Part shown: positions 1 to 64,000 of the stretch, piece after piece
Layout of the letters: every line of letters starts with the position of its first letter
How positions within the stretch are numbered: the first letter of the stretch is position 1
NCBI GenBank assembly: GCA_046350615.1
Contig: JAXMAA010000002.1
Coordinates: forward strand, 149,204 to 213,203
Length of the DNA: 64,000 nt
Origin: Candidatus Saccharimonadales bacterium
GTDB taxonomy: Bacteria > Patescibacteriota > Saccharimonadia > Saccharimonadales > UBA7683
Direction of reading: 5' to 3'
Made by a program: the position numbers and the translations under genes
The notes under the pieces: model-generated
Seen by the model: only the letters and a program-made list of their open reading frames with translations
Databases searched by the model: none
What the model was told of the DNA's origin: nothing

Positions 1-555
1 CCTGCAGAGAAGGAGATTTTGGAAAAAGATACTATACAAGAAGCACCGGTCACCCAGCCATCCCCCGAAAAGATTGTGAAAGTTGCAGAACAACCGATTG
101 TACTGGATGATGATAGCACCAAAGTATCTACTGATGAGGAGGATGATGCCGAGAAGATCACGCTTACTAGTGAGTCCGAAGTGCTACAAGAAATAAAGGA
201 TGATGCCGATACTCCAGCAAGCAATGCTGTCGAGCAACCCGATGCGTCTTCAGATAAAGTCGAAGATACGACAAAAGCGAATGAATCAGATGCTTCGGGA
301 CAGGTTTATGCCAATAATTTAGTGCAATCAAGCAATCCCACCGGATATAAGCCACGCAAAACTCAACCAGCTTTGGCGGTATTTGATGCAGAGGATTACC
401 ACGGCGAGCTTCACGATTGGTCGCACTTGGGGGATCGTCGTGGTCGCCAGTGGTTGTTCCTGGGCGTGCTACTCACTATTTTGCTATTACTCCTAGTTAC
501 AACTATATTTCGACCAAGCTTTTTACCTGCCTGGCTGCATATCCCTATATTTTAA
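1..555 (+). CDS. hypothetical acidic protein with C-terminal TM anchor; probably 5'-partial
   Basis: Track ORF 19..555, but the frame stays open to nt 1. D/E/S-rich body followed by hydrophobic helix WLFLGVLLTILLLLLVTTIF. No family recognised. Confidence 0.4.
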   Translation, partial: PAEKEILEKDTIQEAPVTQPSPEKIVKVAEQPIVLDDDSTKVSTDEEDDAEKITLTSESEVLQEIKDDADTPASNAVEQPDASSDKVEDTTKANESDASGQVYANNLVQSSNPTGYKPRKTQPALAVFDAEDYHGELHDWSHLGDRRGRQWLFLGVLLTILLLLLVTTIFRPSFLPAWLHIPIF

Positions 556-607
556 ATGACAGCCTGAAACTTTAAGCCAACACGAATCTCAAAACTTACG
601 ATCTGTT

Positions 608-686
608 CTGTCATCTTGAGCGCGTCGAAAGATCTGGCTGATCTGCTATGTACTTATTAGATCCTTCGACAAGCTCAGGATGGCAG
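608..686. repeat. palindromic repeat element, intergenic copy (family GTCATCYTGAGC...GCTCAGGATGRC)
   Basis: Arms ctgtcatcttgagcgcgtcgaaagatct (608-635) and agatccttcgacaagctcaggatggcag (659-686) are imperfect reverse complements around a 23-nt loop. Related copies at 5831-5911 and 25146-25214. Confidence 0.8.
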
Positions 687-1154
687 GGGTGGAGTTTCGA
701 AATTCAGTTTTAGACCAACATGGACGGTTGGGCTGATATCTTCTGGTAATGCACTCAGCGGAAACCACCTAACCTCTAAAATTTCGAGGGGACGATTAAT
801 TGCAGGTTCCTTCATCTTCTTTACAGTAGTAGCAAAGAATGAAATGTGGGCAACGGGCCACTTGATGTTTGCGGGCAGCCGTTTCTCGCCAAGAAATTGA
901 AGAGGTTGATGAATTGATACGCCTGTTTCTTCAAGAGTTTCGCGCTTACACGCAGCTTCTGCAGATTCACCCTTTTTGACTCCGCCACCCGGCAGACTCC
1001 ACTTCTGTGTGCCAATGGCGCTCTTGGTAAGAAGAATATGTTGGTTTGATATGGCAATCACTCGAACTCGCCGTGAATTATGAATGAACAATCCTTTGAT
1101 TGGGAGACCAAAGGCATTCAGTAGTTTTGCGCAGCGTGCATAGAATAGCTTCAT
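675..1154 (-). CDS. NUDIX hydrolase
   Basis: Nudix box GGGVKKGESAEAACKRETLEETGV. The stop codon and last 5 codons lie inside the palindromic element. Confidence 0.85.
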   Translation of the reverse strand: MKLFYARCAKLLNAFGLPIKGLFIHNSRRVRVIAISNQHILLTKSAIGTQKWSLPGGGVKKGESAEAACKRETLEETGVSIHQPLQFLGEKRLPANIKWPVAHISFFATTVKKMKEPAINRPLEILEVRWFPLSALPEDISPTVHVGLKLNFETPPLPS

Positions 1155-3332
1155 GAAAGCAGTTCCAGCGGGGCAAAACTGGCATTGAGCTTTTTGACAC
1201 CTTTTCCGTTGAAGGCAATTGTAAGCATCTCTCCATCTGTTTCTACAACAGTGCCGAGGCCAAATAACTGGTGTTTTACTCGAGCCCCTACATCAACGCT
1301 CAGCGAGGCCTCCGGAATGTAATCTGGAGTTTCTGAAATTCCAGTCGGCTTAAAGACACTCTCGGTTGAACTTTGAGGCGCACTCTCGGTCTCGCTATCA
1401 ATATCACTTAAGAATCGAGTAGGGTTGTGTTGGCTTAAACCATAGAGCATTCGGCTGTTGGCATGATACAAAAATAATCCCCTCACGCGCACGAGTCATG
1501 CTCACATAGCAAAGCCGGCGCCTTTCTTCCATTTCAGCTGCGTCAAACAGCGCGTGAATGGGGGAATACAGATTCTTCCATGCCGGCCATGAAAACTACT
1601 GGGAACTCCAAGCCTTTAGCAGCATGCAGCGTCATGAGTGTAACAGCATCGCTCGCATCGTCGATTGGAATAAGCCCAGAAAGCAGGGCAATCTCCTTTC
1701 AAAAATTGGTCGAGCCCAACGCCGTCGGCTCTTTGGCAACTGTAATTAACTCTTTTACGTTTTCAATGCGTTCGCTAGCTTGGAGCGATCCATCATCAAG
1801 TATTCCGATAATTAGTTCGGCGGATCACCGCCTCTACGAATTGACTCACACTCAGCGGTAGTCGGTCATCGGCACTTTCTGTATCCACAGAAGGCGCTTG
1901 TTTGCGCAGATCATTCAGTAGATTCCCAAGTGCGATAAGTCCGGCAAATGCCTTACCTGTTACCACTGTGCAAAGTTGTGCCTGATTGAGCGCTTTGATC
2001 GAGTGATAGCTGATTTGCGCTCGCCCATGCAAAAAACTTTCTAAACTTTTGCGCCAATGCCGCGGGCTGGTACGTTCACAATACGAAAAACTAGTGTGAT
2101 CCTCAGGCTGATAAATCAAGCGAATATAAGCTAGAATATCTTTAATTTCTTTACGGTCATAAAAACGGTGTTAATGGTATCAATGCGGTATGGAACGCCA
2201 TAACGCAAAAATTTCCAAGCCACGGGTCTGGGCATTGGTTCGGTAAAGTACTGCAAAATCACGATATGGCCTCAGTCGCATATCAACCTGCGTTTTAATT
2301 TTTGTGATAATGCTTTCACCTTCATGGGCTTCGGATTGTACTCTTGAATAATCTGCACAGGTGAGCCGGCTCCGCTTTGGTCCAGAGTTCTTTATCAGAG
2401 CGTTGTTCGGCTTAGTGATTACCATATGGGCGGCATCTAGAATATTTTTGGTGCTGCGGTAATTTTCTTCAAGTTTTATTACAGTTGCCTTTGATAATGC
2501 GTTCAAAATTTAAAATGTTACGGAAATCAGCACCGCGCCAGCTGTAAATACTTTGCCAGTCATCGCCAACAACACACAAGTTCTCTTGTTGATTAGTAAG
2601 CAGTTTAATGAGTTTATACTGCGCGTTGTTGGTATCCTGATACTCGTCAATCATGATATGCGTGAACTGTGTAGACCATTTTTCTCTCAGCTCGGTGTGG
2701 TTGGCCAGCAGAGATACCGTTTTGCCAATCAGATCATCAAAATCCAGCGCGCCGGCTTCGCGAAGCGTCCTTTCATATAGCGGGAACACCTGCGCGGCAA
2801 CTTTTTGAGCGGGTAGCGTTGCTGTAGAGGTGTATTCTTCAGGCGAAATAAGTTCATTTTTAGCCCCGGAGATCATGCCCGAGAGCGTACTTGGCTTGTG
2901 CTGTTTTTCATCAATAAAGAGCTGTTTACAGGCCTGTTTGACCGCGCTTTGCCGGTCAGATTCGTCAAAAATGACAAAGTTACGCAGTATACCAATGCTC
3001 TCGCCGTCCTGACGTAAGATTCTCACACAAATAGAGTGAAACGTTCCCATGTAGGGCATAAAACTGCGATTTTCATGATTTTCACCCAAAAGCTGGGCCA
3101 CTCGTTCGCGCATTTCCTTGGCTGCCTTATTTGTAAACGTAACAGCTAAAATGTTATACGGGCTGGCTCCTTGTTGAATAAGGTAGGCGATTCTATGAGT
3201 AAGGGTCTTGGTTTTGCCACTACCAGCGCCAGCTAAAATCAAGACTGGTCCATCAAGTTGTTTGACCGCCTGTGTTTGTTTTTCGTTTAAACCCGCCAGT
3301 AAATCCATGCTGCAACCAGTATACAGCATCAA
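1151..3332 (-). pseudogene. pcrA: ATP-dependent DNA helicase PcrA/UvrD, reading frame broken many times
   Basis: The N-terminal 287 aa are intact (GAGSGKT Walker A, TFTNKAAKEM, DEYQDTN). The remainder is split over track ORFs 2180-2506, 1796-2119 and 1151-1492. Conserved motifs are readable only in alternate frames: EQRSDKELWTKAE about 2367-2411, RIVNVPARGIGAK about 2047-2085, MEERRRLCYVSMTRARE about 1495-1545. Confidence 0.85.
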
Positions 3333-3379
3333 ACCCTCCCAAAACGATTAACCAAAAACTCTCCCCATAATTAGAAAAA

Positions 3380-3414
3380 ATACTAAAAAGTGTCCAATTG
3401 GACGTTTTTTAGTA
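3380..3414. repeat. repeated palindromic motif, core GTCCAATTGGAC; candidate operator
   Basis: The 24-mer atactaaaaagtgtccaattggac (3380-3403) is identical to 13948-13971. Here it extends into a 34-nt near-perfect palindrome tactaaaaagtgtccaattggacgttttttagta. Confidence 0.6.
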
Positions 3415-3449
3415 CAAAATACGATATCTTCGAAGGCTGTGCATAAGTA

Positions 3450-3477
3450 TTGAGGTCGGCGAAGGGTGTGCTATACT
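3450..3477 (+). promoter_or_regulatory. sigma70-like promoter for the DUF348-G5 hydrolase gene
   Basis: TTGAGG (3450-3455), 16-nt spacer, TGc-TATACT (3472-3477). Confidence 0.45.
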
Positions 3478-3525
3478 AAATCTACACGCTGGAGGGTTTA
3501 CTGAGGTGCTCTCTTCACGAAATCT

Positions 3526-4671
3526 ATGAAGAAACGAATTATTTTTGCAGGATTAATAGTTGCGGCACTGGGGCTTGGCACGGCCTTTTGTTCGCAGCCA
3601 GCCGCACATGCCGGAAATACTCGAATAGTCACCATTCATATAGACGGTGAAATGCGTACAGTTGCTTCCGACGGCAAGACTGTTAAAGATGTGCTCGCAC
3701 AGACCAATGCAGTACTTGGTAATCACGATAAAACCGAACCGTCGTTGCATGATGAGGTCCGCGGCAATGACTTTACTATCAATGTTTACCGTGCACGCCC
3801 AATCACTGTGGTCGATGGCGCAAATAATTATACTGTTATGACAGCTGAACGTTCGCCGCGCGGAATCGCCGAAGATGCCGGTTTTGAGACAAAACAAGAA
3901 GACGAGTTTAACTTTAAACGTTCCGATGATCCATTTGCTGGTGCTCCTGGCACGCAGATGGTTATTAAAAGAGCCAAAACCATCACTTTTGATTTATATG
4001 GCACATCCCAGCCACTCAGTACGAACGAGACAACGGTTGGTGATCTTCTAAAAGAGCGCGGAGTCACGATTGAAAATGGCGACGAAATTAACTTGCCAAA
4101 AGCCGCACGCATAGTTGATGGCATGACCATCAGTATTGCTACCGTTCGTAGGGCAGTTGAGACCGTAGAAGAAGACGTACCGTTCTCTGAGGAGCAAATT
4201 AAAGATGCACAGCAGCCAACATCGTACCGAAAAGTTCAAACCCCAGGTACTAATGGTAAAAAACTTGTTACCTATGAAACCGTAATCCGGAACAATGGTG
4301 AACCGGTAAGAACAGCAGTGAAAGAGGTGGTAACAGAAGAACCGATTAAGCAAGTAGTTGTTGTGGGTGCTCGGACGAACGTTCCCTACACTGGCGGTGG
4401 TTCAAAAACAGAGTGGTTAACAGCCGCTGGTATTTCTGAGGCAGATTGGGGGTATGCTGATTACATTATAGGTAAAGAAAGCGGATGGAATCCTAACGCT
4501 GTCAACAAATCATCTGGTGCTTGCGGCTTGGCTCAGGCGTATCCGTGCAGCAAGGTGCCTGGCAACCCGCTTAATCCGGTTGATTCGTTGCGTTGGGTAA
4601 ATGGATACGTAAAACGATACGGCGGCTGGGCTGGCACTTATGAACACTGGCTCAAGTACCACAGTTATTAG
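3526..4671 (+). CDS. secreted cell-wall hydrolase, DUF348-G5 architecture (RpfB/YabE-like) with C-terminal lysozyme-like domain
   Basis: Signal peptide; two DUF348-like repeats (TVKDVLAQTN.., TVGDLLKERGV..); G5-like VQTPGTNGKKLVTYETV. C-terminus IIGKESGWNPNAVNKSSGACGLAQA...YVKRYGGW resembles Apf/transglycosylase-like domains. Confidence 0.7.
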   Translation: MKKRIIFAGLIVAALGLGTAFCSQPAAHAGNTRIVTIHIDGEMRTVASDGKTVKDVLAQTNAVLGNHDKTEPSLHDEVRGNDFTINVYRARPITVVDGANNYTVMTAERSPRGIAEDAGFETKQEDEFNFKRSDDPFAGAPGTQMVIKRAKTITFDLYGTSQPLSTNETTVGDLLKERGVTIENGDEINLPKAARIVDGMTISIATVRRAVETVEEDVPFSEEQIKDAQQPTSYRKVQTPGTNGKKLVTYETVIRNNGEPVRTAVKEVVTEEPIKQVVVVGARTNVPYTGGGSKTEWLTAAGISEADWGYADYIIGKESGWNPNAVNKSSGACGLAQAYPCSKVPGNPLNPVDSLRWVNGYVKRYGGWAGTYEHWLKYHSY

Positions 4672-4688
4672 CAAATTATATAAAATCA

Positions 4689-4697
4689 TGGTATAGT
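4689..4697 (+). promoter_or_regulatory. extended -10 box, leaderless start of the Nudix operon
   Basis: TGgTATAGT lies 6 nt before the ATG at 4704, with no Shine-Dalgarno sequence. Confidence 0.5.
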
Positions 4698-4703
4698 AAA
4701 GTT

Positions 4704-5207
4704 ATGCAGTTATCTGACAACTCTGAATATCGGGCCAGTAAGGATTGGCCGTACGCTATTTCTGCAGGCTGTGTCGTGTATCGATTCAAAGATGACAAGC
4801 TGCAAGTACTTCTTTTGAAGCGCGCCGCAGGTGATTTTCCAGAATTGTCTGATAACGATAGAGATACTTTTCATTTGCCAAAAGGTGGCGTAGAACGTCG
4901 TGAAACGCTTGAACAAACCGCACTACGAGAGACAGCTGAGGAGGCTGGGGTTGAGGTAGTGGTACGGTGTTATCTTGGATCTTCAATCAATGAATGGGTG
5001 AGTCATCAAGGATTTCAGCAGCATAAGACAGTCCATTATTTTGCAGGTGAGTGGCAAAAAGACCTGCCAAGCATGGACCAAGAACACTCTGCCAAGCTCT
5101 GGCTGCCCTACGGTGAGGCGCTACATGTATTACAGAAACAGCAGAATCCCAAGCGTGAGGAGCGGTTTTTGCAAAACTTACAAAAATACCTGGAAAGATA
5201 TGCTTGA
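4704..5207 (+). CDS. NUDIX hydrolase
   Basis: Nudix box LPKGGVERRETLEQTALRETAEEAGV. Confidence 0.85.
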   Translation: MQLSDNSEYRASKDWPYAISAGCVVYRFKDDKLQVLLLKRAAGDFPELSDNDRDTFHLPKGGVERRETLEQTALRETAEEAGVEVVVRCYLGSSINEWVSHQGFQQHKTVHYFAGEWQKDLPSMDQEHSAKLWLPYGEALHVLQKQQNPKREERFLQNLQKYLERYA

Positions 5208-5625
5208 ATTTGGGGACTTTCCCATATACTGGCTGCCGGAGAGCGAAGAAGACAGCCCGGTTCTAGAGTTATTTAGTGATCCTGAAGGCCTAGAATATAT
5301 CTATGCGAGGCCCAACTCTTATGTCAATTCTCATTATGCTATGGCGCGTATTGAACGCGCAGACAGTGTCTTGGTACTAAGCGATCTGCAGGGTGCTGGG
5401 TGGAGTGATGACGAGACGCTCGATAGTTTTTTGAATGGTGCCATAGTTTATCGTAGGGCCGAAGATACATTAAAGAATCTATCATTCATAGAAGTTCATA
5501 CACATGAATGGGCTGTTCGAATGGGGCTGTTTGAGAGAGGGTTCACCCAGAGTTCCCAGAACGTGATGCGGCTTGATTTGAATCATCTACGATCTAGGCT
5601 AGGGGCGTGCGATGCCAGCTCCTAA
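5200..5625 (+). CDS. hypothetical protein
   Basis: The in-frame ATG at 5200 overlaps the upstream stop (ATGCTTGA). The stop overlaps the rsmA start. Track ORF 5041..5625 is trimmed accordingly. No family recognised. Confidence 0.5.
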   Translation: MLEFGDFPIYWLPESEEDSPVLELFSDPEGLEYIYARPNSYVNSHYAMARIERADSVLVLSDLQGAGWSDDETLDSFLNGAIVYRRAEDTLKNLSFIEVHTHEWAVRMGLFERGFTQSSQNVMRLDLNHLRSRLGACDASS

Positions 5626-6463
5626 AAAATCGCTTGGGCAGCACTGGCTGTTTGACGAGGCAAGTCTAGATGCCATGCTTGTGGCTGGCGAGGTTACTAC
5701 CGAAAACACAGTCTTAGAGGTTGGCCCGGGTCTAGGCACCCTCACGGCCAAACTCTGTCAAAACGCCAAAGAGGTCATTGCAGTAGAACTCGACGATACA
5801 TTGGCTACTGAGCTAAAGGGTAATACACTTCGTCATCTTGAGCGAAGCAAAGCGCAGCCGAAAGATCTAGTCTCAAACACAGATCAGATCCTTCGGCAGG
5901 CTCAGGATGACATCACCAATCTCACAGTAGTAAACCAGAGTATTCTTGAATTCGATCTTTCAACATTACCCAAAAACTATAAAGTCATCGCTAACATCCC
6001 GTACTACCTAACTTCAAACCTGATTCGCCGCCTGCTAGAAAGCGCTAACCCCCCAAGGGTTATGGCGCTTTTAGTACAAAAAGAAGTGGCCGAGCGTATT
6101 GCTGCTAAGCCTGGGCAAATGAGCATTCTAACTGTTGCCACCCAGTTTTGTGCCGAAGTTGAGCTAAAAGAACTTGTCCCGGCTGAACTATTTACACCGC
6201 CGCCAAAAGTTGATAGCCAAATCATCCAAATAAAACGGCGTGAAACACAGCTTTTCCCGGATGTCGATACCAAAAAGTTCTTTCATCTGGTGCGAGCCGG
6301 CTTTTCTGAAAAACGCAAAAAACTCCGTTCATCCCTAAGTGGTGGCCTGAACATTTCAAAGGTTGAAGCCGACCAGCTTTTACAAAAAGCCAGCATCTCC
6401 CTAAATACTCGTGCGCAAGAACTGAGTCTCAGAGATTGGCACAACCTCTATAAGAACATATAG
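5612..6463 (+). CDS. rsmA: 16S rRNA (adenine1518/1519-N6)-dimethyltransferase RsmA/KsgA carrying a 27-codon repeat-derived insertion
   Basis: KKSLGQHWL, VLEVGPGLGTLT SAM motif, IANIPYYLTS. Confidence 0.9.
   Translation: MPAPKKSLGQHWLFDEASLDAMLVAGEVTTENTVLEVGPGLGTLTAKLCQNAKEVIAVELDDTLATELKGNTLRHLERSKAQPKDLVSNTDQILRQAQDDITNLTVVNQSILEFDLSTLPKNYKVIANIPYYLTSNLIRRLLESANPPRVMALLVQKEVAERIAAKPGQMSILTVATQFCAEVELKELVPAELFTPPPKVDSQIIQIKRRETQLFPDVDTKKFFHLVRAGFSEKRKKLRSSLSGGLNISKVEADQLLQKASISLNTRAQELSLRDWHNLYKNI
5831..5911 (+). repeat. palindromic repeat element inserted in frame in rsmA
   Basis: gtcatcttgagcg..ccgaaagatct (5832-5868) pairs with agatccttcggcaggctcaggatgac (5886-5911). 81 nt = 27 codons, RHLERSKAQPKDLVSNTDQILRQAQDD. 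Confidence 0.8.
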
Positions 6464-6609
6464 GTCGGTAGAGCTAGTACGGAAATTGACACCAAATTGA
6501 AGAAGAACAGAAGCGATGGAAAGACTTATTGTATGTCGAGTTGAAGCGGCTTAAGAGTGGATATATACCCGAAGGATGATGCACTTTAATATATTTAATC
6601 TAGCTGATG

Positions 6610-7956
6610 CTAAACTAGCTCACCAACGAGGTTAGTCTCCATTGCATCATAAAGTCGACGCAGATCGTTACTTGCAAAGACAACACCGAGACCGTCGATC
6701 GCTACTTCTGAGGGCTCAACTTTTTCTGCATGTATTAGGAAGTTAATCTTAGCTGCTAATGCATCCGGAGAAGTATTAATTGTCGGCAGACGTCGCTTGA
6801 TAAAGGGCAGAACTTCAGTAATTCGTGCACCTGCAGCATAAGTACCTGCAGCAACGGTTGAGTCGGCAAATGGTGCCTCTAGAATCACGGCTTTCCCGTG
6901 ATTTCCTGCAGCTAAAGCTACTTCGACTAAACGATCATCCGCAGTAGCTGAACCTAGTTGTGTGAGTACTGTTGCGGTTCTACCGACCATAAACTCTGCC
7001 AACCCTCTTGGAGATAGATCAGTAAGTCTAGCCGGTATAATATCTGCGGCATGTGTTACGACAGTGAATGGGCGATAAGGTATTTTATCATCTACACTAC
7101 GGGCGTGTTCAGCAAACTCTAGACTTCCTGTATTTTTACCTGTACCGAAATCTAGCAGAGCTGGTGCTAATCGATCAAGTGTGCCGTTCGCAGCCGCCTT
7201 ACCCCATTCCGTTGCATCAAAGTCCTGGTTAGGTTGGTTCCATGGTCCAAAGGCATTAGTAGTTTTATCACCCATTTTTGTTGCCCAGGTGCCCCTGCTA
7301 ATGCGAAGCCCACAAGAAACCATCACTTCTGCGATCCTTTTATTTGGGTTAGCAGCCAATTTAGCAGTTGTTATAGATCGTTCCATTTGATCTTTTGCAT
7401 CTGTTCCAGTCTGTCTTGCAGGATATTGTGAGCCCGTAAAAATTACACTTTTTGGAAAACCTTGTAACATGAAGGAGAGGTAAGATGCACCTCTAGTCAT
7501 AGTATCCGTACCGTGTGTGACTATTATTCCATCATACAAATCACCTGCTTCTTCCTCGATAGATACTATACTTTCAGCTAAAAATCTCCAGTGATCAACA
7601 GTCATTTGAGATGAATCAAGATTCATCAAGTCTATTAACTCAAGGTTGACACTCTCATCTTTAGGAAGATTAAGTGCCTTGAAACTTTCTTCCAACGACC
7701 CCTCCGGTGCATATCCATGGTCTGTCTCAGCAGACTGAAAAGTACCACCAGTACCAAGTATGATCAGATTGAGTTTTCCAGATTCTTTTGCAGCACGTAA
7801 GCGTTCACGAAGCCCACTCAATCGTTTTAAAAATTGAGGTTGCGAGTCAATCATTAAATCTTCATATCCAGGGACGGGAGTATTATCGCTACGCTCTATC
7901 GCTTCAGCGAAACTAACTAAACTAAAGTCTGGTGTTTGCTCTGATTGTAAACTCAT
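6610..7956 (-). CDS. asparaginase-family protein (type I asparaginase/GatD-like), divergent
   Basis: ILGTGGTFQS and IVTHGTDTM catalytic-threonine motifs. 448 aa with an N-terminal extension. Confidence 0.6.
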   Translation of the reverse strand: MSLQSEQTPDFSLVSFAEAIERSDNTPVPGYEDLMIDSQPQFLKRLSGLRERLRAAKESGKLNLIILGTGGTFQSAETDHGYAPEGSLEESFKALNLPKDESVNLELIDLMNLDSSQMTVDHWRFLAESIVSIEEEAGDLYDGIIVTHGTDTMTRGASYLSFMLQGFPKSVIFTGSQYPARQTGTDAKDQMERSITTAKLAANPNKRIAEVMVSCGLRISRGTWATKMGDKTTNAFGPWNQPNQDFDATEWGKAAANGTLDRLAPALLDFGTGKNTGSLEFAEHARSVDDKIPYRPFTVVTHAADIIPARLTDLSPRGLAEFMVGRTATVLTQLGSATADDRLVEVALAAGNHGKAVILEAPFADSTVAAGTYAAGARITEVLPFIKRRLPTINTSPDALAAKINFLIHAEKVEPSEVAIDGLGVVFASNDLRRLYDAMETNLVGELV

Positions 7957-8050
7957 AATGTAAAGATTTTATCATAATTATAATTTATTGTCAATATATT
8001 ATTCCAAAAATGTACTGATGACGTAACATTACACGTTTTGCGAACATAAA

Positions 8051-8079
8051 TTGAAAAAACTTGACGCTTATGGTATAAT
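8051..8079 (+). promoter_or_regulatory. promoter of ssrA
   Basis: TTGAAA (8051-8056), 17-nt spacer, TGg-TATAAT (8074-8079), about 35 nt upstream of the tmRNA 5' end. Confidence 0.6.
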
Positions 8080-8112
8080 GAAAATATAGAGTAGCTTGCT
8101 CTATCATAAAGC

Positions 8113-8530
8113 GGGGATGACATAGCTTTAGACGAAGAGACCTTAACAATCTGTACCAGCGTGTTGACTTACGAACATAATTCGTTTTTTAATTGCAAAC
8201 TTTGTTGCATCAGTACGTTCAGCATTCAACGGTGCTGTATCTAGCCTTGCTGCTATGATTCAGTCTCCTGTTGCTGTACGTGCGACAGCTGCCTAATTTT
8301 AGCGTAGCCATCGATCTCTTGACGTCAGATAGAGTCAGATCGGTGTCATATTTATCTGGCTTGGTTGGCTGCGGTTTATCAGCGTAGCTTTCGACATTTC
8401 ACTGATTACGGTTTATTGGTTTTTTGTTTGTTCTTACATCCAATAATTCGTTAAATCTAGAATAAACTACACACGTAGAAGGACAGATGTTACTTTTCGG
8501 ACGCGGGTGCAATACCCGCCATCTCCACCA
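8113..8530 (+). ncRNA. ssrA: tmRNA (transfer-messenger RNA)
   Basis: 5' GGGGATGACATAGCTTTAGACG and 3' GGACGCGGGTGCAATACCCGCCATCTCCACCA (T-arm, acceptor, CCA). Internal tag frame from GCA 8195 to TAA 8294-8296 ends in ..TAA-coded Ala-Ala. Confidence 0.9.
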
Positions 8531-8568
8531 CACTTCGCGCAAGGCTTCGTGTGGCAGGCCATATCATG

Positions 8569-8595
8569 AGCACTTCGAAGAGTGCTTTTTGTTTT
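8569..8595 (+). terminator. intrinsic terminator after ssrA
   Basis: agcact-tcgaag-agtgct hairpin followed by ttttgtttt. Confidence 0.55.
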
Positions 8596-8651
8596 GCTTG
8601 TGCTTGCATAACATAGGGCTGAAGAGTTTAATTATCTCTATAAAAGGAAAT

Positions 8652-9611
8652 ATGATGACAACGGATACACTTACAAAAGATTTATCTCAAGACTCTCACT
8701 ATGATGCGTTTGATCACACACTCCGTCCATTTGCAGTAGAACAAGGATATGAAGAATGGGGAGACTGGGCGGGTCACATAGTCTCCGTTTTTCATGAAAA
8801 ACTTCATGATTTAGAAGGCGAAAGTAACTTAACCCACGAAGAGGTGCTTGATGTAGGGCAATATTCTTTCGAGGTTGTTCGATCGGCTTGTGAGCTCGGT
8901 TACTTTAGTCGAGCTATACATCAAGAAGTAGAAGTGGATAGCCGCTTTGGCGCATTCTTAACGCAAACAATCTTAGGTGAAGATTATGAAGATCTAGAGG
9001 CAAGATCTAACTTTACTTTATCTCTACTAAAGAACGGACCAGAAAATTTACGCAAACTCCGTCGTGCGCCATTAAGAGACCGTGTTCGTGCATCACTCCA
9101 TTTTATACAGAGCGTGACTCCAGGATTTGAATCTGATGAACAAATCATGGATCTAGTAATATCTCCCGACTCTTCTGAGTGGAAACAAGCTCGAGAAGAC
9201 AGGGTCAAAGCATTGTATGAGCAATTAAAATATCTACCTGCGTTAGCAAAACAAGCATATTTATGGGGTAGAACTGGTTCAAGGGCATTCTTGCACGCTG
9301 ATATTGATGATCCGTCCACTATTGCACATCACGATGGGCTGGTGACTACTGATACGGATTTAGAGCAGTTAAAAATAGAAGCGGCAATGGAAGCTTTTGA
9401 CGATACGGAGAATGTTCCGACTTATAGTACGCTAGGACGAATTGTCATAAGACATAAAGGTCGGAAGATCGCTCGACAATATGGACTACGTCGAAATGAT
9501 TATGATTTAGAGTGGGTAAGATATCACAGTCAGGTTCAGATTAATCGAGCCCAGGAAGAAGACAGATTACGCACTGAGTTTCGTAGTAGCCCACCAGTAT
9601 TAGACTACTAG
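8652..9611 (+). CDS. hypothetical protein
   Basis: Track ORF 8487..9611 is trimmed to the ATG at 8652 (aaaggaaatATGATG), because its N-terminus overlaps tmRNA and the terminator. No family recognised. Confidence 0.55.
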   Translation: MMTTDTLTKDLSQDSHYDAFDHTLRPFAVEQGYEEWGDWAGHIVSVFHEKLHDLEGESNLTHEEVLDVGQYSFEVVRSACELGYFSRAIHQEVEVDSRFGAFLTQTILGEDYEDLEARSNFTLSLLKNGPENLRKLRRAPLRDRVRASLHFIQSVTPGFESDEQIMDLVISPDSSEWKQAREDRVKALYEQLKYLPALAKQAYLWGRTGSRAFLHADIDDPSTIAHHDGLVTTDTDLEQLKIEAAMEAFDDTENVPTYSTLGRIVIRHKGRKIARQYGLRRNDYDLEWVRYHSQVQINRAQEEDRLRTEFRSSPPVLDY

Positions 9612-9662
9612 TAATAAATTTCCTCTTTCAATAACAGGGATTATCCTTGCCGCTTGTTGGCA

Positions 9663-9691
9663 TTGACTTTTTAATATGCTCGTGCTATAAT
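9663..9691 (+). promoter_or_regulatory. promoter of the DEAD-box helicase gene with about 100-nt structured leader
   Basis: TTGACT, 17-nt spacer, TGc-TATAAT. The leader contains hairpin ccttgatt..aatcaagg. Confidence 0.55.
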
Positions 9692-9794
9692 GGATGTATT
9701 GTTCTAAATAAGAATCTAGGTTTGTTTGGTTTAATTCCTTGATTCACTAGCAACAATCAAGGTAAAAAATTAACAAGCAAAGGATTCTATTTTT

Positions 9795-11012
9795 ATGCCT
9801 TATAATTCACGTTCGTACGGCGGAAACCGTCGCAAACAATATGGCGGCAATCGAAACCGATTCAACAACCGTAACAACAAAACACGCAATATGGTAAAGG
9901 GGCGTGGTCAATATATCGATCCAGCCAAGTTTGTGCGCATGGCAACACCGGTAGAGATTGAGGAATATGTGCCAACTCACCTGTTTGCCGATTTTGCGGT
10001 TGACCAGCTTATAAAAGATAATCTGGTGCAAAAAGGCTATCAAGTGCCTTCACCAATTCAAGATCAAACCATTCCGATTGGCCTTGAAGGCAAAGATGTA
10101 ATTGGTATAGCCAACACCGGTACGGGTAAAACTGCTGCCTTTTCGCTCCCAGTTCTCGATCGCCTGATGCATGATCCGCACGCCAAGGCGCTCATTATTG
10201 CGCCAACACGCGAACTGGCGCAACAGATTGAAGATGAAATGCGCTCCATTGCCAAGGGTAGTGGGCTTTTCGGCGTACTACTCATTGGCGGTACTCCAAT
10301 GGGTCCACAGCTCCGTGATCTTAAAATGAAGCCACGAATTGTGATAGGTACGCCAGGTCGTATTAAGGATCACCTGGAACGGGGCAGTCTTATCTTAGAT
10401 CGCTTCAATCTTGTTGTACTCGATGAAGTAGATCGCATGCTTGATATGGGCTTTTTGCCAGATATGCAGTTTATTCTTGATAGTGTTGCACAAGATCGTC
10501 AATCATTCTTCTTTTCGGCAACGATGGACAGGACAGTTGATGGGCTTATTCAGAAGTTCTCCGACAACCCCATAACGGTTTCTGTAAAAACAGGTGATAC
10601 CAGTGATAATGTGCACCAAAATGTGGTTCATTACACCTCAAGAGAGGATAAAATTGAAAAACTGCACGATGCCTTAATTCAAGACCACGTTAAAAAGGTG
10701 ATTATTTTTGATGAGACTCAGCGAAGTGTAGAGCGTTTGAATACCGAACTTGCAAGCCGTGGTTTTGCAACAGATGCCATTCATGGCGGCAAAACGCAGG
10801 GTCAGCGGCAGCGGGCACTCAAAAAGTTTAAAGAAACCGACATAGATATATTAGTGGCTACCGATGTGGCTGCTCGTGGGATCGATGTAAAAGATATCAC
10901 TCACGTAATTAATTACGGCCTTCCGCAAACCTACGAAGATTACACACACCGAATCGGGCGCGCTGGCCGTGCTGGCAAAACTGGCTACGCACTCACGTTC
11001 ATCACAAAGTAA
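9795..11012 (+). CDS. DEAD-box ATP-dependent RNA helicase
   Basis: Q motif PSPIQ, GTGKTAAF, DEVDRM, SAT, HRIGRAGRAG. R/N/G-rich N-terminal tail. Confidence 0.92.
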   Translation: MPYNSRSYGGNRRKQYGGNRNRFNNRNNKTRNMVKGRGQYIDPAKFVRMATPVEIEEYVPTHLFADFAVDQLIKDNLVQKGYQVPSPIQDQTIPIGLEGKDVIGIANTGTGKTAAFSLPVLDRLMHDPHAKALIIAPTRELAQQIEDEMRSIAKGSGLFGVLLIGGTPMGPQLRDLKMKPRIVIGTPGRIKDHLERGSLILDRFNLVVLDEVDRMLDMGFLPDMQFILDSVAQDRQSFFFSATMDRTVDGLIQKFSDNPITVSVKTGDTSDNVHQNVVHYTSREDKIEKLHDALIQDHVKKVIIFDETQRSVERLNTELASRGFATDAIHGGKTQGQRQRALKKFKETDIDILVATDVAARGIDVKDITHVINYGLPQTYEDYTHRIGRAGRAGKTGYALTFITK

Positions 11013-11026
11013 TTCGCACTTTCTTA

Positions 11027-11055
11027 ATCTGTTTGAGGACTGTCCTCAAACAGAT
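11027..11055. repeat. REP-like hairpin, left copy
   Basis: atctgtttgaggac-t-gtcctcaaacagat: perfect 14-bp stem. The outer flank ttcttaa mirrors the right copy. Confidence 0.85.
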
Positions 11056-11069
11056 GGGCAAAATGTGAT

Positions 11070-11684
11070 TTATGAATTTACTAGATCTGATTTAATATCT
11101 TGAAGATCAGATCTTTTCTGTTGGTAAGATTTTAAAAATTCAAGGTAGTCTTGCTCAGACTTGAATAAATTGAGAATGGGCTCGGTCACAATCCATTCAG
11201 GAGTAGCGAGATCGCAGTAATACTTCAAACTCGAGTACTTATACCTGCGCCAGTAGCGGGGGTTCATGTGGATGTAGCGACTAATGTGATCAAGGTATGT
11301 TGCTGAGTCGATGTGACTTGCCTTGTATCTACTCTCAAACAAGGAGCCTGTGCGTTGATATTTATGGTTAAAGTATCTGCTATAGCTTGTCATGATCGCC
11401 CGCATAAAAGCAGACATAGCACCAGCCTCGTGTTGGTAGATGAGTATGTGAAAATGGTTTCCCATAAGACAGTATGCGAGTAGCTGGATGTCTCCGTGAT
11501 AATGCGGATACGTTTGCCCAACCTTATTTTTAGCTGGCTTCACCGAAAGATAGCGCTTAAATAAGCTGATAAAAAATAGCCGGTCAGAAACATCAAGAAA
11601 GATAGCTTGCCTGTTTCCTCCACGAGCGTAAATATGGTAGTAAGCTTCGGCGACGTCATGTTTAAGGATATTCCTGGACGGCAT
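11070..11684 (-). CDS. REP-associated tyrosine transposase (RAYT, IS200-like Y1 transposase family, COG1943)
   Basis: YHIYARGGNRQAIF, HUH motif MGNHFHILIY, GSLFESRYKA, catalytic-Tyr region YLDHISRYIHMNP. Confidence 0.85.
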   Translation of the reverse strand: MPSRNILKHDVAEAYYHIYARGGNRQAIFLDVSDRLFFISLFKRYLSVKPAKNKVGQTYPHYHGDIQLLAYCLMGNHFHILIYQHEAGAMSAFMRAIMTSYSRYFNHKYQRTGSLFESRYKASHIDSATYLDHISRYIHMNPRYWRRYKYSSLKYYCDLATPEWIVTEPILNLFKSEQDYLEFLKSYQQKRSDLQDIKSDLVNS

Positions 11685-11709
11685 AATTTTATAATATCAC
11701 AAAAACATT

Positions 11710-11738
11710 ATCTGTTTGAGGACAGTCCTCAAACAGAT
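11710..11738. repeat. REP-like hairpin, right copy (inverted)
   Basis: atctgtttgaggac-a-gtcctcaaacagat, followed by ttaagaa. Confidence 0.85.
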
Positions 11739-11787
11739 TAAGAAAATGTGATTTGACTTGATTATGGTTACGATTTAGCGTGGAGGG

Positions 11788-13086
11788 GTGATACGACGAA
11801 CAAAAAATACCATCAAAGCGCATGTTAAACGCAATCCGCATGTATTGCAACTGGCGACAAAAATTAAAAAACCCGCTCAAGCGCTTACGGCTGAAGATGT
11901 TGCCGAGGCACGTCATTATATCCAGCAGTTCTGGGTTAATTTAGAGCGATATCATCCGCACGATGAAGAGAGCTTAATTGGCTTGCCGAATGCCTATTTG
12001 GTGCCAGCACACGATCCTACGAGCACATTCAACTTTGACGAAATGTATTACTGGGATAGCTACTTTATGGTGCAGGGCATGCTAAAAAATCCAGATAAAA
12101 AAGAGCTGGTATTGGGTATTTTAGAAAATCTATTTACACTGTTTGGTCGTTTCAAAGTGATACCAAATGCCTCAAGAACCTATCTGATGGGCCGTTCGCA
12201 GCCACCACTTTTAACAAGCTTTATATTTGATGTGTACGAGGCGTACGGCCTTGATAAACGCTGGCTGGCACAGGCAATCGGCTATGCTAAACAAGAGTAT
12301 GAAACCGTCTGGATGGGCCAAGCCAAGCCATTTGATCATCAGGTATATCAAGGCCTTTCGCGCTACTACGATATTAATGTGTTGCACGATCTAGCCGAAG
12401 CTGAAAGCGGCTGGGACATGACAAATCGTTTCAATCGCCATTGTCTCGATTACCTGCCGGTTGATTTAAATGCGCTTCTTTATAAGTACGAGCGAGATTT
12501 TGCGAGAGCAGCCCATATCTTAGAGAATCTAGATGAGCAAGTATCTTGGGAGAAAATAGCCAAACAGCGCCACCAGAACATGCAAAATCTGATGTGGAGC
12601 AGTACAAAAGGCCTATATTACGATTTCAACTATAAAAAAGAACGCAAAGGGCAAGTCGCATCACTGGCAAGTTACGTGCCGTTGTGGGCAGAGCTAGTAG
12701 ATCAGAAAACAGCCAATCAGTTAGCAAAAAATCTGCGCCGTTTTGATGCCGATGGCGGCTTAGTTACCACCGATGGCCAGATGCTTAAAAGTGCTTTACC
12801 CCAAAAAATGCCACTGCAATGGGCCTATCCAAATGGTTGGGCACCTGTTCATTTTTTTGTAGTGCAAGGTTTGGAGAAATATGGATACCACGAAGAGGCA
12901 AAACGGATTGCACTCAAGTGGCTCAAAACATGCAATGATTGGTTTACTAAGCATGGTGTATTCTTGGAAAAATATAATATGATTCAGCCCACAAAGCATC
13001 CAGTAGAAGGCGTATATCCAAGCCAGACCGGTTTTGGCTGGACAAACGCAATTTTTGAACGCCTCTGCCAAGATTATCTTGATTAA
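11788..13086 (+). CDS. trehalase (GH37)
   Basis: YYWDSYF, RSQPPLL, ESGWDMTNRF, QTGFGWTNA. The GTG start is uncertain. Confidence 0.85.
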   Translation: MIRRTKNTIKAHVKRNPHVLQLATKIKKPAQALTAEDVAEARHYIQQFWVNLERYHPHDEESLIGLPNAYLVPAHDPTSTFNFDEMYYWDSYFMVQGMLKNPDKKELVLGILENLFTLFGRFKVIPNASRTYLMGRSQPPLLTSFIFDVYEAYGLDKRWLAQAIGYAKQEYETVWMGQAKPFDHQVYQGLSRYYDINVLHDLAEAESGWDMTNRFNRHCLDYLPVDLNALLYKYERDFARAAHILENLDEQVSWEKIAKQRHQNMQNLMWSSTKGLYYDFNYKKERKGQVASLASYVPLWAELVDQKTANQLAKNLRRFDADGGLVTTDGQMLKSALPQKMPLQWAYPNGWAPVHFFVVQGLEKYGYHEEAKRIALKWLKTCNDWFTKHGVFLEKYNMIQPTKHPVEGVYPSQTGFGWTNAIFERLCQDYLD

Positions 13087-13148
13087 TGAAAACGCTCGAC
13101 AGTTGCATATAAAGCCTTAATACTACATCGGAGAAGGTTGTTGGCTGC

Positions 13149-13157
13149 TGATATACT
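13149..13157 (+). promoter_or_regulatory. extended -10 box, leaderless pgeF
   Basis: TGaTATACT lies 6 nt before the ATG at 13164. Confidence 0.5.
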
Positions 13158-13163
13158 AGCTGC

Positions 13164-13928
13164 ATGGTAGTGGAAGACCAGCCAGCTTGCTTTGGCGACC
13201 GAGTTATTGGATTCGTTTCATCAATTGATGAGGGTCAAATGTCGCTTGGCTGGGACGACCCGGTAGAGGAAGTGTTGGCCAACAGAAGTTGCTTTTTGGG
13301 CGAGTGTGGTCTCACTATTGATCAGGCAACAATAGTACAAGTAAGATACACCCCAAGCTCTCGATACGATGTTATAAAAGAGGTGAGTGCTAAAGACTGC
13401 GGAGTTGGTATGCGCAGAGCCGATGGTCCTATTGCCGGCTGTCTTATTGCCGGCGTTCCAGGCGTTGCATTATTTCTACCTGTTGCCGATTGCATTCCTG
13501 CAATCTTGTATGACCCGAAAAATCACGTTCTTGCTCTCGCGCATTTGGGGCGGCATAATTCCATCGCCAACCTCACTACGAAAGTAGTAAAACATCTACA
13601 GAGTTCATTTAAGAGCAATCCCGCTGATCTTCTTGTGTGGCTTGGGCCAAGCATTAGCCCAGAAAACTATGCACTTGAGCGTGTTGATTTTGCGAAAAAT
13701 GATGAAAATTGGAAGCCTTACACCCAGAAGGTTGATAACGGTTTTTTGGTAGATCTGCGTGGCTACGCCCAGAACTCTTTCTTAAAAGCAGGTGTAAAGA
13801 AGAGTGGCATATTCCATTCAGGCAACAACACCGCCACTCATCCAAAGTACTGGTCGCATTATACAGAGGTAACCGTTCGCGGCCGCAAGCCTCCGCCTCG
13901 GTTCGCCGCTTTGTGCGCCTTAAAATAG
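13164..13928 (+). CDS. pgeF: YfiH/PgeF family protein (purine nucleoside phosphorylase / peptidoglycan editing factor, COG1496)
   Basis: VADCIPAILYD...ALAHLGRH matches the ADC.P...HaGwrG signature. Confidence 0.75.
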   Translation: MVVEDQPACFGDRVIGFVSSIDEGQMSLGWDDPVEEVLANRSCFLGECGLTIDQATIVQVRYTPSSRYDVIKEVSAKDCGVGMRRADGPIAGCLIAGVPGVALFLPVADCIPAILYDPKNHVLALAHLGRHNSIANLTTKVVKHLQSSFKSNPADLLVWLGPSISPENYALERVDFAKNDENWKPYTQKVDNGFLVDLRGYAQNSFLKAGVKKSGIFHSGNNTATHPKYWSHYTEVTVRGRKPPPRFAALCALK

Positions 13929-13947
13929 CGACCGTCATATCTTCTTC

Positions 13948-13971
13948 ATACTAAAAAGTGTCCAATTGGAC
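13948..13971. repeat. second copy of the GTCCAATTGGAC motif
   Basis: 24/24 identical to 3380-3403. Lies 37 nt upstream of the metG-leader -10 box. Confidence 0.6.
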
Positions 13972-14004
13972 AAAAAATAGTATAACTTAAAAATATAACA
14001 GATG

Positions 14005-14013
14005 TGGTATAGT
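14005..14013 (+). promoter_or_regulatory. extended -10 box of the metG transcription unit
   Basis: TGgTATAGT lies 6 nt before the ATG at 14020. Confidence 0.5.
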
Positions 14014-14019
14014 AGGTTT

Positions 14020-14091
14020 ATGTTTTATTCTGTGCAGAATGCAGCTTTTCGTGTCATGATGCCCCTTAGGGCTGTTATTTCTTTTTGCTAA
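14020..14091 (+). CDS. candidate 23-codon leaderless upstream ORF (MFYSVQNAAFRVMMPLRAVISFC)
   Basis: The ATG is placed exactly as in the other leaderless genes. Tandem ATG ATG at 14056-14061 abuts a small GC hairpin plus T-tract (14061-14086). Confidence 0.3.
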   Translation: MFYSVQNAAFRVMMPLRAVISFC

Positions 14092-14124
14092 CTTTCTATC
14101 AACTTAAAATCGGGAATACTAATC

Positions 14125-15570
14125 ATGACAAAACAGACTTTTTACGTTACTACCTCAATTCCGTACGCCAGCGGTAACCCGCATATTGGCAACGCCATAG
14201 ACCCACTATATGGTGACGTGATAGCGCGGTACTATCGACAGCAAGGCTACGACGTGGCATATAGCGCCGGTTCTGACGAACACGGTTCAAAGATTTATGA
14301 AAAAGCACTAGAAGCAGGTATTAAACCAGAAGAATTTATTGAAAAAATAGTGCCAGAGATTGAAAGTGGCCACAAACGTATTAATTCTCAGTACACACAT
14401 TTTGCACGCACCAATAGCAAGCAGCACATGAGTATTGCCGCTAAGCTCTGGAAGCAGATGGGTGATGACATCTACAAGTCAAAATACACTGGCTGGTACT
14501 GTGTTGGGTGCGAAGAGTATAAAACCGAAACCGAAGTGAAAGAAAATAAGGGTATATGCCCGCTGCACGATAAAAAATACGAAAAACTTGAGGAAGAAAA
14601 CTACTTCTTTAAACTCAGCAAATATCAGGAGCAATTGATTACACTCATCGAATCCGGTGAGTTCGAGGTTATGCCGGCTAATCGCAAAACCGAGATCCTG
14701 AACGTCATTAAAGATGGACTGACAGATATCAGCGTCTCGCGCCCGAAAAAGAAGTTACCGTGGGGCATTCCGGTGCCGGGCGATACTACGCAGGTAATGT
14801 ACGTGTGGTTCGAGGCACTCATGAACTATATTACGCTGCTCGATTACCCAAATGGCGATGACTTCAAAAAATATTGGCCAACCAACCTCCAGATTGTTGG
14901 TAAAGACAACCTCCGCTTTCACGCAGCAATTTATCCAGCCATGCTACTGAGCGCAAAGCTTCCGGTTCTGAAGCGACTGTTGGTGCATGGGCATCTTTCG
15001 GTTGGCGGCAAAAAAATGAGTAAAACTATCGGTAACGTCGTGAGTACTGAAGATATCGTTCAAAAATACGGCACTGATGCCTTCCGATATTACTTTTTGC
15101 GTCACGTTTCAAGTTATGATGACGGCGATTTCACCTGGGAGCGGTTTGATGCAGTCTACCATGGTGAACTGGCAAATGAGCTAGGAAACGCTGTGCAGCG
15201 CGTGGCAAGCATGATTAACCGTTATCAACAGGGTGTGATTGGCGAACATCTTGCACCAGAACATGACATTCAGCCCTATACACTGGCGATTGAAAACCAG
15301 CAGTTTGATAAGGCCCTAGAGTGGGTATGGGGCTTGGTTCGCGGTGTTAATCTGTTCTTAGAGCAGGAAAAACCATGGCAGCTTGCCAAAGAGGCAGACA
15401 AAACACACCTAAGCGAAGTTCTTAGCGCATGCGTGGGCGATCTCCTGCAAATAGCCGAGCTACTCGTACCGTTCCTGCCAACCACCGCCGAGACCATTCA
15501 ACAAATATTCAACGAGGGCCACGTCCATAACTACTCCGGCGTTTTATTCCCTCGTATCGAAGAAATCTAG
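14125..15570 (+). CDS. metG: methionine--tRNA ligase
   Basis: HIGH-type YASGNPHIGNA, Zn knuckle CVGCEEY..CPLH, KMSKT. Confidence 0.95.
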   Translation: MTKQTFYVTTSIPYASGNPHIGNAIDPLYGDVIARYYRQQGYDVAYSAGSDEHGSKIYEKALEAGIKPEEFIEKIVPEIESGHKRINSQYTHFARTNSKQHMSIAAKLWKQMGDDIYKSKYTGWYCVGCEEYKTETEVKENKGICPLHDKKYEKLEEENYFFKLSKYQEQLITLIESGEFEVMPANRKTEILNVIKDGLTDISVSRPKKKLPWGIPVPGDTTQVMYVWFEALMNYITLLDYPNGDDFKKYWPTNLQIVGKDNLRFHAAIYPAMLLSAKLPVLKRLLVHGHLSVGGKKMSKTIGNVVSTEDIVQKYGTDAFRYYFLRHVSSYDDGDFTWERFDAVYHGELANELGNAVQRVASMINRYQQGVIGEHLAPEHDIQPYTLAIENQQFDKALEWVWGLVRGVNLFLEQEKPWQLAKEADKTHLSEVLSACVGDLLQIAELLVPFLPTTAETIQQIFNEGHVHNYSGVLFPRIEEI

Positions 15571-15654
15571 CCATCACTCTTACTAATTATGCTTGCTTGT
15601 CACGAGCTTAGGAGCTATTATCTGTGTGAACCTATAAGATGAGGAGATTATTAC

Positions 15655-16131
15655 ATGGCTTCGAGATTTGAACAGGGAAGATATCCTGGTCGAGTTGCTA
15701 GAACAGCATTGTTTGGAGTGGCGCTTGTAGTGAGTGGATGTGGTGGCGGGAGCGGCGAGGTCCACGCCTCCGATGATGTAACTACCGAGGGCGCGTTTAT
15801 AATTCCGACCGCGGCACAGGTTGCGGCAAAAGAGGGTGGTTCGGTGAGTCAGTTTCCGGTTCCGGCTGATGGAGCTCCGGGTATTGAACGTTTTTGTGGT
15901 GAGATAGGCGCCGTTGTAACAGGTATGGGCACAACATCTGAAGGAGAATGGGTGGATTGCATAGTAAGCGATATGGAGTTGAGTATGGATCCTGACAGCA
16001 CTAGCAAGCTCTTCCTTGAAGCAGTTTGTAGAATTGCTGGCGGTACGGTCATTGAGGTTGCTATGAGACCTAATCAATCCCAGACAATAGCCGCTTGTCA
16101 TACTGGGCAAGCAGCTCTCGACGAAAACTAG
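15655..16131 (+). CDS. putative lipoprotein, Cys-rich, GC-rich
   Basis: Lipobox LVVSGC after a basic/hydrophobic signal. The overlapping minus ORF 15583..16110 was judged a shadow. Confidence 0.55.
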   Translation: MASRFEQGRYPGRVARTALFGVALVVSGCGGGSGEVHASDDVTTEGAFIIPTAAQVAAKEGGSVSQFPVPADGAPGIERFCGEIGAVVTGMGTTSEGEWVDCIVSDMELSMDPDSTSKLFLEAVCRIAGGTVIEVAMRPNQSQTIAACHTGQAALDEN

Positions 16132-16146
16132 GCTATATCCTGAAGA

Positions 16147-16719
16147 TCATTTACCAGTAGTAGACCAGTGCCAAGGTTCGAGCGCATGATTTTTGAGGTG
16201 ATACCTGGATGCGTTATTTTGAAGCCAAGGGTAACAAGGTGAATTTTCAAAGAACGCATAGCCACTGCAGGCGAAATCTATCGCTAAACCTTCGTTGTGA
16301 AGGCTTTTACCTGCGGGCTCGGTTGGCGGAGTGCAGAGATTGCTCGGTTTCTGGTATAAGTTGTAGTCGCCAAGGCCACAGTTGGCACCCCTAAGCTGCA
16401 GTTGGTACTCGCATGAGCGATATGCAACAGTAATTGCCATTGGCACGGCTTGAGATTGAGCCTCTGTAATGAGTGCTTCGACAAACGGCGCTAATTTAGT
16501 ATGAACTTGATTGCCGGCGACAGCGGCTAAATGTGAGCTTCCCCAGGCGGCATCATGGCATGAAATCAGTGTTTGGTCTGGTGCTGGCGGCAGCGTCTTC
16601 ACATACGAAACAGCGGCTTGCGTTTGAGTAAATAACGCACCCGAAACTACTATTAATTGTGCCACCCATCCTGTCATGCTTCTTAGTATATAGTGCGGAG
16701 TATGCAGTTGATAGTCCAT
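16147..16719 (-). CDS. D-alanyl-D-alanine carboxypeptidase, VanY/M15B family
   Basis: SCEYQLQLR, SLHNEGLAIDF, EPWHW zinc-ligand pattern, N-terminal TM. Confidence 0.75.
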   Translation of the reverse strand: MDYQLHTPHYILRSMTGWVAQLIVVSGALFTQTQAAVSYVKTLPPAPDQTLISCHDAAWGSSHLAAVAGNQVHTKLAPFVEALITEAQSQAVPMAITVAYRSCEYQLQLRGANCGLGDYNLYQKPSNLCTPPTEPAGKSLHNEGLAIDFACSGYAFFENSPCYPWLQNNASRYHLKNHALEPWHWSTTGK

Positions 16720-16801
16720 AGACTGCAGCTTGTTGTGCTATGCGGGGGCAAAGCTACCCTTGCCAGTTGCATTAGCAGGGGTCTTCACGCACACTAAAAG
16801 C

Positions 16802-17593
16802 ATGCAGTTTGTTGATACACATTGCCATATTCATGATCCGGAGTTTTTTACCGCTATGCAGGCCGAAGAAGCGCTGGAACAGGCAGTTAAGGCTGGGGTA
16901 ACTCGTATGATCTGTGTGGGTACGAGCCTGGAAGATAGCAGGCGAGCGGTGGCATTTGCTGAGGCGCATCCAGAGAATTGCTGGGCAAGTATCGGCATTC
17001 ATCCTCATGAAGGTTCAAAGTTAACGCCGAATGAAATCACGCGCCATCTTGAAGAACTCTCAATACTGGCTGAGCACCCAAGTGTAATTGCGGTGGGCGA
17101 GTGCGGTTTGGATTTTTACTATAACGATAAAAATGATCATTTGACGGCTCAAGAGGTGCTTTTAAAGGGTCAGAGTGAAATAGCTCTCAATTATACACTA
17201 ACGATTACATTTCATGTTAGAGAGGCGTTTGACGAGTTCTGGAGGATATTTGAAGGCTACAAGGGCGTAAAAGGGGTGTTGCATAGTTTTACTGACAGAT
17301 CAGCCCATCTGGAGCGTGCATTACAGCATCAATTGCTTGTTGGCATCAACGGTATTGCGACTTTTACAACGCATAATTGGCAGCGTGATCTGTTCAAAGC
17401 AGTAAAATTAGATAATTTTGTACTAGAAACTGATTCTCCCTTCTTGACACCAAAGCCGATCCGTGGTACTATGAATGCGCCGGAAAATGTGATATATATC
17501 ACAAAGTTCCTGGCAGACTTAAGGAGTGAGAGCGAAGAAGTTATCGCAAAAGCAACAACAGCTAATGCGACGAAACTATTCAATCTTGTGTGA
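16802..17593 (+). CDS. tatD: TatD family metal-dependent hydrolase
   Basis: MQFVDTHCHIHD, GECGLDFYY. TTGCAT-N17-CACACT lies 6 nt upstream of the ATG at 16802. Confidence 0.85.
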   Translation: MQFVDTHCHIHDPEFFTAMQAEEALEQAVKAGVTRMICVGTSLEDSRRAVAFAEAHPENCWASIGIHPHEGSKLTPNEITRHLEELSILAEHPSVIAVGECGLDFYYNDKNDHLTAQEVLLKGQSEIALNYTLTITFHVREAFDEFWRIFEGYKGVKGVLHSFTDRSAHLERALQHQLLVGINGIATFTTHNWQRDLFKAVKLDNFVLETDSPFLTPKPIRGTMNAPENVIYITKFLADLRSESEEVIAKATTANATKLFNLV

Positions 17594-17602
17594 GAGCGGA
17601 AT

Positions 17603-17896
17603 ATGAGTGAAACTCAACTAAACCCAGAAGAACAGCGACAGGCTCGACAAGAGGTCGAAGCTGCTTCTGGAGTGGTCGGAGTAGCAGGTGCGGAAAGACC
17701 TGAGATCACTGCGTCTAGCACTGATAATTTTCAGGCAGATCCCTTGCCAAGCCTTTTGCAGGATACACCTCCAGTCAAGCAGCCCGACCTTATGCCTACA
17801 GTGCCAGAGGTTGACGGCAGCGAACCGACTGTCGTGAGTTTGCTCGCCCGCAGAATGCACAAAAATCTTGCGGAGTATCGTAGTAATGCTGCGTAA
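17603..17896 (+). CDS. hypothetical protein
   Basis: ORF only. May be one gene with 17868..18305 if the A5 run near 17860 is miscounted. Confidence 0.35.
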   Translation: MSETQLNPEEQRQARQEVEAASGVVGVAGAERPEITASSTDNFQADPLPSLLQDTPPVKQPDLMPTVPEVDGSEPTVVSLLARRMHKNLAEYRSNAA

Positions 17897-18305
17897 GGCG
17901 CTACAGATCATTATGGGCGCTCCACAGCCTATGGTTTCATCGGCACAGATGAGTTCACATAAACGTGAGGCTCGCAGGAAAGAGTTGATCAGACAAGAGG
18001 GTGCCATTGGCGCTACCTTGTTTGGCAAAATTCCTGAGGGACATCAGCGTGAATTCTTCTGTCTTGATGAATATACCTGGATCTGGCACGAGAGTTGGAT
18101 TGATGAGGCAACGAAAGCCACTAAGACTATGCACGTACGCTACGAATTTCAACCACGTGGCGTGCTGAAAATTGTTGACGGTACCGCAAGCGGCTTTGTA
18201 AATGGTGACGAGCTGAAATACCTTTTACAATCAATGACAACCTACTACAAGCGAGTAAGCAAAGAGGTTTACGGAGTCACCCCTGCCCCAATCCAACTAA
18301 CCTAA
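17868..18305 (+). CDS. hypothetical protein (start uncertain)
   Basis: ORF with a plausible globular C-terminal part (EFFCLDEYTWIWHESW). No family recognised. Confidence 0.45.
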   Translation: MRSIVVMLRKALQIIMGAPQPMVSSAQMSSHKREARRKELIRQEGAIGATLFGKIPEGHQREFFCLDEYTWIWHESWIDEATKATKTMHVRYEFQPRGVLKIVDGTASGFVNGDELKYLLQSMTTYYKRVSKEVYGVTPAPIQLT

Positions 18306-18403
18306 CTTGCTGGAGGACGGACCCGCAGCAGTGGGACATTGCGGTAAGGGTGATGTTCGCCATTAGCGAGAAACTGTGTATTCGTCGCGATTCATGACAT
18401 ATT

Positions 18404-18412
18404 TGATATACT
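18404..18412 (+). promoter_or_regulatory. extended -10 box, leaderless cysteine desulfurase operon
   Basis: TGaTATACT lies 7 nt before the ATG at 18420. Confidence 0.5.
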
Positions 18413-18419
18413 ACAACAG

Positions 18420-19604
18420 ATGAAACAAGCAATATATCTTGACTACGCTGCGGCGACATCACTCGACCCACGTGCGTTTAAGGCGATGGAGCCCTATTTA
18501 AGTGCTGAGTTTTACAACCCATCGGCGGTGTATCAGGCTGCTCGCAAAGTGCGTACGGTGGTTGAAGCCGCCCGGGGCCAAGTTGCGAGCGTTCTGGGTG
18601 TAAAAGATCAAGAGATTATATTTACAGCAGGTGGTACGGAGGCAAATAATATTGCCATACATGGAGTGATGAGTCAGTTCCCAGATGGGAACATGGTGGT
18701 ATCGAGTATTGAGCACGAATCTGTGCTGGAGCCAGCCGATAATTATGAGCGAAGGCTGGCGCCGGTGACCGAAAAGGGTGTGGTCGATCTTGCTGCGCTC
18801 GAGCAATTAATAGATGAGAGAACGGTTTTGGTGAGTATTATGTACGCCAACAACGAGATCGGGACGGTGCAGCCGCTGAAACAGATAGCCGCAATTATTC
18901 AAAAAAAACGTGCTCAACGCTCCATTGACGATGGCAGACTGTTTACTGGGGACTATCCACTATTGTTCCATACTGATGCGTGTCAAGCTGCGAACTATCT
19001 TGACCTTTCCGTTACGCGCATTGGAGTGGATATGATGACGTTGAATGGGGGAAAGATTTACGCTATGAAACAAAGCGGTTGTCTTTTTTTCAGCAAAGAT
19101 ATTGAATTGGGAAGCCTCACACAAGGAGGGGGGCAGGAGCGAAGCTTGAGAAGTGGCACGGAAAACGTCGCTTCTTTAGTAGCTTTTGCGACAATGTTGC
19201 AAAATGTTCAAAAGGAACGTAAGGATGAACAGCAGCGACTACAACAGATGCGCAATGATATTTTTGCGACATTATCGCAAAACATACCAGAGATTTTGCT
19301 TAATGGTGATATAAAACATCGTCTTCCAAACAATCTTAATATTCTGGCGCCGGGTGCCGATGGCGAACGACTTCTGATGGAACTTGATGAACTTGGTCTA
19401 CAAGTTGCGACCGGAAGTGCTTGCACGGCAAGTAACGACGAGCCAAGCCATGTATTGTTGGCATTAGGCCTGAGCCGATCAGAAGCTGCGGCAAGTATTA
19501 GAATGACACTTGGGCGAGGGGTCGAGCAGTCTGATGTGCCAGAAATCATCTCACGCCTGACTACCGGTATTCAAAGACATATGCAGTATACTGGTAGCGA
19601 ATGA
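18420..19604 (+). CDS. cysteine desulfurase (NifS/IscS class V aminotransferase)
   Basis: LDYAAAT, FTAGGTEANN, PLP-Lys region NGGKIY, active-site GSACTA. Confidence 0.88.
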   Translation: MKQAIYLDYAAATSLDPRAFKAMEPYLSAEFYNPSAVYQAARKVRTVVEAARGQVASVLGVKDQEIIFTAGGTEANNIAIHGVMSQFPDGNMVVSSIEHESVLEPADNYERRLAPVTEKGVVDLAALEQLIDERTVLVSIMYANNEIGTVQPLKQIAAIIQKKRAQRSIDDGRLFTGDYPLLFHTDACQAANYLDLSVTRIGVDMMTLNGGKIYAMKQSGCLFFSKDIELGSLTQGGGQERSLRSGTENVASLVAFATMLQNVQKERKDEQQRLQQMRNDIFATLSQNIPEILLNGDIKHRLPNNLNILAPGADGERLLMELDELGLQVATGSACTASNDEPSHVLLALGLSRSEAAASIRMTLGRGVEQSDVPEIISRLTTGIQRHMQYTGSE

Positions 19605-20167
19605 GAAAGCTGGGCGTTTTTTTACTGGTTGCTTGCGCTGTACTGGCTAGTTACGCCGTGCTTATTAGCCTGTATTTACCAATAGAAGATCCACTCAAAA
19701 AAGCGGACGCAATTATTGTGGTAAGCGGCGGCGATACCAAGGGGCGCACTATGCATGGCGTGGATCTGTATGAGAAAGGCTACGCACCAAAGTTGATATT
19801 CTCAGGAGCCGCCAAAGACCAAGCCAGTATCAGCAACGCCAAGGCAATGATGGTAATTGCTGCGGCTCGCGGTGTGCCAACAGAGGCAATCTCGCTTGAA
19901 GAAACCTCACGTGATACCAAAGAGAATGCCGAAAGTACGCAGGCAATTGCTGCACAGTACAAAACGATTATTTTAGTAACAAGCGATTATCATCAGCGCC
20001 GGGTTTACCAAGAGTTTAAGGGTGCCTATCCTCAAGATACGGAGTTCATCAATTCACCTGCAAAAGATAAAAACTGGGGACGTAAGAGCTGGTTTTTAAA
20101 CCCCTATGGCTGGTGGATTTCGTTGACAGAACCGGCTAAGTTGCTCTTCTCGCGAGTTGGTTCATGA
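19601..20167 (+). CDS. DUF218/YdcF-SanA family membrane-anchored protein
   Basis: IIVVSGGD, LVTSDYHQRR. Confidence 0.75.
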   Translation: MRKLGVFLLVACAVLASYAVLISLYLPIEDPLKKADAIIVVSGGDTKGRTMHGVDLYEKGYAPKLIFSGAAKDQASISNAKAMMVIAAARGVPTEAISLEETSRDTKENAESTQAIAAQYKTIILVTSDYHQRRVYQEFKGAYPQDTEFINSPAKDKNWGRKSWFLNPYGWWISLTEPAKLLFSRVGS

Positions 20168-21285
20168 AGAAAGTGTTTGTTGGCATGAGCGGTGGCGTCG
20201 ATAGCTCTGTTACTGCGGCATTGCTTGTGGCGGCCGGCTATGATGTAACGGGCGTATTTATGAAGAACTGGGCACGGGATTTGCCCGGTTTCAAATGTCC
20301 ATGGCGCGAGGATCTGGCAGATGCCAAACGAGTGGCCGTTCAGCTGGGAATTCCGTTTAAAATCTATGATTTTCAAGATCAATATCGCTACAAAGTGGTA
20401 GATTACATGATCACCGAGTATAAAGCAGGTAGAACGCCAAACCCCGATATTATGTGCAACCAAGAGGTAAAGTTTAAGCTGTTTTTAGAAACTGCGCTAG
20501 AAGATGGAGCAGACTTAATCGCCACGGGCCACTATGCTCGAATAGGCAAAAATGCTAACTCTGAAAGTTCGAAACCCAGTCAACCACAAACTACCAACTA
20601 CAAACTACCAACTACAAACTACCAACTACAAACAGCAGCTGACCAAAACAAAGACCAAACCTACTTTTTATATCGTATGACTGAAGATGCGCTTTCTAAA
20701 ACTCTCTTCCCTCTAGGCGAGATGACTAAACCGGAAGTACGGAAAAAAGCTGCAGAACTTGGTTTAATCACCGCCGAGAAGAAGGATTCCGTAGGCATTT
20801 GCTTTGTCGGCGAGATCGGAATTAAAGAATTCTTAAAGAACTTCGTTTCAACTGAGCCGGGCGCGATTGTTGAAAAATCATCACGAAGAGTTGTTGGCGA
20901 GCACGATGGAGCCCTGTACTACACCATCGGCCAGCGCCATGGCCTCAATGTGGGAGGCGGGATGCCCTATTACGTGGTGGGTAAAGATATGGCAACGAAC
21001 GAAGTGTATGTGAGTACCGATCTGAACGATCCTGATTTGTGGCACCAGAGCATCACCATTACTGATGAGCATTGGATAAATGGTTTAGATCTTGGTTCTC
21101 AGATACCAGATCTCAGAGTGCGGACACGTCATAGGGGGTTACTAACAGAGGTAACGAGGGTTGAAGAGCAACCTGATGGCGGCTACGAGCTCACCCTAAA
21201 AGACGAAATCCGCGCACTAGCACCGGGCCAATCCGCAGTTCTCTATCAAAATGAGATCTGCCTTGGCGGCGGAATTATTGTCTAA
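20164..21285 (+). CDS. mnmA: tRNA 2-thiouridine(34) synthase MnmA
   Basis: PP-loop VGMSGGVDSSV, ATGHYAR, KDQTYFLY. Confidence 0.92.
   Translation: MKKVFVGMSGGVDSSVTAALLVAAGYDVTGVFMKNWARDLPGFKCPWREDLADAKRVAVQLGIPFKIYDFQDQYRYKVVDYMITEYKAGRTPNPDIMCNQEVKFKLFLETALEDGADLIATGHYARIGKNANSESSKPSQPQTTNYKLPTTNYQLQTAADQNKDQTYFLYRMTEDALSKTLFPLGEMTKPEVRKKAAELGLITAEKKDSVGICFVGEIGIKEFLKNFVSTEPGAIVEKSSRRVVGEHDGALYYTIGQRHGLNVGGGMPYYVVGKDMATNEVYVSTDLNDPDLWHQSITITDEHWINGLDLGSQIPDLRVRTRHRGLLTEVTRVEEQPDGGYELTLKDEIRALAPGQSAVLYQNEICLGGGIIV
20588..20633 (+). repeat. 14-nt tandem repeat (aaactaccaactac x3.3) inside mnmA
   Basis: Three exact units at 20588-20629 plus a partial aaac. Encodes TTNYKLPTTNYQLQT in a variable loop. 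Confidence 0.85.
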
Positions 21286-21360
21286 CATATGCAGAACTAT
21301 AAGACCAGACCTTCTCATTTGTCTGAGGACGATACTTCCAACGATCCTAACGAAGCATAT

Positions 21361-22005
21361 TTATAAGCTTACTCTCGCCTGTTTGTCTGGTAGATAGATG
21401 CCCCTCCTCCCTAGCATGTAAGAGGTGAGGTCTCCGGTGTCATCGGCGGGCTCAGATTCACCAGAGCGCCATACCTGGTTGCGGAGTGTGGCGTTGCCAG
21501 CACGGGATGCTAACACAGTACTCCTGTTAGCATGTAAATTTTCATTCGACAGGGCTCCAATAAAAGATTGGTTGATGACTGATTTGAAGAGTTTCCCGTG
21601 CACACTAGAGCTAACAACCGAGCACCCCCAAAGTTCAGCCTGAGAAACATTGGAATAAAAAACTCGAGAAGGCCCGTACCACCCATGAATAATGCCAGAT
21701 CTGCAGGCTTGTGCAGCGCGAAAAAAGCTGCCGACAGCTACAGATTGAGGGTCGAGAACTACACCAAAATCATCAACTATGATACCCGTGTAATTTTCAG
21801 GATTTTCTTCACAAATGTCCATTGCTCTTGTGTTGGTATGGAAAACTAAACAATTGTTGCCTACTAATCTGTAGAATGGCATGCCTGGGCGTTCGAGCTC
21901 TTCCCCAAGGCGGGTAAGGGCGCTGGTCGCGCGTTCTTGATCTCCTCCAAATCTGTGGGCAACAACTGCGTCAATAAGATCTATATCGTTTTGAGAAACT
22001 ACCAA
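21361..22005 (-). CDS. hypothetical protein
   Basis: 214-aa ORF; no family recognised. Confidence 0.5.
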   Translation of the reverse strand: MVVSQNDIDLIDAVVAHRFGGDQERATSALTRLGEELERPGMPFYRLVGNNCLVFHTNTRAMDICEENPENYTGIIVDDFGVVLDPQSVAVGSFFRAAQACRSGIIHGWYGPSRVFYSNVSQAELWGCSVVSSSVHGKLFKSVINQSFIGALSNENLHANRSTVLASRAGNATLRNQVWRSGESEPADDTGDLTSYMLGRRGIYLPDKQARVSL

Positions 22006-22084
22006 CTGTTCTGCGATGGCTTCACTCTAGCAACCTCAACACTATCTGTAAAGCATGAGGTTTTTGGTATAATGCTGTGTACGT

Positions 22085-23299
22085 ATGCAGCGTTTCTTTG
22101 GCAATTTGAGATTTTCCACTCGATACATTGTTCTGGCAGTGTTAATGGCTGGCGTGGTGTTTGCTATGGTGTTGGTATATGTTCAGGGAAGGGTTGAGAA
22201 GGTTTCGCAAAAAGAGCAGGGTGCGAAACCGGCGATTACTCCTGCGGCCAAAACTCCAATTGAGCCGCAACTTGCGCCGAGTGAGGTATTGAGTGGGCTT
22301 TCTCATCCGTGGGATGTGGTTTTTCTCCCTGATAGAACGTTGCTTTTTAATGAACGTGGCGGGCAAGTAAGTAAGTTGGTTGATGGTAAAAAAGTGGTAA
22401 TTGCGGATATTGCTGATGTCTATGCAGTTGGCGAGGGTGGTCTAACTGGCCTGGCGCTTGATGCCAAGTTTGCTGCAAATCGCTATCTCTACACTTGTTT
22501 TAATGCTCAAACAGCTAGCGGTCTAGATGTCCGCTTGGTACGCTGGAAATTAAGTGAAGATGCCACCTCACTTACCGATCGGAAAGATATTGTGGTCGGT
22601 ATTCCAAGTAATCGTAGCGGCCGCCACTCGGGTTGTCGGGTGCGAAGCGATGCGCAGGGAGATTTATGGGTTGGCACCGGAGATGCCGCTGTTGCGAGTA
22701 ATCCGCAAAGCCCCAGCAATCTTGGCGGGAAGATACTCCATGTAACTCGTGATGGTATGCCAGCTGGCGGCAATTTGCCCGCACCGTTTGATCCGCGGAT
22801 TTTCAGCTACGGGCACCGTAACGTGCAAGGTCTGGTGCTCTTTAATGAGCCACAAGACGGTGTGTACGGCTACAGCGTAGAGCATGGCACTGATAGAGAT
22901 GATGAAATCAATCTGTTAAAATCAGGCAACTTCGGTTGGGCGCCGCGTGTTACGTATGTAGAGAGTGGTATTCCTATGACTGATCTCACGCGTTTCCCCG
23001 ATGCCATTTCAGCAATCTGGAGTTCTGGCAACCCAACTATCGCTCCATCTGGAGCAACGCTGCTAAAAGGCGAGAAGTGGGGAACTTGGACCGGAGCGGT
23101 GGCGATGGCGGTGCTGAAAGGCAAACATCTGCGAATTATGCGGTTCGATGAATCTTATAAGTTGATAGAAGAGAAGGTAGTGCTTGGAGACTACGGCCGC
23201 ATTCGTTCCGCAGCAATTGATACAGATCAAGACCTTTATATCACCACAGATAACGGCAGCAATGACAAAATAATAAAAGTTACCCCTACGGGCAACTAG
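22085..23299 (+). CDS. PQQ-dependent sugar dehydrogenase (YliI/sorbosone dehydrogenase-like beta-propeller)
   Basis: N-terminal TM, GLSHPWDVVFLPD, GEGGLTGLALD, GHRNVQGL. Confidence 0.8.
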   Translation: MQRFFGNLRFSTRYIVLAVLMAGVVFAMVLVYVQGRVEKVSQKEQGAKPAITPAAKTPIEPQLAPSEVLSGLSHPWDVVFLPDRTLLFNERGGQVSKLVDGKKVVIADIADVYAVGEGGLTGLALDAKFAANRYLYTCFNAQTASGLDVRLVRWKLSEDATSLTDRKDIVVGIPSNRSGRHSGCRVRSDAQGDLWVGTGDAAVASNPQSPSNLGGKILHVTRDGMPAGGNLPAPFDPRIFSYGHRNVQGLVLFNEPQDGVYGYSVEHGTDRDDEINLLKSGNFGWAPRVTYVESGIPMTDLTRFPDAISAIWSSGNPTIAPSGATLLKGEKWGTWTGAVAMAVLKGKHLRIMRFDESYKLIEEKVVLGDYGRIRSAAIDTDQDLYITTDNGSNDKIIKVTPTGN

Positions 23300-23516
23300 T
23301 TCACATATATTTTCGGTATGAAGAAACCGTGCGGAGGCGAGGAGCGATATGCTCAACTCGGTGCACGGACCAATGAATAATCTTTGGTTGTGCACACCGC
23401 ACGGTTGTGTTTTGAGGAGGTCGAGCGGGTTTTTGTCTGTAGGTATTCGCGTTAGGGCGAACAGCTCGCTTCATTCCGCCAATGGCGAAACTACACCTAC
23501 CACGACTCAGCTTTGT

Positions 23517-23786
23517 CTACTTGCTGCCTTCGTTGCCTCGCATCCTGATGGCCTCGATGACCTGGTTGATGACAACAGCCGTAAAGGTAAAAAAGTAGCT
23601 GGCTGCTATGCAGCTGCACAACACGAAGAGGACCGGGTCCTCCAGGCGGAGAGCGGAGATCTGCATGAGCATCAGCCCCACCACGAGACCGATGAAAGCC
23701 CCGACCAGCGAGCTCCAACCTACGCCCAGGCCTCCCTTGTCGGAGTAGATCAGGCCGGTCCCGGTGACTTCTTGTTCTGTATCCAA
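23517..23786 (-). CDS. small two-TM membrane protein, GC-rich
   Basis: TTG start 8 nt after a strong GAGGAGG. Two hydrophobic helices. The competing ORFs in the same GC-rich patch look non-proteinaceous. Confidence 0.5.
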   Translation of the reverse strand: MDTEQEVTGTGLIYSDKGGLGVGWSSLVGAFIGLVVGLMLMQISALRLEDPVLFVLCSCIAASYFFTFTAVVINQVIEAIRMRGNEGSK

Positions 23787-23924
23787 GGTTCATTCCTCCT
23801 CAGGAATTGCCCGCCAACTTGACGAGCATATGTATTATAGCGCTTATGTAATAAAATGTCAATAGCTTACTCCTGTTAGTGCTTCTATGGAATTCTTTTA
23901 CTACCTCCGTTATACTAGATGTTA

Positions 23925-25901
23925 ATGAATGCACAGGAAATTAGACGAAAGTACTTAGAGTTTTTTGAAAAAAACGGGCATAAAGTGATCCCGCGGGCTT
24001 TGTTGGTGCCATATAATGATCCGACAACGCTTTTCACCGGTTCTGGCATGCAGCCGCTTATTCCGTATCTCCTGGGTGAGCCACACCCGGCTGGTACACG
24101 TGTAACGGATAGTCAGACGTGCCTGAGAGCAATGGATATCGAGGATGTTGGTGATGATCGGCACACAACATTTTTTGAAATGCTCGGTAACTGGAGTCTG
24201 GGTGATTACGGGAAGAAAGAGCAAATTGAGTGGTTCTTTACTTTTTTGGTAGAAATTGCCGGTCTCGATCCAAACAATATCTACATCACCTGTTTTATCG
24301 GCGACGAAGAGGCCGGTATACCACGCGATACCGAAGCGGCTGAAATCTGGCAAAGACTTTTTGAGAGTAAGAGTATAGAGGCAGGTATTGTGGCCATTGG
24401 CTCGCAAGAAGATGGCAATAAACGTGGGGTCAAACCTGGCGAGAGAATTTTTTATTATGATGACGGCGAAAACTGGTGGAGCCGCAACGGCGGTATAGCT
24501 AAAACCCCTATTGGCGACCCTTGTGGGCCAGACAGTGAAGTTTTTTATGATTTCGGCGAGGCTGCTCATAAGCCCGGCTTTGGCGAAGCCCATCCGGCGA
24601 GTGATTCCGGCCGCTTTATTGAGATTGGCAACCAGGTGTTCATGGAATATAAGCGTACTGAAAGTGGTTTTGAGAAGTTGGCTAAACCAAATATTGATTT
24701 TGGTGGTGGCTTGGAGCGTATTGCACAGGCGGCAATTAATTCATCTGATATGTTTAAGATTTCGATCTTGTGGCCAATTATTGAGGAGCTGGAGCGGATT
24801 TCTGGTAAAAAGTACGATAATCACCGCGAGAGTATGCAAGTAATCGCTGATCATCTGAGGGCCGCCACATTTTTGGCGGTCGATGGAGTAAAGCCGAACA
24901 ACAAAGAGCAGGGCTATGTGATGAGGCGATTGCTGCGGCGAGCCATTCGTTTTGCATTTGAGCTTGGCGTTGAGCAGAACTTTTTGCAAGATGTCGTGCC
25001 AGTTATCGCCGATTTATACAAAGATGATTACTCGGAAGTTGCCGCAAAACGCGATGAAGTGATTGATGTTTTGATACGAGAAGAAAAGGCCTTTCGCCAA
25101 ACTCTCAGAAAAGGGTTGAAGGAGTTTACAAAGCTCTTCAATCGCCGTCATTCCCGGCTCGATCGGGGATCTCGTGCCAATACTAACGAGATCCCCAGTC
25201 AAGCTGAGGATGACAAAGCTGCTGGCCTGTCGCATGGCGAAGCTATTTTTACTCTTTACGATACCTATGGGTTTCCGGTAGAACTTTCTGTCGAAGAAGC
25301 CTTTAAGCAAGGAATTGAGCTGGATGATACATGGCGAGAACAGTTTGAGGCGAAGATGAAGCAGCAGCGTGAACGTTCGCAAACGGCCGCCAAGGGTACG
25401 TTTAAGGGCGGACTTGGCGGGCAGCAGTTAATTCATAAAAAGTATCACACTGCCACGCACTTGATGTATCAGGCACTGCGTGATGTTTTGGGAGATCATG
25501 TCATTCAGCGTGGCTCAAATATTACCGAAGAACGCCTTCGGTTCGATTTTTCTCATCCTGAAAAAGTAACGCGCGAACAGTTAAATCAAGTAGAAGAGAT
25601 TGTAAATAGGGAAATTGCGAAAGATCTGCAAATTTCTTGGGCCGAGTATCCGACCGAAGAAGCAACCGGTTCTCTCGGTGCGTTGGGGCAATTCGGCGAT
25701 CGCTATGGTGATACGGTGAAGGTGTATTCAATGAAAGATCCAAAATCTTCTGAAGACGAGCGGCCCTTTAGTTTTGAAATTTGCGGTGGTCCGCACGTAG
25801 ACCACACCTCACAACTGCTGGAAGATGGCAAAAAGTTTAAAATCTTGAAGGAAGAAGCTAGTTCAGCTGGCATTCGCCGCATCAAAGCCGTTTTGGCTTA
25901 A
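23925..25901 (+). CDS. alaS: alanine--tRNA ligase, short form lacking the C-Ala domain, with a 23-codon repeat-derived insertion
   Basis: EIRRKYLEFFEKNGH, FTGSGMQP, HTATHLM, CGGPHV. TATACT at 23911-23916 lies 8 nt before the ATG at 23925; alternative ATG at 23919. Confidence 0.93.
   Translation: MNAQEIRRKYLEFFEKNGHKVIPRALLVPYNDPTTLFTGSGMQPLIPYLLGEPHPAGTRVTDSQTCLRAMDIEDVGDDRHTTFFEMLGNWSLGDYGKKEQIEWFFTFLVEIAGLDPNNIYITCFIGDEEAGIPRDTEAAEIWQRLFESKSIEAGIVAIGSQEDGNKRGVKPGERIFYYDDGENWWSRNGGIAKTPIGDPCGPDSEVFYDFGEAAHKPGFGEAHPASDSGRFIEIGNQVFMEYKRTESGFEKLAKPNIDFGGGLERIAQAAINSSDMFKISILWPIIEELERISGKKYDNHRESMQVIADHLRAATFLAVDGVKPNNKEQGYVMRRLLRRAIRFAFELGVEQNFLQDVVPVIADLYKDDYSEVAAKRDEVIDVLIREEKAFRQTLRKGLKEFTKLFNRRHSRLDRGSRANTNEIPSQAEDDKAAGLSHGEAIFTLYDTYGFPVELSVEEAFKQGIELDDTWREQFEAKMKQQRERSQTAAKGTFKGGLGGQQLIHKKYHTATHLMYQALRDVLGDHVIQRGSNITEERLRFDFSHPEKVTREQLNQVEEIVNREIAKDLQISWAEYPTEEATGSLGALGQFGDRYGDTVKVYSMKDPKSSEDERPFSFEICGGPHVDHTSQLLEDGKKFKILKEEASSAGIRRIKAVLA
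25146..25214 (+). repeat. palindromic repeat element inserted in frame in alaS
   Basis: gtcattcccggctcgatcggggatctcg (25147-25174) pairs with cgagatccccagtcaagctgaggatgac (25187-25214). 69 nt = 23 codons, RHSRLDRGSRANTNEIPSQAEDD. Confidence 0.8.
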
Positions 25902-25945
25902 TTTTGCTCAATACACTCACAGATGTAGTATACTTATTACTGATT

Positions 25946-27241
25946 ATGCTTGATAAAATTAAGAAGTTGAAGAATCTTAAGAACGTTACGGCCAAGTTGC
26001 CGGTGAGCAGCGGCTCGGATCGGTTATTGGTGGGGCTTGATGTCGGAACGGAGTACGTGAAGGCGCTGATTGCCAAGGTTGAAGGCGAGGAGCTGGAGAT
26101 TATTGGTGTTGGCCGGGCGCATCAATCTTTAAGCGATATGCAATCGGGTGCGATCTCTGACATTGCTGGCGTAGTAGGCAACTGCGAGAAGGCGCTGACA
26201 CAGGCGGAGGCTATGGCGGGTGTGAGTGCTCGGCAAGCGATTATTGGTATTGCTGGCGAGCTAGTGAAGGGTCTGACAACAACGGTGAAATATCGCCGGC
26301 CAAATCCAGAAAAGCCACTTGATGGTGCCGAGATTGAACTAATTATAGACCGAGCGCAGGCTCGGACTCTGGAGCGCGCGCAAAAGCAATTAGAGCTGGA
26401 AACTGGCAAAAAAGACGTTGAAGTTAAGTTGGTTAACAGTGCGATTGTTTCTATCCACATCGATACATACAAAGTCAGCAATCCGATTGGTTTTCAGGGT
26501 AAAGAAATTATCATTCAGCTCTATACTGCCTTTGCGCCGATGGTGCATATTGGTGCGCTTGAACGAACGGCGGCCGAGCTTGATCTTGATTTGATGGCAG
26601 TGGCGGCTGAGCCATTTGCGGTTTCAAGATCTGTTATCGGCACAGATGCGGCCAGCAGCTTTACTGCTATTTTAATAGATATTGGCGGTGGCACTACTGA
26701 TATCGCTGTGGTTGATGATGGCGGCGTACAGGGTACGCGCATGTTTGGCATTGGGGGGCGGGCGTTTACTAAATCAATCGCCTCAGAACTCGACCTTGAT
26801 TTTGCAGATGCCGAGAAGATTAAGCTTGAACTTGGCAAAAGCACGGTAGAAACGAGTGCCAAGGCGAAAGCACTCAAGGCGATCGATAAAACACTTAGCG
26901 TGTGGCTAGACGGAGTTGAATTGGCGCTCAGTGAATTCACTAATGTTGACCATCTACCGCATCGTATTTTACTCTGTGGCGGCGGTGCGAGTCTGGATCC
27001 ACTCATTAAAGCTCTTAAAGAACAAAAATGGTATAAAGAACTACCTTTTACCCGCAAGCCGACCATTGAACTCATTGATCCTGATCAAGTGATGGATATT
27101 AACGACGCTACCAATAAAGTAAATGATCACACCCTTATTACAGCGCTCGGTCTTCTTAGGGTGGGGTATGATACTATAATTGGGAGCGAAGGCCGCACAA
27201 ACCGGCTGAAAGAAAAATTTAACAAAATTCTCAGTGTATGA
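25946..27241 (+). CDS. ftsA: cell division protein FtsA (actin-like ATPase)
   Basis: LLVGLDVGTEYVKALI, ILIDIGGGTTDIAVV. Track ORF trimmed to the ATG at 25946, downstream of TATACT 25929-25934. Confidence 0.8.
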   Translation: MLDKIKKLKNLKNVTAKLPVSSGSDRLLVGLDVGTEYVKALIAKVEGEELEIIGVGRAHQSLSDMQSGAISDIAGVVGNCEKALTQAEAMAGVSARQAIIGIAGELVKGLTTTVKYRRPNPEKPLDGAEIELIIDRAQARTLERAQKQLELETGKKDVEVKLVNSAIVSIHIDTYKVSNPIGFQGKEIIIQLYTAFAPMVHIGALERTAAELDLDLMAVAAEPFAVSRSVIGTDAASSFTAILIDIGGGTTDIAVVDDGGVQGTRMFGIGGRAFTKSIASELDLDFADAEKIKLELGKSTVETSAKAKALKAIDKTLSVWLDGVELALSEFTNVDHLPHRILLCGGGASLDPLIKALKEQKWYKELPFTRKPTIELIDPDQVMDINDATNKVNDHTLITALGLLRVGYDTIIGSEGRTNRLKEKFNKILSV

Positions 27242-28918
27242 AAAAAGATGTAATTTATATTGATATCGAAGATGATATCACTGCGGTGATCGATAAGCTC
27301 AAAAACTCAAGCGAGAAGATTGTTGCGCTGGTGCCGCCAAAAGGTAATGCGGTTTTGCAGAGCGTAGTTAATCTGAAGCTACTCAAGCGCGCTGCGAACA
27401 ATGCCGGAAAGCAACCGGTAGTGGTTACAAACAACCAGGCACTTACCGCACTGGCGGGTGGGCTCGATCTGTATGTCGCCAAGAACTTGCAATCTAAGCC
27501 GGTGTTGGCAAGCAGTGTGGTAGAAGAACTTCCGGAGGACGAAGAGGCTGAAGTAAGCGATGACGCCGAGCTGAAAGATGCAGGCACTACAGTGTCGCTT
27601 AGTGATGATACTGATGGCGTGAGTGATTCTGATGAGGTTGAGCTGAGTGGCGATGAGCTGGCAGAGCTCGAGGCTGAAAATCAGGCAGATCAGCCATCTT
27701 CAGGTGTTGCAAAACAGAAGAGCCCGAAAGCAAAAGCTGTTCCTAACTTTGATGCTTTTCGTAAAAAAATATTAATTGGCGGAGGTGTTGCGCTACTGTT
27801 GTTGATTGTGTTGGTAGCAGTGTTTGGCCGGGCAAAATCAACTATTGTGGTTCGAGCCGAAACAACGCCCGTTGATGTGGCAATTGAAGCAAAGTTTAAC
27901 GCTAATTCAACGAGTTCGGATACGCAAACTTATAACCTCAAAGCAGTCTTTCAAGAAAAAAAGCAAACCGTTTCACAAAGCTTTACTCCAACAGGGGAGA
28001 AAGACCTTGGGACAAAAGCAACGGGAACAATGAGGTTCACAAAATGTAGTGTAGATGATCTGCTTTCGGGAACAAATACAACGATACCTGCAGGTACTGG
28101 CGTGAGCTCTAACGGACTTACTTTTATTACGCAGTCCGCTGTTACTGTGGAGCCGAGCAATTACCAAGGCCTTAATAACTGTAAATCGAACAAACCAAGT
28201 TCGGCTGTTCCAGTCGCTGCGCAAGATAATGGAGATAAATTTAACCTCAGCGCCCGTAATTACTCCGTATCAGGCTTCAGCGCAATTTCGGGAAGTGGAT
28301 CACAAATGACTGGTGGCACAAGCCGGATTGTTAAAGTGGTGACTCAGCAGGATATCGACAAGGCACAGGAGGCCTTAAACCAACAAGACACGAATAGCGT
28401 CAAGGAGGAGCTTAAAAAAGCCATGGGCGGGGGCACTACCGTTCTAGAGGATTCATTTAGTGTTGCAATTGCAAATGCAGTAAGCGAACCTGGGCTTGAC
28501 CAACAGGCAAACGATGCTAAATTAACCGCAGAGATAACGTACACACTACTCGGAGTACCCAGCAAAGATATAGGAGAGGCGCTCGACGCTTTTGTGGTGA
28601 CACAGATGAATGACAAAGATCGCCAAAGAGTGTACGATAACGGTCTGAAAAATATGAAACTAGAGAAAGTTGCGAGTGACGCACGGACGGCGACCTATAA
28701 AATTACCTCTGTGGCACAGTATGGTCCAAGTTTGACACTGAAGAACTAAAAAACCAAGTGACGGGCAAAAAGTTTGGTGAAGCACGCTCGTATTTGCAGG
28801 ATTTACCAGGTGTAAAGGGTGTTGATATAAAGCTCTCACCGTTTTGGGCTCGAAAGCTTCCGGGGCTAATCGTATACAGATATCACTGGATGTTGATAAA
28901 AATACGACCGGACAGTAA
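27238..28918 (+). pseudogene. hypothetical membrane protein, C-terminal tail displaced by two homopolymer frameshifts
   Basis: Track ORF ends at 28749, but a protein-like continuation ..KFDTEELKNQVTGKKFGEARSYLQDLPGVKGVDIKLSPFWARKLPG / ANRIQISLDVDKNTTGQ* is readable in the other two frames (shifts at AA 28728-28729 and G4 28862-28865). Confidence 0.6.
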
Positions 28919-28924
28919 CCCCGC

Positions 28925-30408
28925 ATGAGTTCGTATCTTGCTCTTGATATTGGTGAAAAACGGATTGGTGTTGCTCTGGCAGATACTGCCGCGCCCTTCC
29001 AGCTCCACTTACAACACTCGAGGCAGGCCCAGATTTAGCTGCCCAGTTTACGTCATTGCTGCGCCAGCATCAGGTAGTGAGTGTGGCTGTAGGCTTCACC
29101 CGCAATCAGAACGGTCAGCCAACTGCGCAGACTGATCGCGTGCAACAGATTGTGACACTGTTCAACATACCACCCCATATACCAGTGTACTGGCAGGATG
29201 AATCACTCACATCAGTAAAGGCCGAGGATGAGCTTAAAAAGCGCAAAAAGCCATACACCAAGGCGGAGGTCGATAGTTTGGCCGCCACCTTTATACTGGA
29301 GGATTTTATTCGCGAACAAGCTGTAACTACTGCCCAATCTTCAAGCCAAACAACTTTGCCTCAGCAAAAAGCTAAAAACCCTCATAAAAAGAAAGCACCA
29401 AAATCAAAAAAACGGGTGTTCTTGTGGTTGTTTGCAGGAGCAGTGTCTTTTGTGCTAATTAGCATAATTGCAGTAACTTTCTGGTATACACAATCTATTA
29501 AAGCACGTACAGGTGGCGATACTTTTACACTTGTGAACATCCAAAGCGGAAGCGGCACTCGGCAGATTGCATTGCAACTTGAGCAACAAAAAGTGATCAA
29601 AAGTGCTCGAGCGTTTGCTTGGTATGTTCGACTGAATGGAATAGCGAGTCTACAGGCAGGTGAGTATCGACTTTCGAGTAAGCAATCGGTTGCTGATATT
29701 GCAACTACTTTATCTGATGGAAAGGTAACTACGGTGAATGTCTTAATTCCACCCGGTCAAAGACTTGACCAGATCATAAAGATTTTAGAAAAAGAGGGCT
29801 ACAAAGAGGCTGATATTGAAGAGGCGCTTCAAAACGTTCGTGACCACCCATTATTGCGCGGTCTCCCGGCGGGCGCCAAGCTTGAGGGTTATCTTTTCCC
29901 AGAAACGTACAGTATTGAACCAAGCACTACGGCCGAACAGCTCATTCGCACGATGCTTGATACTTTCGAGAAGCGTATTACTACTGAAACGAGGTCGGGC
30001 ATCGCAGCGCAAGGGCTAACTTTACAGCAGGCGATAATTTTGGCATCAATTATTCAGAAAGAGGTGCCAGATGCTGAGGTACAACGAACAGTGGCGCAGG
30101 TATTTCTAAGCCGCCTCAGGCAAGGGATGGTGCTTGGATCTGATGTGACGTATATGTATGCAGCCGCCATGAGTGGTGAGGCTGCGACTCCTGCACTTGA
30201 TTCGCCATATAATACTCGCCGGATACAGGGGTTGCCACCAACTGCTATCAGTAATTTTAACTTCAGTGCATTGCAAGCGGTCGCTAACCCAACGAAAACA
30301 GATTATCTGTACTTTGTTGCTGGCGATGATGGCGTCACTCATTTTTCTCGTACACTGGCAGAGCACGAAGCGCTGGTGCAAAAATACTGCAAAAAGCTCT
30401 GTGGCTAA
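28925..30408 (+). pseudogene. ruvX-mltG: RuvX (YqgF) putative pre-16S nuclease/resolvase fused to MltG (YceG) endolytic transglycosylase; one frameshift near 28990
   Basis: MSSYLALDIGEKRIGVALADTA.. continues after a 1-nt shift as ..RALPAPLTTLEAGPDLAAQF..VGFTRNQNGQPT. No stop before the TM segment and the YceG domain (YRLSSKQS, LEGYLFPETY, ASIIQKE). Confidence 0.75.
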
Positions 30409-30443
30409 TTTTTTCAACAGGGATAAAAACAAGAGCGGATTAC

Positions 30444-30472
30444 TTGACGTACTACATTTCAAGTGATAAAAT
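30444..30472 (+). promoter_or_regulatory. promoter upstream of the LysM-CHAP hydrolase gene
   Basis: TTGACG, 17-nt spacer, TGa-TAAAAT. Confidence 0.5.
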
Positions 30473-30649
30473 TATATCTATCAATCACTTCGTTTCTTTG
30501 TCAAGCTTAGGTTTGCAAAACACGGTGGGAACAAGCGATTGGTCATATGTGAACAGTCGTACGAGATAGAACCCTAAAAAAGATAAACAATTAACTTACA
30601 AGGTCGGAATATCTCTTTTCAGCAATTGCTGAAGCAAGACGCAGTAGCT

Positions 30650-33241
<2,592 letters not shown>

Positions 33242-33835
33242 GTGCAGCGCGAGATCGAAGCAAAATTTTTGCGTCAAAATCATAACGAAGTTCGCCAAAA
33301 ATTGCGTAAGCTCGGTGCTATTTGTAAGCATAAGATGGCGCTTATGCGTCGGACGGTCTTTGATTTTCCTGATCGTAGGCTACAAGCTCGTGGCGCATGG
33401 GTTCGTTTGCGCAAAGAGCTTGATGGTTCGATTGAACTCATGGTCAAGCACGTTGCCTCTGAAAAGTTGGGTCAAACATTTGAACATCCCGTTGTTGTTA
33501 CGGATTATGAGGCCGCAAAGCAATTTTTGCTTTCGCTAGCGTTGGAGGTGAAGGGCGAGCAAGAATCAAAGCGTGAGGTGTGGCGGCTTGGTGAGGCTGA
33601 GATTATGCTTGATGAATGGCCATGGGTGCCGCCTTTTATTGAGATCGAGGCACCGTCGGAAGAAATTGTTAGAAATCTTGCGAAACAACTAGGTTTAAAC
33701 TGGGACAAAGCTAAATTTGGTGGAGTTACCCCTGTTTATATGGCCGAATATGCTATAGGAAAAGAAGAATTTGAATCTGCCGAGCTTTCCATGCAATTCG
33801 AGCAGCCGATACCCGCTATTTTAAAGCGTAATTAG
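33242..33835 (+). CDS. CYTH domain protein (class IV adenylyl cyclase/triphosphatase-like)
   Basis: N-terminal EIEAKF (ExExK) motif. The GTG start abuts the obg stop. Confidence 0.65.
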   Translation: MQREIEAKFLRQNHNEVRQKLRKLGAICKHKMALMRRTVFDFPDRRLQARGAWVRLRKELDGSIELMVKHVASEKLGQTFEHPVVVTDYEAAKQFLLSLALEVKGEQESKREVWRLGEAEIMLDEWPWVPPFIEIEAPSEEIVRNLAKQLGLNWDKAKFGGVTPVYMAEYAIGKEEFESAELSMQFEQPIPAILKRN

Positions 33836-33942
33836 GCTTAGGATGACCACCCAAATTGAGCGTATTTTGTTTGGCAAGATTTGCAAATATATTGTGCTTG
33901 TGCTAATAATGCGAAGTTAGATACTCACCAAATATAAAAACT

Positions 33943-35616
33943 ATGTCCATACTGCAACGAATAAAAATTGTTAAAAATCGTACTAACCAAAAAAGAGACA
34001 ACAAAGGAAGGTTTAGTTCGGGTTCTGGCGGTGTTAGGCTTGCTCAAGGCTTCAGTTGGAGGCGCAACATACCAGTAATTATCGTTGTTGCGCTTGTGGG
34101 CGGTTACTTTGTGTGGAGATCCTCAGCAAGTACCACCCCATATGATCACTCGTTAAGAAGTTGTGTCACAGCTCGCATTGCAACAAATACTTTAACTATG
34201 GACTACGCTATGAGTAACCCGCAATGTGCACTATATTCCAACGAGGCTTTTGTGTACCGATTATACCAAGCTGCGACTGGCAAAAACCCGAGCAAGAGCC
34301 AGTATCTTAGCTTGCTTAAAGTTCATCTGATTTACTCAAAGTCTCCAGAAAAGACGGCGCAAGTTGTTGCCGCTCAAATAACTGATCAAGAAGGTGCAGT
34401 TCCTCCGGGCGCGTATGTTCGCAACGCTTCGATAAATGGTTTGGGTTTTGTTGAAGACAAGAACTGGATTGCTCTTAAGACGCATATGCTCGAGACCGGT
34501 AAAGATACCCAAGGGGATATTTTATATGGTTATGTGCGCCAATCTACCTCGGCAAAATTTTTGGAACAAAATTTCAAGAACTACATGAGAACGTTTACGT
34601 TTTCAGAAGTTGATAAAGCAGTGTACCAAGCTAGTTCGGCTGCCGCTACATTAAAACCTTCTTGTGCGCTTTCGGTTACGCTTAGTGACGGTGTCTATAA
34701 GGCAGCTTGGGCAAGCTCCAGCCTTTCACAAACTGATAGATCGCTTCAAGTGCGACTACAGAATAGTGCCAGAGATGAAACGTATAAACTCTCGGCGTTT
34801 GGCGGTTCGCAGACGGTTAAACCAAAACCCGGCATTAAAAACTCCTATACCTTGAACATTATGCGCACCTCAGAGATTATTGCGAGCTGTAGTACCTTTG
34901 TAACGCCACCTGCTGAAACAGTTTCACCTCGAGGTACGTACACTGAATGGAATTGGACCTCCACGGTTCCTTTAACAACATTACAACACAGTCTTGTTGT
35001 TAATGAGGTGAAGACAGACGCGCCGTATTTTTGGTCACATCAATTTGGCTTTAAGGGTGGTGATGGGGGATATGTTGGACTGCAATCGAACGGTTCTCGA
35101 GTTGATGGTACGGTGGGCAAAACAGCAGTGTTTTCAATATTTAGCTCTGGTATGGAGGCATCGCCAGCGAAAGCATGCAAGATTGAGCAAGAAGGATTTG
35201 ATGGGTATGAAACCTCTGGCACGAGTTGTCGCATAACTTATGATTGGCAGCCAGGTCGTAAGTATGATCTTAAAGTTGCGCTGACGGCAAAAGATAACAC
35301 TGGCAACTGGTGGAGCGGTTCGATCAAGGATACGGTTACAAACCAGCAGACACTGATTGCCAAAATAAAAACACCAGTAAAGTGGACGGCCTTCAAAGAT
35401 TGGTCGGTTATGTGGACAGAATATTTTGGCGGACTTCCTGAGACGTGTGCAGATTTGGCATATTCGTCAGTAAACTTTTATCAGCCGTCAGCCAATGGCG
35501 GCGGCATTCAGCCTTCGGGTACTAAAAATGTACTCTCCACGGGTGATAAATGCAATAATTCAAGCATAGCCCCAACAAACTTTGGTTCTACTCAGAAGAT
35601 GGGCACGCAGCGTTAG
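33943..35616 (+). CDS. membrane-anchored secreted hypothetical protein (C-terminal beta-sandwich, possibly DUF3472-like)
   Basis: N-terminal basic region plus TM. The C-terminal region YFWSHQFGFKGGDGGYVGLQSNG recalls DUF3472, from memory only. Confidence 0.55.
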   Translation: MSILQRIKIVKNRTNQKRDNKGRFSSGSGGVRLAQGFSWRRNIPVIIVVALVGGYFVWRSSASTTPYDHSLRSCVTARIATNTLTMDYAMSNPQCALYSNEAFVYRLYQAATGKNPSKSQYLSLLKVHLIYSKSPEKTAQVVAAQITDQEGAVPPGAYVRNASINGLGFVEDKNWIALKTHMLETGKDTQGDILYGYVRQSTSAKFLEQNFKNYMRTFTFSEVDKAVYQASSAAATLKPSCALSVTLSDGVYKAAWASSSLSQTDRSLQVRLQNSARDETYKLSAFGGSQTVKPKPGIKNSYTLNIMRTSEIIASCSTFVTPPAETVSPRGTYTEWNWTSTVPLTTLQHSLVVNEVKTDAPYFWSHQFGFKGGDGGYVGLQSNGSRVDGTVGKTAVFSIFSSGMEASPAKACKIEQEGFDGYETSGTSCRITYDWQPGRKYDLKVALTAKDNTGNWWSGSIKDTVTNQQTLIAKIKTPVKWTAFKDWSVMWTEYFGGLPETCADLAYSSVNFYQPSANGGGIQPSGTKNVLSTGDKCNNSSIAPTNFGSTQKMGTQR

Positions 35617-35637
35617 GTAATTTGTTACAAGTTAAGC

Positions 35638-35665
35638 TTGAAATATCGAGAGGGAAGAGTAAACT
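35638..35665 (+). promoter_or_regulatory. candidate promoter for the structured element
   Basis: TTGAAA (35638-35643), 16-nt spacer, TAAACT (35660-35665). Confidence 0.35.
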
Positions 35666-35712
35666 AAAATACAAGTTACGTGCGCCACGTCTCGGCTGCA
35701 TATAACGCATGT

Positions 35713-36254
35713 TAACAAACTAAACGAGTATGAGTTGAGCACTCGCTCGTCAGGAGTTCTTGCTAATCTGTTTGCATGGATTATCAAGAACTCCTGACTG
35801 AGCGTGTCCTTGCTCAAGAGCAAGGCCTACTTTCAGCTAGGGGTAGCAATATCCGCAAGATGAGGGAGAGCTCATGAGTTTGTTCTCTGGCACCACCACG
35901 CTGGATTGTGAGCCACACTGGCGCACCGCCGGCGAGCTGGCCGCTACCTCCGGGATGATGACCGGAGGTTCTGAGGCGTAGATCGCGCTCTGCGTTCGAA
36001 GCTTCTTTGCCAGCCAAATATCTGATCACCCTCCCGCCGGGTGGGTGATCACTGCGTCAACAGCGACGCCACAAAATGGCGGAGCAGGAAGTGCTGAAAG
36101 TACGGAGGAGTAATATCTTGCGTTCGGACGTCGTAGTTGGGCTAGTTGTTTCGGCGGGGGCCGAGGCACACCAAAAACACCATCCGTCATCAAGAACCCC
36201 TCTAACCTGAAAGCACCCTGCTCCGCCAAGTGGCGAAACTCGTTTAGTTTGTTA
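35713..36254 (+). ncRNA. candidate large structured ncRNA (or ORF-less MITE), unassigned family
   Basis: A perfect 17-bp pairing of the ends, taacaaactaaacgagt (35713-35729) with actcgtttagtttgtta (36238-36254). GC-rich and hairpin-dense, with a long-range 11+5 bp helix 36078-36095/36212-36227. No credible ORF. Strand is tentative. Confidence 0.5.
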
Positions 36255-36267
36255 CTAAACTCCTATG

Positions 36268-36292
36268 TTACCCGAGAGGGTTATTTTTATTT
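36268..36292 (+). terminator. weak terminator-like hairpin after the structured element
   Basis: accc-GAGA-gggt followed by tatttttattt. Confidence 0.3.
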
Positions 36293-36319
36293 GTCAGCAC
36301 GTTATTTATCCGACATACT
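36291..36319 (+). promoter_or_regulatory. promoter of leaderless sbcB
   Basis: TTGTCA, 17-nt spacer, CATACT, then 7 nt to the ATG at 36327. Confidence 0.5.
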
Positions 36320-36326
36320 AGAGCAC

Positions 36327-37757
36327 ATGGCCTTTTATTTTTACGATCTTGAAACCTCAGGAATTAACGCTCGAGCCCAGCGAATAATGCAATTTGCAGG
36401 ACAGCGAACAGATGAGAACTTTCAATCGCTTGGCGAGCCACAAAATTGGCTAGTGAAACTGAGTGATGAGATCCTGCCAGATCCTGACGCAGTACTCATT
36501 ACGGGCATCACTCCGCAGAAAACACTTGAAGAAGGCTATAGTGAGGCGGAGTTTCTGAAGCTGTTTTATAAAGAGGTTTTACAGCCCGATACCATAATTT
36601 GCGGCTTTAATACTATTCGTTTTGATGATGAATTTATGCGCAATACCTTGTGGCGCAATTTTTACGATCCGTATGAATGGCAGTGGCAAGATGGTCGTTC
36701 ACGTTGGGATCTACTGGATGTTGTTCGCATGGTTCGGGCGCTTCGGCCAGATGGTATTACGTGGCCGGTTGATGAAAAAGGCCAACCAACCAACCGGCTC
36801 GAGTTGCTTACAAAGGCTAATGGCCTAGATCACGAGAATGCTCATGACGCACTGAGTGATGTGCGGGCAACAATTGCGGTGGCGCAGCTACTCAAGCAAA
36901 AGCAGCCAAAGATGTTTGAATATCTTCTTTCTGTGCGAATAAAGAAGACAGTACAAATGCTGCTAAATCTCGATGATCCTCAGCCATTTGTATATACATC
37001 TGGCCGTTTTGCAAACGCATGGCAAAAAACGACAGTAGTTGTGCCATTTGCTGAAGGTGAACACGGCGCGGTGCTTGTTTATGATCTGCGGCAAGATCCC
37101 GATCAGTTGGCCAAGCTTGATGATACTGAGTTGAGTCAAAAAGCATTCCAACGTGATTCAGAAACCGAACTGCTCCCGGTGAAGGCGCTGAAAGATAATA
37201 AATGCCCGGCTGTTGCACCACTTGGCGTGTTCGATACGGCATGTCAGAAGCGTCTGCATCTCAGTATGCAAACAGTTGAGGATAACCTGAAAAAGCTACG
37301 CCGTAATCAAGATCTGGTTGATCGCCTGGGGCAGCTTTTTACGAAACGAACTGAGGAGATGAAGGCAAAATTTCCAGCTCATGCAGATCCAGATTTTCAG
37401 CTGTACGATGGGTTCTTGAATGACGCCGACAAGGGGCGGATGAGCGCAGTACGGGCGGCAGATATGGATAGTTTGGTTGATCTAACGCTTGATTTTACAG
37501 ATGAGCGTCTCTCGCAATTGTTGCCTCGGTACAAAGCTCGCAATTTTCCGCGTAGCTTGACGGCATCTGAAAGGAGTGCGTGGGAAGAGTATCGCCGCAA
37601 ACGCTTGGCTCGTGGGGTCGAGGGCCAACTTTCGTTCGAAAAATTTGCTCAGCGGCTTGCCGAGCTAGTCCAGATTAAGGTTAGTGATGAACACGCTCAA
37701 TTTTTGCTTCAAGAACTCCAGCTATACGCCGAAAGTATCGCGCCAGATGAAAGCTAG
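36327..37757 (+). CDS. sbcB: exodeoxyribonuclease I
   Basis: FYFYDLETSG, FNTIRFDDEF, HDALSDVRAT (DEDDh), about 476 aa. Track ORF trimmed to MAFYFYD. Confidence 0.88.
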   Translation: MAFYFYDLETSGINARAQRIMQFAGQRTDENFQSLGEPQNWLVKLSDEILPDPDAVLITGITPQKTLEEGYSEAEFLKLFYKEVLQPDTIICGFNTIRFDDEFMRNTLWRNFYDPYEWQWQDGRSRWDLLDVVRMVRALRPDGITWPVDEKGQPTNRLELLTKANGLDHENAHDALSDVRATIAVAQLLKQKQPKMFEYLLSVRIKKTVQMLLNLDDPQPFVYTSGRFANAWQKTTVVVPFAEGEHGAVLVYDLRQDPDQLAKLDDTELSQKAFQRDSETELLPVKALKDNKCPAVAPLGVFDTACQKRLHLSMQTVEDNLKKLRRNQDLVDRLGQLFTKRTEEMKAKFPAHADPDFQLYDGFLNDADKGRMSAVRAADMDSLVDLTLDFTDERLSQLLPRYKARNFPRSLTASERSAWEEYRRKRLARGVEGQLSFEKFAQRLAELVQIKVSDEHAQFLLQELQLYAESIAPDES

Positions 37758-37778
37758 AATCTCTCAGAGTGCGAATTT

Positions 37779-38129
37779 TTAGAAAACCGCGCGTGAAGTT
37801 GGTGCGGCAATAACAGATTGACGATTTGGATCAAGTACGAGAGTGCCACCTTCATTTTGTTCTGCAGTCTGCCGCTCGGCGGTGATCTGTCGAGCGGTAT
37901 GCTCCAAGGCTTGCAAACGAAGCTGCTTAATCCATCTGAGCAAAAACCAAAAGGCAACAAGACCGATACCGATAGTTGGCCACATGCCGAGCATAATATT
38001 CGTACCAGGAACTGCACCGGCAATAATAAAGCTTGCAAAAGCATTTAACGGGTCGTTCACCCGACTGAGCGCATATCCGCATGCTACCACTAACACACTG
38101 CCCATCAACAACTTCCTCATGCCTCGCAA
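37779..38129 (-). CDS. hypothetical membrane protein
   Basis: Three hydrophobic segments; the overlapping alternative ORFs were rejected. Confidence 0.5.
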   Translation of the reverse strand: MRGMRKLLMGSVLVVACGYALSRVNDPLNAFASFIIAGAVPGTNIMLGMWPTIGIGLVAFWFLLRWIKQLRLQALEHTARQITAERQTAEQNEGGTLVLDPNRQSVIAAPTSRAVF

Positions 38130-38216
38130 CTCCTTATAACACTATAATAAAAGGTATGGGGATGGCTTGACAACAGCAAAACACAAGATTACGTTGTACT
38201 TTTTCCGACAAGTTTC

Positions 38217-39044
38217 TCAAATACGTACGAATGCGCCAATTTGATATGCGCCGAGTAGGCGAATATCTGTGGCATGGTGGGTTAGTTCTGCCATGATCGG
38301 TTTGATATCAGGGCAGGTACAATCAATGTAGTACATGTATTGCCAGGCAGCTCCGATAATCGGGCGGCTCTCAAGTTTCGTAAGATTTGCCTGATGCTCA
38401 GCAAACACGCCAAGTGCGGCATGTAGCGAGCCCGGTGTATCGCTTGTTCGAAAGGTGAGCGAGAACTTATTAGCACTTTTGTTTATTGCTTCTTGCCGTT
38501 GGAGTGCAATAAACCGCGTGTAATTTTGCTGATGTGTTTCAATGTTCCCGGCAATAATTTCAAGGTTGTACTTCTTTGCGGCAGCTTCGCTGGCTATGGC
38601 TGCCTTGCGAGGGTCGTTCCAACTTGCAACTTCTTGTGCGGCAAGTGCAGTATCTTGATGTTCGTGACGTTCAGCACGAGGTAATGTAAGGTCTAAAAAG
38701 GCTTCAGCTTCAGCTAATGCCGGTGCTTGAGAATACACATCAGTAATCTCCTCCAGCTTCGTGCCGGTAATACCAAGCAGTTGTAAGCCAACGTGCTCAT
38801 ATGCCTCGCCACTTATCCAAAATTGATATCTAAGTAATAAATCGTACACCTCGTTGATGGAGCCATAAAGTGAGTTTTCGATAGCTACGACTGCTTGCTC
38901 TACTTGATCGTTCTCTAGTTTCGAAAAGACTTCTTTGAAGTTTTTGCAACATACAAGGTCTGCGCTACTACCAAAGAGCTGATGTGCAGCAAGCGCGTGA
39001 AATGAGGTATCAAGACCTTGAATAGCAATTTTCACATCTGTCAT
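38217..39044 (-). CDS. pheA: prephenate dehydratase
   Basis: IAIQG..SFHALAA, ENSLYGSI, ACT domain TSDTPGSLHAALGVFA..NLTKLESRP. Start set at MTDVKIA. Confidence 0.85.
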   Translation of the reverse strand: MTDVKIAIQGLDTSFHALAAHQLFGSSADLVCCKNFKEVFSKLENDQVEQAVVAIENSLYGSINEVYDLLLRYQFWISGEAYEHVGLQLLGITGTKLEEITDVYSQAPALAEAEAFLDLTLPRAERHEHQDTALAAQEVASWNDPRKAAIASEAAAKKYNLEIIAGNIETHQQNYTRFIALQRQEAINKSANKFSLTFRTSDTPGSLHAALGVFAEHQANLTKLESRPIIGAAWQYMYYIDCTCPDIKPIMAELTHHATDIRLLGAYQIGAFVRI

Positions 39045-39149
39045 GGTAGCACACACCCCACAACAAACAACCATTAAAATAAACAAGATGCTGAATCACA
39101 GATATTAACAGATGATAAGTTGAGATCTTAAAAAACTTATAAAACGCCT

Positions 39150-39686
39150 CTAGTGTTTGTCGAGCGGGAAGCCTAAGAACTCCTTGATTTTATTGAACCG
39201 GTTTCGGTTAGTAGCAAATATACCTAGGCCGATCAGCACAAACACGCTGGCGAATACCCACCATGGCTGATATTCTCCGTCGAGCATCACCAAGAACGGC
39301 GGCCTCAGCTGGCCAGCAAATTTCGGAATTTCTACATGGTACCAACTGAAGAATACGCCGAGGCCAACAAATATAAATGCGCAGACATCAAAAAACGTCA
39401 GCCACTTTGGGGTGAACCGCCAGTAGCGCCGCACCCAAGCCGGAGCATGGTGTAGTACAAACTTCTTAAAACGGTCAGCCCAGTCAAATTCACTGGCCAA
39501 AATTGCCACACCAAGCAGAAAAATTGGAATACCCCCCGGCCCGGGCAATACCCCAGTAAATGGTGATATAACTACTAAAAACAAGCCAAGTACCAACACA
39601 AACGGCTGCCGCACTGTCTTCGGCTGCCGCTTCCACCAGTTGTAGAGATTATCCTTCATCAGTAACCACAAGTATACACTAGACAA
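39150..39686 (-). CDS. PGPGW-family transmembrane protein
   Basis: GVLPGPGGIPIFLLGVAILASEFDWA. Confidence 0.6.
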   Translation of the reverse strand: MSSVYLWLLMKDNLYNWWKRQPKTVRQPFVLVLGLFLVVISPFTGVLPGPGGIPIFLLGVAILASEFDWADRFKKFVLHHAPAWVRRYWRFTPKWLTFFDVCAFIFVGLGVFFSWYHVEIPKFAGQLRPPFLVMLDGEYQPWWVFASVFVLIGLGIFATNRNRFNKIKEFLGFPLDKH

Positions 39687-39737
39687 TCTGTGTGGCGTGA
39701 TCGTATCATTGACGTAAGTGGGTAGAAATGAGGTGCC

Positions 39738-40322
39738 GTGTCAACTGCTTCAGCTGGTGAAGGAATTTACGTTGGTTTTGAGGTAGCCCAAGAGAGGGGG
39801 TTGACCCAGTTTGTTAAGGGTATACCAAGGACTATCGGGGAGCCCGAAGACTTTCGAACACTCAGTATAACAGGTATGTACCCTGAAGAGTTGGCAGAGC
39901 GAGGCCTGGGGCGTCACGAGCGTCGACGACTAACCCCGTTAGTGAGGCACATACAAAGACGCATTTCGCACCTAGCTATAGTGGGCTCTACGGTCGAGCC
40001 CAATCAAGATGAGCTTGTAGCTCATAAAAAATTTGCTGCAATAGCTATAGATCCTAGCGAAGAAATGGTTGATGCGAGGGAAGTTATCAGCGGTCTCGTA
40101 TTGGATGAAATTGGTATCAAACTCCCAAATTATAACCCAAGAGGCTGGCATATATCTGTTGCCAGAAGATCAGGGCGAGGTGAAAAGCTGCCTCCTTACA
40201 GGAGGCCGATTCCGCCAAGTATGGTCGTAAGCGGGATTACGGTTGCTATACGTTCGGCAAAGGGAGACATGGCTAATGTGCGAGACTATGTAAACGTTCC
40301 TAGGCACAGGTGGCAAAGATAA
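39738..40322 (+). CDS. hypothetical protein
   Basis: ORF only. A single HISV motif is insufficient to call a 2H phosphoesterase. Confidence 0.45.
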
Positions 40323-40339
40323 CGTATAATAACCAGGAT

Positions 40340-43145
40340 ATGTCGGAGTTTATTTCTGTTCGTGGTGCACGGGAGCACAATCTAAAAAATGTTGATGTTG
40401 AGATTCCGCGCGAGAAGTTAGTGGTCATTACTGGGCTTTCTGGATCGGGCAAATCATCTTTGGCGTTCGATACTATTTACGCCGAAGGGCAACGACGTTA
40501 TGTGGAAAGCCTTTCAAGTTACGCACGCCAGTTCTTAGGATTAATGGAAAAGCCGGATGTTGATCAAATTGACGGTCTTTCACCAGCAATTTCAATTGAT
40601 CAAAAATCAACCAGCCGCAATCCGCGCTCCACAGTGGCAACGGTAACAGAAATTTACGATTATCTGCGTTTGTTGTTCGCACGTATTGGTGTGCCGCATT
40701 GTCCCATTGATGGCAACGAGGTGCGACGCTTAACGCCGCAGGCAATTGTTGATGAGGTCCTCACCATGGAGCAAGGTGCGCGCGTGATGATTTTGGCTCC
40801 CATTGTTGCAGCAAGGTCAATTCGAGCACATTCCAGGCGAGTATCAGCGAAGCGGTTTTGCTCGAGCTCGAGTTGACGGTGTTGTATATAGTCTTGATGA
40901 ATGGCCTGAACTTGATAAAAAGTTTAAGCACACAATCGAGATCGTGGTCGATCGTTTAACTAATGATGAGGCAAATCAAGGCCGCTTAGCACAATCAATC
41001 GAACAGGCGCTGGAGATTGGTAGAGAAAGCGTTACTGTGCATAACGCCGACACCAAAGAAGATCGTTTGCTCTCACAGCGCTATGCTTGTCCGGATCACC
41101 CCGATCTTGCTCTACCAGAGCTTGAGCCTCGTATTTTTAGCTTCAATGCGCCACAAGGCGCCTGTCCAACCTGTACAGGTTTAGGATCTCGGCTTGAGGT
41201 TGACCCTGAGCTAGTTATTCCAAATGGTAACCTAACTATTGCCGAAGGCGCAATCCGCCCCTTTAACCGGGTGAACGCAGATGCATGGTATATGAAGAAG
41301 ATGCAAGCTGTGGCAGAGAAGCACGGATTTAGTTTGCAGGTCCCAACAGCTCAGTTGAAACAAGATGATCTTGATAAAATTTTGTATGGAACCGGAAATG
41401 AGAAATACACTATTCAGCTTGGAAGTGGGCGTTATTTCGACACAACTTATGAGGGCGTTATTCCAAACCTTGAGCGTCGCCATAAAGAAACCGATAGTGA
41501 TTTTATGCGGCGAGATATCGAACGCTTTATGCGCGAGCGTCCTTGCAATACTTGTAAAGGCGCTCGTCTCAAACCGGAGGTGCTTGCGGTAACGGTCCAT
41601 GGTTCTTCAATCAAAGACATTACCGATCTTTCAGTGAGCGATGCACTTGCATTGCTTCAAAAGACAAAGTTCACAGAGAAAGAACAGTTTATTGTGGCGC
41701 AGGTGAGTAAAGAGATTATTTCACGCCTAACCTTTCTTAACAACGTAGGCCTGAATTATCTCAACTTAAGTCGAAGTGCTGCCACGCTCTCGGGCGGCGA
41801 GGCACAGCGTATTCGTTTGGCAACCCAAATTGGTTCTGGTTTGCAAGGCGTGCTATACGTGCTTGATGAGCCTTCCATTGGCTTGCATCAACGTGATAAC
41901 GATCGCTTGATTACAACACTCAAGCACCTGAGAGATCTCGGCAATTCAGTGCTGGTAGTTGAGCATGATGAAGATACCATTCGCGCGGCCGATTGGCTCA
42001 TAGATATTGGCCCTGGCGCCGGTGTGCATGGAGGCGCGATCGTAGCGGCCGGAACTCCCAGTGCCGTAGCTAAAAATACAGAGAGTATCACAGGGAGATA
42101 CCTGGCGGGTTCTGAAACAATCGGTGTTCCTCAAAAGCGCCGCAAAGGTAACGGCAGAGAACTGGTTATTAAGGGTGCGGCCGAACATAACCTTCAGAAT
42201 GTGAACGTGAGTATTCCTCTCGGTCAACTAGTGGTGGTAAGCGGAGTCTCCGGCTCAGGTAAATCCAGCCTCATCAACGATATTTTGGCAAAAGAGCTAC
42301 AGGCCAGGTTGCACCGCGCGCATTTGGTGCCGGGCAAACACGAAGAGATTCTTGGTATTGAGCATTTAGACAAAGCTATCATCATCGATCAATCGCCGAT
42401 TGGCCGCACACCTCGCTCTAATCCGGCAACCTATACCGGGGTTTTTACGCCAATTCGCGAATTATTTGCTAACACCCCTGAAGCTAATATTCGTGGTTAT
42501 AAAGCTGGACGCTTTAGCTTTAATGTGAAGGGCGGCCGCTGCGAAAATTGCCAAGGCGACGGCATTATCAAAATTGAGATGCACTTTTTGCCAGATGTTT
42601 ACGTTACGTGCGAGGTTTGCAAAGGCCGCCGCTATAACCGCGAGGCATTGGAAATTACCTATAAAGGTAAAAATATCTCCGATGTGCTGAACATGACAAT
42701 CGAGCAAGCGGTGGAGTTTTTTGAAAACCAACCGAGCATCGCCCGTAAGATGCAAACCCTTAATGATGTCGGTCTTGGCTATGTCAAACTTGGCCAACCC
42801 GCCACAACACTCTCTGGCGGTGAAGCGCAGCGTATTAAGTTGGCTGCTGAGCTTTCTCGTCGTGCTACCGGCAAAACACTGTATATCCTGGATGAGCCAA
42901 CCACTGGTCTGCATTCCGCGGATGTCAAAAAACTGCTCGAGGTTTTGAATGCGCTGGTAGATACCGGCAACTCCATGGTCATCATCGAACACAATCTTGA
43001 TGTGATTAAATCAGCCGACTATATTATCGATATGGGTCCAGAAGGCGGTGCTGGCGGTGGTCAAATTATGGCCGAAGGCACGCCAGAGCAAATCGCCAAA
43101 GTCAAAGCTTCCCATACTGGAAAATACTTGACAAGTATGTTATAA
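40340..43145 (+). pseudogene. uvrA: excinuclease ABC subunit A, one frameshift near 40804-40810
   Basis: [27 protein letters not shown] in the first frame. ..[24 protein letters not shown] onward is in the second frame (track ORFs 40310-40876 and 40803-43145). TATAAT at 40325-40330 precedes the ATG at 40340. Confidence 0.9.
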
Positions 43146-43152
43146 TAAAAAA

Positions 43153-43710
43153 ATGAATACAGTAGCATCGAATGAGGCGGGTTATGATCGAAGGCCGAGC
43201 TTTGAGCGGCTCATCGGGTTGCAGGACGCCTTTATAATTGCTCAAATTCGTGTTCAAGCTCCAGATTTATTGCAATGGTACCCTGACTATGAAGCCTATT
43301 TTGATGATTTTCTAGATCAATACGTTTTGGGTGACAACCCACCGTCTGGCATTCCGCTGGAGTGTAGATTTTTTGTAGATACTGGTGAAGAGCGTGCCGA
43401 AGCTGTGCTTTCTGCTCATGATGCCGTCATACATAGTGCAAGATTGATGGGTCTCACTAAAGCGGATAAAAAAAGAAGTTTTGATGAAGCTGTGTTTTCA
43501 TTGGCACGGGATATCCCAGAAGAGTTCTTGGGAGATCCGCTTACGCTAGCTCGTTTGCTCAGCGGGGTGAAGAACCCCTTGGATGGACAAGGAAGGAGTT
43601 ATATGACCATAGCAAAATCTATGGGTTTTGATGTTGAAAGTGACGCAGTACGAAACCACCCATGCTGGCGGCAGGCCACAGCACTTGGTTCAGCTGCGCT
43701 CGCGGGATAG
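43153..43710 (+). CDS. hypothetical protein
   Basis: ORF only. Confidence 0.5.
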   Translation: MNTVASNEAGYDRRPSFERLIGLQDAFIIAQIRVQAPDLLQWYPDYEAYFDDFLDQYVLGDNPPSGIPLECRFFVDTGEERAEAVLSAHDAVIHSARLMGLTKADKKRSFDEAVFSLARDIPEEFLGDPLTLARLLSGVKNPLDGQGRSYMTIAKSMGFDVESDAVRNHPCWRQATALGSAALAG

Positions 43711-43718
43711 TATTACTG

Positions 43719-44372
43719 TTATTCAGAGCGTTTTATAATCGAACGGATTTTTTTGATAGTGAGAGCAGGGAGCTTTTTTACTTTTTGGCGGTTTTCGGCC
43801 TCTTTTAAGAAGTGGTGGAATGCCGGCAGTAAACTAATCAAGACCACTAAAATAATTGCCGGTTCAAGATAGTCTTTGGGGATGAAGTTGCCCAGAAAGT
43901 AGCCCAGATAGGTGATACCCAGTGTCCAAAGTGCTCCTCCAATGACGTTGTAGCTGAGAAAAGTACGGTAGTTCATGCTGCCAAGACCGGCAACAATTGG
44001 TGAAAAGGTCCGTACAATCGGCACAAATCGTGCTAATATGATGGTTTTTTTGCCGTGCTCTTCAAAAAAGGCTTCAGCCTGTGCGATATACTTTTGCTTA
44101 AAGATTTTGCCATCGGGTCTCTTGAGGAGACGTGGCCCAACACGTTTGCCAAATGCATATCCAACACTATCGCCAATTACTGCCGCAATAAAACATGTGC
44201 CTGCCAGAAGATGAACATTTACAAATCCTTGGCTGGCCAAAAACCCGGCCGTAAAGAGGAGGCTATCTCCTGGCAAAAAGAAGCCCACCATCAGACCACT
44301 TTCGGCAAAAATAACTCCCGCTACGACAAAGATGCCAGCGTGAGCAATTTTTTCAGCAGAAATGAATGACAT
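43719..44372 (-). CDS. DedA family membrane protein
   Basis: GLMVGFFLPGDSLLFTAG, ARFVPIVRTFSPIVAG. Confidence 0.85.
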   Translation of the reverse strand: MSFISAEKIAHAGIFVVAGVIFAESGLMVGFFLPGDSLLFTAGFLASQGFVNVHLLAGTCFIAAVIGDSVGYAFGKRVGPRLLKRPDGKIFKQKYIAQAEAFFEEHGKKTIILARFVPIVRTFSPIVAGLGSMNYRTFLSYNVIGGALWTLGITYLGYFLGNFIPKDYLEPAIILVVLISLLPAFHHFLKEAENRQKVKKLPALTIKKIRSIIKRSE

Positions 44373-44453
44373 TAAGTCCGAGTATATCAGTTTTCTTGCT
44401 TCAAAGATATCTGTTATAATAAAGGCACCGAAAAGCAGAGGAGTTTGAATTAC

Positions 44454-45173
44454 ATGAGTCAGGATGTCCAGTTACAGTCAGAAAAAAGGGAAAGTCTTGG
44501 TAAAAAGGCCGCTGCAAAGCTTCGCGCCGAAGGCAGCGTGCCGGCTGTTATCCAAGAACACGGTAAAGAATCAACGAGCCTTCTTGTTGAGGGTGGTGCG
44601 CTACTTAAGGCATATCAACAGGCGGGCATGAGCCAGGCGATTGATCTTACGGTTGGGGGCGCCAAAAAGCTGGCCTTAATTAAAGAGATTGAATTTGTAC
44701 CGCTGAAGAATGAGGTGCAGCATGTTGTTTTCCAGGCGCTAAAGGCTGATGAGCCCGTTGACGCAGAAGTGCCGGTGCATATTGTTGGTGAAATTCCTGC
44801 GGAAACAAACCGATTAGTGTTACTTAAAACGCTTGATACACTTGAAGTACGAGCTTTACCAAAAGATCTGCCCGAGGCATTAGAGGTTTCTGGTGAGAGC
44901 CTGGTAGAAATTGATGACCGCTTAACGGTAGGAGATATCAAATTGCCAGCAGGAGTTGAGCTAGTTGAAATTTTGGCTACCGAAGATGATGAAGAAAAGC
45001 GTGAAGAATTTTTGAGCCAGCCGATTGTGCTTGTAAAAGATGCGACGGTTGTTGAGTCTGATGAAGGAACCGAGCTTGCAGAAGGCGAGTCTGAAGCCGA
45101 TGCAGTAGAGGCTGAAAACGGTGGCGCAACAGATAAGTCTGAAGATGCTCTCAAAGAAGATTCAGCCGAATAA
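44454..45173 (+). CDS. rplY: 50S ribosomal protein L25/general stress protein Ctc with acidic C-terminal tail
   Basis: RESLGKKAAAKLRAEGSVPAVI. GAGGAG lies 10 nt upstream of the ATG at 44454. Confidence 0.85.
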   Translation: MSQDVQLQSEKRESLGKKAAAKLRAEGSVPAVIQEHGKESTSLLVEGGALLKAYQQAGMSQAIDLTVGGAKKLALIKEIEFVPLKNEVQHVVFQALKADEPVDAEVPVHIVGEIPAETNRLVLLKTLDTLEVRALPKDLPEALEVSGESLVEIDDRLTVGDIKLPAGVELVEILATEDDEEKREEFLSQPIVLVKDATVVESDEGTELAEGESEADAVEAENGGATDKSEDALKEDSAE

Positions 45174-45175
45174 TG

Positions 45176-45691
45176 CTAACGAACAAATAACCCTAAAAGT
45201 AGACCCATCCCAATTATAATAAGCGGATTTACCTTCTTGTTTACGGCAATTGCCGCTCCTACTGCAATAAGTGCATAGAGCAAAGAGAGTTCATTTGCCG
45301 CTAGTATCTTAATGCCAATTGCTACTAACAGGCCGGCTGAGGCAACGCCAACTGTATGTACAAAATGCTGAATAACGGGCTTGTTTATCCACTTCTTCAG
45401 ATATCTACCACTTAGTATGGCGAGCGTCACAGGCATAGTGTAAATGGCAAAAGTGCTCAACCAAACCACCGACCAATAGACCGACTTGCCGTAACCAATA
45501 AAGGTAGCCGGGCTAAAAGCCTGTGGTCCCGGGCTGGCAAAACCAAAGCCAAGGTAGCTCACGTAATCTTGATTTGTAATCCAATGCAGCTGCGTAACAC
45601 CAATCTCATAAAATAAACCTTGAGCACTACCCGAGTAGCTGGTGAGGCTTATGATTCCGATGTGGACTAATATTGCAAGAAGATCAACCAT
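45176..45691 (-). CDS. chrA: chromate transporter (CHR) family protein, C-terminal-type half
   Basis: ASPGPQAFSPATFIGY; multi-TM. Confidence 0.75.
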   Translation of the reverse strand: MVDLLAILVHIGIISLTSYSGSAQGLFYEIGVTQLHWITNQDYVSYLGFGFASPGPQAFSPATFIGYGKSVYWSVVWLSTFAIYTMPVTLAILSGRYLKKWINKPVIQHFVHTVGVASAGLLVAIGIKILAANELSLLYALIAVGAAIAVNKKVNPLIIIGMGLLLGLFVR

Positions 45692-46250
45692 GAGTTGCCC
45701 GACTCTTAATCAGAAAAGCTATAATGCCAGCTATGCCAAACCCAAAAATTATACCTAGTGTTGGTACATAGCCTAGATAGTACAAGATGCCAGCGACTAC
45801 TGCGACTAGCCACAAAATTGGAGTGCTAATATAACGCCGAGCAATTTTGTATCCATTCCCAATAATAATGCCGCCGACTGCCGCTTGAACACCAATTGTA
45901 TAGCTACCTATATTAGTTTTGGCAAAATAATGAAAGTAGATAAAACAAAAAATCAGAGTCAATACTAAAGATGGGAGAAGATAACAAAAAGTTGCGAGTA
46001 CAGACCCAAAAACACCTTTTAGAAAGTAGCTTGTTTGTGCGGCAACAATTACTTGCGCCGGTCCCGGAAGTGCCTGCCCGGCCGCCATCGCAGTCTGAAG
46101 CTGCTCTTCACTCAATAGACCCCGCTTCTTCGAAAGTTCTTGTTCAACAAGCAGATATGTGGTTGACCACCCACCATACGCCTGTGCTCCAAGTTTAAGA
46201 TATAGCTGGCACAGCTGCCCTCGGCTGATATCCGCACGTTGTTTAGTCAC
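45684..46250 (-). CDS. chrA: chromate transporter (CHR) family protein, N-terminal-type half
   Basis: LKLGAQAYGGWSTTYLLVEQE, GQALPGPAQV. Confidence 0.75.
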   Translation of the reverse strand: MTKQRADISRGQLCQLYLKLGAQAYGGWSTTYLLVEQELSKKRGLLSEEQLQTAMAAGQALPGPAQVIVAAQTSYFLKGVFGSVLATFCYLLPSLVLTLIFCFIYFHYFAKTNIGSYTIGVQAAVGGIIIGNGYKIARRYISTPILWLVAVVAGILYYLGYVPTLGIIFGFGIAGIIAFLIKSRATHG

Positions 46251-48072
46251 GATAGCCCTCGGCTTGCTTACTAAACAGGTTGTGATATATGCCCGATTTG
46301 TTCTTCATTAAAGTTGTATGGTTGCCTTGCTCTAAAATTTTTCCTTGATCCAGAACTACAATTCTATCAGCTCGGCGTACGGTACTGAAGCGGTGACTGA
46401 CGATAATAGCAGATCGTGATTTGTAGGTGTCAAAAATTGAGTTGAAAATTTTATACTCCGCAGCGGCATCAATTGCCGAGGTTGGCTCATCTAAAATTAC
46501 CACACCAGCATCACGATAAAATGCACGAGCGAGCGCAACTCGTTGCCATTGACCGCCGCTTGGTTCGATGCCTTTTTTAAAACTTGCATCTAAAACTGTG
46601 TCATAGCCATGTTTGTATTTTTTGGTCAAAGTATCAACGCCACCAAATTGTGCAGCCTGATTGCGCAGTGAAGTGCTTGGTTTTTTCTTTGATCTGCCAA
46701 TAGTTATGTTCTCACCGACAGAAAACGGGTATTGGTTGAAATCTTGAAACAGCGTTGCAAGCTTTTCGTACCAGCTTTCAATCGCCACCTCTTTTAGATC
46801 TACACCATCTATCAAAATTCGCCCGCTAGTTGGGTGGTAGAAGCGTAACAGCAACTTAATGAGAGTACTTTTGCCTGCACCGTTTTCACCAACAATTGCG
46901 ACATGTTCACCACTTGTTATTTTCAAGTCGAGATTTTTAAAAACAGACTCAGCCTGACCTGGGTATGCAAAAGATACATTCTCAAAGATGATTTCCGGGC
47001 TAGAGGAAGTGATTTTAATACTGGGCTGCTTGTCGGTAATGTTTGGTTTTTTATCAACTAATTCAAAATAACTACCAGCAAATAACAAGCTTTCTTGCAT
47101 TCCCGAGAGTGTGCCCAATATTGCATTCAGTGCTCCGCCAATTCTGAGGAGCGCGCCAGAAAGAAAGAAGTATCTCTCGAGCGATATAGTATGCGATAGA
47201 AATTGTCTGAGCAGCACAACCGATCCAATGGTAGTACCAACAACCTCAATAATTTTAGTTGGCACCAATAATCTGCTGGCGTGACGATACTGTGCTTCTT
47301 GTTCTTTATAGAATATGCTGTTGAGGCTCTTAATTTTTCCGAGCAGAAAATCAGTGGCCTGTGTAGCTCGTGCTTCAAGTTGCCCCTTTGCATTACGGAG
47401 TATCCAATCAATGCCCCAGAATACATGTCTTTCATCTCCCTTGGCATCCCAAACGAACCAAAGCATCTTGGCCATACGACTTTCAGCTACAAGTGTTGGG
47501 AGTAGGAATATTGCAATAAGCGGCACTATCCACCAGGTTATTTGCGCTACCAGTATGGTGATTGCTAGGAATCGCAAAATTCCATACAGAAGATCTAAAT
47601 TCATGCCAGAAAGGTTGGCGATTTGCCAGGTATAGCCACTACTTACCTTATTGATAGTATTTCGCATTTCTTTATCGTAGAAGTCTCCGAGGTCGATTTT
47701 GCACAGCGTTCTCATGTATGCATCGGTCGACCAGCGAACGAACGCAAAGTATACCAATCGTTTCCCATAGCTCATCAGCAAAAACCCTAAGCCCGTGAAG
47801 ATGGTTGCGATGGCGTCAATAAATAGCCAGAGCCAAATGTCACTTGCGTGGCCGGATGTAGCAAACTCAGCCAATTTTGCACCCAGCCGGGCAGTTGCAA
47901 AAATTGCAGTTAAAAAGCTGGCTATTTCTAAAAAAGCACCAGCCATAAAGAACATAGCCCCAAGCGGCCGAATCCTTAGTGAAATCTTGTGCATGCGGAG
48001 ACTTAGTCGCAAGTTTTGAGAAAAGCCGAGTTTTGTTTGTGATTCCTCAGTGTCAGGCATGTCGTTACTCAT
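46243..48072 (-). CDS. ABC transporter permease/ATP-binding protein (type I exporter half)
   Basis: GENGAGKST, PSGGQWQRVALAR, VILDEPTS. Confidence 0.9.
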   Translation of the reverse strand: MSNDMPDTEESQTKLGFSQNLRLSLRMHKISLRIRPLGAMFFMAGAFLEIASFLTAIFATARLGAKLAEFATSGHASDIWLWLFIDAIATIFTGLGFLLMSYGKRLVYFAFVRWSTDAYMRTLCKIDLGDFYDKEMRNTINKVSSGYTWQIANLSGMNLDLLYGILRFLAITILVAQITWWIVPLIAIFLLPTLVAESRMAKMLWFVWDAKGDERHVFWGIDWILRNAKGQLEARATQATDFLLGKIKSLNSIFYKEQEAQYRHASRLLVPTKIIEVVGTTIGSVVLLRQFLSHTISLERYFFLSGALLRIGGALNAILGTLSGMQESLLFAGSYFELVDKKPNITDKQPSIKITSSSPEIIFENVSFAYPGQAESVFKNLDLKITSGEHVAIVGENGAGKSTLIKLLLRFYHPTSGRILIDGVDLKEVAIESWYEKLATLFQDFNQYPFSVGENITIGRSKKKPSTSLRNQAAQFGGVDTLTKKYKHGYDTVLDASFKKGIEPSGGQWQRVALARAFYRDAGVVILDEPTSAIDAAAEYKIFNSIFDTYKSRSAIIVSHRFSTVRRADRIVVLDQGKILEQGNHTTLMKNKSGIYHNLFSKQAEGYRD

Positions 48073-49840
48073 CTAAAAATCCTCCCGATTGATGTGCCCA
48101 GAGTTTGGCATACGTACCTTTTTTCTCCAGCAACTCTCGGTGCGAACCTTCCTCAACGATCTTGCCTTTATCCAGCACAATAATCCTATCCATCTTCTGG
48201 ATAGTCGAAAGACGGTGAGCAATTACGATTGCCGTACGTCCTTCCATTAATTTCCAAAGTGCATCTTGAATGAGCGCTTCACTCTCGCTATCAAGCGCAG
48301 ATGTCGCCTCATCAAGCAGTAAAATTGGCGCATCTTTGAGCATAGCTCGTGCAATGGCTACGCGCTGTTTTTGGCCGCCACTTAATTTAACACCGCGTTC
48401 TCCAACTAGTGTTTTATAACCTTCAGGAAGTTCGCCGATAAACTCATCTGCGTGTGCTAAGCGAGCAGCTTTTTGCACTTCTTCGTGCGAAGCATCAGGC
48501 TTGCCATAGGCTATATTTTCGGCGAGACTGCGATGAAACAAAAGCGGTTCTTGTGGCACGTATGCAATATGTTTGCGCAATGATTGCTGAGATAGTGTGC
48601 TGATATCAATGCCGCCGATACGAATTGACCCGCTGTTTATATCCATAAAGCGCAGCAACAGCTTGGTTATAGTTGTTTTGCCTCCGCCACTCATCCCGAT
48701 TAGGCCTATGCGTTCGCCTGGCTTAATGTGAAGGTTAAGGTTTTTGAAAAGGGGTGCTTTTTCTTGGTCGTGGGCAAACGTAACATCTTCAAACTCAACA
48801 GATGAATCCTGAAAAACAGTTCTTGTGACGTTTTTATGATCAAGAACTTGTGGTGTAATTGCAAGGATATCTGCCATGTCATGGGCATCACCAAATACAC
48901 GAGTGAATGTTCGGAATGTATTATTGAGATCCCATAATCTGCGCATGATTGCTATAGTAAAGTTAAGTGCGAGATAAATAACGCCAACCTCGATTGCGCC
49001 GTTCAGGGCAAGCACGATCGAGATAATGATCACCGCAATATTAATACTGCGCTGCAAACCGCCCGTTATCAACTCCTGCCACATGGTTAGTTTCATGGTT
49101 TTGATTGATTGGTCAAAAACCGCATCTACTTTTTGGGCCATTCTTGCTCGTTCACGATCTTCGCCAGAGAAGGATTTTACGGCAAGAATATTTGATATTG
49201 AGTCTGCAAGCTGACCCGTACGTTCGGTTTCTGCCGCCGCCCATTTTTTATTGTATGGTACAAGCTTCCTTCTGTAATACCACGTAATTGGTATATACAC
49301 TGCGCTAATAATAATGATGGCAACTGAGACCAAAGGTGCTTTTGGTGCTAAAATAACGGTAGTAGCTATCACCGAGACAATCAGCTTGAATACGTTCCAC
49401 GTTAAGGCATCGGTTAGCCTCTCGTATGAACCGACAAATTTGTTCACCTGGTTAACTAGTGAGCCTGCGAAGCGATCGTTAAAGAACCCGGTACTCATTT
49501 TCTGGAGATGATCAAAAGATGACAAAGCCAAGTCACGCATAATGCTCTCTTGTGTGCGCCAAAAAATAGGGATAATAACGCGGTTCCATAAAAGATGCCC
49601 AAAGACTTCACAAATAACTGCACCAAAAAGAATAAATGCAATGTTACTTTCTCGTAAGCCAGCAATATCACCACTGGCAAGCTTGGTGATGACAAAACTG
49701 ATAATAAGTGGTTGAGCAAAATCTTCTACCAGTTGCGCGACAATCATTAATGGGTAAATAGTCCCGATTTGTTTTTTATAGGGTTTGGTATGTCGCCAAT
49801 AATGGCCGATTATTTCTTTTGCGTTGCTGAATGATTGCAT
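48065..49840 (-). CDS. ABC transporter permease/ATP-binding protein (type I exporter half)
   Basis: GMSGGGKTT, LSGGQKQRVAIAR, LLLDEATS. Confidence 0.9.
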   Translation of the reverse strand: MQSFSNAKEIIGHYWRHTKPYKKQIGTIYPLMIVAQLVEDFAQPLIISFVITKLASGDIAGLRESNIAFILFGAVICEVFGHLLWNRVIIPIFWRTQESIMRDLALSSFDHLQKMSTGFFNDRFAGSLVNQVNKFVGSYERLTDALTWNVFKLIVSVIATTVILAPKAPLVSVAIIIISAVYIPITWYYRRKLVPYNKKWAAAETERTGQLADSISNILAVKSFSGEDRERARMAQKVDAVFDQSIKTMKLTMWQELITGGLQRSINIAVIIISIVLALNGAIEVGVIYLALNFTIAIMRRLWDLNNTFRTFTRVFGDAHDMADILAITPQVLDHKNVTRTVFQDSSVEFEDVTFAHDQEKAPLFKNLNLHIKPGERIGLIGMSGGGKTTITKLLLRFMDINSGSIRIGGIDISTLSQQSLRKHIAYVPQEPLLFHRSLAENIAYGKPDASHEEVQKAARLAHADEFIGELPEGYKTLVGERGVKLSGGQKQRVAIARAMLKDAPILLLDEATSALDSESEALIQDALWKLMEGRTAIVIAHRLSTIQKMDRIIVLDKGKIVEEGSHRELLEKKGTYAKLWAHQSGGFLDE

Positions 49841-50020
49841 TTTTTTAGGAATACGGCCTCCTGCCGTTGTTACGATTTACTGAAGGGCTATAATTTTAAA
49901 AAAAGTAAGTTTTAGTTAATGAATAAGTTGTACTCGGGCAAACGAATTGCTTGGTGGTACGGTGATTAAAGTGTTCGACATCGTTTTGCCCTTTCCTATT
50001 AGTTTTATATCAATCTTGAT

Positions 50021-50029
50021 ATTATACCA
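50021..50029 (-). promoter_or_regulatory. extended -10 box for the ABC exporter operon
   Basis: The minus strand reads TGgTATAAT, about 180 nt upstream of the start at 49840. Confidence 0.4.
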
Positions 50030-50088
50030 CCTATGTCAAGCGCCGTACAATAAACTATTAAAACGACGCCATCAACAGATAAGCAAGC

Positions 50089-50120
50089 ATCATAAAACTC
50101 ACGATCGTGAGAAATTGGAT
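50089..50120. promoter_or_regulatory. candidate operator, copy 1 (ATCAT-N4-CTCACGATCGTGAG-N4-TGGAT)
   Basis: Perfect 14-bp palindrome at 50098-50111, between the regulator stop and the ABC operon. Confidence 0.55.
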
Positions 50121-50123
50121 ATT

Positions 50124-50585
50124 TTATATAAGGGCCTTGGCTTCAGATAATTGGACCTCTTTCTCTAACCCGAGGGCCTGTATCTCGGCTCTTAGATATT
50201 CTTGGTGGTCAAACTTAGTCACCCAGACGCTCTTTTGAATTTGTTCGAAAGAAAGCTCTTTTAGTAGAAGGCAGAGGTGGTCGCGTTTTTTACGATCCGC
50301 TTCAGGAATATCGAATATTATCATCAGCACGCTTCCTGGCAGAGTAGGCGCGGTGAAAGGCAGCATGGCGTGGCGGCCTTTTGCCGTCAGCTCTGGCGCG
50401 CCCACTTCATTGATGATAATAAGCCCTTGCCGAATAGCTCGACTAAAAGCATTATTTAATTGTCTTGCAGAGATCTCGTGATTACTGGCAACATAGTTAA
50501 CAAGTGCAGCGCGATAGAGCCGTTTGTTGTGATCTGGCAATAGATTTTCAAGTAAATACCTTGTCGTTGTGCCGTATCTTCCCAC
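50124..50585 (-). CDS. PaaX-like transcriptional regulator (wHTH plus Cas2-like central domain)
   Basis: The C-terminal VLMIIFDIPEADRKKRDHLCLLLKELSFEQIQKSVWVT matches the PaaX/Cas2-like signature (..fDIPe..rk.Rd.l...L...gf..lQ.SVW). GTG start. Confidence 0.65.
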   Translation of the reverse strand: MGRYGTTTRYLLENLLPDHNKRLYRAALVNYVASNHEISARQLNNAFSRAIRQGLIIINEVGAPELTAKGRHAMLPFTAPTLPGSVLMIIFDIPEADRKKRDHLCLLLKELSFEQIQKSVWVTKFDHQEYLRAEIQALGLEKEVQLSEAKALI

Positions 50586-50596
50586 ATAGAAATTAT

Positions 50597-50628
50597 ATCA
50601 TTTATCTCACGATCGTGAGTTCTATGAT
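50597..50628. promoter_or_regulatory. candidate operator, copy 2 (ATCAT-N4-CTCACGATCGTGAG-N4-ATGAT)
   Basis: Fully symmetric 32-bp site (core 50606-50619) abutting the regulator's own TGaTATAAT box (50592-50600 region). Lies in the divergent gap to trhO. Confidence 0.6.
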
Positions 50629-50670
50629 ACTTTCTTTTGTGAGGGATAAGTTTTTGGTATGATATAACAG

Positions 50671-51574
50671 ATGAAGAAATCGACACAGCAGGAACCAAAA
50701 GTCATTTTGTATTATAAGTTTGTACCGGTAAATGATCCGAACATTACTATGCGTTGGCAGAAGGAACTATGTGCCCGGCTTGGCTTGAAGGGTCGAATTA
50801 TTATTTCACCACACGGCATTAATGGAACACTTGGCGGAGGTATTGAAAACCTCCGTGAATATAAGCGTGAGATGAACCGCTCGGTGCTGTTTAAGGGCAT
50901 CATGTACAAGTGGTCTGGCGGAAATGGCGAAGAGTTTCCGAAGCTTTCGGTTAAAGTTCGCGATGAGCTAGTGGCCTTTCATGCGTCAGATGAAATTGTG
51001 GTATCGGAGCAAGGGATTGAAAATGGCGGTGTGCACCTTAAGCCCGAACAGGTTCATAAGTTGATACAAGACCGGGGTGATGAGGTGATTTTTTGATGGC
51101 AGAAATGCGTACGAGGCGCAAGTGGGAAGATTCAAAAACGCAATTATTCCGGCCGTAGAAACTACGCCAGATTTTTTAAAAGAACTGGAAGATCCCAAGT
51201 ACAATGCCATTAAAGACCGACCAATTATTACCTACTGTACGGGTGGTATTCGTTGTGAAATTCTTTCAGTTTTAATGAAGAACCGCGGGTTCAAAGAGGT
51301 TTATCAAATTGATGGTGGCATCGTGAAGTACGGCGAAAAATATGGTGATGACGGATTTTGGGAAGGCACGCTGTATATTTTTGATGGCCGCATGAACCAT
51401 ACATTTAGCAGCCAGGCTCGTGATCTTGGGGAATGCATCCACTGCAAGGCCAAAACTAGTCGATTTATTAATTGTGCTGACAAAAGCTGCAATAAATTAA
51501 AACTGGTTTGCGGCAATTGTACTAACCGCACGTTTTGCGAGCAACATCAGGCAGACGTAGTGCGCACGGCATAG
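50671..51574 (+). pseudogene. trhO: tRNA uridine(34) hydroxylase TrhO (rhodanese, UPF0176/YceA), frameshift in a T6 run
   Basis: ILYYKFV...GRIIISPHGINGTLGG, then DEVIF-stop. Removing one T at 51089-51094 gives [31 protein letters not shown]. TGgTATGAT lies 7 nt upstream of the ATG at 50671. Confidence 0.85.
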
Positions 51575-51701
51575 ACTTCGCCCTAAAAGGTAGTAACTGA
51601 TACGATTTGCATAGTTGCGATAGTAAATTTGCAGAAATATAAATGGTTGTGCTATTATCCCACTTGTAAGTTATAAAATAATAATCAAGGAAAAATGTGC
51701 C

Positions 51702-53072
51702 ATGAACGCTAGCAGGCAACTACTAATTAATCAGCATAAAAAGAGTGTTCTTGTGTTGCTTGGCACTGTGCTCACGATAGCGCTCCTGTTTTCAATCGGG
51801 TTTATTCGGGTAGTGCAGGCTGCGCCGGGTGTTCCTAGAGATCCGGTTAGAATCTACAACGAAGATTTTGAGAATAACCACAGCACATCACCAATTCTAC
51901 TCACAAGCTATACTGGGGTAGGGGGTGTTACCTATACAGCCGCGGCTCCGTGGCTGACATCCTGTAATGGCGAAGTCATTTATTTTGCGATGGACAATAG
52001 TGAGTTTGATAACAGCAATTGTTCAGTTGGTGATGGTACAAACAGCTCGGGCGCTTTTGATTACGTAAGGCGCATGGCACATGCGCTTGGCCAGTTTGGT
52101 GGTGCGACAGATCCTACTTTGAATCGTGCGTTAACAGCATATACCGATAATGGAAATGTGAGCGTAAACCCAGGTGCGAACCTTGTGCAGTTAGAAACTG
52201 CGCAATCTATTAACTTGCCAAACAATAATCGCCGATTTCTTATCGCAAGCTTGAGCGCAGCATCAGTAAACTGTGAACTCGGCAGCACACACCCGGCAAA
52301 GTTCATATTTTACTTGCTTGATGGTAGTGACACGCGGCGAATTAACCAGGATGCGCTTAATGTCTGTACTGATGAGCAATCTCAGCAAATCACTCCGCCC
52401 TCTCTGCAGTCGAATAGCGCCACCTCGCCATCGGTTTTGCCTATTTGGGTTGCAAAAATACAAACAGATCGGGCACTGCTAAGCCAGGCTAATTCAGTTG
52501 GTGTTCGTGTTGTGAACGAAGAGGGCGATGGAATTGGAAACGATAATGCACTTGATGATATCTCAATATCTGATGCATCGCCTCACCTTGATATTACGTT
52601 TGAACCCGATACTGTTGAGATTGATAAAACCTCGCGTATGACATTCACAGTTACCAACACCAGTGATCTTTTGGCTAAAGAGGGCTGGTCATTCACAAAT
52701 AATTTACCAGAATCATTAATGGTTGCCGAAAACCCAGACATTCAAACTACCTGTACTGCCGGCAGTATCATCGTTTCTGAAGATAAAAGGCAATTGGCCT
52801 ACGCGGGCAATTTAAATCTTGGGCAGGTTTCGTGCACGCTTACCATTAGTGTTACCTCAAAGACGGCACAAACCTATATCAATGGTCCTGCCTTGCTCGC
52901 GAACGTTGTCGGTTTACAACTTCCTGAAGATGCACCAGTTACTTTCGTGCCGTTTGCACCGAATACTGGTACGACAAATACGAACTTTACATACTATGTT
53001 GGCATTGCCGGTGCTGGTGCTATAGCTATTGGTTTGCACCGCAAGCTGAAAAAACTTCGCCGACGCGCTTGA
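51702..53072 (+). CDS. cell-surface protein with C-terminal sortase sorting signal (APNTG)
   Basis: N-terminal signal/TM. The C-terminus is FAPNTG + hydrophobic YYVGIAGAGAIAIGL + basic tail RKLKKLRRRA. Confidence 0.7.
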   Translation: MNASRQLLINQHKKSVLVLLGTVLTIALLFSIGFIRVVQAAPGVPRDPVRIYNEDFENNHSTSPILLTSYTGVGGVTYTAAAPWLTSCNGEVIYFAMDNSEFDNSNCSVGDGTNSSGAFDYVRRMAHALGQFGGATDPTLNRALTAYTDNGNVSVNPGANLVQLETAQSINLPNNNRRFLIASLSAASVNCELGSTHPAKFIFYLLDGSDTRRINQDALNVCTDEQSQQITPPSLQSNSATSPSVLPIWVAKIQTDRALLSQANSVGVRVVNEEGDGIGNDNALDDISISDASPHLDITFEPDTVEIDKTSRMTFTVTNTSDLLAKEGWSFTNNLPESLMVAENPDIQTTCTAGSIIVSEDKRQLAYAGNLNLGQVSCTLTISVTSKTAQTYINGPALLANVVGLQLPEDAPVTFVPFAPNTGTTNTNFTYYVGIAGAGAIAIGLHRKLKKLRRRA

Positions 53073-53134
53073 CAGTTGCACTAAGCATAAGTAGTATAGA
53101 TACCAGAAGTAATTCTAAACAAACACAATTAAAA

Positions 53135-54421
53135 ATGGATACACAAACAAACACAGCTGTTTTGCGTGGTGGATTTCAGCCTCGCGACCATAGCACTCCT
53201 CGCAGAGTGTATCTTGATACGTATGCTCGCCGTAGAACTGGATTGACAGATGAGCAGCTCGCTGCCAAGGCGCAGCTTGAGGCGAAGCAGGCGGCAGAAC
53301 AAGTTGTGCAATCTGCAGCGTACTACGCACCTCAACCTACTTTTATGGTTGAGCAGCCTCCAGTTGCAGCATCTAACCCTCTCGTAACTCACGCTGCACC
53401 GCAAACTGTATTGCAACAACCAGCAGTTGTAGCAGCCCCTATCGCCAACCAGCCACAGACCATAGCCTCGGCACAATCTTTCGTGCCAGTTCAGTCTCAG
53501 CCACAGCACACAGCAGCTCAACCAATCACTACTCAATCGCAGCAATCTAAACCGGCCGTACATAAGACGTATCTCGATACACTGACACGTCGCCACCAAA
53601 CTGCTGTAGCCGAGGCTCCAGCCCAGGAAGAAACGGTTTTTCAGCCAACATTGAGCGAAACGACACAAAATCTGCTGGAAGATACGGAATCTCAAAAACG
53701 AATTGAGGCAAATCTTCGCGCACTCTATGAAGATCGCTCACTTACTAATCAGCTGGCTAAGAGTACAGCCAGTGCTTCGGCGGCACATGTTCGAACAATT
53801 GTTGGGAGCGCCCTTGCCTGCGGTATTCTTGCGATGGGTATTTTCAGTTTCACCACCAGTTACGACACACAGCCGGTTGTGGCGATACCAATCGGAGCGC
53901 CAGTAATTGAGGTTGAGGCCCCTACTTCTCAGCCAACTGGCGGAACCCCAGTTGCTCAAAATAACAGCACAGCCCCAGTAGTTGACCCAAGCCATCCTGT
54001 TCGTTTGGTCATGAGCAGCATCGGTGTTAACGCTCCCGTTGAAGGTTTGGGTACTACACCAGAAGGCTTAATTGCCGTGCCAAAGGCGTACGGCGTGGTT
54101 GGCTGGTACAACAAGGGCGTGGTGCCAGGCAAAAAAGGGCCCGCGGTATTAGTCGGCCATTACGCAGGAGGCGGTGGTGCTGTGTTCGATAAACTCAAAG
54201 ATGCTAAAAATGGCGATTTAATTACAACTACAAACGGCCGTGGTGAAAGCTTCACGTATCGTATTGTGGCCATGAATGAATATGCCAAAGATGCAGTTCC
54301 CATGGCACAAATCTTCAAATCAGGAGATGAATCTCGCCTAGAAATCATCACCTGCGCCGGCCAATGGCAAGCCAAAACCTACGATAAACGTCTGGTAGTC
54401 ACCGCCGAGCTTGTGAAATAA
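53135..54421 (+). CDS. sortase (class E/F-like) with long Q/A/P-rich N-terminal region
   Basis: Catalytic pattern LVGH...EIITCAG...RLVVTAELV, with a TM before the domain. Alternative TTG start at 53069 overlaps the upstream stop. Confidence 0.8.
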   Translation: MDTQTNTAVLRGGFQPRDHSTPRRVYLDTYARRRTGLTDEQLAAKAQLEAKQAAEQVVQSAAYYAPQPTFMVEQPPVAASNPLVTHAAPQTVLQQPAVVAAPIANQPQTIASAQSFVPVQSQPQHTAAQPITTQSQQSKPAVHKTYLDTLTRRHQTAVAEAPAQEETVFQPTLSETTQNLLEDTESQKRIEANLRALYEDRSLTNQLAKSTASASAAHVRTIVGSALACGILAMGIFSFTTSYDTQPVVAIPIGAPVIEVEAPTSQPTGGTPVAQNNSTAPVVDPSHPVRLVMSSIGVNAPVEGLGTTPEGLIAVPKAYGVVGWYNKGVVPGKKGPAVLVGHYAGGGGAVFDKLKDAKNGDLITTTNGRGESFTYRIVAMNEYAKDAVPMAQIFKSGDESRLEIITCAGQWQAKTYDKRLVVTAELVK

Positions 54422-54496
54422 GCTTTGTTGCTTGTGCTTGCTACAAATACCCCCGAGGTGTATTAATAGTATTCAGGGATAAGCAAGGAGAGAAGA

Positions 54497-54958
54497 ATGT
54501 TCAGAAGAAGTAAAGAAACTCACAATAATGAGCAGATGGTTCCGGAAGGCCAGATGGCTACTGCTATTCTTCGTTTTGCAGATGTTGTTACTGAAGCGCG
54601 GTCGGGGCCAGAGTTAGAGGTGGCTGAGTTCATGGAGCGCTTCCCTAGATGGAGTATAGACGTAATAATTGGGGACGGTGAAGCTTACAAGTTCTTCAGA
54701 AGAAGCTTTGGAGACACGAAGCTGCCTGAAGATGCATTGTATAAGAAATTTGCTGATGAAAACCTTTACTTTGACGCTGAGTTGATGAATATTTTTGAGA
54801 CAAGCAACGTCAGGGGCGAGGTGGGGGGCGGCGCTTATTTCGAGCTTCGTGTGCCTGTTGCACCATTTTGTCGAAATGATGTAGCTAGGGTTGCTGCTGC
54901 CGAAGACTACCTTTTGCAAGCGGAGATAATTCGGTCTCCTATGACTTCAGCCTTATAG
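54497..54958 (+). CDS. hypothetical protein
   Basis: ORF only; GGAGAG lies upstream. Confidence 0.5.
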   Translation: MFRRSKETHNNEQMVPEGQMATAILRFADVVTEARSGPELEVAEFMERFPRWSIDVIIGDGEAYKFFRRSFGDTKLPEDALYKKFADENLYFDAELMNIFETSNVRGEVGGGAYFELRVPVAPFCRNDVARVAAAEDYLLQAEIIRSPMTSAL

Positions 54959-54991
54959 GGTTTAGTATATCGCATTTGCTATGATTAATGT

Positions 54992-56578
54992 GTGAATAAA
55001 AAGTTGGAAGCTAAGTTGAAGGAGTTGCCGCGGGAGCCGGGGGTTTATTTTCATAAGTCTCAAAATGGCGAGATTATTTATGTTGGCAAGGCGGCGGTTT
55101 TAAAGAATCGGGTGAAGCAGTATTTTCAGAAATCTCGACCGTTTGATCCTAAAACAGAAGCTTTAGTAGCGGAGATTACAGATACCGATTGGATTACGGT
55201 AGAAACCGAGTTAGACGCATTGTTTTTAGAAAGCGAGATGATAAAGCGCTACAAACCGCGCTACAACATTTTGCTGCGTGACGATAAAAGCCAGATCTAT
55301 ATTAGAATTCCAATGAAAGAAACGTATCCAAGCGTCACGTATACTCGTGGTCCGCTTGATGATGGTGCCCAGTATTTTGGGCCGTACTATAACGGCTGGG
55401 CCATTAAAAAAGCTATGAAATATTTGCGGAAAGTTTTTCCATACTCTACCCACGAGGTGCTGCCCAAACGAGTTTGTTTACAGTATCACCTCGGGCTTTG
55501 TCCGGGAGTAGAAGAGGCGAAGATTAGTGAAAAAGAATATAAAGATTGTCTCAGAAAACTCATGTTATATCTCAAGGGCGGTAAAAAACAGGTGATAGCT
55601 GAGATAGAAAAAGAGATGAAAGCTTTTGCCAAGTCCTCACGGTTTGAGTTGGCGGCCGAAAGAAGAAACCAGCTGAACGATCTCAGGGCTTTGCAGCGGC
55701 AGATTATTTTTAGCGACAAAGAATTCATGGATTTAAGCAAAGATCAAGCTTTGAGCGGCTTACAGCGACTGTTAACGCTTTCAGATATTCCAAAACGGAT
55801 TGAAGGGTATGATATCAGCCACATGCAGGGCACAAATAACGTAGCAAGTATGGTGGTTGCAACAAATGGCTTAGCAGATAAGGCACAGTACCGAAAGTTC
55901 AAAATGCGGATACCCGGCAATAACGATTTTGCCCATATGAACGAAACAATGTTGCGTCGATTTTCGGGCCGACATACCGATTGGCCGAAACCAAGCCTGA
56001 TTCTTATCGATGGCGGCAAGGGGCAACTCAGTGCGGCACTTGATGCACTCGATGAACTGGGTGTGAGTATTCCGGTGGTTGGACTTGCAAAGCGTGAGGA
56101 AGAAATTGTCGTGCATAAATCTCGCTCGCATGTGGTGGTGGATACCGATGCTATCAAAGCGTGGGCAAAGGAGAAAAACCCTTTTGACGAGCCGACAGTA
56201 CAAGCCGATCCTGGCCGTGGATTGGAAAGCAAATATGTGTCGCTTCGAGTACGAGAGGATCAGCAGCCGGGCATCACTGGCGATAGTGAGGATTTTCTGG
56301 TTGTTCGGCTGCCAAAGAATAACCACATCGTAAAATTACTGCAGCGAATTCGCGACGAATCACATCGTTTTGCCGTGAGCTATCATACCCACCTCAAGCG
56401 TACCGGCCAAGTCAAAAGCATCCTCGATGACATCCCCGGCGTTGGCCCAGCCACACGAAAAAAACTGTTAAAAGCATTCGGCTCAGTTGCGGGGATTAAG
56501 GAGGCTCAAACCTCCGAAGTCGCCCAACACACCGGCCTAATCAAAGCTAAAACGATAAAAGCATACCTCGATAATTAA
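54992..56578 (+). CDS. uvrC: excinuclease ABC subunit C
   Basis: GIY-YIG (GVYFHKS..IIYVGKA..LKNRV), UVR-like ERRNQLNDLRALQ, RNase H-like IEGYDISH, C-terminal HhH. Confidence 0.9.
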   Translation: MNKKLEAKLKELPREPGVYFHKSQNGEIIYVGKAAVLKNRVKQYFQKSRPFDPKTEALVAEITDTDWITVETELDALFLESEMIKRYKPRYNILLRDDKSQIYIRIPMKETYPSVTYTRGPLDDGAQYFGPYYNGWAIKKAMKYLRKVFPYSTHEVLPKRVCLQYHLGLCPGVEEAKISEKEYKDCLRKLMLYLKGGKKQVIAEIEKEMKAFAKSSRFELAAERRNQLNDLRALQRQIIFSDKEFMDLSKDQALSGLQRLLTLSDIPKRIEGYDISHMQGTNNVASMVVATNGLADKAQYRKFKMRIPGNNDFAHMNETMLRRFSGRHTDWPKPSLILIDGGKGQLSAALDALDELGVSIPVVGLAKREEEIVVHKSRSHVVVDTDAIKAWAKEKNPFDEPTVQADPGRGLESKYVSLRVREDQQPGITGDSEDFLVVRLPKNNHIVKLLQRIRDESHRFAVSYHTHLKRTGQVKSILDDIPGVGPATRKKLLKAFGSVAGIKEAQTSEVAQHTGLIKAKTIKAYLDN

Positions 56579-56625
56579 ATTACTAGTGCTTGCAAATCAT
56601 CAAATGAATTAGCACACTCTAAGTA

Positions 56626-57192
56626 ATGAGTAATATAGAGTTTGGCGAACGATGGCAGGATTTCGAAGGAGCTGAATGTGAATTGGTGGCGAGCGTGGCT
56701 CGTCAAGCGTGGGAAATCCTAGCGTCTTTTGGTGAAGTAGACACGACTGAGGTAGATGCCGGTGAAGGGGATGTTGAGTTTTCTGGCCTTGCCACCCCTA
56801 CAATCTATCCTCTCAGTAAAGGACGCGAATTATATTGTGATCAAGTAGCATACGATAACGAAGGTGAAATTATTATGGAACCTGGCATTGTAGTGCTGCA
56901 CATATTACATTACGGAGGCGAAAAAGAGGCTTCAAGAACTGTATTTAGACTTGAGACACACCTTGAGGGTGCGGCTGTATTCGACAGCTGTATCTCTATT
57001 GCTACAAAAATTACCGATCCCGAAGAACTACTCTTACTGTCGGTTAAACTAGAGGGTATTAAACAAGCATTCTGGGCCGACTTACCTATTCAACCACCTG
57101 ATTCAACCCACAAACTCCATTTGTTTGGCTTACCTGTATCTCATCTTGCTGCTGAAACTGCTGCTTTTTTGGAAGAGGGCGGCAATGCTTAA
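56626..57192 (+). CDS. hypothetical acidic protein
   Basis: ORF only. TTGCAA-N17-CACACT lies 7 nt upstream of the ATG. Confidence 0.5.
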   Translation: MSNIEFGERWQDFEGAECELVASVARQAWEILASFGEVDTTEVDAGEGDVEFSGLATPTIYPLSKGRELYCDQVAYDNEGEIIMEPGIVVLHILHYGGEKEASRTVFRLETHLEGAAVFDSCISIATKITDPEELLLLSVKLEGIKQAFWADLPIQPPDSTHKLHLFGLPVSHLAAETAAFLEEGGNA

Positions 57193-57209
57193 TTTGGTAC
57201 ACTAGATAC

Positions 57210-58427
57210 ATGTTATCCGCAGAGTTTTTTATAGGTAATCGGGCACGGTTGGTTGGCCTGCTTGAGGGCGATGGGATTGCTGTAATCACAGCTAATGGGC
57301 TGATGCAGCGGAGTGGGGATAGTGCTTTTAAGTTTCGTCAAGAGAACAACTTTTTCTATCTTACTGGCATTGAAGAACCAAATATTGTGCTGGTGATTGA
57401 TGCTAAGAACGGCGATGAATTTCTGATTTTGCCTCAGCAAACTGAAGTTGAGCGGTTTTTTGGTGGTGGGATAAATCGCGATGAAATCGCAAAAATATCA
57501 GGTGTGATGACAATATGTAGTCATGTTGATGGTTGGAACAGGTTTAAAAAATTGCAACTTGGTCGCAAAAAAATATATACCATCCCAAGCTTGCCAACAC
57601 AACTTGTCCGTCAAGAACGCTTATTTACGAGCCCGGCACGAAAGCTGCTTATACAAAAACTTAAACGGCTTTCTGCGTTACCCCATGAGCCACTGCATGA
57701 GCAACTCATTAAACTTCGTATGATCAAACAACCGGCCGAGATCAAGGCAATACAGGGGGCGGTTGATATTACACGGGCAGGTATTGACCAGGTGCGCGCG
57801 AAAATGGCGGCCGGAATGTACGAATATGAACTGGAGGCCGAGCTTGACTATGCTTTTAAGCGCGCTGCAAGCAGGCACGGGTTCTTGCCGCCAATTATGG
57901 CAGCTGGCAAAAATACGACCATTTTACATTATCAAGCCAATCGGGCGCGGCTGAAAAAAGACGACATTCTGTTGATGGATATTGGTGCCGAAGTCGCAAA
58001 TTACTCGGCAGATATTAGTAGGACATACAAAGTTGTGGGTGCATTCACTGAGCGTGAACAAGCGGTGTACGATTCGGTGATGTCAGTTCACCAAGCAACG
58101 ATGAAGATGTTGCGGCCGGGGCTTCATTGGCGAGAACTGGCCGTAAACGTTGATACACTCATGGGCGAGCAGCTCATGAAGCTTGGCTTAATTTCAGAAA
58201 ATACTAGGGCAGCCGTTCGCCGCTACTTCCCACATGCTATCGGGCATAGTCTCGGGTTGGATGTACACGATGCGTGCGATTATAAGATCCTCCAAGAGAA
58301 CATGGTGATTACAGTGGAGCCGGGTATTTACATCCCTGAAGAGGGAATTGGCATACGGGTTGAAGATGATGTGCTCATTACTCAAAATGGTGCCAAAAAT
58401 CTTTCGGCAGATATCCCCTATGCGTGA
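57210..58427 (+). CDS. pepP: Xaa-Pro aminopeptidase (M24B)
   Basis: DIGAEVANYSADISRT, HAIGHSLGLDVHD, VEPGIY, RVEDDVLIT. Confidence 0.9.
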   Translation: MLSAEFFIGNRARLVGLLEGDGIAVITANGLMQRSGDSAFKFRQENNFFYLTGIEEPNIVLVIDAKNGDEFLILPQQTEVERFFGGGINRDEIAKISGVMTICSHVDGWNRFKKLQLGRKKIYTIPSLPTQLVRQERLFTSPARKLLIQKLKRLSALPHEPLHEQLIKLRMIKQPAEIKAIQGAVDITRAGIDQVRAKMAAGMYEYELEAELDYAFKRAASRHGFLPPIMAAGKNTTILHYQANRARLKKDDILLMDIGAEVANYSADISRTYKVVGAFTEREQAVYDSVMSVHQATMKMLRPGLHWRELAVNVDTLMGEQLMKLGLISENTRAAVRRYFPHAIGHSLGLDVHDACDYKILQENMVITVEPGIYIPEEGIGIRVEDDVLITQNGAKNLSADIPYA

Positions 58428-58449
58428 GCTGTGCTAGAATAAGCGTAAG

Positions 58450-58824
58450 ATGAAACGGCAATTTGCTCAGTTCCTGATTCGTTGGGGGTTAAATACAGTT
58501 GGTCTTTTTGTGGCAGCACATTTTCTGAAAGGCCTTTCATACCAAGAAGAGTGGCGAGTATTGGTGGTTGCGGCATTAGTGCTCTCAATTATCAATGCGC
58601 TCATTAAGCCATTTGTTGTGATTCTCTCACTACCAGCACTCCTGGTGACATTGGGAATATTTAGCATCGTTATCAATGGTTTTATGGTGTACCTTGCTCA
58701 CTTATTGTACTCACCGTTTCAAGTGAGTAGTTTCGGTACCGCAATACTTGCCGGTTTGGTGGTTGGCTTGGTAAACTATACAGTAACGCGGTTGTTTGAT
58801 ATTGCCGCAAAGGAAGAGGTATGA
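58450..58824 (+). CDS. phage holin family 4_2 / YvlD-like membrane protein
   Basis: ALIKPFVVILSLPALLVTLGIFSIVINGFMV. Confidence 0.65.
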   Translation: MKRQFAQFLIRWGLNTVGLFVAAHFLKGLSYQEEWRVLVVAALVLSIINALIKPFVVILSLPALLVTLGIFSIVINGFMVYLAHLLYSPFQVSSFGTAILAGLVVGLVNYTVTRLFDIAAKEEV

Positions 58825-59039
58825 ACGATATTTTCCAGATCATCACGATTAGTTCTGCAGTACTCATGACACTCATGATTTTGTTGCAAACACGAGGCGC
58901 AAGTTTGGGTGCTGGTTTTGGTGGTTCTGGCGAGCTGTTTACGGCTCGCCGTGGTGTTGATAAAACTATGCATCAGATAACCATCATTCTCGCAATTCTC
59001 TTCATTGGCTCGCTGGTGCTCGGCATTGTTCGTGCTTAG
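58821..59039 (+). CDS. secG: preprotein translocase subunit SecG
   Basis: LLQTRGASLGAGFGGSGELF; two TM helices; 72 aa. Confidence 0.8.
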   Translation: MNDIFQIITISSAVLMTLMILLQTRGASLGAGFGGSGELFTARRGVDKTMHQITIILAILFIGSLVLGIVRA

Positions 59040-59053
59040 TTTTTCACTTTGTT

Positions 59054-60823
59054 ATGCCTGATTTTTCAAAACAACGTACAAAGACATCTGAGCTTGTCAA
59101 AAAGGTTGGCACGCGTGCGGTTGATCTTCAGGCAAAATCATCTCAACATCTCAAAACTCATGTATTAAAACGTACCACACGTATTGCAGGGTTGCGGCGT
59201 TTTATCGCTGGCTGGCTTATTTTGGTTCTTTTCATGAGTGTAGCAACGCTTGCAACACTCGTGCAGCTAACGCGTGAATCTCGATCAAATGCGCCTGAGA
59301 ACGGAGGCACTTATACTGAGGGACTCATTGGTACCATTAATAATTTAAATCCGCTTTTTAATAGCGGTTCGGTCGACGAGAGCGTTACTAAATTGATGTT
59401 CAATAGCCTTTTTCGCTACGATACGTCGGGTGCGCTGGTTCCTGATGCAGCAAAAGAGATTCAGGTAGATGAATCACGCAAAGTCTACACGGTAACGCTA
59501 CGTCAAGATGTTCGCTGGCATGATGGCCAGCCACTGAAGGCTGAAGACGTCGCGTTTACTATTAATACTATTCAGAATCCCGCAACTCGTTCAACACTGT
59601 TCGCTAGTTGGCAAGGAGTGGTCGTTAAGGCTGTAGATGATTGGCGCATAACATTTGAGCTTCCAGCACCGTTCGCGCCGTTCCCCAATGCCTTAACGGT
59701 TCCAATTATTCCAAAACATGCGCTTGAAAATTTTAAACCTGACCATTTACGAACAGCTGACTTCAACACGAGCCCAATTGGTACTGGGCCTTTTGTGTTC
59801 AATGCGCTCCGCAATGAGGGTGTTAAGGAGCAGCAAATTGAGCTGAAACGAAATCCTCATTACTTCCGCGGATCACCTCGCCTCGAAAGATTTGTACTTC
59901 ATACATATCCTGATGACGAGCATCTTTCGAGTGCATTGAAGCAGCGTGAGATTACCGCGGCCGTCGACTTAAAATCGGATACAGTCGAAGCGTTCGCAAA
60001 AGACGGCAGCATACGTCCAACAGATATTCCATTAAATAGTGGGGTGTTCGCATTTTTCAAAACATCACAGCCCATACTCGCTGATGCAAACATTCGTGTG
60101 GCGCTCGCAAAAGCAATAGATCGGCAGGCGATTCTGCAGCTCTTCAAGGCGCGTTATACGCCGCTAAAGACCCCGCTGCTTCCATCTCAACTTGGCTTTG
60201 ACAGTAGTTTTTTGCAGCAAACGAATGTAGCTGAAGCCGAGCAAAAACTCGATGCCGCAGGCTGGTTAAAGCAACCGAATGGTATACGGGTAAAAGACGG
60301 TCAACCGCTAGAATTTGGCTTGACAACAGTCAATACGGCACAATATAGCGCTCTGGCCAGCGAGCTGCAAAAGCAATGGGCAAATATAGGGGTCTCTATT
60401 AAGCCTCAACTCTTAACGCCAGAGCAGCTACAGCAAAATGCACTTGCTGCCCATGCGTATGATATCTTGCTTTATGGTGTCTCACTCGGATACGACCCCG
60501 ATGTATATGCGTATTGGCACTCTTCGCAAGCTAGATCTGGTGGCCTAAATTTTTCAGAATGGAAATCTGGTCGAGCAGATGCAAGCCTTGAGGTGGCTCG
60601 AACCCGGCTCGAACCCGTTCTGCGGCAAGCTCGCTACAGAACATTTTTAGACGAATGGTTAAACTCGGCACCAGCAGTGGCGTTGTATCAGCCGCGTGTG
60701 AATTACGCCTACCATCAGAATGCTGCAGGCTTTGTTGCATTCCCATCAACAAATGCCTCAGAGCGCTTAACAAATGTTGAAGAATGGACAGTGAACACAC
60801 GATCAGTCGATAGAACCCCTTAA
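59054..60823 (+). CDS. ABC transporter substrate-binding protein, family 5 (peptide/nickel type), TM-anchored
   Basis: GGTYTEGLIGTINNLNPLF, VRWHDGQPLKAEDVAFT. No cognate permease in the window. Confidence 0.8.
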   Translation: MPDFSKQRTKTSELVKKVGTRAVDLQAKSSQHLKTHVLKRTTRIAGLRRFIAGWLILVLFMSVATLATLVQLTRESRSNAPENGGTYTEGLIGTINNLNPLFNSGSVDESVTKLMFNSLFRYDTSGALVPDAAKEIQVDESRKVYTVTLRQDVRWHDGQPLKAEDVAFTINTIQNPATRSTLFASWQGVVVKAVDDWRITFELPAPFAPFPNALTVPIIPKHALENFKPDHLRTADFNTSPIGTGPFVFNALRNEGVKEQQIELKRNPHYFRGSPRLERFVLHTYPDDEHLSSALKQREITAAVDLKSDTVEAFAKDGSIRPTDIPLNSGVFAFFKTSQPILADANIRVALAKAIDRQAILQLFKARYTPLKTPLLPSQLGFDSSFLQQTNVAEAEQKLDAAGWLKQPNGIRVKDGQPLEFGLTTVNTAQYSALASELQKQWANIGVSIKPQLLTPEQLQQNALAAHAYDILLYGVSLGYDPDVYAYWHSSQARSGGLNFSEWKSGRADASLEVARTRLEPVLRQARYRTFLDEWLNSAPAVALYQPRVNYAYHQNAAGFVAFPSTNASERLTNVEEWTVNTRSVDRTP

Positions 60824-60872
60824 CTGCTGACAATTATCCGAATTTAGATTACAATACTATTCGTCCAATTAA

Positions 60873-60959
60873 GCGCGAGTGGCGGAATTGGTAGACGCGC
60901 TAGCTTCAGGTGCTAGTGTACGCAAGTACGTGGAGGTTCAAGTCCTCTCTCGCGCACCA
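60873..60959 (+). tRNA. tRNA-Leu (anticodon CAG), CCA encoded
   Basis: Cloverleaf folded by hand: acceptor gcgcgag/ctcgcgc, anticodon loop ttCAGgt, long variable arm gtacgcaagtac, T-arm ggaggttcaagtcctct, ACCA. Confidence 0.9.
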
Positions 60960-61068
60960 AGATTGTATCTGACGATCCATTATTCGGTGACCATATAGAC
61001 GAAGATAAAGTAAATATGGTTAGCGATGATGTGTTTAATAAAATTGCTAGTAAAATTCAAGAGCAGAT

Positions 61069-61542
61069 ATGAGAGATATAGATTTAGACGAACTCAAGAA
61101 GTTTCTTATGAGGGCAAACATGCCTCACGCTACAGGTACGGCGAAAACTGTTAAAGAAAAAGATGGTTCACGGACTATTGAGTTTAGTGATGGCGACTAC
61201 CGAATGCATGACAACTTCTTTGGTGGTGAACCCTATGGTGGACGCCTGGTTGTTTTTTATAAAGAGCAGCCGTTGTTTCTTGAGGTTTATTATGGGCAGA
61301 CAACCCGTCCAGCAGATGCTGTTTATGATTTCCTGAGAGAAGCCCTACAACACCCAGGAGAAGACAATCCATTTCGTGGACCTGCTGAATACAAAAAAGG
61401 TAGCCTGACCTACAAAAGCACTACGGAGGGCGACGTTGCAAACCATAAGGTTAAAGAGTTTATCTATCACGGAGATGAAGAGATTTACTGGGCAGTAGTT
61501 ATGGGCGGTTTAGTGGATCAAAACGCTAGAGGAGCGATGTAG
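61069..61542 (+). CDS. hypothetical protein (possibly DUF5680)
   Basis: FSDGDYRMHDNFFGGEPYGGRLVVFY recalls DUF5680, from memory only. Confidence 0.5.
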   Translation: MRDIDLDELKKFLMRANMPHATGTAKTVKEKDGSRTIEFSDGDYRMHDNFFGGEPYGGRLVVFYKEQPLFLEVYYGQTTRPADAVYDFLREALQHPGEDNPFRGPAEYKKGSLTYKSTTEGDVANHKVKEFIYHGDEEIYWAVVMGGLVDQNARGAM

Positions 61543-61891
61543 TCTAGCGTCTAACAATTGCTTCGCTGATAACAGCACAAATCCTTGCACTCTGAGGAAA
61601 AAGGAAGCTGACTGATTCATCTTGAACGAGGGCTTCTATTAGCTCATTGCTACGAGGGCTGAGTGTGCCTAACGTGGCTATCATGCCTTCTGCATCAACA
61701 GCGTTGGCCTGATTGATCGCCAATGATGCCAATGTGTTTGCTATTACTCCGACTGAGTGACCACGCTCTTTTGGTTGTAGAGTATAAAATTGCTCGCCGA
61801 AAAAACCAACTATCTGCTCGAAAATCTACTGGGTTTTCTCCTGGCGAACTCATGGTTAATATTATACAACATTTTTGCTACACTTGTAGGT

Positions 61892-62224
61892 ATGATTCAT
61901 CAGTTAAGAATTTACCAAATCAACCCAGAACTAAAAACCGAATTTGATACCCGTTTTCGTAAGCACGCTGTGCGGATTATGCAAACCTACGGATTCGATA
62001 TAAAAGCTACGTGGTATTCAGAATCTGCGGATAAAACAGAGTTTGTGTACATATTAGAGTGGTCGGATACCGAGACACTTGAGAAACAATGGACAGCTTT
62101 TATGGCCGACAAAGAGTGGGATGGTATCAAGCTGAAGTCTCGTGAACAGTATGGCGAAATGGTTTTGGCTAAGGTGCGCGATCAAGTTCTAGAATCTACA
62201 GATTGGTTTATGAACAAGATCTAG
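61892..62224 (+). CDS. NIPSNAP family protein
   Basis: MIHQLRIYQINPE...FVYILEWSD. Track ORF trimmed to the ATG at 61892. Confidence 0.65.
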   Translation: MIHQLRIYQINPELKTEFDTRFRKHAVRIMQTYGFDIKATWYSESADKTEFVYILEWSDTETLEKQWTAFMADKEWDGIKLKSREQYGEMVLAKVRDQVLESTDWFMNKI

Positions 62225-62467
62225 CCCAACCCCATCTTGATATGGCACATCTCACGACAGGATAGAAGAGAACAAACAGTTACACGTCAAGACTTTGTCG
62301 TTAAAAAATAGATTTCTATCTTGATAGAGTATTTTGCAATATGAGTTAGGTAATCATTCCAAGTGGAGCTTGGCGAGGTGATAAGAAGTGGCCAAAATAA
62401 AAGAAAGCCGGCTGGCCTCCGCTATCCAGCAGTGGCGTCCGACGTTTCTATTTACAATGTACTCTAA

Positions 62468-62869
62468 TTACCTACTAAAGTCAATATGCTTTTCTTCACG
62501 TGTAATCACAATAAATCTCTTGGCTGATTTCGCTAGGGTAAATTGACGCTCAACTTCTTTTAGATGTTTATATGTTGGAACTCGGCCGTCCATGCGTCGT
62601 AAGTCAAGCACAATGTTTGGTGATTGCTTGAGGGCAAGACGCAGATTATTTTCAATGGTCCGTGAGCTTTTGCCTGTAGGGCTCTTTATCTCCCAATGAA
62701 GTCCATTCATCTCAATATCTGGGGTTTTTGTACCCTTGCGTCTGTCGGGTACAAGAAAAGTTACGTCACTACCAAGCTTAGCCGCCAAATAATCAACAGC
62801 AATCTTTTCATGGACATCTACAAAGACGCCTGGGGGGACTACGATAACACCTATTCGTTTTCTTGCCAC
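62468..62869 (-). CDS. stand-alone PD-(D/E)xK nuclease-fold protein (CdiA-CT tRNase-like)
   Basis: KTPDIEMNGLHWEIKSP gives the PD...ExK catalytic pattern. The overall layout resembles the CdiA C-terminal tRNase family, from memory. Confidence 0.55.
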   Translation of the reverse strand: MARKRIGVIVVPPGVFVDVHEKIAVDYLAAKLGSDVTFLVPDRRKGTKTPDIEMNGLHWEIKSPTGKSSRTIENNLRLALKQSPNIVLDLRRMDGRVPTYKHLKEVERQFTLAKSAKRFIVITREEKHIDFSR

Positions 62870-63092
62870 TACTAGAGTAGTTTACCACGTGAAGCCACGT
62901 TAATCGGATGCAATTCGCTGTGGAGGTTCAAGCAGCTTCTAGCGAGAGTGATTATATTGTTTCAGAAGGCAGCGTCAAGGAGGTTTCGAGCGTAATTAAC
63001 GATATTCAAGCCAGATTTTTCATGAGTGAAGTAAAAAAAATTATACCTTTATGTTAAGATAATGCATATGGTTAAGGTGAGGATTGTCGAGC

Positions 63093-64000
63093 ATGAGTAA
63101 AGTTGCGGAGTATTTAAGACAACATGTGGTTGGCGAGGTGTCGACCTCTTCTTCGGTTCGGAAGTTTTTTAGCACCGATGGGAGTGTGTTTCAGGTGACC
63201 CCGCAGGTGGTGGTGTATCCACGATCGACCGATGATATTCGTAAGATTGCCAGGTTCTCTTGGCAGCTTGCTGAACGTGGCAAAGTCGTACCGATTACGG
63301 CTCGTGGTGCTGGGAGCGATCAAGCTGGCGGGGCGCTGGGCGATGGTATCATCTTGGCTTTTCCAGCCCATTTAAATAAACTTCTTGAGCTCGATACAAA
63401 AAAGAACATTGCGCGGGTACAGCCGGGTATCAATTACCGTAACTTTCAAGATACCATCAAAACGCATGGTCGATTTTTACCACCCTATCCGAGTTCAATT
63501 GATTTCAGCACTATCGGTGGTGCAGTCGCCAATAATGCGGCAGGTGAGCGAACAGTTAAATATGGCGCAACTCGTGAGTTTGTACGTGGGTTGCAGGTTG
63601 TGCTTGCCAACGGCGAGCTCATTCAGACTGGCCGGCTCAGTAAGCGTGAGCTTAATCATAAAAAAGGCCTCTCAACGTTTGAAGGCGAAGTCTATCGGCA
63701 ACTCGATGGTTTAATATCTGACAACTGGGAGCTCATTCAAGCTTCGCACAAAAATACCTCAAAGAACTCTGCTGGGTATGATCTCGCTGATGTGAAGCTG
63801 GCCGATGGTACTTTTGACCTTACTCCATTAGTTGTTGGTTCGCAGGGTACGCTTGGTATTGTTTCAGAAATCGACCTGGCTATTGTGCCGAATAATATGA
63901 ACCGTAGTTTAGTGGTTGCTGGCTTTACAGCGATAGATGATGCCAGCTCTCTAGTGAATGATATTTTAAAGCTTGCTCCAGCAGCTGTTGAGATGGTGGA
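63093..64000 (+). CDS. FAD-binding oxidoreductase (GlcD/D-lactate dehydrogenase-like), 3'-partial
   Basis: The frame is open from the ATG at 63093 to the window end. VVYPRSTDDI, ARGAGSDQAGGA, GGAVANNAAG, VVGSQGTLGIV. Track ORFs 63114-63371(-) and 63385-63714(+) are shadows. Confidence 0.8.
   Translation, partial: MSKVAEYLRQHVVGEVSTSSSVRKFFSTDGSVFQVTPQVVVYPRSTDDIRKIARFSWQLAERGKVVPITARGAGSDQAGGALGDGIILAFPAHLNKLLELDTKKNIARVQPGINYRNFQDTIKTHGRFLPPYPSSIDFSTIGGAVANNAAGERTVKYGATREFVRGLQVVLANGELIQTGRLSKRELNHKKGLSTFEGEVYRQLDGLISDNWELIQASHKNTSKNSAGYDLADVKLADGTFDLTPLVVGSQGTLGIVSEIDLAIVPNNMNRSLVVAGFTAIDDASSLVNDILKLAPAAVEMV

Follow-up and report, generated by a model that had tools for sequence, protein, structure and literature searches.

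A probable inverted dimer of CGTC-tagged REP units, inserted in frame in rsmA of a Saccharibacteria genome

The window analyzed is a 64,000-nt stretch of a Candidatus Saccharimonadales contig from a metagenome-assembled genome. An open reading frame on its forward strand (5612..6463, 283 aa) was identified as the rRNA methyltransferase gene rsmA (ksgA) by its match to Pfam RrnaAD (E = 2.7e-52), by PDB matches to KsgA at 1e-38 and by an AF2 model that agrees with KsgA structures at TM scores of 0.72–0.86. The PDB alignment leaves out query residues 71–92. This region overlaps an 81-nt segment (5831–5911, CGTCATCTTGAGCGAAGCAAAGCGCAGCCGAAAGATCT...AGATCCTTCGGCAGGCTCAGGATGAC), in frame with the gene, whose 27 codons specify RsmA residues 74–100 (RHLERSKAQPKDLVSNTDQILRQAQDD). 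Folding gives a long hairpin at −38.9 kcal/mol (z = −7.0), and none of 200 shuffled sequences was as stable. Two inverted arms of the CGTC type, with their tags facing outward, make up the palindrome. The left arm (5831..5870, plus strand), defined from its sequence and from covariation within the arm, its single-stranded DNA fold being weak, is of a long form: a CGTC tag (5831–5834) is followed by a 5-bp stem, ATCTT (5835–5839) with AAGAT (5862–5866), around a 22-nt interior, and by the tail CTAG (5867–5870). A spacer (5871..5885, plus strand) leads to the right arm (5886..5912, minus strand), a short form that reads TGTC-ATCCT-GAGCCTGCCGA-AGGAT-CT on the minus strand, with its stem at 5888–5892 and 5904–5908 and its tag at 5909–5912. 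The two forms together make this copy a long/short heterodimer. An Rfam search with the element and its canonical relatives returned no matching family and no intron or ribozyme. The segment is probably made of two CGTC-tagged REP units, joined in inverted orientation as a dimer and inserted in frame.

An in-frame palindromic element adding 27 codons to rsmA had been proposed in a sequence-only reading of this DNA, and comparison with orthologues bears the proposal out. Alignment of RsmA orthologues delimits the insert, which is not conserved throughout: 58 of 120 close orthologues have an empty site with a short connection of 11 residues, and one (P0001) has exactly 27 extra residues. At least eight assemblies, independent of one another and drawn from four sources (NCBI, Logan, ENA, and JGI), have the same insert at the same codon. 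On these data it is hardly credible that assembly produced a chimera here, or that RsmA has a native extension in this lineage that is palindromic by chance. Repeats can mis-assemble, and a phmmer search with the encoded peptide among representatives found a single truncated RsmA (P0121), a fragment whose homology ends right after the element; but the agreement among independent assemblies refutes a chimera, and the stability of the hairpin, the absence of the insert from half of the orthologues and the related copies elsewhere in the window also argue against this reading.

Three REP dimers were found in the 64 kb, and all three are inverted. One lies between convergent genes (609..685, plus strand) and belongs to the same family as the rsmA element. 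It has stop codons in all six frames, and its right arm supplies the stop codon (675–677) of a NUDIX reading frame (675..1154, minus strand). Its tags are TGTC on one arm and a decayed TGCC on the other. The copy sits within an insert of ∼138 nt with an imperfect direct repeat of ∼20 nt on both sides, and the orthologous spacer in two related loci (L001 and L002) lacks the dimer. No target-site duplication was visible at the rsmA and alaS insertion sites. The third dimer, 69 nt long (25146..25214, plus strand; RHSRLDRGSRANTNEIPSQAEDD), lies in frame in alaS (23919..25901, plus strand, 660 aa) and has arms like those of NTS repeats and Ssn-related motifs (SRM), each with an 8-bp stem and a 5-nt loop, the tags being CGTC at 25146 and TGTC on the right arm. 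It has only the termini in common with the rsmA element (CGTCAT..GATCT and AGATC..GGATGAC). The earlier assignment of all three copies to one family thus holds for the intergenic copy and fails for that in alaS, which is, judging by its arms, a different family of the same superfamily. Since a scan for GTCAT hairpins has a background of ∼6 matches per 64 kb, matches were accepted only with at least eight pairs, a tag, and a tail. A 62-nt palindrome (40816–40877) at the junction of two uvrA reading frames was examined as a possible decayed copy but dismissed, since its second frame codes for ordinary UvrA sequence; the split of uvrA is a frameshift near 40800–40812.

The common orientation and codon phase of the rsmA and alaS copies had been taken as a signal in its own right. 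This does not stand: the phase is forced by stop codons, the rsmA element having one stop-free frame per strand, both in the RH..DD phase, and orthologues use other frames (e.g., VIPAQAGTQ and SFPRRRESS). With a length divisible by three and a single stop-free sense frame that coincides with that of the gene, the element would be read through. Translation of the 27 residues is likely, since the frame is intact and the gene is otherwise conserved. It is most unlikely that the 81 nt are instead removed or bypassed, whether excised like an intron, processed by RNase III or hopped over by the ribosome, to give a protein lacking these residues. The segment does form a very stable RNA hairpin, and the titles of papers mention unusual introns in rRNA and tRNA genes of Patescibacteria. 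Against this, no insert among the rsmA and alaS orthologues contains a stop codon or breaks the frame, whatever its length and even in families unrelated to one another, and the intergenic copy is closed in every frame, as expected if genic copies must be translated; neither the Rfam search nor known splicing mechanisms offer a route for excising such hairpins.

The insertion point lies where a helix of the Rossmann-like domain gives way to the next strand (..NLTVV..). In the AF2 model of RsmA (pLDDT 93), the insert prolongs helix 62–80 and continues as loop 81–89 and helix 90–100, with pLDDT 77–79; outside the insert, pLDDT is above 90 and the model superposes on KsgA structures. A tolerated surface loop had been suggested earlier. 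The surface position is upheld by structure prediction, but in place of a plain loop the model predicts a protruding helix-loop-helix hairpin that continues an existing helix. Such a hydrophilic protrusion of 27 residues would be tolerated by the enzyme, and the element is probably selfish or neutral at the protein level.

Other repeats occupy the same places. At least 15 extra residues, derived from different hairpin families, are present in 37 of the 120 RsmA orthologues; the site sometimes holds stacked arms (up to five in L245), and decayed inserts are seen in P0007, P0008, and P0016. Inserts at one site of AlaS, in different frames, occur in 14 of 120 orthologues. Each of the two sites is taken by several different REP families, and the rsmA site and the equivalent alaS site are recurrent landing or turnover places for such families. 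The several families per site may reflect repeated insertion, or replacement inside one ancestral insert; a neighbor-joining tree of the RsmA orthologues is too coarse to separate the two. Among the CGTC-tagged REPs of PMC3733652, repeated use of one codon position by several families is described for Xanthomonas recB only.

The arms of the rsmA element are conserved at the nucleotide level. Across orthologues with saturated synonymous sites, picked by peptide resemblance to the element and hence subject to ascertainment bias, the arms are 75%–95% identical; in distant pairs of them, 14–19 of 20–21 third codon positions match in the arms, against 35%–48% identity at flanking third positions. 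Unlike the arms, the spacer diverges freely, about as neutral sites do. Stems within the rsmA arms are 98.6% paired among orthologues and include three doubly changed pairs, a number reached by 1 of 500 shuffles. Family-wide, the stem variants CC/GG, TC/GA, CT/AG, GC/GC, and AC/GT are found, nearly all of them Watson-Crick. Because each arm retains its small stem by compensatory changes, as REP units do, the integrity of the arms points to a constraint on a DNA or RNA hairpin, and selection would be acting on the arms. As single-stranded DNA, arms of the rsmA type fold at −0.8 to −2.7 kcal/mol, no better than shuffles.

[quoted passage not shown] This is a doubtful proposition. If it were true, an Ssn-like nuclease that screens incoming DNA could read the arms as single-stranded DNA hairpins, or the arms could be sites undergoing active re-homing, and the hot spots in rsmA and alaS would mark a mechanism of targeted insertion or replacement still operating in Saccharibacteria. 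Stated as an alternative to a selfish or neutral insert, the arms would be functional cis-elements kept by selection inside genes, either recognition hairpins for an Ssn-type GIY-YIG protein or a long mRNA hairpin tuning expression of rsmA and alaS, and this we regard as equally doubtful. Conservation of arm nucleotides, third codon positions included, far beyond that of flanking synonymous sites speaks for it, as do the compensatory changes within the gene, and the left arm of the alaS dimer fits the SRM pattern. A precedent exists in Neisseria, where natural transformation is modulated by Ssn, a small GIY-YIG single-stranded DNA nuclease that cuts beside NTS repeats (Chenal et al., 2025, Nat Commun 16:2388; PMC11893778). 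Small single-domain GIY-YIG genes are also present in related Saccharibacteria contigs (L093, 3550–3771; L246, 2774–3037). However, these genes, which lie beside the tmRNA gene and encode 87-aa proteins that are at most possible members of the Ssn clade, have no recognizable flanking arms; the 64-kb window yielded no GIY-YIG gene, the SRM pattern does not fit arms of the rsmA type, and the orthologues in the comparison had been picked for their peptide resemblance. Moreover, the element is dispensable, as many orthologues have empty or decayed sites.

The terminal motif of the arms is widespread, with at least 120 matches in genomes from many phyla and at least 120 in metagenomes. Copies within open reading frames of high-GC phyla, probably spurious long frames, were left out of the evidence. 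Single arms, dimers and tandem arms (the last in L098) all occur; among the loci retrieved, a partner lies no more than 200 nt away from 220 of the 304 left arms and is missing for 58. No mobilizing gene was found linked to them: in an all-against-all clustering of 3,825 reading frames from 240 arm-bearing loci, no family occurred in more than 14 loci, and arm pairs 0.2–5 kb apart in the fetched loci enclose no common gene and no transposase. The window itself contains a candidate, a RAYT/IS200-like Y1 transposase gene 5 kb downstream of the element (11070..11684, minus strand), which matches Pfam Y1_Tnp at 4.9e-12 and has a REP-associated tyrosine transposase as its best NCBIfam match. The gene is flanked by hairpins, on which Y1 transposases are known to act in single-stranded DNA, and the syntenic site in L001 lacks it. 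That the dimer is a non-autonomous element moved by this enzyme is nevertheless improbable. The NCBIfam score is 41 bits against a cutoff of 80, and the palindromes on either side of the gene (ATCTGTTTGAGGAC-N-GTCCTCAAACAGAT) show no relation to the CGTC arms and are found nowhere else in the window or loci; no gene recurs beside the arms in the 240 loci, and in the literature CGTC REPs have no associated transposase (PMC3733652). The REP dimer would have entered rsmA in an ancestor of a Saccharibacteria subclade, by a route in which no transposase is implicated.

With these findings, the range of protein-coding palindromes, so far Rickettsia and a few other phyla, would come to include the CPR. 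CPR genomes are tiny and nearly all coding, so that a selfish repeat would survive only if it is translated. The data also tie a hairpin family of many bacterial phyla, often hidden in spurious "hypothetical proteins," to the CGTC-REP/NTS superfamily. With their recurring families, the rsmA and alaS sites form a natural system for the study of target choice or replacement by repeats, and the strong intragenic conservation of the arms, which was unexpected, raises the question of what reads these hairpins. On a practical level, inserts of this kind make proteins longer and can mislead the annotation, the alignment or the assembly of CPR genomes.

[quoted passage not shown] Inverted arms are present here; no arm pair encloses a transposase, and no neighboring gene recurs. 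REPIN/RAYT systems, reportedly described by Bertels and Rainey in 2011, are built on GTAG-tagged REPs. Like the present copies, they consist of two inverted REP units in a hairpin-shaped doublet, with singlets as remnants and tandem clusters; the tag here is CGTC instead of GTAG, and the palindrome that brackets the RAYT-like gene of the window has no relation to the arms.

Rickettsia is a host-dependent bacterium with a reduced genome, and one of its palindromic elements, RPE-1, is about 100–150 bp long and AT-rich. Ogata and co-workers are said to have found, in 2000 and 2002, that Rickettsia palindromic elements lie in frame in conserved housekeeping genes at positions compatible with the fold, and expression of proteins that bear them has been shown experimentally. 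The rsmA element is alike in being an in-frame palindromic repeat in a conserved gene, missing from orthologues and placed at a structurally permissive position in the AF2 model. It is unlike them in lineage and arm sequences and in that it is known here from genes alone. The likeness had been put forward as one of behavior, and it is more than analogy, since according to PMC3733652 RPE-4 and RPE-6 belong to the same superfamily.

The NTS consensus is CGTCATTCCCGCGMAVGCGGGAATCYRG, with hairpin units of the form CGTCAT...GGAATCYRG (PMC11893778), and an arm in L244 and L245 (CGTCATTCCCGAC.TGATCGGGAATCTAG) is nearly identical to it. The published SRM pattern, HGTCWYN(0-2)YYVSBRHN(0-5)WNVSBRGN(0-2)RNCYNB, has one match in the window, against a shuffle mean of 0.26. 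It fits the alaS left arm (25146–25174) and also a singleton at position 8901 of L001, whereas neither the arms of the rsmA dimer, nor those of the intergenic copy, nor the pan-bacterial consensus arm match. SsnA is a GIY-YIG protein of the cd10448 group whose gene is often flanked by the motif (PMC11893778); ssnA was not found in the 64-kb window, which covers part of a contig no shorter than 348 kb.

The closest relatives are the CGTC-tagged REPs, a superfamily that includes Neisseria dRS3/NTS as well as RPE-4 (CGTC-4 REP) and RPE-6 (CGTC-1 REP) of Rickettsia (PMC3733652). The unpaired tag, CGTC or TGTC here and also CCTC in the superfamily, was found on the rsmA, alaS, and intergenic arms. 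The stems start with AT, the tails are CTAG or CTCG and CYRG-like, and complementary changes among copies uphold the stems. Most copies are inverted homo- or heterodimers with a spacer, foldable separately or as one long hairpin; they are dispersed (three copies in the 64 kb here), lie near the 3′ ends of genes, where they sometimes provide the stop codon, and have no linked transposase. Published units have an unpaired tag, an 8–9-bp stem starting with A-T and then T-A, and a 4–5-nt loop (PMC3733652). Arms of the alaS type and those in L243 and L244 agree fully, with 8 bp and 5 nt. In contrast, the rsmA-type arm has a 5-bp stem, an interior of 11–22 nt (GAGCG..CGA) and the tail CTAG where the published tail is CCA. 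As its stem and loop fall outside the published range, the rsmA element is, on its sequence, a variant family beyond the published CGTC and SRM definitions. Saccharibacteria and the CPR are absent from the five phyla listed in PMC3733652; the literature searched held nothing relevant on palindromic, REP or MITE elements in Saccharibacteria or Patescibacteria, a search with the element's sequence string gave primer coincidences only, and the supplementary files of PMC3733652 contained no matching sequences. The behavior had earlier been thought new for both the repeat family and the lineage. In-frame CGTC REP dimers encoding 20–30 aa, including some in tRNA synthetase genes, were in fact described in several phyla in 2013 (Di Nocera, De Gregorio & Rocco, BMC Genomics 14:522; PMC3733652), and what appears undescribed is limited to the host lineage, Saccharibacteria within the CPR, and the variant form of the arms.

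The rsmA gene (RsmA/KsgA, 283 aa; 5612..6463, + strand; Pfam RrnaAD, 2.7e-52) carries at 5831–5911, on the same strand, an 81-nt element of 27 codons, CGTCATCTTGAGCGAAGCAAAGCGCAGCCGAAAGATCT-AGTCTCAAACACAGATC-AGATCCTTCGGCAGGCTCAGGATGAC, which encodes the peptide RHLERSKAQPKDLVSNTDQILRQAQDD. The RNA of this segment folds into a single long hairpin (−38.9 kcal/mol, z = −7.0), and none of the shuffled sequences was equally stable. The sequence-only reading, which had described an in-frame palindrome here, was right in coordinates and in substance. The in-frame insert consists of two CGTC-tagged REP units (arms) that form a dimer. An arm comprises, in order, an unpaired CGTC tag (TGTC in the other arm), a stem opening with A-T and T-A, an interior loop, the closing stem, and a CTAG or CTCG tail. 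Bacillus subtilis KsgA from the PDB aligns with the gene product in two blocks (1e-38), with query residues 71–92 outside both. P0001, an RsmA from an NCBI Candidatus Saccharibacteria MAG (347,752-bp contig), is 100% identical to that of the window. The insert is most probably translated.

Alignment of 120 Saccharibacteria RsmA orthologues (59%–100% identity) delimited the insert. Where P0001 has 38 residues, 58 of the 120 have a short connection of 11 (e.g., ANLAHKVPADN); 37 are longer by 15 or more residues, placed exactly where P0001 has its insert, and 25 show intermediate lengths, with apparent remnants among them. Several motif classes, unrelated to one another, make up the extra peptides: RHLERSKAQ.KDL..ILRQAQDD, RRHPELVSGS..LKQVQGD, RHSRPDRESS..WIPGQAEDD, SFPRRRESS.., and SSSGLTRGS..LDSRLRGND. 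The DNA of eleven rsmA genes, fetched from related contigs (loci L001, L002, L093, and L243–L250), was examined, and every insert among them is hairpin DNA of a common design. The site is empty in L246 (RsmA P0017). At the single site in L245 (10221–10510; RsmA P0027, 363 aa), five REP arms of at least three families are stacked, adding ∼107 residues while the frame stays open. The alignment and these loci indicate that the segment is an insertion and the site a hot spot. An assembly chimera as the origin of the insert is ruled out, since the insert recurs in independent assemblies from four sources (NCBI, Logan, ENA, and JGI). A 117-aa RsmA fragment from a close relative (P0121) is normal through ..ILRQAQDD and has unrelated residues after it, which suggests that a frameshift, rearrangement, or contig break falls exactly at the repeat.

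An AlphaFold2 model of RsmA built on 115 orthologues (mean pLDDT 93, pTM 0.89) superposes, outside the insert, on KsgA and Dim1 structures with target-normalised TM scores of 0.72–0.86. Insert residues 74–100 are predicted to prolong helix 62–80, turn at 81–89, and form a second helix at 90–100, followed by strand 104–107. In the standard Rossmann-like methyltransferase topology, this helix meets strand 3 at the edge of the sheet, opposite the cofactor cleft, and we infer that the insert is sited there, away from the cleft. In place of the surface loop proposed earlier, the model has a helix-turn-helix, with pLDDT of 77–79.

Conservation at the nucleotide level was followed in codon alignments of eight rsmA genes with the rsmA-type family. 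In this small set of related sequences, picked for an element-like insert peptide, the arms keep 14–19 of 20–21 third codon positions and 43–57 of 60–63 positions overall. Flanking third positions are 35%–48% identical in distant pairs, which indicates saturation, and identity in the 18-nt spacer between the arms goes down to 28%–67%. The long-left/short-right architecture is common to all eight genes, which argues for a single ancestral insertion and vertical inheritance. Across seven aligned sequences, pairing within the arm stems stands at 98.6%, and three pairs have changed in both partners, a degree of covariation reached by 1 of 500 shuffles; slid controls were 31%–50% paired. The long helix between the arms is 93.8% paired, with two both-side changes, and does not exceed shuffles (48 of 500). 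Decayed inserts are found in other lineages (orthologues P0007, P0008, and P0016). Conservation of the arms beyond the needs of the protein suggests that the hairpin units are constrained, or else repeatedly renewed, in some lineages, but is no proof of a function. The central two pairs of the stem, counted only in arms where the search patterns left them free, are CC/GG (191), TC/GA (23), GC/GC (5), and also CT/AG and AC/GT, nearly all Watson-Crick. The small stem of the rsmA-type arm is, to judge from such pairing, real in evolutionary terms; folded as isolated ssDNA, this arm does no better than shuffled sequence. Partner arms of one dimer often differ in stem variant, and such heterodimers have a weaker long hairpin while each arm keeps its own stem. 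Single arms also occur as head-to-tail tandem arrays (L098, 4373–4510; L160, 5100–5200), one of which, in a Gemmatimonadaceae contig, has four copies with a 34-nt period. These arrays show the arm to be the basic repeat unit, rather than the dimer.

A same-family copy, also reported earlier, was confirmed between convergent genes at 609–685. It is missing from the orthologous spacer in L001 and L002. In the region 560–745 it lies, relative to L002, in an insert of ∼138 nt with an imperfect ∼20-nt direct repeat, GAAACTTTAAGCCAACA / GAAATTCAGTTTTAGACCAACA, at its two ends, the sole hint of a target duplication; in L002 the insertion point falls within a terminator-like short hairpin that separates convergent genes. 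The NUDIX ORF now terminates at TGA 675–677, within the right arm of the repeat. The copy proposed in alaS is indeed a related hairpin (25146–25214, 69 nt), but of another family, its arms having 8-bp stems and 5-nt loops as against the 5-bp stem of the rsmA type (left, CGTC-ATTCCCGG-CTCGA-TCGGGGAT-CTCG; right, TGTC-ATCCTCAG-CTTGA-CTGGGGAT-CTCG). Aquifex aeolicus AlaRS is without this segment in the PDB alignment. Following query residue 404, 14 of 120 AlaS orthologues have an insert of 10 aa or more, and these inserts belong to different families in different frames (RRHSRLDRGS.., SVIPAEAGTQ.., SVTLSEVEGSR, and ARHSELDSESS..). The AlaRS at 23919–25901 has only 660 aa (orthologues, 628–675 aa; NCBI name "alanine--tRNA ligase-related protein"); the catalytic and second additional domains are present, the C-terminal end comes much earlier than in typical bacterial AlaRS, and the gene immediately after it is FtsA-like.

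In the rsmA element, a single frame per strand is free of stops, both in the cgt-cat ... gat-gac phase; the others run into a TGA of GTCATCTTGAGC or a tail TAG. All six frames of the intergenic copy are closed. Among orthologues, each of the three phases is used where the family permits (RH.., VIP.., and SFP../SSS..). The phase is thus explained by stop-codon avoidance rather than by the insertion mechanism, and the significance once attached to a common phase in rsmA and alaS is lost.

No gene recurs beside the arms in 240 loci. The window contains a Y1 (HUH) RAYT/IS200-like transposase gene (203 aa; 11070..11684, − strand; Pfam Y1_Tnp, 4.9e-12), whose best NCBIfam model, "REP-associated tyrosine transposase," scored 41 bits, below cutoff. 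On either side the gene is bordered by one and the same perfect palindrome, ATCTGTTTGAGGAC-N-GTCCTCAAACAGAT, then AAAATGTGATTT (11010–11766). In the syntenic contig L001, the DEAD-box helicase and trehalase genes have no Y1 gene between them, so the one in the window has the look of a RAYT/IS200-type insertion. The palindromes beside it bear no relation to the CGTC arms and were found nowhere else in the window or the fetched loci. In two related Saccharibacteria contigs, L093 (3550–3771) and L246 (2774–3037), a gene for an 87-aa single-domain GIY-YIG protein lies directly downstream of the tmRNA gene; these genes could encode Ssn-like nucleases or be what remains of an island that integrated there. 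In the window, no GIY-YIG gene follows the tmRNA gene (8113–8530) or occurs elsewhere. Separately, a frameshift near 40800–40812 divides uvrA (40310–43145) into two ORFs that overlap (40310..40876 and 40803..43145); the gene may be truly frameshifted or a pseudogene, or the sequence may contain an error; a palindrome at 40816–40877, considered as a repeat, is ordinary UvrA coding sequence. An intergenic hairpin at 35749–35798, GTCAGGAGTTCTTGCTAATC..GATTATCAAGAACTCCTGAC, with a 20-bp stem (19/20 complementary), lies between ORFs 33943..35616 and 36249..37757 and was assigned to no repeat family.

The terminal motif GTCATCYTGAGC..GCTCAGGATGAC gave at least 120 matches in a genome scan. Those listed include Acidobacteriota, Chloroflexota, Gemmatimonadota, Bacteroidota, Verrucomicrobiota, Planctomycetota, Proteobacteria (with Legionella massiliensis), Bacillota, Cyanobacteria, Omnitrophota, and Saccharibacteria, and share the near-invariant consensus GTCATCCTGAGCGMAGCGAAGGATCT-loop-AGATCCTTCGCTKCGCTCAGGATGAC. 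The low-GC variant, that of the window, had at least 120 matches in metagenomes, as dimers, single arms, and tandem arms. No Rfam family covers the element.

The arm layout is that by which Di Nocera et al. 2013 (PMC3733652) defined the CGTC-tagged REPs, a superfamily that includes Neisseria dRS3 and Rickettsia RPE-4 and RPE-6. Its units, without a dedicated transposase, mostly form inverted homo- or heterodimers, frequently abut gene 3′ ends, where they may provide stop codons, and inside genes, tRNA synthetase genes included, encode 20–30 aa (PMC3733652). The Neisseria unit was lately redefined as NTS, CGTCATTCCCGCGMAVGCGGGAATCYRG, the binding and cleavage signal for SsnA, a small GIY-YIG ssDNA nuclease (PMC11893778). 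The arms of alaS, L243, L244, and L245 conform to the CGTC REP/NTS design, with 8-bp stems and 5-nt loops, and the alaS left arm matches the published search pattern for SRM, the Ssn-related motif. The rsmA-type arm is alike in tag, stem start, and tail but differs in having an outer stem of only 5 bp (ATCTT/AAGAT or ATCCT/AGGAT) around an 11–22-nt interior (GAGCG...CGA), and it fails the SRM pattern. Saccharibacteria/Patescibacteria are not among the five phyla given for these REPs in 2013 (PMC3733652), and no link between such repeats and either group was found in the searchable literature. The sequence-only reading, which knew of no account of RPE-like behavior for this repeat family or lineage, had likened the element to RPEs; the behavior is that of RPE-4, RPE-6, and other intragenic REPs already described in 2013 (PMC3733652). 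What appears new relative to these systems is the Saccharibacteria/CPR host lineage, the rsmA-type arm variant and how broadly it is distributed, the recurrent occupation of and stacking at single sites in rsmA and alaS, and the nucleotide-level conservation of arms within a gene.

Follow-up and report, generated by a model that had tools for sequence, protein, structure and literature searches.

A probable REPtron-like cassette in Saccharibacteria: a HUH/Y1 gene between two 57-nt palindromic modules

What is known of RAYT/REPtron systems comes almost wholly from proteobacteria. A REPtron consists of a tnpAREP/RAYT gene with cognate REP sequences in its flanks (Nunvar 2010, PMC2817692; Ton-Hoang/Messing 2012, PMC3479197; Bertels 2017, PMC5581495; Quentin 2018, PMC6006769; Corneloup 2021, PMC8266576). 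Class 2 enzymes (TnpAREP-like) are marked by a Y...NP motif and by an SS motif in the tail, whereas class-1 IS200 transposases carry Y...Q (Quentin 2018, PMC6006769) and an HUH motif of the type D-H-[VI]-H (criteria table, PMC6006769). For proteobacterial REPtrons there is "no evidence of tnpAREP mobility" (PMC8266576). A related group, the TIRtrons or TIRYT, corresponds to TnpA_Y1 subclass 2.1 and to group 1 of Bertels (Di Nocera 2013, PMC3733652; Quentin 2018, PMC6006769). Some TIRs published in the TIRtron literature are wholly self-complementary, and Quentin et al. (PMC6006769) found no REP-like hairpins beside subclass 2.1 genes. REPtron-like genes in genomes that lack REP families have already been noted in the literature. 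A literature search returned no paper on the family analysed here in Saccharibacteria or Patescibacteria.

We analysed a 64-kb stretch of DNA from a Candidatus Saccharimonadales genome (the window; all positions refer to it) that carries a single Y1 gene between two hairpins. In our judgement the locus is probably a self-contained REPtron-like cassette, in which the gene of a class-2 HUH/Y1 single-stranded DNA endonuclease is bracketed by two cognate 57-bp modules. It is apparently domesticated and not a multicopy IS200 element. The kind of system is known already; new are the design of the modules, the host phylum (Patescibacteria, outside the published surveys compared) and the evidence of a flip in place.

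Limits of the cassette and anatomy of its modules

The cassette lies between a DEAD-box helicase gene and a trehalase gene. The features of the locus are as follows.

9795-11012, plus strand: DEAD-box helicase gene, left neighbour (open reading frame, Pfam)
11013-11752, minus strand: whole cassette of module, gene and module, 740 bp
11013-11069, no strand: left 57-nt palindromic module, with a degenerate outer box TTCGCA (11013-11018), outer spacer CTTTCTTA, hairpin (11027-11055) and inner spacer GGGCAAAA
11064-11069: inner box TGTGAT of the left module
11027-11055, no strand: left hairpin ATCTGTTTGAGGAC-T-GTCCTCAAACAGAT (sequence read, pattern search, DNA fold)
11070-11684, minus strand: Y1 gene, assigned to class-2 TnpA_Y1, RAYT-like, 204 aa (open reading frame, Pfam, alignment, fold model)
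11685-11701, minus strand: putative promoter of the Y1 gene (sequence reads)
11696-11752, no strand: right 57-nt palindromic module, with inner box ATCACA (11696-11701), inner spacer AAAACATT, hairpin (11710-11738) and outer spacer TAAGAAAA
11747-11752: outer box TGTGAT of the right module
11710-11738, no strand: right hairpin ATCTGTTTGAGGAC-A-GTCCTCAAACAGAT (sequence read, pattern search, DNA fold)
11753-11790, plus strand: promoter and start of the trehalase gene, outside the cassette (TTGACT, 17 nt, TAGCGT, 6 nt, GTG)
11788-13086, plus strand: trehalase gene, right neighbour (open reading frame, Pfam)

The right limit of the cassette was set by comparison with relatives that lack it, and the left limit is the stop codon of the helicase gene. 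In three cassette-less loci (L084, L085, L086) the sequence TTGACTT-N16-TAGCGT is preceded by unrelated DNA, and in the window and two other cassette-bearing loci (L164, L165) the junction reads ...TGTGAT|TTGACTT. On the left side the cassette follows the helicase stop directly (TAA|ATCACA). Together the two junctions define a unit of 740 bp (11013-11752). The trehalase promoter, with its -35-like element TTGACT (11753-11758), TAGCGT (11776-11781) and the GTG start at 11788, is kept in relatives with and without the cassette. One further locus, L118, was considered as an empty site: its helicase gene directly neighbours the trehalase gene, and ATCTGTTAGAG...CTGTTAACAGA separates the two. This intergenic sequence could be the remnant of a solo hairpin or simply a terminator; we count the locus as weak evidence. 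A search for tRNA genes as insertion targets beside the orthologous cassettes found none.

Both hairpins are perfect 29-nt palindromes with no mismatch in the 14-nt arms, and a search of 100 shuffled sequences yielded no match. The preliminary description of this DNA had reported two hairpins with identical arms and a central T or A, mirrored outer flanks (ttcttaa/ttaagaa), a left copy 14 nt past the helicase stop in a terminator-like position and a right copy in the promoter region of the trehalase gene. Our sequence reads and pattern searches bear out each of these points: the left hairpin begins 14 nt past the helicase stop codon (11010-11012), and the right one ends 14 nt ahead of the TTGACT element. 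DNA folding gave a 13-bp stem for both (-12.5 to -16.4 kcal/mol; z-scores -5.7 to -6.8). In a repeat search they were the strongest inverted repeats of the whole window, with arms that extend to 31 and 42 nt. The left hairpin is located between two convergent genes, helicase and Y1, and its module adjoins the stop codon of the one on one side and that of the other on the other side. The right hairpin, read on the minus strand, is followed by AATGTTTTTG and looks like a terminator. An Rfam scan of positions 10800-12000 returned only a chance snoRNA match (E 0.88).

A longer near-palindrome surrounds each hairpin, with the plan ATCACA-like box, 8 nt, 29-nt hairpin, 8 nt, TGTGAT box (57 nt in total). 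The orientation of the copies is therefore poorly defined. Given the near-symmetry of each module, the copies can be read both as direct and as inverted repeats, and the repeat search also detected a 45-nt direct repeat composed of the hairpin, N4 and AAAATGTGATTT (89% identity). The earlier statement that the copies are inverted accordingly holds for the outer spacers and for the base in the loop (T versus A), which are the only argument for it, and not for the modules as a whole. Half-sites of the form ATCACA-N8-ATCTG are exact in three of four cases in the two window modules. The hairpin feet read ...CTTA|ATCTG and ...CATT|ATCTG, and the GT[AG]G tetranucleotide found at the foot of canonical REPs is missing. 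The conserved element near the foot is instead the ATCACA box at 8 nt distance. A perfect 14-bp palindromic stem and symmetric ATCACA/TGTGAT boxes also distinguish the window locus from known REPtrons.

The inner box of the right module overlaps the putative Y1 promoter. On the gene strand this region reads TGTGATATT, an extended -10-like element that includes the inner box, followed by 8 nt and the ATG. A consensus scan found no canonical sigma-70 promoter at this position. The spacing of the -10-like element suggests a leaderless Y1 mRNA. The distance of 11 nt between box and ATG is kept in at least six lineages and is exact for the inner TGTGAT of the close orthologues (L001, L004, L164, L165-L169, L170). 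The same leaderless arrangement is seen at the trehalase promoter.

The Y1 protein and its classification

The 204-aa protein contains NHFHILIY and YLDHISRYIHMNP, and the open reading frame together with a Pfam Y1_Tnp score of 46.5 bits (cut-off 23) supports its earlier designation as a HUH/Y1 protein with the motif HFHILIY. The preliminary description had left the catalytic tyrosine to alignment. Among 23 aligned homologues, the HUH motif N76-H77-x-H79 (H77-F-H79 in the window protein), the catalytic Tyr137 within RYIH[LM]NP (RYIHMNP in the window protein) and S151-S152 in the C-terminal tail are all invariant. The score for the NCBIfam equivalog NF047646 (REP_Tyr_transpos) was 41.1 bits, under the cut-off of 80 bits. 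About 900 homologues were found; nearly all of them have a length of 203-206 aa and 53-69% identity, and clusters at 90% identity almost always consist of one member.

A PDB sequence search with the family profile retrieved ISDra2 TnpA alone (E 0.19). By sequence the family is thus remote from solved structures, and a fold comparison was needed. The AlphaFold (AF2) model of the protein has a pLDDT of 85.8, with a C-terminal part built up from short helices and one long terminal helix (177-203). Its best Foldseek match in the PDB was entry 4ER8, E. coli TnpAREP in complex with a REP hairpin (E 4.8e-6 over 172 aligned columns), followed by the TnpA proteins of ISDra2, IS608 and IS200. Motifs and predicted fold support an assignment of the protein to HUH/Y1 enzymes of the RAYT/TnpAREP class-2 kind and not to class-1 IS200 TnpA.

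Several features resemble those of REPtrons: a HUH/Y1 gene that is single in the window, the class-2 Y...NP motif, the SS motif in the tail and 4ER8 as the best structural match. By its motifs (NH[YF]H, Y[IV]HLNP and F[QE] replacing W[EQ]) the family comes closest to the TIRYT group. Subclass 2.1 is defined by NH[YF]H, FQ or W[EQ], and Y[IV]HLNP; the corresponding motifs of the window family (NHFH, F-E and YIH[LM]NP) are close to these and not identical with them. A further likeness is that the flanking repeats of TIRYT genes often stand outside any genome-wide family. In contrast to that group, whose genes stand between long terminal inverted repeats that in many cases carry GGGGWSAS, the window flanks are perfect hairpins with the core AGGAC-N-GTCCT and no such motif, hairpins are the rule in the window family, and the protein is shorter (204 aa versus a median of 238). 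It also lacks the HTH-like C-terminal domain (Bac_DnaA_C/HTH_23/HTH_28); Pfam gave Y1_Tnp alone at E <= 0.01.

Family-wide layout, copy number and residence

A profile scan restricted to a single genome per species detected at least 574 relatives, and the layout was analysed for the best 80 loci, which come from 78 assemblies, mostly of Saccharibacteria and other Patescibacteria. In 59 out of 79 loci the 130-nt upstream and downstream flanks of the gene have an exact match of at least 11 nt in common, compared to 2% for mismatched pairs of loci. The shared element is nearly always a palindrome with the top AGG[AT]C-N-G[AT]CCT and a lineage-specific lower stem. In the close orthologues L001, L004, L164, L165-L169 and L170 the full module (box-N8-hairpin-N8-box) stands upstream as well as downstream of the gene. 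As in REPtrons, the gene is bracketed by its own palindromes, and these co-vary with the protein lineage.

In an alignment of 21 modules, in which the upstream and downstream modules of one locus are non-independent observations, 79% of the cells pair versus 66% in shuffles and 33-44% in slid controls. Cells in which both partners had changed numbered 58, versus 24 expected, a value reached in none of 500 shuffles. Compensation is illustrated by GAGGAC/GTCCTC in the window and GAAGAC/GTCTTC in L164, where both copies have changed. The stems thus covary, a pattern that is equally compatible with a symmetric binding site in double-stranded DNA.

This last point bears on the idea that the palindromes merely control expression in the usual way, one as a bidirectional terminator behind the helicase and Y1 genes, the other as a duplex operator upstream of the Y1 and trehalase genes for a dimeric regulator (Y1 or another protein), with no cleavage involved. 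Their positions would fit such a role: one lies 14 nt past a stop codon where two genes converge, the other a short way upstream of two promoters. One hairpin resembles a terminator when read on the minus strand, and a PaaX-like regulator gene in the window is likewise flanked by two copies of a palindrome. In about 75% of the family loci, whatever the neighbours, both flanks of the gene nevertheless keep the same palindrome, which travels with the gene into differing genomic contexts. Other helicase orthologues carry unrelated, T-rich terminators. The catalytic HUH and Tyr residues are invariant, and the nearest solved structure is that of a nuclease bound to a single-stranded hairpin. We regard expression signals alone as a very improbable explanation.

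With a REP density like that of E. coli, about one per 8 kb, some eight copies would be expected in 64 kb. Beyond the two flanking copies, the window contains no further hairpin with up to three mismatches, and the 11-nt core AGGWCNGWCCT occurs at the two flanking places only. In public collections of genomes and metagenome contigs, which do not include the window's own proteins, an exact search for TGTTTGAGGACNGTCCTCAAACA had no match; the counts for the source genome thus pertain to these 64 kb. Among the flanks of Saccharibacteria orthologues with a recognised hairpin, about one further copy was counted; it lies 1 kb upstream in L009. In the distant members L023, L044 and L061 the cognate hairpin is dispersed and lies in-frame inside open reading frames and inside the Y1 gene, as described for hairpin copies of subclass 2.4 (PMC6006769). 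The family is therefore able to spread hairpins; the window clade shows no sign of it. A second, unrelated palindromic repeat family (GTCATCC) had been reported for the window in the preliminary description and was not reproduced: four matches to the heptamer were counted versus 5.3 expected, with no palindromic version among them.

These counts bear on how far the locus can be called a REP-RAYT arrangement, as it was initially. The RAYT-like enzyme and the REPtron layout (PMC8266576) stand, and the layout is kept family-wide. A classical system, in which a single RAYT mobilises the hairpin of a genome-wide dispersed REP/REPIN family and the window happens to hold two of its copies, finds support in the dispersed hairpins of the three distant members, and a small dispersed family would still be compatible with the counts. 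It is at odds with the lack of extra hairpins or cores in the 64-kb window, where about eight would be expected, with the nearly single extra copy among the orthologue flanks, with the missing GT[AG]G foot and with the NCBIfam RAYT score of 41 versus 80 bits, and we therefore consider it unlikely.

The helicase/trehalase site holds the cassette in four lineages, namely the window, L001 (Y1 protein 69% identical to that of the window), L164 (64%) and L165-L169 (57%). A trehalase-anchored scan of metagenome contigs yielded 80 further loci, none of which contains the cassette; the closest are L084 and L085/L086. Other clades of Saccharibacteria have the cassette at other sites, which are syntenic inside each clade. 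Fourfold-degenerate sites are saturated between all compared genomes, and boxes, spacers and hairpin are nearly identical between the same genomes. The near-identity of the modules therefore points to purifying selection, and the shared site across saturated lineages points to long residence. The Y1 identities (57-69%) are incongruent with those of the neighbour genes. Horizontal replacement of the cassette was considered as an explanation and rejected, because with saturated fourfold sites the values may represent a plateau and do not count as evidence of horizontal transfer.

In L001, L164 and L165-L169 the Y1 gene points the same way as its neighbours; it is inverted in the window only. This is evidence that the cassette was flipped in place in the window lineage. 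The inversion could in principle have occurred by excision followed by re-insertion or by ordinary recombination unrelated to the enzyme. The left outer half of the window cassette resembles an inverted copy of the right outer half. We attempted to locate the breakpoints from the polarity of the spacers; the modules are too symmetric for this, and no unambiguous model fits.

Variation in orientation and in presence or absence among relatives is what an autonomous IS200-type element would produce, if the 740-bp unit moved by single-strand "peel and paste", the common site reflected a target preference and the orientation an independent insertion. Size and gene content are those of IS200: subterminal hairpins enclose one Y1 gene in a unit of about 0.7 kb, which has discrete ends (ATCACA...TGTGAT) and adjoins an intact host promoter that is bare in relatives. 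The cassette also occurs in several unrelated genomic contexts, and the upstream hairpin, in its terminator position, could shield the gene from read-through. However, the window protein has the class-2 motifs N-H-F-H and Y-I-H-M-N-P and not the class-1 Y...Q, and the ends are symmetric, whereas IS200/IS605 elements have strand-specific left and right ends. The cassette also appears to be single-copy. There is one Y1 gene in the 64-kb window, the exact protein forms a one-member cluster from one contig, and no identical or near-identical copies were found. Viral contigs gave one weak family match, and distant relatives were present on 16 of 72,556 plasmids, so that the family is essentially absent from phages and plasmids. 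Long vertical residence at the same site in four saturated lineages, with modules under purifying selection, is likewise at variance with an active element. An IS200-type insertion sequence is, in our view, distinctly improbable. In its behaviour the cassette resembles a gene under selection that has long been resident, not an active insertion sequence, and this housekeeping-like distribution, rare on plasmids and phages and syntenic within clades, is a further likeness to REPtrons. The absence of dispersed hairpin copies in 64 kb sets it apart from them.

Possible mechanism and meaning for the family

Based on the structural comparison and the conservation of the modules we propose the following mechanism for the REPtron-like cassette. 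By analogy to TnpAREP and to IS200/IS605 TnpA, the enzyme would bind the hairpin when it is extruded in single-stranded DNA, for instance at a replication fork, and would cut and rejoin the strand beside it. Conservation and spacing suggest that the most likely place of the cut is at or near the ATCACA/TGTGAT boxes; we regard these boxes, at their fixed distance of 8 nt, as the strongest candidates for cleavage or guide sites. The flip of the cassette would then be explained by strand breakage and rejoining at both modules or by recombination from one to the other. A second role of the modules, in gene expression, is probable. The inner box may act as the extended -10-like element that gives a leaderless Y1 mRNA, and since it lies within the putative promoter, binding of the enzyme could autoregulate the gene. 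The hairpins occupy positions at which one would expect terminators or insulators facing the helicase and trehalase genes.

A more far-reaching version, which we put forward tentatively and hold to be doubtful, is that the cassette is a REPtron that still moves as a whole, the enzyme cutting at the ATCACA/TGTGAT boxes to invert, excise and re-insert the unit. If this were true, the inversion, the precise limits at a bare promoter and the clade-specific sites would be its footprints, and the widespread family in Patescibacteria would represent a still extant link between IS200 and the REPtrons of proteobacteria, which are domesticated and immobile.

The cassette bears on how RAYT/REPtron systems arose from IS200-like elements. 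In Saccharibacteria and other Patescibacteria, whose genomes are reduced, it forms a small REPtron-like unit with clear limits, defined ends, a hairpin that appears not to have proliferated and one lineage in which the unit appears to be flipped in place. Should the enzyme be inactive, the cassette would be one more member of a large, already recognised superfamily. If it is active on its own modules, these would offer a simple natural substrate for the choice of cleavage sites by class-2 Y1 enzymes, and the system would provide a way to ask what role such an enzyme has in a cell without a REP family.

Helicase/trehalase junction and gene starts

Locus L118 (4327–4400), from a related genome, carries the DEAD-box helicase and trehalase genes next to each other without a Y1 gene, separated by a spacer of 157 bp. 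This spacer contains ATCTGTTAGAGatcgaacCTGTTAACAGA, the foot of which matches the family hairpin, the lineage-specific palindrome flanking the Y1 gene, with 11 nt identical to the copy in the related locus L002. ATCTGTTAGAGatcgaacCTGTTAACAGA may be a decayed solo module, remaining after a deletion between the two hairpins. The closest relative of the trehalase (77–80% amino-acid identity) is found in L084 (2559–7514). At this locus, which has no Y1 cassette, the trehalase gene lies inverted between the helicase gene and a laccase-like gene. The helicase/trehalase junction is a rearrangement hot spot.

In the window, the start regions of the trehalase gene (11753–11790) and of the Y1 gene (11685–11701) each contain a -10-like hexamer, separated from the start codon by 6–8 nt, and lack a Shine-Dalgarno sequence. 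Both genes appear to be leaderless. The trehalase promoter TTGACTT-N16/17-TAGCGT is kept in relatives despite saturated synonymous sites.

Hairpin dispersal and host range in the Y1 family

In distant members of the family, cognate hairpins, i.e. those belonging to the Y1 gene of the same locus, lie within open reading frames: in L023 at 10182, 10478, 17620 and 18676, in L044 at 4268, 6889, 8059 and 8613, and in L061 at 10167. The reading frames concerned include the Y1 gene itself. The flanks of the inserted hairpins are conserved, as in TTAGCYTC-AAAAGGTTAAACCTTTT of L044. This is genuine REP-like dispersal inside the Y1 protein family.

Some bins carrying the labels Gammaproteobacteria, Bathyarchaeia and Nanoarchaeia also contain relatives of the Patescibacteria-type Y1 protein, together with matching flanking palindromes (L017-type loci and several "Gammaproteobacteria" or archaeal MAG loci, among them L031, L033, L036 and L038). 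These occurrences may reflect either mis-binning or a truly wide distribution.

Other palindromes and repeats in the window

The preliminary description mentions a "GTCATCC" palindromic repeat family, which could not be reproduced: the heptamer occurs 4 times in the whole window versus 5.3 expected, and the whole window contains no GGATGAC...GTCATCC palindrome.

Two copies of the palindrome ATACTAAAAAGTGTCCAATTGGAC... (3380–3414 and 13948–13983; 24 nt identical between them) are spaced 10.6 kb apart with the Y1 cassette in between. An A-run and a T-run at the two sides of each copy resemble a bidirectional terminator, and one copy is located directly 3' of the laccase-like gene, upstream of metG. 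The 14-nt unit CAACTACAAACTAC is present three times in tandem (20581–20633), with a diverged copy at 18228.

A further gene is bracketed by palindromes (whole region 50089–50633):

50089–50125: palindrome copy, ATCAT...CTCACGATCGTGAG...
50124–50585, minus strand: PaaX-like gene, 153 aa (Pfam PaaX_M and weak Cas2)
50597–50633: palindrome copy, ATCAT...CTCACGATCGTGAG...

These palindromes are probably operators. The PaaX-like case illustrates that palindromes on both sides of a gene are no proof of mobility.

Follow-up and report, generated by a model that had tools for sequence, protein, structure and literature searches.

How did a palindromic DNA repeat come to lie within the reading frame of an essential gene, and what has kept it there? 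These questions are raised by alaS in a 64-kb stretch of DNA from a Saccharimonadales bacterium (64,000 nucleotides, hereafter the window). In NCBI, a protein from a Candidatus Saccharimonadales MAG, with Pfam PF01411 and PF07973, is 100% identical to the product of this gene, which could also be aligned to the alanyl-tRNA synthetase (AlaRS) 1riq of Aquifex aeolicus. As the sequence-only reading of the window had proposed, a 69-nt element (25146-25214) supplies 23 in-frame codons (RHSRLDRGSRANTNEIPSQAEDD) directly upstream of the ...IFTLYDTYGFP segment. It begins with CGT at 25146, 1227 nt (409 codons) past the ATG at 23919, ends with GAC at 25214, and is free of stops in the host frame. The predicted tryptic peptides of the insert region are LDR/GSR/ANTNEIPSQAEDDK. 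The NCBI record for AlaRS with the insert is titled 'alanine--tRNA ligase-related protein'.

Comparison with AlaRS orthologues showed that most of them (628-633 aa) lack the 23 residues. Based on an AlphaFold model, the insert (residues 408-430 of P0001) is predicted to form a surface loop at the tip of a helical hairpin in the tRNA-synthetase core, with helices 370-414 and 437-448 on either side and pLDDT below 50 at residues 416-430. In the alignment to 1riq, it falls in the short connection ahead of the ..YDTYGFP helix. All insert-bearing AlaRS proteins have the flanking residues KLF...HGE in common. The insertion is old; it is common to relatives whose AlaRS proteins are only 76-83% identical.

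The hairpin described earlier was recovered by a repeat finder, with arms 25147-25175 and 25186-25214 that are 79% complementary. However, it is not one simple palindrome but a doublet of two small REP hairpins, inverted with their tags outward (Table 1). The layout is CGTC-ATTCCCGG-CTCGA-TCGGGGAT-CTCG, a 12-nt spacer and a mirror unit ending in GACA; both stems are 8 bp long and start with A-T and T-A pairs, both loops are 5 nt (CTCGA and CTTGA), and the tag of the right unit is TGTC on the minus strand (25215-25212). The spacer is 37-38 nt long in the orthologous alaS elements of two relatives (L001 and L002). Employing the covariance model R1, we detected the left unit with 38 bits (E = 1.1e-7) and the right unit, on the minus strand, with 37.5 bits (E = 1.5e-7); the latter was also found independently by the unit finder.

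Table 1. Positions of the alaS element, its host gene and related features in the 64-kb window.
Feature	Position	Strand	Description
alaS host gene	23919-25901	+	ORF; encodes a 660-aa alanine--tRNA ligase with domains tRNA-synt_2c and tRNA_SAD
Left REP unit	25146-25174	+	tag CGTC 25146-25149; stem ATTCCCGG 25150-25157; loop CTCGA 25158-25162; stem TCGGGGAT 25163-25170; tail CTCG 25171-25174
Spacer TGCCAATACTAA	25175-25186	.	12 nt between the units; apical loop of the long hairpin
Right REP unit	25187-25215	-	TGTC-ATCCTCAG-CTTGA-CTGGGGAT-CTCG (minus-strand reading)
rsmA copy	5831-5911	+	81-nt 'type B' palindrome, in frame in rsmA (5612-6463); encodes RHLERSKAQPKDLVSNTDQILRQAQDD
Third copy (type B)	609-685	.	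between convergent genes; overlaps the 3' end of a NUDIX ORF (675-1154, -); stops in all six frames
Y1 (HUH) IS200-like transposase	11070-11684	-	204 aa; phmmer with published RAYT/TIRYT sequences E = 1.2e-14; Pfam Y1_Tnp E = 5e-12

The left unit could be aligned with 15 other units from relatives. Across these 16 units, G4, T5 and A7 are invariant; the tail is CCAG in 11 of 16, all from relatives, and CTCG in both alaS units of the window (the published consensus is CCA). Among units partly chosen by a hairpin finder, 93.5% of the stem cells were paired, 6 of the 8 pairs had changed on both sides, and none of 500 shuffles reached the covariation score. RNA folding of 25140-25220 gave minimum free energies of -43.0 kcal/mol on the plus strand and -42.5 on the minus strand (z = -6.8 and -6.9), and none of 200 shuffles was as stable. 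The differences between the arms had been described as G-U-compatible on the sense strand. They are indeed compatible with G.U pairing, but without preference for that strand: of six transitions, three give G.U in the sense and three in the antisense transcript. Because of this even split, and because both strands fold equally well, G-U compatibility is no argument for the sense strand.

This anatomy is that of the CGTC-tagged REP superfamily (Di Nocera, De Gregorio & Rocco 2013, PMC3733652), whose units consist of a CGTC tag (variants TGTC and CCTC), a stem of 8-9 bp, a loop of 4-5 nt and a short tail CCA, and which inserts in frame as doublets. Two of the Rickettsia palindromic elements (RPE), RPE-4 and RPE-6, have been equated with CGTC-4 and CGTC-1, and the published peptides include SFPRKRES, VIPAKAGI, CHSRESGNP, RHSELVSGS and ..GND/..GMT (PMC3733652). 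The superfamily has been listed in five phyla, mostly in Alphaproteobacteria, and tRNA synthetases and a dimethyladenosine transferase are already among its hosts (PMC3733652). It is fairly probable that the alaS element is a doublet of inverted CGTC-type REP units, belonging to the class of RPE-4 and RPE-6 and having a REPIN-like architecture. An RPE-like palindromic repeat in frame in alaS, as first suggested, was borne out by the orthologues that mostly lack it, by genic and intergenic members of the family, and by the anatomy. Rfam 15 contained no family matching 25146-25214 or 5831-5911 at gathering thresholds or at E <= 1; at 609-685 it gave nothing but sub-threshold chance matches. A literature search with the string GTCATCCTGAGC returned primer sequences only, and in the literature we found no report of CGTC REPs in Saccharibacteria or the candidate phyla radiation.

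Three elements of this kind are present in the window. The copy in rsmA folds with -38.9 kcal/mol (z = -7.0) and has orthologues in three relatives (L011, L033 and L034). It belongs to a subfamily, type B, in which the halves pair mainly with each other and not each alone. As noted before, it shares the termini CGT CAT ... GAT GAC and the codon phase with the alaS copy (5831-5612 = 219 nt, 73 codons); the pattern GTCAT-N40-70-GGATGAC is matched at two places in the window, where chance would give 0.14. Around the third, intergenic copy, window bases 583 to ~720 are missing from the close relative L033, and an imperfect 13-nt direct repeat lies at the borders of this ~137-nt presence/absence difference. 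We considered a larger MITE with outer arms around 609-685 and rejected it: the outer flanks are weakly paired and not repeated elsewhere. In relatives, R1 matches with E values down to 1e-9 were found at intergenic and genic sites, including intergenic inverted dimers in L001, L003, L004 and L007. Family members were present in independent assemblies from NCBI, ENA, JGI and Logan; in the 353 kb and 786 kb of Saccharimonadales loci searched, the R1 type A unit was found in only a few lineages.

The shared phase of the two genic copies had been taken as a sign of selection on in-frame, stop-free insertions. The alaS and rsmA copies of the window are in phase with each other, but this is not a rule of the family, because orthologous inserts use differing frames: all three at the 5' end (RH.., VI.. 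and SF..) and two at the 3' end. The idea that the element is stop-free only in the observed phase failed, since the alaS copy is open in three of six frames and the rsmA copy in two of six. What does hold is that every allele among ~50 orthologues of the two genes, drawn from a protein database that would miss disrupted genes, keeps the reading frame without a stop.

The window copy of alaS has no close relative in the databases searched (apart from the 100% record, the best AlaRS match is 82% identical), so constraint was examined on homologous elements. Three sets of close relatives were compared. In these, third codon positions were less variable within the element than elsewhere in its host gene, by a factor of 2.5-8, whereas the encoded peptide changed at least as fast as the host protein. 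For rsmA of four genomes, 6 of 27 third positions varied within the element versus 70.6% outside, and every outside window of 27 codons contained at least 15 variable third positions; amino-acid variability was 26% both inside and outside. This four-genome sliding-window test replaced a simple pairwise Fisher test of the window against L011: divergence along rsmA is mosaic between these two, so pairwise Fisher tests overstate significance. In a second rsmA pair (L035 and L036), third positions differed at 4 of 31 sites inside and 107 of 259 outside. For alaS of L037 and L038, the counts were 4 of 26 inside and 248 of 641 outside; so low a value was reached in only 0.4% of windows of the same size. 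Amino-acid differences amounted to 15% inside versus 6.7% outside. Besides, one stem pair of the rsmA element reads C-G in the window, U.G in L011 and L033, and U-A in L034. These related copies look conserved at the level of DNA or RNA rather than as peptide, although a pattern like that of selection could also arise through gene conversion from copies elsewhere in the genome.

It is possible, though somewhat less likely than not, that purifying selection acts on the nucleic-acid hairpin inside essential genes, with the peptide loops disposable and the hairpins being functional structured elements, not decaying junk. As candidate roles, the hairpin might stabilise the mRNA or direct its processing, make translation pause, or be bound by a DNA-binding protein. 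The classical RPE picture, in which an old in-frame selfish palindrome is tolerated in a loop and decays slowly, its hairpin functionless and unselected, appears rather unlikely but agrees with several observations. The even distribution of the six arm mismatches between strands is what undirected decay predicts; within the alaS set, the window copy has diverged furthest, its units being 66-72% identical to orthologous units and no closer to them than the gene-wide nucleotide average; the peptides of P0013, P0050, P0020 and P0022 no longer resemble REP products; and the L007 copy folds poorly (-17 kcal/mol). Against such neutral decay stand the element-specific conservation of third positions in three independent comparisons and the compensatory stem changes between orthologous copies. 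Also against it, hairpins of -43 to -60 kcal/mol persist although the host genes, with third-position identities of 0.39-0.48, are saturated at synonymous sites.

The same AlaRS and RsmA loops hold REP-derived inserts in many Saccharimonadales lineages, with frames, subfamilies and unit numbers differing between them. An improbable explanation is that these loops are hot spots, colonised repeatedly and independently through target preference or because a resident REP attracts others; the window copy of alaS would then be a comparatively recent arrival or replacement, and the likeness of orthologous copies would reflect a conserved master sequence and not constraint at the site. The distribution is patchy: on neighbor-joining trees, which carry no support values, the insert state changed at least 20 times for RsmA and at least 16 times for AlaRS, and insert-bearing AlaRS proteins were not recovered as one clade. 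Differing frames at the same site also fit repeated colonisation, as does the occurrence at the alaS site of type A doublets in L001, L002, L004 and L005 and of a short type B palindrome in L006 and L007. Units are stacked in some lineages (a 107-aa insert in P0147, extra units in L037 relative to L038, an insert nested in a unit loop in L009), and the uniform length of insert-free RsmA proteins (256-259 aa) argues against many precise losses. However, the KLF...HGE flanks of all insert-bearing AlaRS proteins are consistent with one origin, and the rsmA copies of the window, L011, L033 and L034 are clearly orthologous, because an 11-nt bulge and an apical loop, both idiosyncratic, are common to all four. 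Between close relatives, no difference in presence or absence of the insert was seen at the alaS or the rsmA site. Unfilled alaS sites read GGT CTG ACC and filled ones GGG ATG ACG, hinting at similarity between target and element end in very diverged sequences.

Very improbably, the hairpin is an untranslated intervening sequence: RNase III-type cleavage followed by religation, for instance, could remove it from the mRNA, or the ribosome could skip it, and either would leave AlaRS without the 23 residues. A very stable hairpin exactly at the insert boundaries, conserved at the nucleotide rather than the peptide level, would fit; against it stand the frame kept free of stops in all ~50 orthologues next to an intergenic copy with stops in six frames, the lack of an Rfam family match, and the R. 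conorii proteins with N-terminal RPE-1 that have been reported as expressed in vivo (PMC3733652). Another reading is that the segment is no mobile element but a loop extension peculiar to this lineage, or an artefact of assembly, and is self-complementary by chance. One could cite for it the non-palindromic extensions of the same AlaRS linker in other lineages (P0014, P0039 and P0084), but it is already refuted by the z value of -6.8, the R1 matches at E = 1e-7, and the family members in the window and in independent assemblies.

The history of the element was probably as follows. One doublet would have inserted in the ancestor of the Saccharimonadales subclade that shares the KLF...HGE flanks and an enlarged segment at this site, probably in the form of a hairpin of single-stranded DNA on which an HUH/Y1 transposase acted in trans. 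It would have survived because the site tolerates a disordered, translated loop of 23 residues. Its later upkeep was probably at the nucleic-acid level, as mRNA or DNA hairpin and not as peptide, given that synonymous positions of orthologous copies in close relatives are far more conserved than those of the host gene, whereas the peptide evolves at the same pace or more quickly. The Y1 transposase of the window is a possible trans-acting mobiliser of the REP units. It scored 41 bits with the NCBIfam RAYT model (cut-off 80) and is flanked by direct copies of a hairpin with a 14-bp stem (11027-11055 and 11710-11738; ATCTGTTTGAGGAC-N-GTCCTCAAACAGAT), which is unrelated to the REP units. A RAYT flanked by CGTC units was thus rejected within the 64-kb window: Y1 is present, but other hairpins flank it. 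In the literature, a transposase is known for none of the CGTC REPs.

Until now, in-frame palindromic repeats were a peculiarity of Rickettsia and a few Proteobacteria. The present elements extend the CGTC-tagged REP architecture to the candidate phyla radiation, a very distant lineage of host-dependent bacteria with reduced genomes. For two essential genes, orthologous alleles that carry or lack the element exist by the dozen and provide a natural experiment, so that selfish relics can be distinguished from functional structured elements, and the movement of CGTC REPs followed, on public metagenomes. If selection on the hairpins is real, a tiny, gene-dense genome would carry structured elements within coding sequence that act in mRNA stability or processing, as translational pauses, or as protein-binding DNA sites. 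On the practical side, marker proteins differ in length because of the inserts, which can mislead annotation.

Among known systems, MITEs resemble these elements in being short, non-autonomous, hairpin-forming and at times in frame within genes. Unlike MITEs, the elements end in small stem-loops with a 4-nt tag instead of terminal inverted repeats of 15-30 bp, and no target-site duplication was visible at the alaS (AATCGC/CGTC ... GACA/AAGCTG) or rsmA junctions; imperfect direct repeats flank the 609-685 copy alone. A REPIN consists of two inverted REPs folding into one hairpin; REPINs are extragenic by definition and typically number hundreds (Bertels & Rainey 2011, PMC3116915; Nunvar et al. 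2010, PMC2817692). The alaS element shares with the REPIN-RAYT system the two inverted REPs with a spacer in one long hairpin, vertical, long-lived inheritance, and a Y1/HUH transposase in the genome. In that system, a single-copy RAYT gene is flanked by the REPs themselves. The alaS element differs in the tag, CGTC instead of GTAG, and in a transposase that, in the 64 kb examined, is below the RAYT cut-off and flanked by unrelated hairpins.

The RPEs, which Ogata and colleagues reportedly described in 2000 and 2002, are palindromic repeats in frame in housekeeping genes of Rickettsia, translated as extra surface segments. RPE-1 is ~100-150 bp long, and RPEs are generally described as decaying relics. 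Like them, the alaS and rsmA inserts are in frame in intact genes whose orthologues mostly lack them, and the bacterium has a small genome and depends on a host. Unlike them, the inserts occur in another taxon, RPE-1 is longer, and the orthologous Saccharimonadales copies look constrained at synonymous sites. The likeness is one of architecture, and the link to the RPEs is indirect, by way of RPE-4 and RPE-6, which have been equated with CGTC-4 and CGTC-1 (PMC3733652). The closest match is with the CGTC REPs themselves, especially CGTC-2-like (8-bp stem, 5-nt loop) and CGTC-1-like (4-nt loop) units. Shared with these are the CGTC/TGTC tag, an 8-bp stem beginning with AT, a loop of 4-5 nt, the CCA(G) tail in relatives, doublets whose inverted units stand at variable distances, genic copies that now and then lie in frame and encode 20-30 residues, and the peptide vocabulary RHS.., VIPA.., SFPR.., ..GMT and ..ND. 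What sets the Saccharimonadales family apart is a new host phylum, a low copy number (3 elements in 64 kb), the CTCG tail of the window alaS copy, the type B subfamily, the occupation of the same two gene loops in many lineages, and the evidence of constraint at synonymous sites.

As the sequence-only reading had reported, the alaS gene of the window carries 23 extra in-frame codons (peptide RHSRLDRGSRANTNEIPSQAEDD); FTLYDTYGFP follows 11 codons downstream. Their DNA folds, as that reading also held, into a single long hairpin, whose RNA minimum free energy is -43.0 (+ strand) or -42.5 kcal/mol (- strand), with z-scores of -6.8 and -6.9, respectively; 0 of 200 shuffles were as stable. This 'palindrome' is made of two small stem-loops, forming an inverted doublet with the tags outward, and the element is an in-frame insertion of a CGTC-tagged REP doublet. 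R1, a covariance model built from 16 aligned REP units, gave 38 bits for one half and 37.5 bits for the other (E ~1e-7). The encoded AlaRS matches, at 100% identity, a protein encoded on a 347,752-bp contig of a Candidatus Saccharimonadales MAG.

REP copies and other annotated features of the window
Feature	Position	Strand	Description
Third REP copy	~609-685		type B
rsmA REP copy	5831-5911		type B; inside ORF 5612-6463
tmRNA	8113-8530		
Hairpin flanking Y1 gene	11027-11055		perfect 14-bp stem; ATCTGTTTGAGGAC-N-GTCCTCAAACAGAT then AAAATGTGATTT
Y1/HUH IS200-like (RAYT/TIRYT-related) transposase	11070-11684	-	204 aa; Pfam Y1_Tnp E = 5e-12
Hairpin flanking Y1 gene	11710-11738		direct copy of 11027-11055
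alaS ORF	23919-25901	+	660-aa alanine--tRNA ligase
alaS REP doublet	25146-25214		
alaS left unit			CGTC-ATTCCCGG-CTCGA-TCGGGGAT-CTCG
alaS spacer between units			TGCCAATACTAA
alaS right unit			CGAG-ATCCCCAG-TCAAG-CTGAGGAT-GACA
tRNA	60873-60956		

Employing alaS DNA from seven orthologous loci, we found a doublet at the identical codon position in L001, L002, L004 and L005, with units such as CGTC-ATCCCGGA-CTTGA-TCCGGGAT-CCAG and spacers of up to 38 nt. Alignment of 16 units from genic and intergenic sites gave the consensus CGTC-ATTCCCGA-CTYGA-TCGGGAAT-CCAGT. In this set, part of which had been chosen by a hairpin finder, 93.5% of stem cells were paired, both sides had changed in 6 of 8 pairs, and the observed covariation score was matched by 0 of 500 shuffles; with the 3' stem partner shifted by one to three columns, pairing was only 21-48%. 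The REP units show strong covariation in the stem.

The copy in rsmA proved real, and its ends (CGT CAT ... GAT GAC) and codon phase are the same as those of the alaS copy. R1 scored its halves weakly (15.1 and 9.6 bits). Sliding-window folding across the entire stretch revealed a third copy that closely resembles the rsmA copy. These two copies represent a subfamily, type B (GTCATCTTGAGCG..GTCGAAAGATCT / AGATCCTTCGAC..GCTCAGGATGAC), whose halves pair mainly with each other. Because a short type B palindrome occupies the alaS site in L006 and L007, type B and the alaS-like units (type A) are related subfamilies. R1 detected type A units in L007, L009 and L011 (353 kb of GTDB representative loci) and in L037, L038 and L086 (786 kb of metagenome loci); in the DNA searched, they were confined to a few lineages near the window. 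In lineages that have the family, an insert usually occupies the alaS site, and the flanking DNA contains just a few intergenic copies.

Most of the 120 best AlaRS matches (74-82% identical) are 628-633 aa long, and their site reads ..KL(T/A)xDGLTGxE.. A set with ..KLF...HGE.. has inserts of 13-40 residues exactly at the site (proteins P0002, 3, 7, 9, 13, 26/29, 36 and 50); some are plainly REP products, in varied frames, and others have no resemblance to REPs now. The basic length of RsmA is 256-259 aa, and REP-type peptide inserts occur in 35 or more of 120 orthologues, at the same site as in the window; the 107 extra residues of P0147 correspond to several doublets. Using NJ trees (without support values) and Fitch parsimony, we obtained a minimum of 20 state changes in RsmA and 16 in AlaRS. 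Occupation of the sites is therefore patchy, combining old retention with loss and re-colonisation in some proportion.

Stacked doublets were also seen in other RsmA orthologues (60-61 extra residues in P0145/P0178), and REP-type peptides were seen at the annotated N terminus of P0125 and P0129; REPs seem to pile up where one already resides. The right unit in rsmA of L009 (10239-10363) has ~30 extra nt in its loop with a small hairpin of their own (CCCCG...CGGGG), which looks like a nested insertion.

The phase shared by the alaS and rsmA copies had been taken as a signal of selection. Based on peptide motifs, the RsmA inserts use frames RH (21), SF (8) and VI (1), and the AlaRS inserts use VI (5) and RH (2-3). 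Since the frames vary among orthologues of both proteins, the shared phase is no rule. Mechanically, the only limit is that, at the GAATGACG end, one of the three frames contains a TGA. Nor is the observed phase the only stop-free one: three of the six frames are open in the alaS copy, two in the rsmA copy and none in the intergenic third copy.

In an AlphaFold2 model of AlaRS (mean pLDDT 69.5), the insert (residues 408-430) prolongs helix 370-414 and continues as a segment with pLDDT <50 (416-430), which is followed by helix 437-448. Alignment to Aquifex aeolicus AlaRS (1riq) placed the insert in the short connection ..IQKALEEGRKTLSGKEVF.. preceding the YDTYGFP helix. The simplest reading is a tolerated, exposed, probably disordered loop.

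We compared variation at third codon positions between the element and the rest of the gene in three sets of close relatives with orthologous elements. The window alaS copy, the most diverged of its set, has no close relative in the databases searched. For rsmA of the window, L011, L033 and L034, whose comparisons share phylogeny and hence are not mutually independent, and in which the window-L011 pair shows mosaic divergence along the gene, 6 of 27 third positions varied in the element versus 70.6% elsewhere. The element was the unique minimum, with every outside 27-codon window having at least 15 variable positions, and amino-acid variability was 26% both inside and outside. In a separate clade with a type A doublet in rsmA (L035 versus L036), third positions differed at 4/31 in the element versus 107/259 outside; in alaS (L037 versus L038), at 4/26 versus 248/641, with 0.4% of equal-sized windows this low and peptide differences of 15% in the element versus 6.7% in the rest of AlaRS. 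One rsmA stem pair is C-G in the window, U.G in L011 and L033, and U-A in L034, and compensatory stem changes were also found in orthologous units (L037 versus L038; L001/L005 versus L002). Slow synonymous sites together with a freely changing peptide point to constraint on the nucleic acid; alternatively, gene conversion may have homogenised the elements with other copies.

Between the window and L011, rsmA differs by 1-4 positions per 81 nt at 5963-6150 versus 20-30 elsewhere; L033 shows 16-23 differences in that region. The mosaic suggests recent recombination between lineages.

Neither the alaS nor the rsmA junctions showed a target-site duplication. The third copy lies inside a ~137-nt stretch (583-720) that has no counterpart in the close relative L033 (5186-5201), is bordered by an imperfect 13-nt direct repeat (TTTAAGCCAACA / TTTTAGACCAACA) and replaces the C terminus of a NUDIX hydrolase (..GLKLNFETPPLPS in the window versus ..GLKFQAAI). 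Either the window lineage gained this stretch by insertion, or L033 lost it through a deletion mediated by the repeat. A DEAD-box helicase gene lies on one side of a Y1 transposase unit (11027-11738) and a trehalase-like gene on the other; the NCBIfam RAYT model gave the transposase 41 bits (cut-off 80). Its flanking hairpins are unrelated to CGTC units and were absent from all 36 related loci searched. The transposase is a candidate trans-acting mobiliser of CGTC units, in line with the suggestion that CGTC REPs borrow transposases (PMC3733652).

Other features were also noted. In L001 (1605-4320), genes for a reverse transcriptase (RVT_1) and bAvd lie ~2 kb upstream of alaS and resemble a diversity-generating retroelement cassette. 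A strong hairpin at 23321-23410 (-43.6 kcal/mol, AACCGTGCGG...CCGCACGGTT), located in the 620 nt that separate a GSDH-like gene from alaS in the window, could be a terminator or leader structure. At 30542-30678, the Rfam lysM-TM7 RNA motif matches below threshold (37.9 bits versus gathering 61.5, E = 0.0025), which fits a Saccharibacteria origin. No hairpin of the window is more stable than the one at 35749-35798 (20-bp stem, -49 kcal/mol for a 90-nt frame), which lies in ~600 nt (35632-36249) with no convincing ORF and no Rfam match. Strong hairpins are also found at 35891-35980 and 36001-36090, and the stretch may be an unannotated structured RNA.

The literature searched yielded no report of REP, REPIN or RPE in Saccharibacteria/Patescibacteria, and no Rfam family matches the element. 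The CGTC-tagged REP superfamily was defined by Di Nocera et al. 2013 (PMC3733652), with the tag CGTC (variants TGTC and CCTC), an 8-9 bp stem beginning with A-T and T-A, a 4-5 nt loop and the tail CCA; in most cases the units are inverted dimers with a variable spacer, and they have no dedicated transposase. Rickettsia conorii RPE-6 and RPE-4 are equated with CGTC-1 and CGTC-4, respectively, and in-frame genic units or dimers encoding 20-30 residues are listed in hosts including tRNA synthetases and the R. conorii dimethyladenosine transferase (PMC3733652). Their peptides, including SFPRKRES, VIPAKAGI, CHSRESGNP, RHSELVSGS, DSRFRGND and WIPAFTGMT (PMC3733652), resemble those of the inserts described here (RHSRLDRGS, RHSELDSES, VIPAEAGTQ, SFPRRRESS, WIPDQVRND and ..SGMT). 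Because anatomy and peptide vocabulary agree, the alaS element belongs with the CGTC REPs, except that its tail in the window is CTCG rather than CCA; the earlier RPE-like interpretation is supported. Any function of the hairpin and the element's mode of movement are inferred. New here are the host phylum, the finding that the same two loops of the essential genes alaS and rsmA are occupied persistently or recurrently, and a sign, seen in replicate comparisons, of constraint at the nucleotide level, not predicted by the classical view of such elements as decaying relics.

What the first reader, a model, noticed from the sequence alone, without database searches (positions are those of the whole stretch)
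35638..36295. 542-nt GC-rich, ORF-less, hairpin-dense element closed by a perfect 17-bp terminal helix: candidate novel large ncRNA (or MITE)
A 710-nt gap lies between gene 33943..35616 and leaderless sbcB. No frame there looks coding: the three minus ORFs tile it in three different frames and are P/G/R/A-rich nonsense.

The ends taacaaactaaacgagt (35713-35729) and actcgtttagtttgtta (36238-36254) are perfect reverse complements 508 nt apart, like a closing P1 helix. Inside are:
- A 19-bp hairpin, 35744-35762/35785-35804.
- ccttgc..gcaagg, 35808-35825.
- acctccgg-gatgatga-ccggaggt, 35946-35969.
- tgatcaccc..gggtgatca, 35023+1000 corrected to 36023-36051.
- gcgtc..gacgc, 36054-36069.
- A long-range helix ggcggagcagg+gtgct (36078-36095) with agcac+cctgctccgcc (36212-36227), bordered on both inner sides by the heptamer CTGAAAG.

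A promoter-like TTGAAA-N16-TAAACT (35638-35665) precedes the element, and a GNRA-capped hairpin plus T-tract (36268-36292) follows it. I could not match it to RNase P, SRP, 6S, tmRNA or common riboswitch cores. Its size and GC contrast resemble the large ornate bacterial RNAs (OLE/ROOL/GOLLD class).
Basis: partly seen in the sequence, partly recalled or inferred. Interest (0 to 1): 0.75.

Follow-up and report, generated by a model that had tools for sequence, protein, structure and literature searches.

The report
New structured RNA gene in Saccharibacteria
The gap upstream of the exonuclease I gene holds a separately transcribed, heavily folded RNA of about 620 bases. It matches no described RNA family, recurs in only five other Saccharibacteria genomes with base-pairing kept by compensating mutations, and carries a small conserved reading frame inside.

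Summary

**What it is**
- It is not a MITE. There is one copy in the window, no dispersed copies, and no target-site duplication.
- Conservation runs beyond the 17-bp repeats on both sides.
- Five homologues were found in Saccharimonadales metagenome-assembled genomes (MAGs): L002, L006, L003, L219 and L220. All lie in the hypervariable obg–sbcB interval. About 90 related loci lack it.
- No Rfam 15 family matches any copy.

**Evidence for a functional RNA**
- The closing helix P1, the 26-bp hairpin and the helix closing the 3' domain all change sequence between copies yet stay paired.
- In the six-sequence 5' domain, 94.6% of cells are paired and 21 of 43 pairs changed on both sides (0 of 500 shuffles reach this).
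- G·U outnumbers A·C 26 to 2, which places the RNA on the + strand.
- A promoter-like site and a terminator hairpin flank every copy.
- Against L002, the ends are 92–97% identical and the centre about 57%. Neutral sites are 54–63% identical.

- All six copies keep an SD-preceded ORF of 28–40 codons. The peptide itself is not conserved.

**Best reading**
A new family of fold-back-closed structured RNA with a probably translated small ORF. Its function is unknown.

The parts
35638..35665 (+). Promoter-like site TTGAAA-16-TAAACT. The transcription start is inferred at about 35672.
   Evidence: Promoter scan. A -10-like hexamer sits at the same column in all copies: TAAACT (window, L002), TAGACT (L006), TAAAGT (L003, L220), TATAGT (L219). 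Identical between window and L002 although neutral sites differ by 37-46%.
35675..35706 (+). P0, the 5' leader hairpin (GUUACGUGCGCC ... GGCUGCAUAUAAC). The core GCGC / GCAGC is nearly invariant.
   Evidence: Alifold helix 1: 11 pairs, 91% of cells paired in six sequences, 2 pairs with changes on both sides. Coordinates.
35713..35729 (+). P1 5' arm (UAACAAACUAAACGAGU) of the closing, fold-back helix.
   Evidence: Perfect 17 bp with 36238-36254. Arm pairs in the other copies: L006 TAACAAACTGAACGAGT / ACTCGTTCAGTTTGTTA; L003 TAACAGTAGAGTAAT / ATTACTCTACTGTTA; L219 TAACAATAGAGT / ACTCTATTGTTA; L220 AACAAAATGAACAAAC / GTTTGTTCATTTGTT. All are paired.
35744..35805 (+). HpA, a long near-perfect hairpin of about 26 bp.
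   Evidence: I1. In six sequences, 17 of 26 pairs changed on both sides and 95.8% of cells are paired. Several G·U pairs are invariant in type B copies.
35808..35825 (+). HpB, a small hairpin CCUUGCUC-AA-GAGCAAGG. It is shared with L002 and weakly with L006. Alifold offers an alternative pairing of its 5' strand with UGAGCA, which lies about 35734-35739.
   Evidence: (I15).
35862..35868 (+). SD-like GAGGGAG, 5 nt upstream of the small ORF's ATG. It lies in a local hairpin with the first codons.
   Evidence: GGAG/GGAGG/AAGG-type motifs stand upstream of the start in all six copies. The pairs of the local hairpin covary in window, L002 and L006 (columns 258-281).
35874..35981 (+). Small ORF of 35 codons, MSLFSGTTTLDCEPHWRTAGELAATSGMMTGGSEA. 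It sits in the fast-evolving centre of the element.
   Evidence: An ORF with an SD is kept at the equivalent place in all six copies, at 35/39/33/28/28/40 codons. The chance per sequence is 0.07-0.17. Its length differs from L002's by 12 nt, and MAFFT places in-frame indels of 3 and 9 nt there. The stop is kept as TGA to TAA between L003 and L219. The peptide is hydrophilic, has no Pfam match, and is not conserved.
35946..35969 (+). Hairpin ACCUCCGG-GAUGAUGA-CCGGAGGU inside the ORF's 3' part.
   Evidence: I17. L002's changes break two of its pairs. Four of the five differences in the last 12 codons (including the stop) are third-position synonymous changes.
36023..36069 (+). Two hairpins, 36023-36051 and 36054-36069. 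They are shared with L002. Other copies carry unrelated hairpins at this place.
   Evidence: (I3).
36078..36227 (+). 3' domain. It is closed by helix L1 (GGCGGAGCAGG 36078-36088 with CCUGCUCCGCC 36217-36227), extended by GUGCU 36091-36095 with AGCAC 36212-36216, and has an apical hairpin at 36149-36166. Conserved motifs: ACACCAAA, CGUCAUCAA, AAAGCACCC.
   Evidence: L1 changes sequence but stays paired: GGGGTGGAGTGG / CCGCTCCACCCC (L006) and GGACCGCATAGGGT / ACCCTATGCGGTCC (L003). L219 and L220 show equivalent helices. Alifold on types A and B. Model R3 places L003's L1 correctly. The apical hairpin has a UUCG loop in L006 and L003.
36238..36254 (+). P1 3' arm (ACUCGUUUAGUUUGUUA).
36242..36260 (+). 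Alternative local hairpin, mutually exclusive with P1. GUUUAGU (part of the P1 3' arm) pairs with ACUAAAC at 36254-36260, a copy of part of the P1 5' arm.
   Evidence: (D2). In L006 all three partners changed together (ACUGAAC / GUUCAGU / ACUGAAC). The hairpin is absent from type B copies.
36268..36292 (+). Intrinsic-terminator-like hairpin (ACCC-GAGA-GGGU) plus T-run. The T-run overlaps the -35 box of the sbcB promoter.
   Evidence: Equivalent + strand terminator hairpins follow the P1 3' arm in L006, L003, L219 and L220, each with a different stem sequence. The T-runs of L219 and L220 are interrupted.
36291..36329 (+). sbcB promoter-like site TTGTCA-17-CATACT and the leaderless sbcB start (ATG at 36327). 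This is the neighbour, not part of the RNA.
   Evidence: identical hexamers in L006. (RNase_T plus Exonuc_X-T_C domains).

Best explanation
The interval 35638-36292 is a stand-alone + strand gene for a highly structured RNA of about 620 nt. It belongs to a previously undescribed family that is confined, so far, to a few Saccharimonadales genomes, where it sits as accessory cargo in the hypervariable obg–sbcB interval.

**Shown**
- A promoter-like site is followed by a 5' hairpin (P0).
- A 12-17-bp helix (P1) joins the 5' end of the body to its 3' end.
- Inside P1 lie a 26-bp hairpin, a fast-evolving centre, and a conserved 3' domain closed by a second long helix.
- A terminator-like hairpin follows P1 directly.
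- These helices are kept by compensatory change.
- The two ends evolve far more slowly than neutral sites.
- The centre keeps an SD-preceded ORF of 28-40 codons whose peptide is not conserved.

**Inferred mechanism**
- The conserved 5' and 3' domains are the functional RNA, acting as a binding or scaffold surface.
- P1 can form only once the whole RNA has been made. It then locks the transcript into a compact fold-back form.
- Translation of the small ORF, or the switch between P1 and the alternative 3' hairpin, opens or remodels that fold. This resembles the 5'-3' long-distance interaction of type I toxin mRNAs and the dual-function RNAs that carry a small ORF.
- The cellular target is unknown.
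For: **No known family**
- Rfam 15 gives nothing, at gathering scores or at E<=10, for the window, L003 or L006.

**Homologues**
- L002 and L006 were found by nhmmer.
- L003, L219 and L220 were found by covariance models.

**Covariation**
- The six-sequence 5' domain has 94.6% of cells paired against 77.5% in shuffles. 21 of 43 pairs changed on both sides. 0 of 500 shuffles reach this, and slid controls pair at only 35-40%.
- P1 and L1 have different sequences in each lineage and are fully paired.
- Type A has 24 and type B has 32 pairs with changes on both sides.

**Strand**
- 26 G·U cells against 2 A·C cells.
- + strand promoter-like sites and + strand terminator hairpins.
- Terminator-containing sRNA models hit the + strand only.

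**Selection**
- Window versus L002: 97% identity over 35617-35736, about 57% over 35797-35946, and about 92% over 36007-36300.
- Four-fold degenerate sites in the flanking genes differ by 37-46%.

**Independence from neighbours**
- The upstream gene is DUF3472, CYTH or obg. The downstream gene is sbcB or p94. A terminator and a separate promoter lie between the RNA and the downstream gene.

**Small ORF**
-.

**Switch**
-.

**Precedent for fold-back locking**
- PMC6733600.
Against: - There are only six copies, all from MAGs or metagenome contigs, falling into four or so independent lineages. No formal covariation test of the R-scape type could be run.
- Two of the alignments were fitted to the model, which favours pairing.
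- There are no expression data. Promoter and terminator calls are consensus matches. The window's terminator stem has only 4 pairs, and the T-runs of L219 and L220 are interrupted.
- Folding energy does not separate the strands: + is better in the window and L002, - is slightly better in L006 and L003.
- The conserved small ORF means it could be mainly an mRNA.
- Signals on the peptide conflict. Changes at the window/L002 3' end of the ORF are synonymous, but 6 of 7 sense-codon changes between L003 and L219 are non-synonymous.
- The very patchy distribution also fits a selfish or neutral cassette spread by recombination. L191, a close relative of L006, lacks the element.
- No function or partner has been identified.
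Confidence: 0.62

Rival explanations
1. It is mainly an mRNA for a small protein. The long structured UTRs and the 5'-3' fold-back keep the primary transcript untranslatable until it is processed, as in type I toxin-antitoxin loci (hok, aapA).
For: - An SD-preceded ORF of 28-40 codons is kept in all six copies. The joint chance is about 1e-3 to 1e-4.
- The SD and start lie in a covarying local hairpin.
- A 5'-3' closing helix and a mutually exclusive 3' hairpin are present.
- The location is accessory and patchy.
- The precedent is described in PMC6733600.
Against: - The peptides are hydrophilic, with GRAVY -0.1 to -1.2 and no hydrophobic stretch, and are not alignable across lineages.
- The amino-terminal two-thirds evolves at the neutral rate between window and L002.
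- 6 of 7 sense-codon changes between L003 and L219 are non-synonymous, while the nucleotides are 91% conserved.
- No minus-strand promoter for an antitoxin RNA was found in the window.
- The UTR-like domains are far better conserved than the ORF.
Confidence: 0.2
2. It is a cis-acting transcription unit whose role is to control the promoter just downstream (sbcB, or p94-p190). It would act by promoter occlusion or insulation, or as a long attenuator leader.
For: - It always lies directly upstream of, and in the same direction as, a promoter.
- In the window, L002 and L006 the terminator's T-run overlaps the -35 box TTGTCA of the leaderless sbcB.
- That junction is conserved between the window and L006 although neutral sites are saturated.
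Against: - Downstream genes differ between copies, and most genomes run sbcB without the element.
- 500 nt of covarying structure is far more than occlusion needs.
- In L003, L219 and L220 the next promoter is 30-290 nt beyond the terminator stem (about 46, 32 and 290 nt).
Confidence: 0.08
3. It is a mobile or rearranging DNA element: a MITE bounded by 17-bp terminal inverted repeats, or an invertible segment (inverton) flipped by a recombinase.
For: - Perfect 17-bp inverted repeats lie 508 nt apart.
- Presence is patchy, even between close relatives.
- Both arms changed together in L006, which gene conversion between repeats could also produce.
Against: - There is one copy in 64 kb.
- The 106 metagenome hits to the terminus are single-arm chance matches with no further similarity. 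Viral, phage and plasmid collections gave nothing.
- Flanking bases are not duplicated: ...GCATGT on the left, CTAAAC... on the right.
- Conservation runs 60 nt beyond the left repeat and to the terminator beyond the right one.
- All six copies lie in the same slot and the same orientation.
- No transposase or recombinase lies within about 10 kb in the window.
- Internal helices covary, and G·U pairs point to one strand.
Confidence: 0.04
4. It is a decaying remnant, such as a pseudogene or fossil insertion, with no present function.
For: - The central 150 nt evolves at the neutral rate.
- Six-frame translations have no protein homologues.
Against: - The ends are 92-97% identical where neutral sites are 54-63% identical.
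- Blocks are conserved between lineages whose synonymous sites are saturated.
- Helices are maintained by compensatory change.
Confidence: 0.02

Closest known systems
Large ornate bacterial RNAs of unknown function (OLE, ROOL, GOLLD; Rfam; PMC12286853)
   Same: - Size of about 0.55-0.6 kb and many helices, with GC above the genome average.
- Own transcription unit and no obligatory protein partner next to it.
- Patchy, accessory distribution.
   Different: - No covariance-model match to any of them, even at E<=10.
- Much narrower distribution: six contigs of one order.
- Contains a conserved SD-preceded small ORF and a closing 5'-3' helix with an alternative 3' hairpin.
- Conserved nucleotides are concentrated at the two ends, while the centre is free to vary.
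Fold-back-locked type I toxin mRNAs (hok/Sok, aapA/IsoA; PMC6733600, PMC8594479)
   Same: - A small ORF whose SD lies in a local hairpin.
- A long-distance 5'-3' interaction that can form only after the 3' end is made.
- A competing local structure.
- Accessory and patchy loci.
   Different: - The peptide is hydrophilic and unconserved.
- No antisense RNA promoter was found.
- The transcript is 1.5-3 times longer, and its non-coding domains are better conserved than the ORF.
Dual-function regulatory RNAs that carry a small ORF, such as Staphylococcus RNAIII with hld (514 nt; from my own knowledge)
   Same: - About 0.5 kb with many hairpins and long-range helices that close domains.
- An embedded small ORF.
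- Own promoter and terminator.
   Different: - No sequence or model similarity.
- No sign of a quorum-sensing context.
- The target-binding loops are unknown.
rRNA-type processing stalks (long helices between 5' leader and 3' trailer cut by RNase III; from my own knowledge)
   Same: - A helix of up to 17 bp (12-17 bp among the copies), formed by sequences flanking a structured RNA body and lying between a leader hairpin and the terminator, is the geometry of an RNase III processing stalk.
   Different: - The body is not an rRNA (no Rfam match).
- Processing has not been tested.

Membership tests
Any Rfam 15 family (including OLE, ROOL, GOLLD, raiA, HEARO, RNase P, 6S, SRP, tmRNA, group I/II introns, riboswitches) | Covariance-model score at or above the family's gathering threshold | tested here: not met
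   There is no match in 35300-36700 at gathering scores or at E<=10. The only hits are microRNA-precursor and other weak chance hits, the microRNA ones on the long hairpin. The same holds for the L003 and L006 copies.
MITE | Terminal inverted repeats | tested here: met
   Perfect 17-bp inverted repeat.
MITE | Multiple dispersed copies in the genome or in related genomes | tested here: not met
   There is a single copy in the 64-kb window. Metagenome hits to the terminus are single-arm chance matches. All six copies sit in the same obg–sbcB slot. The rest of the genome could not be searched.
MITE | Target-site duplication flanking the repeats | tested here: not met
   The flanks are ...GCATGT | element | CTAAACTC... 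in the window, with no direct repeat. Conservation continues outside the repeats.
Type I toxin-antitoxin (toxin mRNA) | Small ORF with an SD sequestered in mRNA structure, plus a 5'-3' long-distance interaction | tested here: met
   Sequestration is predicted, not probed.
Type I toxin-antitoxin (toxin mRNA) | Hydrophobic, membrane-active toxin peptide | tested here: not met
   GRAVY is -0.11 to -1.20. The best 15-residue window scores at most 0.33, against about 2.6-3.1 for Hok, TisB and Fst (those comparison sequences are from my memory).
Type I toxin-antitoxin (toxin mRNA) | Antisense RNA antitoxin with its own promoter | tested here: inconclusive
   The window has no minus-strand promoter-like site in 35500-36450. 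L003 has one beyond the terminator. A consensus scan cannot exclude weak promoters.
Inverton (invertible DNA switch) | Inverted repeats flanking a segment found in both orientations, with a site-specific recombinase | tested here: not met
   All six copies have the same orientation. No recombinase lies among the neighbours. Read-level data could not be examined.
Riboswitch or attenuator leader | Lies in the 5' UTR of, and is co-inherited with, the regulated gene | tested here: not met
   A terminator and a separate promoter precede the downstream gene. The downstream gene differs between copies (sbcB or p94). Most sbcB genes lack the element.

The most novel reading that the evidence does not exclude
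This is the founding member of a new class of roughly 0.6-kb ornate RNA, specific to Saccharimonadales (candidate phyla radiation).
- It would be an accessory, horizontally exchanged RNA gene.
- Its conserved 5' and 3' domains would form a fold-back-closed particle.
- Translation of a sequence-free small ORF would gate its activity.
- In one subtype it would work with two otherwise unknown proteins (p94 and p190), which occur only beside it.
- That combination suggests an RNA-centred accessory module, possibly for defence or host interaction.
Probability: 0.4. Interest if true: 0.8.

Novelty: new variant of a known kind. Interest (0 to 1): 0.62.

Why it matters
- Large structured bacterial RNAs without a known function are rare, and each new class has repaid study.
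- None has been described for Saccharibacteria. These ultra-small epibionts have genomes with little room for non-essential sequence.
- Here about 0.6 kb of non-protein sequence is held under stronger constraint than the neighbouring genes.
- The element combines three features: a fold-back closing helix, a possible structural switch at the 3' end, and a small ORF that is kept open although its peptide is free to vary.
- That combination makes a concrete, testable case of translation-gated RNA folding outside the toxin-antitoxin world.
- The association of one subtype with two orphan proteins offers a handle on function.
- If it proves to be a neutral cassette, it still marks the obg–sbcB interval as a recombination hot spot in this lineage.

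Tried and rejected
**Known families and collections**
- Rfam at gathering and permissive thresholds on three copies gave nothing.
- blastn in 'distant' mode against phage and plasmid collections gave no match.

**Searches with sequence motifs**
- An exact-pattern scan of metagenome contigs with the 17-nt terminus gave 106 single-arm hits. None resembled the element by nhmmer. In hindsight a less specific, two-anchor pattern would have been better, because the arms differ in type B copies.
- Viral-contig scans with the terminus and with the leader motif gave nothing or only motif-length chance hits.

**Protein-based routes**
- A concatenate of the six-frame ORF translations, searched against 5.8 billion predicted proteins to catch spurious gene calls over homologues, gave no hit at E<=10.
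- Look-ups of sbcB relatives (P0043, P0027, P0033, P0030, P0008, P0014, P0059) found no element, only other cargo in the slot.
- The window's own sbcB could not be looked up.

**Methods that failed or were uninformative**
- nhmmer missed the type B copies. Only the covariance model found them.
- Model R3 (3' domain of type A) does not detect type B with default filters, and only weakly with filters off.
- MAFFT misaligns the 3' domain of L003. mafft-qinsi is not installed.
- Folding energy as a strand test was uninformative.

**Ideas considered and dropped**
- I considered RNase P, a tRNA carrying a group I intron (prompted by PMC13011429), an ORF-less group II intron, a retron or DRT ncRNA, and a second tmRNA. 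None has a model match, the hallmark sequences are absent, no reverse transcriptase lies nearby, and a bona fide tmRNA is at 8113-8530.

**The type B partner protein p190**
- The p190 structure prediction had mean pLDDT 41, too poor for a fold search.
- A PDB profile search, Pfam and PADLOC gave nothing.
Full report
**1. The observation**

- The 17-nt inverted repeat 35713-35729 / 36238-36254 is perfect. No other site in the 64-kb window comes within 3 mismatches; chance expectation is 0.21.
- The long hairpin, the four smaller hairpins, the long-range helix 36077-36088 / 36217-36228 and its flanking CTGAAAG repeats are all found.
- The promoter-like TTGAAA-16-TAAACT is reported by the consensus scan.
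- The GAGA-capped hairpin with a T-run is visible, but its 4-bp stem is below the scanner's threshold.
- The core folds at -255 kcal/mol, z = -10.4. The opposite strand folds nearly as well, z = -10.2.
- GC peaks at 0.60-0.61, against 0.46 for the window.

**2. Context**

The window comes from a Saccharibacteria (Saccharimonadales) genome.
- The gene order is obg, CYTH, a DUF3472 protein, the element, then leaderless sbcB (exonuclease I). A small membrane protein, pheA and uvrA follow.
- No transposase or recombinase lies nearby.

**3. It matches nothing described**

- Rfam 15 finds only a tmRNA and a tRNA elsewhere in the window.
- Even at E<=10 the region gives only weak chance hits, among them microRNA precursors on the long hairpin.
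- The homologues in L003 and L006 behave the same way.
- Phage and plasmid collections have no similar DNA.
- Literature searches found no description of a large structured RNA in this phylum.

**4. Homologues**

Among 80 sbcB loci from one genome per species, nhmmer found the element upstream of sbcB in two.
- L002 is 80% identical in the element, and its sbcB protein is 91% identical.
- L006 is very diverged, with a sbcB protein 67-69% identical.

A covariance model of the 5' domain then found a copy that nhmmer had missed, in L003 (40 bits, E 1.7e-7).

Using L003's neighbouring orphan protein as an anchor gave two more copies, in L219 and L220 (51 and 58 bits).

That makes six copies of two subtypes.
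- Type A: window, L002 and L006.
- Type B: L003, L219 and L220.

All six lie between obg and sbcB.
- About 90 other Saccharibacteria loci have nothing.
- In those loci the same interval holds CYTH alone, a photolyase-like gene, an EamA transporter or small orphan genes.
- L191 lacks the element, although its sbcB differs from L006's at only 14% of four-fold degenerate sites.
- The slot is therefore hypervariable and the element is accessory cargo. It is either lost often or exchanged by recombination.

**5. It is not a MITE or an inverton**

- There is one copy in the window.
- The metagenome scan with the terminus returned 106 single-arm hits, about the chance number I had estimated. None showed further similarity.
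- Viral contigs gave nothing.
- There is no target-site duplication.
- Conservation extends 60 nt to the left of the left repeat, and through the terminator on the right.
- All six copies have the same orientation.

**6. It is a structured RNA made from the + strand**

*Covariation*
- In the six-sequence alignment of the 5' domain, 94.6% of cells are paired against 77.5% in shuffles. 21 of 43 pairs changed on both sides. 0 of 500 shuffles reach this, and sliding the partner columns drops pairing to 35-40% (four-sequence version).
- The 26-bp hairpin has 17 pairs that changed on both sides.
- The closing helix P1 reads as follows. All versions are paired; the L220 version carries one bulged A.

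| Copy | 5' arm | 3' arm |
|---|---|---|
| window, L002 | TAACAAACTAAACGAGT | ACTCGTTTAGTTTGTTA |
| L006 | TAACAAACTGAACGAGT | ACTCGTTCAGTTTGTTA |
| L003 | TAACAGTAGAGTAAT | ATTACTCTACTGTTA |
| L219 | TAACAATAGAGT | ACTCTATTGTTA |
| L220 | AACAAAATGAACAAAC | GTTTGTTCATTTGTT |

- The helix closing the 3' domain (L1) is GGCGGAGCAGG in the window, GGGGTGGAGTGG in L006 and GGACCGCATAGGGT in L003, each with its own complement.
- Full-length alifold gives 24 pairs (type A) and 32 pairs (type B) with compensatory change.
- Caveat: the model-derived alignments lean towards the structure, and six sequences are few.

*Strand*
- Helices hold 26 G·U cells and 2 A·C cells. Several G·U pairs are invariant in type B. 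These would be mismatches on the other strand.
- A -10-like hexamer sits at the same place in all copies. It is preceded by TTGAAA, TTGCAT or TTGTAA at 16 nt in the window, L003 and L219 (read; only the window's passes the scan). L219 keeps the promoter position while the surrounding sequence differs.
- Each copy has a + strand hairpin with a T-rich tail 8-14 nt after the P1 3' arm, and the stem sequences differ.

*Selection*
- Window and L002 differ at 37-46% of four-fold degenerate sites in the flanking genes.
- The first 120 nt of the gap are 97% identical and the last 300 nt about 92%. Positions 35797-35946 are about 57% identical, which is the neutral rate.

**7.

*A small ORF*
- The variable centre contains a + strand ORF at 35874-35981 (35 codons), with GAGGGAG 5 nt upstream.
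- An SD-preceded ORF sits at the equivalent place in every copy, at 39, 33, 28, 28 and 40 codons. In L006, L003 and L219 it is the only such ORF on the + strand.
- Dinucleotide shuffles of the central region produce such an ORF in 7-17% of trials per sequence. That gives a joint chance of about 1e-3 to 1e-4 over three or four independent lineages.
- Its length differs from L002's by 12 nt, and MAFFT places in-frame indels of 3 and 9 nt there.
- Four of the five differences in the last 12 codons (including the stop) are third-position synonymous changes.
- The stop codon changes from TGA to TAA between L003 and L219.
- Against a functional peptide:
  - the sequences cannot be aligned across lineages;
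  - they are hydrophilic;
  - they have no family match;
  - 6 of 7 sense-codon changes between L003 and L219 are non-synonymous, although the nucleotides are 91% identical where neutral sites are about 76% identical.
- I conclude that the open frame and its initiation signals are probably selected, but the peptide is not.

*A possible switch*
- In type A copies the P1 3' arm can instead pair with a downstream copy of part of the 5' arm (36242-36248 with 36254-36260).
- In L006 all three partners changed together.
- Type B copies lack this hairpin.

**8. Mechanism (inferred)**

- P1 can form only after the last 20 nt of the body are transcribed, just before the terminator. It would close the RNA into a compact form.
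- The small ORF's SD lies in a covarying local hairpin.
- This is the logic of the 5'-3' long-distance interaction that keeps type I toxin mRNAs inert until they are processed (PMC6733600).
- Here, however, the peptide is not toxin-like and the conserved parts are the non-coding domains.
- My best reading is a functional RNA whose fold is gated by translation or by processing at P1. A 17-bp helix between a leader hairpin and a terminator also has the geometry of an RNase III stalk.
- What it binds is unknown.

**9. A lead from type B**

- In L003, L219 and L220 the element is followed, after its terminator and a conserved TTGACA promoter, by two orphan genes, p94 and p190.
- p190 has only four clusters among 5.8 billion proteins.
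- Both proteins occur nowhere else in the loci held here.
- Neither has a Pfam, PADLOC or PDB match.
- The structure model was too poor to use, at pLDDT 41.
- p190 carries an H-x-D ... H pattern. I note this only as a lead.

**10. Verdict**

- This is a real, selected, structured RNA gene of an undescribed family, narrowly distributed, with an embedded small ORF. Its function is unknown.
- Confidence that it is a functional + strand structured RNA is about 0.6-0.8.
- Confidence in the gating mechanism is about 0.3.

Noticed in passing
window 40310-43145: uvrA appears split into two overlapping ORFs in different frames, 40310-40876 and 40803-43145. Relatives carry a single 936-residue UvrA (L192, L194). 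This could be a frameshift, a pseudogene or an assembly error.
   Followed up: partly
window 31886-36326 and loci L001-L008, L187-L197, L219, L220: The obg–sbcB interval is a hypervariable slot in Saccharimonadales. Its contents differ from genome to genome:
- CYTH alone;
- CYTH plus a 146-aa orphan;
- CYTH plus a photolyase-like gene;
- a 99-aa Tricorn_N-like gene;
- EamA;
- CYTH plus DUF3472 plus the RNA;
- the RNA plus p94 and p190.

The breakpoint on the right is exactly the sbcB start codon in the L006/L191 pair.
   Followed up: partly
L003 3554-4462; L219 4122-5035; L220 4665-5588: Two orphan proteins, p94 and p190, occur only beside the type B copies of the RNA.
- p190 has four clusters in 5.8 billion proteins and an H-x-D...H pattern (WHIDR ... 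VPHRGST).
- p94 of L220 is 96% identical to L003's, while p190 is only 66% identical, which points to mosaic recombination.
   Followed up: partly
L002/L192 12-1628: An IS1595-family transposase gene (12-830, minus strand) lies next to a DUF3472 gene cut down to 202 residues. The window has the full 557-residue gene (33943-35616).
   Followed up: no
window 8113-8530 and 60873-60956: A full-length tmRNA (82.5 bits) and a tRNA were found by Rfam. The tmRNA rules out the idea that the element is the genome's tmRNA.
   Followed up: yes
window 36291-36329; L006 4965-5003: sbcB appears leaderless. TTGTCA-17-CATACT ends 7 nt before the ATG, and there is no SD. The -35 box overlaps the T-run of the RNA's terminator.
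   Followed up: partly
window 31545-31885 and 1493-1795: Two further gaps of at least 300 nt, free of long ORFs, have above-average GC (0.53 and 0.50). They were not examined and may hold short ribosomal-protein genes or other RNAs.
   Followed up: no
L003 2700-2810: Between obg and the type B element lie two strong hairpins, TCCTCTGG...CCAGAGGA and CAGCCTGCCCGTCTGA...CAGACAGGCGGG...CTGAG. Their role is unknown; they may be terminators of obg.
   Followed up: no
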